DNA from: an uncultured archaeon
GTDB lineage: Archaea; Asgardarchaeota; Jordiarchaeia; Jordiarchaeales; Jordiarchaeaceae
Length of the DNA: 7,951 bases
Assembly (NCBI GenBank): GCA_964510585.1
Contig: CAZECW010000153.1
Location: 1 to 7,951 of the forward strand
Direction of reading: 5' to 3'
The position numbers were made by a program, and so were the translations under genes. How positions within the stretch are numbered: the first letter of the stretch is position 1; each line of letters starts with the position of its first letter. The notes under the pieces are model-generated. The model saw only the letters and a list, made by a program, of their open reading frames with translations, had not been told where the DNA came from and did no database searches. This document shows, piece by piece, positions 1-7,951 of this stretch.

Positions 1-139
1 CAGCCCCCATGAGGGTGCCAACATAGACGCCGTTCCCTTTGAGGGAAGGGCGTGTTAACTGGGTGATGGCACACCCATTGCTTCGAAGGCGATGAGCCAG
101 AAGCAAGAATCTCCCGACTTTAGTCGCGGAGAGTGTCAA
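1..139 (+). mobile_element. Right end of an IS200/IS605-family element (IS608-like RE); element continues left of the window
   Basis: GAAT (107-110) sits at the foot of the imperfect hairpin CTCC-CGAC-TTTA-GTCG-c-GGAG (111-131), followed by AGTG and TCAA (136-139). This matches the IS608 right-end layout of guide GAAT, subterminal hairpin with TTTA loop, and cleavage site TCAA. GGT-like coding sequence on the minus strand stops at this boundary. No tnpA/tnpB is visible in the window. Confidence 0.88.
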
Positions 140-155
140 AAGGTTCTCCTCTCTC
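1..155 (+). ncRNA. Candidate TnpB omegaRNA (reRNA): 3' part of the scaffold plus a flank-derived guide of about 16 nt
   Basis: Dense GC-rich stems: ACGCC-g-TTCCCT-ttg-AGGGAA-g-GGCGT (27-53), GTGCCA/TGGCAC (15-20/67-72), CATTGCTT/AGGCGATG (76-94) and the RE hairpin (110-132). In IS200/IS605 elements the omegaRNA comes from the right end and the guide from the adjacent flank (here AAGGTTCTCCTCTCTC, 140-155). The 5' end and the presence of tnpB cannot be seen. Confidence 0.55.
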
Positions 156-1151
156 ATATTTTATGTTTTCTCTGAGCTGTGAAGCGTACTCTTTTGAAAG
201 TAGTTTATCTAATGGTATCTCTACAAATTCTGGGTCTGTCACATATTGATCTCTCACTTTGAAGGCACACTTTTTAGCCTCAACCATCAAGTGTATGGTT
301 TCAGGCTTCTGCCATCCATATTGGGATAGTTCGAAACCCTCGATTATGTTAAGTTCGATGAGTGTGGTAACTCCCTGTGAATTTGGGGGAAACGCATAAA
401 CCTCATAGCTTCTGTAGTGTGTTTTTATGGGTTCCACCCAGTTAGACTTGTGGTCCTTTAAATCCTTCTTGGTGATTAGACCACCATTTTCCTCCGAAAA
501 TTTAACTATGGATTCGGCCAATTCCCCTTTATAGAATTCATCTCTGCCTCCCTCAGCCAACTTTCTTAATGTCGCTGCTAATTCCTTCTGTACTAGAACT
601 TCACGCGGTTTAATTATACGTCCTCCTCTTATGTACATCTCTGCCAACTTCGGGCTGGAAGTCAAAACATCGATATTTGAATTTATAAACCAGTAAAATT
701 TATCTGTTATGGGAGCACCTCTCTCAGCATATTCTATAGCTGGCTGAATCAATTCACTCAGCGTTTTTGTCCCAAACCTCTCAACTGCCGTGCACCAGCC
801 ATCAACAACTCCCGGAACTGTCACAGGAAGCATACCTCTCACGGGGATCGATGAGAAGCCCATGGATCTGAAGAGATTTCTCTTGGCAGCGTAGGTAGCC
901 CTACCACTGGCATTAAGTCCAAAAACTCTATCTTCACCCGCATCATATATGAGAAGGAACGCGTCTCCCCCTAACCCACACATATGTGGATAGACTACCG
1001 CCAAGACCATGTTTGTTGCTATTGCTGCATCAACGGCATTACCTCCCCCCTTAAGCACTTTTAATCCTTCGATTGAGGCCAATCTATGGGGGGAAACAAC
1101 CAACCCATTACGAGCCCTAGTTAAAGGATATACGGAAGGCATTATAATCAT
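120..1151 (-). pseudogene. ggt: Gamma-glutamyltransferase (Ntn-hydrolase, YwrD/archaeal type), truncated by IS insertion; encodes essentially the large subunit only
   Basis: Motifs GGNAVDAAIA, HMCGLGGDAF, NASGRA, VTVPGVVDGW, PAIEYAERG and FPPNSQG are present. Native sequence ends at P337 (nt 141-143). FDTLRD and the TAA stop (120-122) are read from the antisense IS end. The catalytic Thr and small subunit (about 190 aa) are absent. The start may be the ATG at 1142, with GGATGAT upstream. Confidence 0.88.
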
Positions 1152-1458
1152 CCAAAGATTTACTTTTAGTATCAGAACTTATACAATTTCGCTTTTATAG
1201 ATAGGGGGAGGCTTCTTGTAGAAGAAGTGTGCAAAATAACCAGACCTCCAAATTATTAGGGGATGACTAACGGTTGACTGATTTTTCTGCTTCCAAATAT
1301 AAATGTGATTTTGATTAGTATTTTATAGGGCAAACAATTCTTGTCGACAATGATTTTAGACGATGGTCTTTAGAAAAGACATAAATTCCTTAAACTCTTA
1401 ACACTGATTGTAACAACCTGGGTCTACGTCAGCTAAATTTTTTGGAGGCGTTTATCTC

Positions 1459-2607
1459 TTGGCGGAATATCCAAAGCTCAAAGAAATCTACAACGAAATT
1501 ATACGCTGCTATCGCTGTGGACTTTGCAGGGTTTCTTGCCCCGTTTTCAAATATTCAGGAACGGAGTCATGGAATGCTAGGGGCCGACTAATTTTGCTCC
1601 GCGCCCTTACAGACAATAATGTAAATGTCTCGGACTCCCTTATTGAACGTATATATTCCTGTGCCCTGTGTAGGGAATGTGAAGTTTTTTGCCCGCCGGG
1701 TGTAAATGTGTCTGGCATAATAGAAGTAGCCAGGGAAGAGCTTGTAAAGAATGGTTTAGCTCCTCCCGAAGAGCAGAGAGAACTGCAGAAAAATATTCTC
1801 CAGGAGGGAAATATTCTAGGTAAAAGAACCCAACCCTTAAACACACTCCTAGGACCAATCATTGATAGCCTCCCCGACTCGTCACCCAATCTGGTGTATT
1901 CTGGTTGTGTCTTGTTATACTCCTACCCGCAAATTGCTCAGACTACGCTGGGAAATATTCAAAACGCCAAGTATGATTTCACCGTGATGAAAGAGGGGGA
2001 GAAGTGTTGTGGTGGATTTCTCAAAATGATAGGTTATAAGGAGGATTTCGACTCTTATAGCCAGAAACAATTGGAACTGCTAACCGAGAAGGAGATTGAC
2101 CAATTAATTACTATTTGTCCCATGTGCTACTCGACTTTCAAACATGACTATCCCCAAAAGTTAGAAGTTAAGCACACAGTCCTTCTTTACAATGAGTTGC
2201 TAGATGAGGGAAAAATAGTTTTTAACAGATCACTGGATGCTAAAGTTGCGTTTCACGACTCCTGTCACCTTGGCCGCTATTCGGGAATCTTCGAGCAGCC
2301 AAGAAAACTAATTGAAAATGTTCCTGGAATCAAATTAGTTGAACTATCTAAATCTAAAAAATCTTCAAACTGTTGTGGTGGAACAATAAGAGTTCCCTAC
2401 GCTCAGATTAGGAGCAAAATGTCTGAATGGATAATAGAAGACGCTTCACAAGCAGGGGCGGAATACTTGGTGACCGCTTGTCCCTCCTGTTTCCACAACT
2501 TATACTCTTCCTCCATCATGATGGATTGCAAAGTAAAAATCATTACCCTAGAAGAATTGGTGGGCTGTGCAACTGGACAACTGCCAAAAATACCCTTATA
2601 TAAATAA
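1459..2607 (+). CDS. (Fe-S)-binding oxidoreductase subunit, GlpC/HdrD-like (4Fe-4S dicluster plus two CCG domains), 382 aa
   Basis: CYRCGLCRVSCP and CALCRECEVFCP; CCG domain 1 has YSGC, EKCCGG and TICPMC; CCG domain 2 has FHDSCHLGR, NCCGG and TACPSC. TTG start with GGAGG at 1444-1448. Confidence 0.93.
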   Translation: MAEYPKLKEIYNEIIRCYRCGLCRVSCPVFKYSGTESWNARGRLILLRALTDNNVNVSDSLIERIYSCALCRECEVFCPPGVNVSGIIEVAREELVKNGLAPPEEQRELQKNILQEGNILGKRTQPLNTLLGPIIDSLPDSSPNLVYSGCVLLYSYPQIAQTTLGNIQNAKYDFTVMKEGEKCCGGFLKMIGYKEDFDSYSQKQLELLTEKEIDQLITICPMCYSTFKHDYPQKLEVKHTVLLYNELLDEGKIVFNRSLDAKVAFHDSCHLGRYSGIFEQPRKLIENVPGIKLVELSKSKKSSNCCGGTIRVPYAQIRSKMSEWIIEDASQAGAEYLVTACPSCFHNLYSSSIMMDCKVKIITLEELVGCATGQLPKIPLYK

Positions 2608-2749
2608 ACGGATACACTAAAGGATTTCTCCGGTGTAAGTAAGTTTTCTTAAAATTAGAAATTAATTAATTATGTGATAACTATTATTTCAGGGTAAAAC
2701 TTAATATGTCTCCTTGCGTTTCAAAAACATGCTTGTGGAGGACAATGTT

Positions 2750-3532
2750 ATGTCAGAAATTGAACCAAGGGTTATGCACAGTCAAGATATTAGAAAATTC
2801 AAAATTGGTAGAGGTTTTAGTCTTGGAGAAATAAGCGGCGCTGGACTGAGCGTGCACGAGGCTAAAAGACTCTCACTTAGAATAGATCGGCGAAGAAAAA
2901 CAACACATGAATTCAACATAGACGCTATCAAGACCTACATAAAAGAAAAGAAGAAAAAATTGGAAGAGAAAAAAGCAGAAGAGACAAAAAAGTTGTCCTT
3001 AGAAGAAGCCGAGAAACGGGCAATCTCCGAGTTAACGAAAATAGAAGGGCTAAACAAAAAGCTGGCTCAAAAACTCTTCCAGAACAAAATAGACTCACTA
3101 GAAGCCTTATCAAGTGCGAAGGCTAAAGACTTGGCCAAAAAAGTTGGAGTAAGTGAAACAAGAGCACAACTTTGGATTGAGGACGCCCAAGTGCTTACTG
3201 GAAAAATTAAACCCGAAAAGCCAGAGGAAGTAAAGGAGGAAGCCAAAGAAAAAGCTGTAGAAGAAATTCCAGAGATAGAATCCGTAGACCTCACAAAAAT
3301 TAAAGGCTTAACAAACCAGGAAGCCAAGAAACTAGCAGAGATAGGCATTCTCACACTGGAGGATCTAGCTTTAACTGAAGAGGAAGAAATAGAAGAAATA
3401 ACTAAAATAACTAAAATCCCCCAAGACACCATCAAGGACTGGATTAAGGAAGCAAAAGGGCTTATTGAAAAATCCAAGGAAACTGCCAAACCCAAAAAGA
3501 GAGCCAAGGCAAAAACAAAGAAGAAGACATAG
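2750..3532 (+). CDS. rpl13e: Ribosomal protein eL13 (L13e) N-terminal domain fused to two tandem helix-hairpin-helix (DUF4332/HHH_5-like) domains and a Lys-rich tail, 260 aa
   Basis: L13e signature GRGFSLGEI..AGLS..EAKRL.L.ID.RRKT.HEFNI (about 2750-2947). Repeats LTKIEGL...L...I.SLEAL...WIEDA (about 3026-3196) and LTKIKGL...L...I.TLEDL...WIKEA (about 3284-3463). The ATG at 2750 is preferred over the TTG at 2714 because GGAGG (2737-2741) lies 8 nt upstream. Confidence 0.88.
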   Translation: MSEIEPRVMHSQDIRKFKIGRGFSLGEISGAGLSVHEAKRLSLRIDRRRKTTHEFNIDAIKTYIKEKKKKLEEKKAEETKKLSLEEAEKRAISELTKIEGLNKKLAQKLFQNKIDSLEALSSAKAKDLAKKVGVSETRAQLWIEDAQVLTGKIKPEKPEEVKEEAKEKAVEEIPEIESVDLTKIKGLTNQEAKKLAEIGILTLEDLALTEEEEIEEITKITKIPQDTIKDWIKEAKGLIEKSKETAKPKKRAKAKTKKKT

Positions 3533-3575
3533 ATATTCATAACGGTCCACGTTTTACTTCAAATCCCACCCCCTT

Positions 3576-5996
3576 CTAAGTGAAAAATCTTTTCACTATT
3601 TTTCTCCTCAGGTGATATTCTAGCTGAGCAAAATTTGTGGCTTCACTTAGAGGCTCTACTCCCTCTAATTTAATTATTATTTTGTCCTGGGCGTCAATTT
3701 TTATTTCATTTTCCTTCCCGTGAATATAGTTGACAAGAAGTGTCTTGTTTTCTTCGTCCCAAGTTGAGGGGGCCGAGACACTTTTCGGTTTTTTTGGTAG
3801 TGTTAGGGAAATAAGTCCTGGGCTGTTCTTGTAGCCCCAACACTCTATTTCAATATAGGATTCGTTTTTCTTAAATTTGGAAATTTCTGAAGTGATATAG
3901 TTAATTTTTGAATCTCCTAACTTTAGTCCTAAAGTCCAGATTATGGCGCTTCTCCTTGGAACAAGGCAGTCCTTTACTAATACCTTTTGGTTCAAGTCTT
4001 GGGGTGAGCTGAAAGTTATGTCACACTTCTTGTCTCTCCACTCCAAATTACACACAAGCAGGTAACCCACATCACTTCCTGCTCTCTCGCATAGCAAAAC
4101 TTTGTCCGAAGAAAAACAGTGCCTTGTGGTTAAACCCACTTTTTCCAGTACAGAAGGTAAACTTTCAGCGCCCGGCAAAAACCCTAATTGTACCACCGAG
4201 CCTTTTCCATAATTAATTCTAAAACCACAAATTTTCCCATCAAAGAGGAATAAAGGTTCTACATTTTCGACATCAAAGGTTACAACAATTGGAGACTTGA
4301 ACTTTAATCCGCCGCAATTGACACACTTCTCCTTGTATATTTCTTGTTTTCTGACTCTGAGAAAGTCCTTCATTAGCTTTAAACTTTCAAAGTTCTCGTC
4401 TAGTTCTGGGACACACGGGAAGATGAGGAGAAATCCGCCCCTCCTTACATACTCTTCCAGCTTCTCAACTATGCTTCTCTCCATAAAGTTAAAGCTAAAA
4501 ACGAGGAGAACATGGTTCTGGACAAGTTTCTGAATAGGAAGTTGTCTGAGGTCTAGAAACTCAAAGTTAAATCCCGCCTCCAAAATTGCACCCATAAATT
4601 TATCCATTAATATGCTCAGCGTTCTGTATTCTAGGAAGGTGCCAGTTTTTGCGTTTACAAGTCTTGCATAGGTGTAGGGGTGGTAGTAACCTAAACTTAG
4701 CTCTGCCAGTTTACTAGTTGCTTTTTTAGAAGAATCTACGAAATCCACAAATCTTTTAACAACAGAATATTTACTGGTTTCCTCCCCTTTTTCGTCCAAA
4801 GGCGCGTCGTGGTAGTAGATTTTACTAGTAGTTCCATGATTCTGGGGGTTAATTCCTCCTGAAAACATGTAGAAGTTAAAGCCCTTTAACCCGTGAATAT
4901 AGGCTATGCGTTCCAAAAAGTGTACCATGTTGTCTGGGACCCTTGAAGCAAACCATCCCGCCTGCAATTCCAAGCTCAAAGGTGCACAGCCTACCTGTTC
5001 CGCCTTCAAGCGTTCAACGTTATTAACAATCTCGGTGAAGGACTCCAAATCTTGGATTAGCTGAGGATACAAATCAATAGTGTCATATACCACTTTACTC
5101 TTCTTGGATATGCTTGCGGGTGGAAGAATGGTGTAAGGCTCATTGGTATATAGAGGGACATTGACTCCTTTACTCCTCAGCACACCTGCAATTTCTCTGA
5201 GGAAAATAGCAACCATATCCTCCTTGAATTCCACCCAATCAAAAATCCAGGGTAAAGCATGCCTATCTTTAACCATTCTTCTTGGAGGTTCAACCACCCA
5301 AAAGGAATCAAAACTTGAGCGGTATCTCTTATTCAAATCTTTAATTGACTTGTACTTCTCCCTAAGCCACTTCTGATAAAGTCCTTCTCCATTTTCCCCA
5401 CCAATTACAATATTGTTGTAGTCCGTGTCAAAGGGCTGGAAATGGAAACCATAAGAAGCTTCATTATCAATCTGAACAAGAACCACGCTTCCGCCTGCAG
5501 TGTACTGGTGCCTTGCAATTATGGAACCCACATTTTCAATCCATTCTTTAGCTTGATTCAGGTAGATGGGGTGGAGATATGTTATTACCGGAGCCTTTTT
5601 AGAAAACCAGAAGGTAGGTTTTCCCCTAGAGTTACGCGCCAAAATTTCGGGAAACCTTCTAATCAACCAGTCTGGTATGCCTCCCCACCTCCATTCTGCG
5701 CAAATATAAGGTCCAGGCTTCGCCAACACTCCCAATTCTTCTTCACGAGCATATTCCAGAAATGTTTCAAGGTCACGCTCCTCAACTGTTTCGCCTTGAA
5801 AGTCGAATACGCCGGGGCGCACTTCATGCCAATTCCATGGAATGTAAGTGGACACCGCACCTAGGTGGGCTTTTTTCAACTTTGAAAGCCTTTTCCGCCA
5901 TTCCTTTTTAGCAACACGAAAATAGTGAATTTCTCCACTCAACAAGAATTTTCCTTCATTAAGGTCAAATATTTTAGATGGTGAAAATGTTTCCAT
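3576..5996 (-). CDS. Glycoside hydrolase family 35, GlmA-like architecture (beta-galactosidase / exo-beta-glucosaminidase related), 806 aa
   Basis: GH35 motifs SGEIHYFR, YIPWNWHE, KPGPYICAEW..GG.PDWL; acid/base QIDNE (E179, nt 5460-5462); nucleophile SLELQAGWF (E343, nt 4968-4970). Downstream GH42-like trimerisation segment LEEYVRRGGFLLI. PVITYLHP, FQPFDTDYN and FSGGINP recall Thermococcus GlmA. No signal peptide seen. Confidence 0.9.
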   Translation of the reverse strand: METFSPSKIFDLNEGKFLLSGEIHYFRVAKKEWRKRLSKLKKAHLGAVSTYIPWNWHEVRPGVFDFQGETVEERDLETFLEYAREEELGVLAKPGPYICAEWRWGGIPDWLIRRFPEILARNSRGKPTFWFSKKAPVITYLHPIYLNQAKEWIENVGSIIARHQYTAGGSVVLVQIDNEASYGFHFQPFDTDYNNIVIGGENGEGLYQKWLREKYKSIKDLNKRYRSSFDSFWVVEPPRRMVKDRHALPWIFDWVEFKEDMVAIFLREIAGVLRSKGVNVPLYTNEPYTILPPASISKKSKVVYDTIDLYPQLIQDLESFTEIVNNVERLKAEQVGCAPLSLELQAGWFASRVPDNMVHFLERIAYIHGLKGFNFYMFSGGINPQNHGTTSKIYYHDAPLDEKGEETSKYSVVKRFVDFVDSSKKATSKLAELSLGYYHPYTYARLVNAKTGTFLEYRTLSILMDKFMGAILEAGFNFEFLDLRQLPIQKLVQNHVLLVFSFNFMERSIVEKLEEYVRRGGFLLIFPCVPELDENFESLKLMKDFLRVRKQEIYKEKCVNCGGLKFKSPIVVTFDVENVEPLFLFDGKICGFRINYGKGSVVQLGFLPGAESLPSVLEKVGLTTRHCFSSDKVLLCERAGSDVGYLLVCNLEWRDKKCDITFSSPQDLNQKVLVKDCLVPRRSAIIWTLGLKLGDSKINYITSEISKFKKNESYIEIECWGYKNSPGLISLTLPKKPKSVSAPSTWDEENKTLLVNYIHGKENEIKIDAQDKIIIKLEGVEPLSEATNFAQLEYHLRRKIVKRFFT

Positions 5997-6034
5997 TAGG
6001 ATAACCCATAAATTGAAATTGTTGAATAAATCTA

Positions 6035-6042
6035 TTATATAA
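6035..6042. promoter_or_regulatory. Palindromic TATA box (TTATATAA) in the short divergent intergenic region
   Basis: Self-complementary TTATATAA between the GH35 start (5996) and the Lrp gene. Standard archaeal spacing gives start sites near 6065 (+) and 6012 (-). The purine-rich BRE-like segment is better on the + strand. Confidence 0.55.
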
Positions 6043-6072
6043 ACAATAATATGAATTATGGAGAAATGGGCA

Positions 6073-6300
6073 ATGGCAATTATCGCTTATATAATGTTGC
6101 TAACCGCGGTGGGCAAGGAGCACGAAGTAGCGGAAACCGTTTCCAAATACGATCATGTCACCGAGGCTAAAGTTGTTTATGGAAGCTGGGATGTGGTGGT
6201 TCGCGCCTCCCTAGACGACCTGGCACAGTTGGATGTTCTAGTAACAAAAATAAGGAAACTGGAGGGCGTTGAACAAACCTCAACACTGGTATCCTCCTAA
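6073..6300 (+). CDS. Stand-alone Lrp/AsnC ligand-binding (RAM) domain protein, about 75 aa
   Basis: AYIML.T.VGKEHEV...V......V.EAKVVYGSWDVVV......LAQLD..V.KIRKLEGVEQTSTLV is typical of archaeal demi-FFRP proteins; no HTH. The ATG at 6073 is preferred over 6058 because of GGAG at 6060-6063 and the TATA spacing. Confidence 0.9.
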   Translation: MAIIAYIMLLTAVGKEHEVAETVSKYDHVTEAKVVYGSWDVVVRASLDDLAQLDVLVTKIRKLEGVEQTSTLVSS

Positions 6301-6309
6301 ACCCCAACA

Positions 6310-6316
6310 TTTTTTT
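6310..6316 (+). terminator. Possible archaeal oligo(T) terminator
   Basis: T7 run about 10 nt after the Lrp stop codon; position only. Confidence 0.35.
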
Positions 6317-6569
6317 ATATCACACATATTCGAAGATCCACCCCTCTCCAAAATGTAACGCTAAAAAAGTCACACAGAAACAGTCAGATAGACACACCAC
6401 TCTGCCTTTCCCAGGCTAACAGGCTGCTTCTCATGGAACACTTCTAAATGAAATCCCAAAAAAACAAGCGTGCCTACAATTTTTTAATCAAGTGCCGAGA
6501 TTTAAAAAGATGGGCCACCACACTTTTACACTCAAAAATATAATATGCGTTTTAAACTAGTTTATGACC

Positions 6570-6582
6570 AAAAAAGCTATAT
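6570..6582 (+). promoter_or_regulatory. Possible BRE/TATA for the small membrane protein gene
   Basis: AAAAAAG-CTATAT about 30-45 nt upstream of the TTG at 6615; the TATA match is imperfect. Confidence 0.3.
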
Positions 6583-6614
6583 CCCCCAGTGCTTAATTTA
6601 GAGAAAAATAAAAA

Positions 6615-6827
6615 TTGGGTTCGATTCAAATGGGCTACTTACTCTTAGTATTCCTAATCATAGTTGCATTCGTCTTTTATGGATTGTACGTTGGAAAATT
6701 TGAACCTCAGAAACCAAAGATACTCCTTCCATTATTATTGGTAGCTCTAATTATCATAGTTGCAGCTATTTTAACACAAAGGCCTTGGTGGGCTGAATTT
6801 TTGCAGTATCTGAATACTCTTATATAA
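6615..6827 (+). CDS. Small hypothetical membrane protein with two predicted TM helices, 65-70 aa
   Basis: Two hydrophobic stretches (YLLLVFLIIVAFVFYGLYVG; ILLPLLLVALIIIVAAIL) are joined by the basic loop KFEPQKPK and followed by an amphipathic WWAEFLQYL tail. It occupies otherwise non-coding space. Start is TTG 6615 or ATG 6630. Confidence 0.7.
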   Translation: MGSIQMGYLLLVFLIIVAFVFYGLYVGKFEPQKPKILLPLLLVALIIIVAAILTQRPWWAEFLQYLNTLI

Positions 6828-6925
6828 TAAAAAGACTCCTTTTACCAAAAAGGCTAAATTTCAATAGCCTCTCCACATCACCGTCAGAAGAGTGCTACAA
6901 GCAAAACCTATGCGGAGTGAACTAA

Positions 6926-7792
6926 TTGGCAGAACAAGAAAACCAAACCAATAAAGTAATAGAAGAAAAAATTAAACCAATGATAGAAAAAATGGCGCAA
7001 AAAAAGAAAGTCAAAGAAAAAATGGCCAATGTAAAACACAAAATCATAATTATGTCCGGAAAGGGGGGAGTTGGAAAAAGCATGGTAACAGCCAACCTAG
7101 CAACAGCCCTAGCAATGAAAGGCAGAAAAGTGGGGGTCTTGGACTCCGACATACACGGGCCCTCAATACCCAAAATACTGGGAATAAGGGGAGAAAAACC
7201 CAAAGCTACAGAAACCGGCATAAAACCAGTAACCACACCACAGGGAGTAAAAGTCATTTCCATGGATCTCTTAATGGGTGATAGTGAAATGCCGCTCATA
7301 TGGCGTGGACCACTAAAAATGAAGGCCATAAGGCAACTCTTATCAGAAGTAGACTGGGAAGAACTAGACTACCTCCTCGTGGATTTACCGCCAGGCACCG
7401 GAGACGAACCCCTAAACATAATTCAACTCATACCCGAAATGGATGGAGCAATAATAATCACCGCCCCCTCCGACCTCTCCCAATACGTGGTCAGAAAAGC
7501 AGTCTCAATGGCCCGAAAAATGAACATCCCCATACTGGGAATAATAGAAAACATGAGCGGCTTCTTATGCCCCAAATGTGGAGAAAAACACGAAATCCTA
7601 GGTGTCGGAGGAGGGAGAAAAATAAGCGAAGAAATGAATCTAACACTTCTGGGCCAAATCCCAATAGACCCAAAAATTACAGAAAACACTGATCGTGGAA
7701 CACCCTTCATAGTAAAATGCCCTGAGTCACAAACAGCCAAAATATTTAATGAAATTGTACAAAAAATCCAAAAGACAGTAGAGGAAAAATAA
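6926..7792 (+). CDS. mrp: Mrp/NBP35 (ApbC) family P-loop ATPase, iron-sulfur cluster carrier, 288 aa
   Basis: SGKGGVGKS deviant Walker A, DSDIHGPSIP, WRGP, DYLLVDLPPGTGDE, ENMSGFLCPKCG (CxxC). TTG start with GGAGTGA at 6914-6920. Confidence 0.96.
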   Translation: MAEQENQTNKVIEEKIKPMIEKMAQKKKVKEKMANVKHKIIIMSGKGGVGKSMVTANLATALAMKGRKVGVLDSDIHGPSIPKILGIRGEKPKATETGIKPVTTPQGVKVISMDLLMGDSEMPLIWRGPLKMKAIRQLLSEVDWEELDYLLVDLPPGTGDEPLNIIQLIPEMDGAIIITAPSDLSQYVVRKAVSMARKMNIPILGIIENMSGFLCPKCGEKHEILGVGGGRKISEEMNLTLLGQIPIDPKITENTDRGTPFIVKCPESQTAKIFNEIVQKIQKTVEEK

Positions 7793-7825
7793 AAAGCAAA
7801 CCAAAAACAAGCCCTAAAACCTGAA

Positions 7826-7951
7826 TCACCCTACTAGTTTCCTGTAATTTTCCTCGATTTCCCTCAAAAGCACTTTGCTCGAAACTTTACTCCCTGTTTT
7901 AAGAAAAGCTGCTATTGAGGCCCCACCTGCTCCCACCCCCTCCTTAACAAC
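7826..7951 (-). CDS. cobT: 3' end (partial) of an archaeal-type nicotinate-nucleotide:dimethylbenzimidazole phosphoribosyltransferase (CobT-like)
   Basis: The minus-strand frame is open from the window edge: VVKEGVGAGGASIAAFLKTGSKVSSKVLLREIEENYRKLVG, stop at 7826-7828. VKEGVGAGG is the conserved C-terminal motif of the archaeal/cyanobacterial CobT family. Only 41 codons are visible. Confidence 0.78.
   Translation of the reverse strand, partial: VVKEGVGAGGASIAAFLKTGSKVSSKVLLREIEENYRKLVG

What the first reader, a model, noticed from the sequence alone, without database searches (positions are those of the whole stretch)
1..155. IS608-like right end with a folded omegaRNA-like scaffold whose guide would target the intact ggt allele
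Seen: GAAT-hairpin-AGTG-TCAA (107-139) plus at least three further stems in 13-94. One + frame is open from the window edge to a TAA at 56-58 (SPHEGANIDAVPFEGRAC), which could be a TnpB C-terminus overlapping the RNA. Known: TnpB uses an RE-derived omegaRNA with a guide from the flank to cut IS-free alleles next to a TAM equal to the transposon target motif. Inference: if tnpB lies upstream, this is an archaeal OMEGA nuclease locus programmed with AAGGTTCTCCTCTCTC (antisense ggt) that would drive retention of the ggt disruption. It could also be a non-autonomous PATE/MITE relic.
Basis: partly seen in the sequence, partly recalled or inferred. Interest (0 to 1): 0.72.

Follow-up and report, generated by a model that had tools for sequence, protein, structure and literature searches.

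The report
Gene-less IS605 mini-transposon with guide-RNA scaffold
Window 1-139 is the right half of a roughly 271-base, protein-free IS200/IS605 mini-transposon present about 75 times in this hot-spring archaeon; it keeps the folded guide-RNA scaffold of a TnpB nuclease encoded elsewhere and has disrupted the ggt gene, a well-preserved example of a kind of element already described.

Summary
GAAT (107-110), a bulged hairpin (111-131), AGTG and TCAA (136-139), three more stems (27-53, 60-77, 78-106) and the frame ending at TAA 56-58 are all there. The RNA fold has z = -5.4.

The main interpretation, tnpB just upstream, is wrong. All 29 complete copies and every contig that enters the element from the left show a 271-279 nt gene-less element (a PATE/MITE). 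Its left end lies about 132 nt before window position 1. About 75 copies exist, 79 of 81 sit after TTAC, and homology stops exactly at 139.

The scaffold is homologous to the tnpB 3' end and right end of a TnpB family spread through thermophilic archaea. Across 32 sequences the stems and a pseudoknot covary. One intact tnpB of that family (contig C81) and intact tnpA genes are in the genome.

Use of the RNA in trans to cut the emptied TTAC-plus-flank site is inferred. Transcription is not shown.

ggt is truly broken: its two halves end 182 nt apart, and the missing piece holds the catalytic Thr.

This scan already reached the same reading for other copies in this genome. PATEs that encode omegaRNAs are published.

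The parts
1..139 (+). Right 139 nt of a 271-279 nt gene-less IS200/IS605 mini-transposon (PATE/MITE). The contig starts inside the repeat.
   Evidence: 29 complete copies plus about 46 left-half and about 44 right-half contig ends. Window base 1 corresponds to element position 133-134.
2..58 (+). Relic of tnpB C-terminal codons (RuvC-III region), broken by a deletion. It is not a live ORF.
   Evidence: DNA alignments A1 and A2 against real tnpB 3' ends. In complete copies the sequence upstream is non-coding.
51..95 (+). Second tnpB relic in another frame (RVNWVMAHPLLRRR*). Compare ..DNWVVAHPLLLRW.. in the intact C81 TnpB.
27..53 (+). Scaffold stem-loop S1.
   Evidence: Fold. Compensatory changes at 5 or more pairs.
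60..77 (+). Scaffold stem-loop S2. Loop bases 67-71 (UGGCA) form the 5' half of the pseudoknot.
   Evidence: helix 3 is 91.7% paired and 3 pairs change on both sides. Helix 4 (the pseudoknot) is 99.4% paired.
78..106 (+). Scaffold stem S3. It is a shortened version of a roughly 85-nt stem in the tnpB-bearing relatives, and this copy also lacks the CTCC found in most copies.
107..110 (+). GAAT at the 5' foot of the right-end hairpin, in the position of the TnpA 'guide' tetranucleotide G_R.
   Evidence: One difference in 284 cells across copies.
111..131 (+). Right-end subterminal imperfect hairpin (the TnpA binding site as ssDNA; stem S4 of the RNA).
134..138 (+). UGUCA tail, the 3' half of the pseudoknot. 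It overlaps the TCAA cleavage site (136-139).
   Evidence: helix 4: one A-U to G-C double change, five one-sided changes that keep pairing, one unpaired cell in 160.
140..159 (+). Flank that would serve as the guide of a read-out omegaRNA. It is antisense to ggt.
   Evidence: Layout only: 69 of 69 right flanks are distinct. Transcription is not shown.
140..1151 (-). 5' fragment of ggt (337 codons), cut off by the element. The annotated ORF runs on to a stop at 120 inside the element.

Best explanation
Window 1-139 is the right half of a gene-less IS200/IS605 mini-transposon (a PATE/MITE of 271-279 nt) that has multiplied to about 75 copies in this archaeal MAG.

Shown:
- The complete element has this layout. 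TTAC is the target and stays outside. An 18-nt leader ends in AAAG, followed by the left-end hairpin. Next comes a stretch homologous to the tnpA promoter region of a full IS in the same genome, including a TATA-like box. Then a roughly 50-nt hairpin region of unknown origin. Then about 140 nt homologous to the tnpB 3' end plus right end of a second IS lineage, which is the window's part. This last block holds stems S1-S4 and a pseudoknot and ends ...GAAT-hairpin-AGTG-TCAA.
- Copies sit after TTAC without target duplication, and each has a different right flank.
- The scaffold's stems and pseudoknot covary across a TnpB family found in many thermophilic archaea.
- The genome holds intact tnpA genes behind near-identical left-end hairpins.
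- The genome holds at least one intact tnpB (contig C81, 424 aa). Its own right end shares the S2, pseudoknot, S3-base and S4 sequences almost letter for letter.

Inferred:
- TnpA supplied in trans excises and pastes the element as single-stranded DNA.
- The element is transcribed through its right end into the flank, possibly from the inherited tnpA promoter.
- TnpB supplied in trans loads this omegaRNA and cuts any emptied site (TTAC followed by the flank, here TTAC + AAGGTTCTCC... in ggt). Repair from a sister chromosome then restores the element.

At this locus the result is a dead ggt gene.
For: - Copy number and boundaries. There are 29 complete copies plus balanced numbers of left-half (about 46) and right-half (about 44) contig ends. 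Homology ends at window 139.
- All ten contigs inspected that run into the element from the left carry the mini form, never tnpB.
- Target: 79 of 81 left flanks end in TTAC, and 69 of 69 right flanks are distinct.
- Natural empty sites exist. G004 reads TTAC|ATGTTT at the ggt left-end junction. G000 contig C35 reads TTAC|AATAGTCAGTGG, and a contig of run X1 has the element at that site. About 0.002 such matches are expected by chance.
- Homology to tnpB-bearing elements: C8, C54, C152 and C45 right ends are 76-78% identical. The C81 element and 20+ relatives share the S2, S3-base and S4 sequences.
- Structure: z = -5.4. On 32 sequences 89.9% of cells pair, against 39-51% when partners are slid. 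18 pairs change on both sides. The covariation score is 0.238 against 0.04-0.09 for slid partners, and 0 of 500 shuffles reach it. The pseudoknot is 99.4% paired.
- Two independent mini-element lineages keep the scaffold from S1 to the right end while deleting everything else: this one, and a roughly 200-nt family in same-genus genome G004 derived from the other IS lineage.
- Among copies, variation is 1.4% in stems, 0.14% in pseudoknot bases, 4.8% in loops and 2.6% in unannotated positions.
- Enzymes: Y1_Tnp hits with E = 3e-37 to 2.5e-32 behind left ends 81-91% identical to the element's. The C81 TnpB carries OrfB_IS605 plus TNB domains and an NADAVGALN RuvC-III motif.
Against: - No direct evidence that the RNA is made. 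The one RNA-labelled run holds a single low-depth (3.4) contig. Its ends coincide with points where the copies differ, so they may be assembly breaks, and DNA carry-over cannot be excluded.
- The TATA-like box is the most variable stretch of the element (10% differences) and is replaced outright in two copies. That weakens the 'own promoter' idea.
- Rare variants (in 2 copies or fewer) are no scarcer in stems than elsewhere (0.42% against 0.47%). So there is no sign of purifying selection on individual copies. The stem/loop contrast reflects subfamily history, and copies are not independent.
- S3 lacks about 50 nt relative to the C81-type scaffold, and S1 is of a different type. Compatibility with either TnpB is untested.
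- The interior of the multi-copy tnpB lineage is missing from the assembly, and one copy carries a frameshift.
Confidence: 0.8

Rival explanations
1. Inert hitch-hiker. The element is mobilised by TnpA through its two hairpin ends only. The omegaRNA-like block is a young leftover of the deletion that created the element and has no RNA function.
For: - Copies are only 0-7% diverged, so there has been little time for decay.
- Rare variants hit stems as often as other sites.
- The TATA-like box is the least conserved part.
- No proof of transcription.
Against: - Two independent deletion derivatives, in G000 and G004, both keep S1 through the right end. Published work indicates TnpA needs only the subterminal hairpins and the guide and cleavage tetranucleotides (PMC3201880).
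- All pseudoknot bases are essentially invariant across about 70 copies.
- Subfamily differences fall in loops.
Confidence: 0.3
2. One reading: a full IS608-like element with tnpB (and tnpA) lies just left of the window, and 2-58 is the live TnpB C-terminus.
For: - The contig starts inside the element, so this copy's own upstream DNA is not seen.
- The frame 2-58 resembles a TnpB tail.
- tnpB-bearing elements with related right ends exist in the genome.
Against: - The tnpB-linked right ends are only 76-78% identical (C8 type) or carry a roughly 50-nt longer S3 (C81 type). The window is 98.6% identical to the complete mini-element on C49.
- Every left-entering contig shows the mini form.
- Left-half and right-half contig ends are balanced in number.
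- Window 6-28 carries a deletion relative to real tnpB coding sequence, and the frame shifts at about position 50.
Confidence: 0.03
3. The read-out transcript acts as an antisense or regulatory RNA on neighbouring genes (here antisense to ggt), or guides a nuclease-dead TnpB-like repressor, and does not serve transposon retention.
For: - The transcript direction at this locus is antisense to ggt.
- Domesticated TnpB-derived RNA-guided repressors are published (title of doi 10.1101/2023.11.30.569447, listed).
Against: - Most copies are intergenic and show no consistent relation to genes. Only 3 of 29 restored sites have an ORF of 150 aa or more across the junction.
- ggt is already destroyed by the insertion.
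- The C81 TnpB keeps its RuvC-III Asp motif.
Confidence: 0.05

Closest known systems
PATE-like gene-less IS200/IS605 elements that encode omegaRNAs (Geobacillus stearothermophilus; Meers et al. 2023, doi 10.1101/2023.03.14.532601)
   Same: No protein gene. Left and right ends are shared with tnpA- and tnpB-bearing elements of the same genome. They carry the omegaRNA region and are proposed to depend on TnpA and TnpB supplied in trans.
   Different: Archaeal host. Copy number is about 75, against 'several' PATE-like elements there. The element is a chimera of two IS lineages (left end plus tnpA promoter region from one, scaffold from another). The S3 stem is shortened. No experimental data exist here.
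PATEs of Haloquadratum walsbyi and other haloarchaea (Dyall-Smith et al. 2011, PMC3119063)
   Same: Archaeal, transposase-free, with near-terminal palindromes related to IS605-type transposons. No inverted terminal repeats and no target duplication. 'Homogeneous' families above 90% identity arise by core deletion.
   Different: Those were described before omegaRNAs were known. Here the retained core is shown to be the TnpB guide-RNA scaffold, with covariation support.
IS608 of Helicobacter pylori (IS200/IS605 family prototype)
   Same: Insertion 3' of TTAC, right end closing in TCAA, AAAG at the 5' foot of the left hairpin, top-strand subterminal imperfect hairpins, and tnpA-then-tnpB order in the full relatives (PMC3201880). 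GAAT as the IS608 right guide is from memory; I did not find it in the text I read.
   Different: Spacing differs slightly: 18 nt here against 19 nt from TTAC to the left hairpin foot, and 8 nt here against 10 nt from the right hairpin foot to the end. The element here has lost both genes.
ISDra2 TnpB omegaRNA (reRNA) (Karvelis et al. 2021, PMC8612924)
   Same: The RNA is derived from the tnpB 3' end plus right end. It has several stems and a pseudoknot next to the guide. The guide is the DNA just outside the right end, and the TAM equals the transposon's target motif. The ISDra2 structural details are from memory.
   Different: No detectable sequence similarity was tested or claimed. The TAM would be TTAC, not TTGAT. 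Here the RNA gene is separated from the nuclease gene.

Membership tests
IS200/IS605 (IS608-type ends) | Insertion 3' of a fixed tetranucleotide, with no target-site duplication | tested here: met
   79 of 81 left flanks end in TTAC. Empty sites TTAC|flank are seen in G004 ggt and at G000 C35.
IS200/IS605 (IS608-type ends) | Subterminal imperfect hairpins on the same strand at both ends, with no inverted terminal repeats | tested here: met
   Left CCCCCGAC-loop-GTCG(T)GGGG and right CTCCCGAC-loop-GTCG(C)GGAG hairpins.
IS200/IS605 (IS608-type ends) | Guide tetranucleotide at the 5' foot of each hairpin and a cleavage tetranucleotide at each boundary | tested here: met
   AAAG with TTAC at the left end, GAAT with TCAA at the right end. 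Differences across copies are 0.6% or less. IS608 values for TTAC, TCAA and AAAG were read in PMC3201880.
IS200/IS605 (IS608-type ends) | A Y1 HUH transposase able to act on these ends | tested here: inconclusive
   Intact Y1_Tnp genes sit behind left ends 81-91% identical to the element's, with the same hairpin stem. Activity was not tested.
PATE / MITE of IS200/IS605 | Too short to encode a transposase, many dispersed copies, ends shared with full IS605-type elements | tested here: met
   271-279 nt, about 75 copies, ends shared with the C169/C7 and C8/C81 elements.
TnpB omegaRNA | Sequence descends from the tnpB 3' end plus right end | tested here: met
   Alignments A1 and A2 with tnpB-bearing elements of G000, G004 and 20+ archaeal MAGs.
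TnpB omegaRNA | Conserved secondary structure supported by covariation, with a pseudoknot next to the guide | tested here: met
   89.9% of cells paired against 39-51% when slid, 18 pairs with double changes, pseudoknot 99.4% paired.
TnpB omegaRNA | Encoded in cis, overlapping a tnpB gene | tested here: not met
   No tnpB in any of the 29 complete copies or at the left-entering contig ends. This is a solo scaffold.
TnpB omegaRNA | Transcribed, with a 3' guide of about 16-20 nt taken from the flank | tested here: inconclusive
   One 217-nt contig in an RNA-labelled library spans the scaffold plus 12 nt of flank at depth 3.4. Contigs cannot show ends, and DNA carry-over is possible.
TnpB omegaRNA | Binds TnpB and directs TAM-dependent DNA cleavage | not testable with these tools
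   Needs biochemistry or an interference assay.

The most novel reading that the evidence does not exclude
One or a few tnpB genes (the intact C81 copy, perhaps also the C8-type lineage) service about 75 promoter-bearing solo guide-RNA transposons. Each is programmed by its own flank to re-home into its emptied site. This would be a large-scale division of labour between nuclease-coding and guide-only elements in an archaeon, with selection acting to keep the scaffold in independently arisen mini-elements.
Probability: 0.35. Interest if true: 0.5.

Novelty: new member of a known kind. Interest (0 to 1): 0.3.

Why it matters
It removes a false lead: there is no OMEGA nuclease gene at this contig edge. 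It also explains why about a quarter of this MAG's contig ends break in the same repeat.

Biologically it is a clean, high-copy archaeal example of guide-RNA scaffolds travelling without their nuclease. The scaffold family has good covariation and a supported pseudoknot, which could help anyone characterising thermophilic archaeal TnpB systems. The principle itself, PATEs carrying omegaRNAs that are served in trans, is already published.

Tried and rejected
- Rfam scan of window 1-1500 at E <= 1 gave no family.
- I looked for the interior of the multi-copy tnpB lineage by BLAST from C8's start. It is not in the assembly.
- I looked for the origin of the element's middle 50 nt (the S0 hairpin). 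There is no homolog outside element copies in G000 or the fetched loci, apart from a solo left-end remnant in G004:C77.
- My first idea that GCTAAACAAGA came from the TnpB 'KLNKM' codons was dropped after seeing that remnant.
- I tried to derive a promoter consensus from tRNA upstream regions. ARAGORN finds only 6-7 tRNAs in this genome, so there was no usable set.
- RNA evidence: run X1 holds two low-depth contigs. One is a C81-type relative. The other spans the element, but its ends fall at copy-variable sites. It cannot show transcription, a start or an end.
- I looked for an intact ggt allele or a bridging contig in three DNA runs. None was found: contigs covering ggt in X2 and X4 start at window 112, inside the element.
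- The 182-nt middle piece of ggt is absent from the assembly. The smallest contig is 1697 nt, so it could simply have been filtered out.
- Test for copy-level purifying selection using rare variants showed no difference.

Full report
**What is in the window**

GAAT lies at 107-110. A bulged hairpin runs C111-G131 with loop TTTA and C127 unpaired. AGTG follows at 132-135 and TCAA at 136-139. The frame from base 2 stays open to TAA at 56-58.

Folded as RNA, 1-139 gives stems 27-53, 60-77, 78-106 and 110-132. The free energy is -61.9 kcal/mol against -41.8 +/- 3.7 for shuffles (z = -5.4).

From 140 onward the minus strand encodes the first 337 codons of a gamma-glutamyltranspeptidase (Pfam positions 2-312 of 512, E = 1e-100). 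Rfam has no family for the region.

**It is a high-copy repeat, and the whole unit is tiny**

The window is contig C153 of a 217-contig, 3.78-Mb MAG. The 139 nt recur throughout it, and homology ends at 139-141.

Aligning 26 internal copies with 400 nt of upstream DNA shows that similarity begins only about 132 nt before window base 1, directly after a conserved TTAC. The unit is 271-279 nt.

A search with a complete copy finds 29 full copies, about 46 contig ends holding only the left half and about 44 holding only the right half. That makes roughly 75 elements and explains about a quarter of all contig ends.

I inspected ten contigs that run into the element from the left. Each shows the same short left part, and none shows tnpB.

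The window's right half is 98.6% identical to the complete copy on C49. It is 100% identical to five other right halves (C68, C216, C48, C78, C74). So this copy's own left half is not seen, but it is almost certainly the mini form.

**Anatomy of the element**

Outside the element sits TTAC (79 of 81 left flanks). Inside, in order:
- An 18-nt leader ending in AAAG.
- The left hairpin.
- A stretch homologous to the region between the left end and the tnpA start codon of full elements in the same genome (C169, C7, C162). It includes a TATA-like GGTATATAAATAG that matches their GGTATATTGATAG.
- A roughly 50-nt hairpin region. Its only relative is a solo left-end remnant in a same-genus genome.
- The roughly 140-nt block seen in the window.

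TTAC as target, TCAA as right cleavage site and AAAG as left guide are the values published for IS608 (PMC3201880). GAAT as its right guide I recall but did not find in the text I read.

All 69 right flanks differ from one another.

**Where the window's block comes from**

Two tnpB-bearing lineages are in the genome.

Lineage A has tnpA and tnpB behind left ends 81-91% identical to the mini-element's. Its copies break the assembly:
- Left parts are at C169, C7 and C162.
- Right parts are at C8, C54, C152 and C45.
- The right ends are 76-78% identical to window 20-139.
- The tnpB interior is missing.

Lineage C is a single element on C81:
- It has a decayed tnpA.
- It has an intact 424-aa tnpB with OrfB_IS605 plus TNB domains. 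Its NADAVGALN motif aligns to the RuvC-III motif of a solved TnpB.
- Its right end shares the window's S2, the base of S3 and the right hairpin almost letter for letter. It carries about 50 more nucleotides inside S3.

Relatives of this TnpB at 54-83% identity occur in MAGs labelled Bathyarchaeia, Nitrososphaeria, Methanomethylicia, Archaeoglobales, Jordarchaeia and others. Their 3' ends all show the same architecture.

The mini-element is therefore a chimera. It has a lineage-A-type left end and promoter region joined to a lineage-C-type scaffold with a shortened S3.

H..GA.NI..AV corresponds to H-R-D-A-V-G-x-L-N-I with a deletion. The reading then shifts frame into VNWVMAHPLLRRR* (51-95), matching ..NWVVAHPLLLRW.. 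of C81.

**Is the scaffold a conserved RNA?**

I aligned 32 sequences:
- Five mini-element variants, including the window.
- The C81 element and 21 relatives.
- Two lineage-A elements.
- Three mini-elements from same-genus genomes.

On a structure of S1, S2, S3 outer stem, S4 and a pseudoknot (S2 loop UGGCA with tail UGUCA), the counts were:
- 89.9% of cells pair, against 39-51% when the 3' partners are slid by 1-3 columns.
- 18 pairs change on both sides.
- The covariation score is 0.238 against 0.04-0.09 for slid partners, and 0 of 500 shuffles reach it.
- The pseudoknot is 99.4% paired, with one A-U to G-C double change and five one-sided changes that keep pairing.

S4 covariation could reflect the TnpA DNA hairpin alone. 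S1-S3 and the pseudoknot are not known TnpA requirements.

A second argument comes from same-genus genome G004. It has its own roughly 200-nt mini-element family, derived from lineage A by a different deletion. That family also keeps exactly S1 through the right end.

**Variation among the roughly 75 copies**

Differences from consensus run as follows:

| Region | Differences |
|---|---|
| Stems | 1.4% |
| Pseudoknot bases | 0.14% |
| AAAG and GAAT | 0.6% or less |
| Unannotated positions | 2.6% |
| Loops | 4.8% |
| TATA-like box | 10% |

The TATA-like box is replaced outright in two copies.

Variants seen in at most two copies are spread evenly (0.42% in stems against 0.47% elsewhere). The stem/loop contrast therefore reflects which master copies multiplied, not selection on each copy. 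Copies are not independent, so the p-values from that script should not be quoted. The variable TATA-like box weakens the 'own promoter' idea.

**Activity and expression**

The element is, or recently was, mobile:
- Six right halves are identical.
- G004's intact ggt shows the unoccupied TTAC|ATGTTT site where G000 carries a left end.
- A contig in run X1 carries the element followed by AATAGTCAGTGG. In G000 that sequence sits directly after a TTAC at C35 with no element present. About 0.002 such matches are expected by chance.

X1 is labelled metatranscriptomic. Its 217-nt contig spans from the TATA-like box to 12 nt past TCAA. However, depth is 3.4 and the contig ends coincide with sites where copies differ. 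DNA carry-over cannot be excluded either. I do not count it as evidence of transcription.

DNA contigs from two other studies (X2, X4) carry the same ggt-element junction, and none bridges to an intact ggt.

**The ggt locus**

The other part of ggt is on C161, directly after the left half of an element and in the matching orientation.

Against the intact orthologs of G003 and G004 (open frames of 569 and 547 aa, 90-91% identical), the window's right-end junction and C161's left-end junction lie 182 nt apart. The missing 182 nt encode the segment with the autoprocessing and catalytic Thr (..EGD-T-VYLAVVD..). They are not in the assembly, whose smallest contig is 1697 nt.

Two explanations remain open:
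- Two elements inserted 182 bp apart in the same orientation.
- Recombination between two elements deleted the interval.

The subtype markers favour two separate copies. The window's half lacks CTCC, while C161's half carries markers that in complete copies go with CTCC-containing right halves.

Either way ggt is dead, not a naturally split enzyme. Most other copies are intergenic: only 3 of 29 restored sites have an ORF of 150 aa or more across the junction.

**Mechanism**

Shown: the element's structure, target, copy number and polymorphism. Also shown: homology and covariation of the scaffold, and the presence of intact tnpA and tnpB genes with matching ends.

Inferred from the published IS200/IS605 model:
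- TnpA supplied in trans peels the top strand out and pastes it after TTAC.
- A transcript running through the right end into the flank is bound by TnpB supplied in trans.
- The emptied site, which is TTAC plus the guide-matching flank, is cut and then repaired from a sister copy that still holds the element.

**Comparison and verdict**

Gene-less IS200/IS605 derivatives (PATEs) were defined in archaea in 2011 (PMC3119063). Meers et al. state that PATEs often encode omegaRNAs that must be served in trans by TnpB.

Earlier follow-ups in this scan reached the same reading for other copies of this very family (e1-5396197, e1-5396798, e1-5394981, e1-5396259). My independent tests agree. The host's assignment to Asgard archaea comes from those notes and was not re-tested here. 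The window's genes and all TnpB relatives are archaeal.

This is a new member of a known kind. It is interesting mainly as a very high-copy archaeal example with a well-supported scaffold structure.

Noticed in passing
window 120-1151 (-) and G000 contig C161:1-539: The two ggt fragments end 182 nt apart relative to intact orthologs. The missing piece holds the catalytic Thr, so the gene is dead and not a natural large/small-subunit split. Either two elements sit 182 bp apart or a deletion occurred between two elements.
   Followed up: yes
G000 C81:5072-6787 (L034): A single IS605-type element has an intact 424-aa tnpB but a decayed tnpA (the HUH motif is lost, and it reads through in one open frame with tnpB). 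Its left hairpin differs from its right hairpin, so it may itself be a chimera.
   Followed up: partly
G000 C169:18490-19401, C7:1-1089 (-), C162:1-731 (-), C8:1-366, and ends of C54, C152 and C45: There are at least 3-4 copies of a full tnpA-tnpB IS608-like element. Every copy is broken by the assembler inside tnpB. C162 has a frameshifted tnpA and C7 a frameshifted tnpB. The tnpB middle is absent from the MAG.
   Followed up: partly
G004 (same genus): L063-L069, e.g. L064:194-320 (-): An independent roughly 200-nt mini-element family, derived from the other IS lineage, keeps only the left end, an A/T-rich spacer, and S1 through the right end.
   Followed up: partly
G000 C35 about 1640-1660: An unoccupied TTAC|AATAGTCAGTGG site is occupied by the mini-element in a contig of run X1, a microbial-mat library from another study. 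This is an insertion polymorphism between populations.
   Followed up: partly
L079:2563-2757 and L100:2624-2836: In an Archaeoglobales MAG the right hairpin arm is tandemly duplicated. In a Nitrosopumilales-labelled MAG a roughly 26-nt unit inside S3 is duplicated. The distal S3 and the hairpin tolerate length changes.
   Followed up: no
whole genome G000: ARAGORN finds only 6-7 tRNA genes in 3.78 Mb, several of them with long or odd introns. tRNA genes here must be unusual or largely unassembled.
   Followed up: no
window 2714-3532 (+): A 272-aa ORF combines helix-hairpin-helix (HHH_5) hits with a partial ribosomal L13e-like match and DUF4332.
   Followed up: no

Follow-up and report, generated by a model that had tools for sequence, protein, structure and literature searches.

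Ribosomal protein eL13 of a hot-spring Asgard archaeon carries two differentiated HhH modules that may form a tethered arm

Among known organisms, Asgard archaea are the nearest relatives of the eukaryotes; structurally, their ribosomes are, to our knowledge, poorly characterized. The window analysed here, a whole MAG contig of 7951 bases from the 96%-complete genome of a hot-spring Candidatus Jordarchaeia (Asgard), holds a gene that was proposed in a first-pass annotation to join the large-subunit (LSU) ribosomal protein eL13 to two tandem HhH domains. It thereby raises the questions of whether such a fusion is real, how far it extends among the Asgard archaea and what the appended part might do on the ribosome. 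Each 'HhH domain' of that annotation corresponds to a two-hairpin (HhH)2 unit, referred to here as a module.

The gene is read in one uninterrupted frame, with neither stop nor frameshift between its parts, as had been stated earlier. Position 2750 also stands as the start, since the N-terminus MSEIEP is common to all close orthologues and an in-frame ATG further upstream, at 2729, was looked for among the orthologues and is not conserved. The product begins with an eL13 core, from which a long E/K helix leads to a basic (HhH)2 module, and ends with a disordered P/E/K linker, an acidic (HhH)2 module and a Lys-rich tail (Table 1); the acidic spacer and the basic tail had both been described correctly at first pass.

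Table 1. Coordinates of the fused eL13 gene and its parts (window positions; residues of the 260-aa product) and of the eL32 gene from the same genome (positions on L099).
Feature	Position	Strand	Description
GGAGG Shine-Dalgarno-like motif	2737..2741	+	8 nt 5' of the ATG, read directly from the sequence
Complete eL13-(HhH)2x2 gene	2750..3532	+	ATG 2750; 260 codons plus TAG stop (3530-3532); single unbroken frame
eL13 core	2750..2908	+	Residues 1-53; family matches reach ~residue 70
E/K-rich long alpha-helix	2909..3034	+	Residues 54-95; single helix in the model, pLDDT ~90
HhH module 1	3035..3199	+	Residues 96-150; basic, pI 9.6, net +4; Gly in both hairpins
P/E/K-rich disordered linker	3200..3283	+	Residues 151-178; net -3
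HhH module 2	3284..3478	+	Residues 179-243; acidic, pI 4.6, net -6; degenerate hairpins
Lys-rich basic tail	3479..3529	+	Residues 244-260; final 19 residues of the protein net +9; disordered in the model
eL32, ~237 aa	L099:1483-2196	-	Normal core, acidic linker, C-terminal HhH module

The protein is an eL13 according to its profile matches, its fold and its single-copy status in the genome. Pfam Ribosomal_L13e (PF01294) scores 33.3 bits on residues 15-108 (cut-off 24.9), residues 11-70 are matched by NCBIfam PRK12277 (L13e) with 65.4 bits (model positions 22-81 of 83), and an L13e profile scan of the whole genome returned this gene as its one match (36.7 bits). It fails solely the narrow PRK12277 equivalog cut-off of 96 bits, which applies to short L13e proteins of the crenarchaeal type; this model covers the core only, and the present sequence diverges from that type. 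The arm that follows carries genuine HHH_5 modules. Pfam HHH_5 (PF14520) matches two stretches at 68.7 bits (cut-off 27), the best spanning residues 93-147, and a scan of the genome with the same profile places both inside the gene, at 3026-3190 and 3287-3457; module HMMs built in this analysis set the modules at residues 89-150 and 177-241. DUF4332 (PF14229) is likewise above its cut-off (29.2 bits versus 23.2; best stretch 186-235), with a partial match of model positions 2-53 of 122 that overlaps HHH_5. The L13e and two-module assignment made at first pass is thus confirmed by all three Pfam families, and the structural model agrees.

Beyond Pfam, the best family matches of the two modules lead to different proteins. 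RadA N-terminal models from NCBIfam match residues 92-165, over module 1, and the NusA C-terminal repeat model TIGR01954 falls on module 2 (best stretch 192-236) with 43.1 bits, under its cut-off of 48.15. The C-terminal regions of the bacterial bL21/uS2 HhH models (PRK12278, PRK12311) match residues 157-242, and the arm is also matched by the haloarchaeal eL32 model (NCBIfam) in its N-terminal part. An AlphaFold2 model built from 24 homologues (mean pLDDT 79) shows a core (1-53) of short strands and helices, then one helix (54-95), followed by a helical module at 103-150 (pLDDT ~90), disorder at 157-178 (pLDDT <50) and a second module at 181-245 (pLDDT ~84). The E/K helix of this model is probably a rigid spacer. 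Searched whole against the PDB with Foldseek, the model matched first the NusA chain of a transcription-translation coupling complex from E. coli (8y5l_NA, E 2.4e-4) and next dozens of eukaryotic eL13 chains, on the core (68-72 columns, rmsd 2.1-3.3 Å). By sequence, the nearest solved protein is Pyrobaculum calidifontis eL13 (9e6q_AH, E 1.6e-8).

On a short MAG contig of this kind, the assembly could be chimeric, a frameshift could have joined two genes or the open reading frame could be mis-called, and one Loki-like genome does have an in-frame TAA between the eL13 core and the HhH module. The junctions, however, are spanned by contigs that other studies assembled from hot-spring metagenomes: two independent ones (63.6 and 25.5 kb), from two studies, hold the whole gene in one piece, their versions showing 17 substitutions and no frameshifts, and a run from a third study shows an in-frame 9-nt insertion behind position 3218, in the acidic linker. 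The same order of parts is kept in 14 orthologues (13 further proteins) from Jordarchaeia/Freyarchaeota at 62-98% identity, on contigs of up to 3.58 Mb; their sources are named Candidatus Freyarchaeota, Jordarchaeum and Freyarchaeum, and contigs from named genomes assign the window to Candidatus Jordarchaeia. Mean pairwise identity among the orthologues is 0.82 for the core, 0.65 for the helix, 0.81 for module 1, 0.59 for the linker, 0.77 for module 2 and 0.61 for the tail, and dN/dS among five DNA orthologues is 0.11 for the core, 0.04 for module 1 and 0.13 for module 2. Every part is under purifying selection, which on both modules is as strong as on the eL13 core, and we therefore reject the reading of the arm as a junk appendage. 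Together, the independent contigs, the orthologues and the selection rule out an artefact, to which we assign a negligible probability.

The two modules are related, as had been proposed, although weakly so (13/28 identities within the protein, E 2e-4), and they are not equivalent. Module 1 is basic in 14/14 orthologues (pI 9.4-9.9, net +3 to +7), and the first Gly of each hairpin is retained in all 14, the second Gly not being kept; its hairpins read G-L-N and G-V-S rather than the canonical G-h-G, a form (GLG or GVG) that occurs in single-module relatives. Module 2 is acidic in 14/14 (pI 4.2-4.7, net -5 to -10), its hairpin Gly residues being kept in 3/14 and 6/14. The linker between them varies from 26 to 40 aa, and the tail, 19-66 aa long, is basic throughout the 14 (net +4 to +26). 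A tree built from the ~60-aa modules, read with branch support left aside, gives hints, too weak to support a claim, that modules 1 and 2 of the Jordarchaeia lineage may not be recent duplicates of each other and that family f16 may have duplicated its own. In other lineages, single-module eL13 arms have pI values from 4.1 to 10.3, so that no single type of ligand is implied for the family as a whole; a search for basic linkers offsetting acidic modules among 57 single-module proteins gave a weak, non-significant trend (Spearman coefficient -0.20, p 0.13, kinship uncontrolled).

How far does the fusion extend? An exhaustive HMMER search across 1.84 billion representatives yielded 421 matches, and the matches listed were classified, along with other homologues, by our own HMMs. 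This combined set held 138 eL13-core proteins, 80 of which (80/138) have at least one HhH module: 58 carry none, 57 one, 17 two, one three and five four. Within the Asgard phylum, 199/301 genomes have an eL13 match, most of the open frames being 148-300 aa long. We sorted 51 Asgard eL13 loci by genome family for module count and found two modules in the window's own family (f1) and in f12, f16 and f18; one in its sister family (f2) and in f4, f6, f8, f9, f15 and f20; one or none in f7; three in f28; four in f30; and none in f3, f17, f23, f26, f27 and f29. No HhH was found on eL13 in 20 named contigs from outside the window's phylum set, mostly Thermoproteota (Bathyarchaeia, Saccharolobus, Acidilobaceae, Desulfurococcaceae, Thaumarchaeota and Geothermarchaeota) along with three further archaea and two Asgard Odinarchaeota MAGs, the loci of which were located by a core alignment biased to the exact motif GRGFSLGE. 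Additionally, eL13 was found in 110/201 genomes of the Bathyarchaeota phylum group, most of it 70-110 aa long, and none of the 16 longest proteins checked there has HhH; most of these 16 bear a basic, eukaryote-like extension that is also present on P. calidifontis eL13. Given fusions across Asgard families and none in the sampled Thermoproteota, eL13-HhH appears, within the samples searched, to be an Asgard feature; for the metagenomic relatives, the names of cluster members gave next to no taxonomy.

In public annotation these proteins are named plainly 'ribosomal protein L13e', with one exception, 'flap endonuclease-like', and their Pfam architectures are already precomputed in public databases. 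The novelty premised at first pass needs correcting. The fusion is widespread, with most sampled Asgard families fused at one to four modules and the proteins present in public databases with those architectures; a full-text literature search found no description of an eL13/L13e-HhH fusion. Of the refuting condition named at first pass, an architecture both widespread and described, the first half therefore applies and the second, as far as the search goes, does not. The sequences are public and the feature appears undescribed, the arm being hidden by the plain 'L13e' naming.

HhH modules also occur elsewhere in the same genome. An HHH_5 scan gave 14 matches, and ten open reading frames besides eL13 were classed by Pfam, the two weakest being left out: three RadA/Rad51 paralogues, UvrC, XPF, Hef, PolX and eL32, along with a 103-aa protein that combines a hydrophobic anchor at its N-terminus with a very basic module, and a multi-pass membrane DUF4332 protein. 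The C-terminal eL32 module, a new observation here, is 48% identical to eL13 module 2 over 73 residues (E 1e-10); with module 1 it shares 36% identity. This C-terminal fusion is present in 10/10 genomes of the order that have an eL32 match. The Loki-like family f7 has, also new here, eL32 with one to three N-terminal HhH modules, including in genera whose eL13 is HhH-free, and family f12 is the reverse, with two modules on eL13 and none on eL32. eL32 is an LSU protein shared by archaea and eukaryotes. These contrasting patterns indicate that HhH modules decorate different solvent-side LSU proteins in lineage-specific combinations. A complex predicted between eL13 module 2 (residues 174-246) and the basic HhH part of a small HHH_5 protein with a membrane anchor from the same genome (L095) scored 0.01 against a mark of 0.34, which is evidence neither for nor against such pairing; this candidate partner was not found in two genomes of the same genus, of which one is complete.

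The company that these modules keep could suggest that the gene encodes an eL13-derived, paralogous protein that binds nucleic acid outside the ribosome and is not a stoichiometric component of it. HhH is typical of DNA-repair proteins, and the RadA paralogues, UvrC, XPF/Hef and PolX of the same genome all bear it. Yet the protein is the sole eL13 homologue of its genome, its core is conserved as in ordinary eL13, and most sampled Asgard genomes have a single eL13 copy, the fused form. We consider an extraribosomal role very improbable.

The reading that we favour, with a probability of roughly 0.55, is that the appended part of eL13 forms a tethered arm on the ribosome's solvent side, one part of which would bind nucleic acid and the other dock a partner. 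The eL13 core would sit where eL13 usually does, on the large subunit's solvent side, a position that we take from PMC9932298 and general knowledge: the early, solvent-side LSU proteins of yeast include eL13 as well as eL32 (PMC9932298). A full-text literature search for the placement of archaeal eL13 did not find one, Armache 2013 being without mention of L13e. The remainder of the protein would be a flexible arm with a reach of well over 100 Å, the 42-residue helix spanning ~60 Å and the 28-residue linker adding up to ~100 Å, and with this reach module 2 and the tail could sweep a large volume.

Within such an arm, module 1 and the tail would contact the nucleic-acid backbone without sequence specificity, a role suggested by their charge and by the retained glycines, and their target could be the rRNA surface, mRNA or DNA. 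Module 2 would offer a protein-docking or charge-regulating surface; docking is suggested by its acidic charge, its degenerate hairpins and its best matches, the acidic repeats of NusA, which are protein-docking units. With a close copy of module 2 on eL32, the number of such modules displayed per ribosome would be at least three. The mode of action might then be that of tethered recruitment arms elsewhere, for example the C-terminal domains of the P-stalk and the NusA AR repeats. HHH_5 arrays are also found on kinases, NuoC and PA14 proteins, a promiscuity that means the domain by itself says little about function.

The NusA-like reading of the first-pass annotation would give the same arm the task of a transcription-translation or nucleoid tether that binds DNA or RNAP and holds ribosomes near transcribed genes. 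It draws on the top Foldseek match to NusA in the coupling complex, on the NusA C-terminal repeat model that falls on module 2 and on the match of module 1 to the RadA N-terminal (HhH)2 models. (HhH)2 domains such as the N-terminal domain of RadA bind double-stranded DNA. The NusA model, on the other hand, scores under its cut-off, and NusA AR2 has as its known partner the C-terminal domain of bacterial alpha, a domain that archaeal RNAP is not known to have. We regard a DNA/RNAP tether as distinctly improbable.

Another possibility is that the modules act in cis on rRNA, aiding early LSU folding or clamping surface helices or expansion segments, for instance as a thermal stabilizer in a hot spring. 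The early binding and solvent-side location of eL13 and eL32 in yeast (PMC9932298) are consistent with this, as are the strongly basic module 1 and tail, the large expansion segments that Asgard rRNAs can carry (PMC7594248) and a module number that varies by lineage, as expansion segments do. Module 2 and the linker, however, are acidic and predicted to be flexible, a poor fit to a segment packed on rRNA. Moreover, the HhH part of eL32 is reportedly not ordered in crystal structures of the H. marismortui 50S subunit, which counts against a clamped position. A role of the modules in cis seems to us unlikely, if less so than the tether to DNA or RNAP.

The tethered arm with a binding and a docking part could itself belong to something larger. 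We tentatively suggest, as a doubtful extension, that the ribosomes of Asgard archaea bear, on solvent-side proteins, a set of tethered HhH modules differing between lineages (zero to four on eL13 and zero to three on eL32, at either end) that would amount to an unrecognized surface docking system, maybe tying ribosomes to DNA, RNAP, membranes or each other. If the arm is as proposed, eL13 with its two to four HhH modules, together with the sister module of eL32, would put mobile nucleic-acid-binding or protein-docking domains on the back of the LSU. The identity of the ligand would show whether Asgard archaea organize translation spatially, on DNA, on membranes or in arrays, unlike model archaea. 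The arm also offers a concrete target for cryo-EM and cryo-ET of Asgard ribosomes and for simple binding assays.

Set beside known systems, the protein combines familiar elements in a distinct way, and the comparison set chosen at first pass (the HhH of haloarchaeal eL32, the bL21 fusions and the NusA repeats) is borne out by the profile and fold matches. Its likeness to eL13 (PF01294; 9E6Q chain AH; eukaryotic eL13) lies in the ~70-residue N-terminal core with the motifs GRGFS and IDRRR. Sampled Thermoproteota eL13 proteins are either ~70-110 aa long or ~147-195 aa with a basic, RGR-rich extension, and have no HhH; the earlier figure of ~80 aa for crenarchaeal eL13 thus holds for the short forms and fails for the many longer ones. 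Eukaryotic eL13 has N- and C-terminal extensions without HhH, whereas here the C-terminal two-thirds of the protein are a two-module HhH arm.

RadA/Rad51 and NusA provide the nearest relatives of the individual modules. Set against the RadA/Rad51 N-terminal (HhH)2 domain, module 1 matches RadA model positions 4-77 and is basic, as expected of a DNA-backbone binder, although the eL13 protein lacks the ATPase core and stands in a ribosomal-protein context. The best fold match of the arm, NusA AR1/AR2 (TIGR01954; PDB 8Y5L, 2JZB), consists of two acidic (HhH)2 units, arranged in tandem and flexibly linked, that serve as docking modules; the eL13 arm is without the N-terminal, S1 and KH domains of NusA and is acidic in module 2 alone. 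With a model score below the cut-off and no NusA domain context, it resembles the AR repeats and yet is not a NusA.

The closest precedent in principle is given by the N-terminal HhH of haloarchaeal eL32 together with the bacterial bL21/uS2 fusions. The long haloarchaeal eL32 (PRK12766; H. marismortui L32e, PDB 1S72 chain Y) is likewise a solvent-side LSU protein with an HHH_5-type module and an acidic linker. It bears a single, N-terminal module, whereas the eL13 described here bears two differentiated modules and a basic tail at its C-terminus, and the eL32 of the same genome bears its module C-terminally. The 'unknown domain fusion' forms of bL21 and uS2 (PRK12278, PRK12311) place the same HHH_5/DUF4332-type module C-terminally on a ribosomal protein, but they are bacterial, involve other ribosomal proteins and have one module. 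From both precedents the Asgard eL13 arm differs in its host protein, in its two differentiated modules and tail, and in its phylum-wide, copy-number-variable spread.

The eL13 gene of the window lies outside any ribosomal operon, and none of the genes adjoining it is translation-related. At the start of the contig, the gamma-glutamyltranspeptidase (GGT) reading frame covers only Pfam positions 2–312 of 512 and ends 120 nt short of the contig end, while GGT-like sequence is carried on in another frame over window positions 1–157, so a frameshift or end-of-contig error is suggested.

Features of the window and of other contigs of its own genome, G000, that carry HhH modules (P, protein; L, locus; C, contig).
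Feature	Location	Strand
Gamma-glutamyltranspeptidase ORF	window 120-1151	-
CCG/4Fe-4S oxidoreductase	window 1459-2607	+
GH35/GH42-like beta-galactosidase	window 3576-5996	-
Small Lrp/AsnC ligand-binding protein	window 6058-6300	+
Mrp/NUBPL-type P-loop ATPase	window 6926-7792	+
eL32 (P0176), acidic linker and C-terminal HHH_5 module	G000:C18, L099:1483-2196	-
103-aa protein, N-terminal hydrophobic anchor and very basic (pI 9.9) HHH_5 module	G000:C20, L095:1369-1677	+
316-aa multi-pass membrane protein, DUF4332/HHH_5 at its end	G000:C53, L101:922-1869	+

A second ribosomal protein of the same genome, eL32, carries an HhH module, which shares 48% identity with module 2 of eL13 over 73 aa (E = 1e-10). 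Such a C-terminal fusion occurs in all ten genomes of the window's order with an eL32 match. The large Loki-like Asgard family f7 encodes eL32 proteins with one to three HhH modules at the N terminus, in open frames of 264–390 aa (loci L140, L141, L143, L144, L145, L151 and L152), and some of the f7 genera with this N-terminal arrangement have an eL13 that consists of the core alone, about 70 aa long. The opposite pattern to these genera is seen in family f12, where eL32 lacks HhH modules and eL13 has two.

Modules of the eL13-arm type also occur outside ribosomal proteins. Three giant metagenomic proteins of 2,280–3,115 aa (P0027, P0046 and P0122) contain 20–26 of them in tandem, with E values down to 4.6e-22, and the eL13 core is absent from all three. 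Arrays of the same type, matched by HHH_5, are joined to protein kinase, NuoC (Complex1_30kDa) and PA14 domains in P0083, P0103 and P0162; the module is promiscuous. Within the window's order, the 103-aa anchored protein is present in eight of the ten other genomes.

The arm itself varies among eL13 genes. At window position 3218, in the acidic linker, one independent metagenome contig (hot-spring run X2) has an in-frame 9-nt insertion, consistent with the varying linker length across eL13 orthologues. At locus L023 (minus strand of G145:C127), the eL13 core (82 aa) and the HhH reading frame (65 aa) are split by an in-frame TAA, and the HhH frame lacks a start codon; in congeners of this genome the eL13–HhH frame is unbroken, at 155–167 aa. 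The TAA could have arisen recently as a nonsense mutation, be read through, or result from a sequencing error.

Other eL13 proteins are long and have no HhH modules. Two genomes of the Asgard family f27 (G189 and G261; loci L035 and L036) encode 242-aa proteins of this kind, in which the Pfam L13e match covers positions 24–168 and 46–168 of 180, respectively, and which are of a eukaryote-like long form. The first-pass annotation had described crenarchaeal eL13 as a short protein of about 80 aa, which holds only in part because many Thermoproteota forms (L076–L086 and L088–L090) reach 147–195 aa; these have a conserved basic, RGR-rich C-terminal extension resembling that of Pyrobaculum calidifontis eL13 (PDB 9E6Q).
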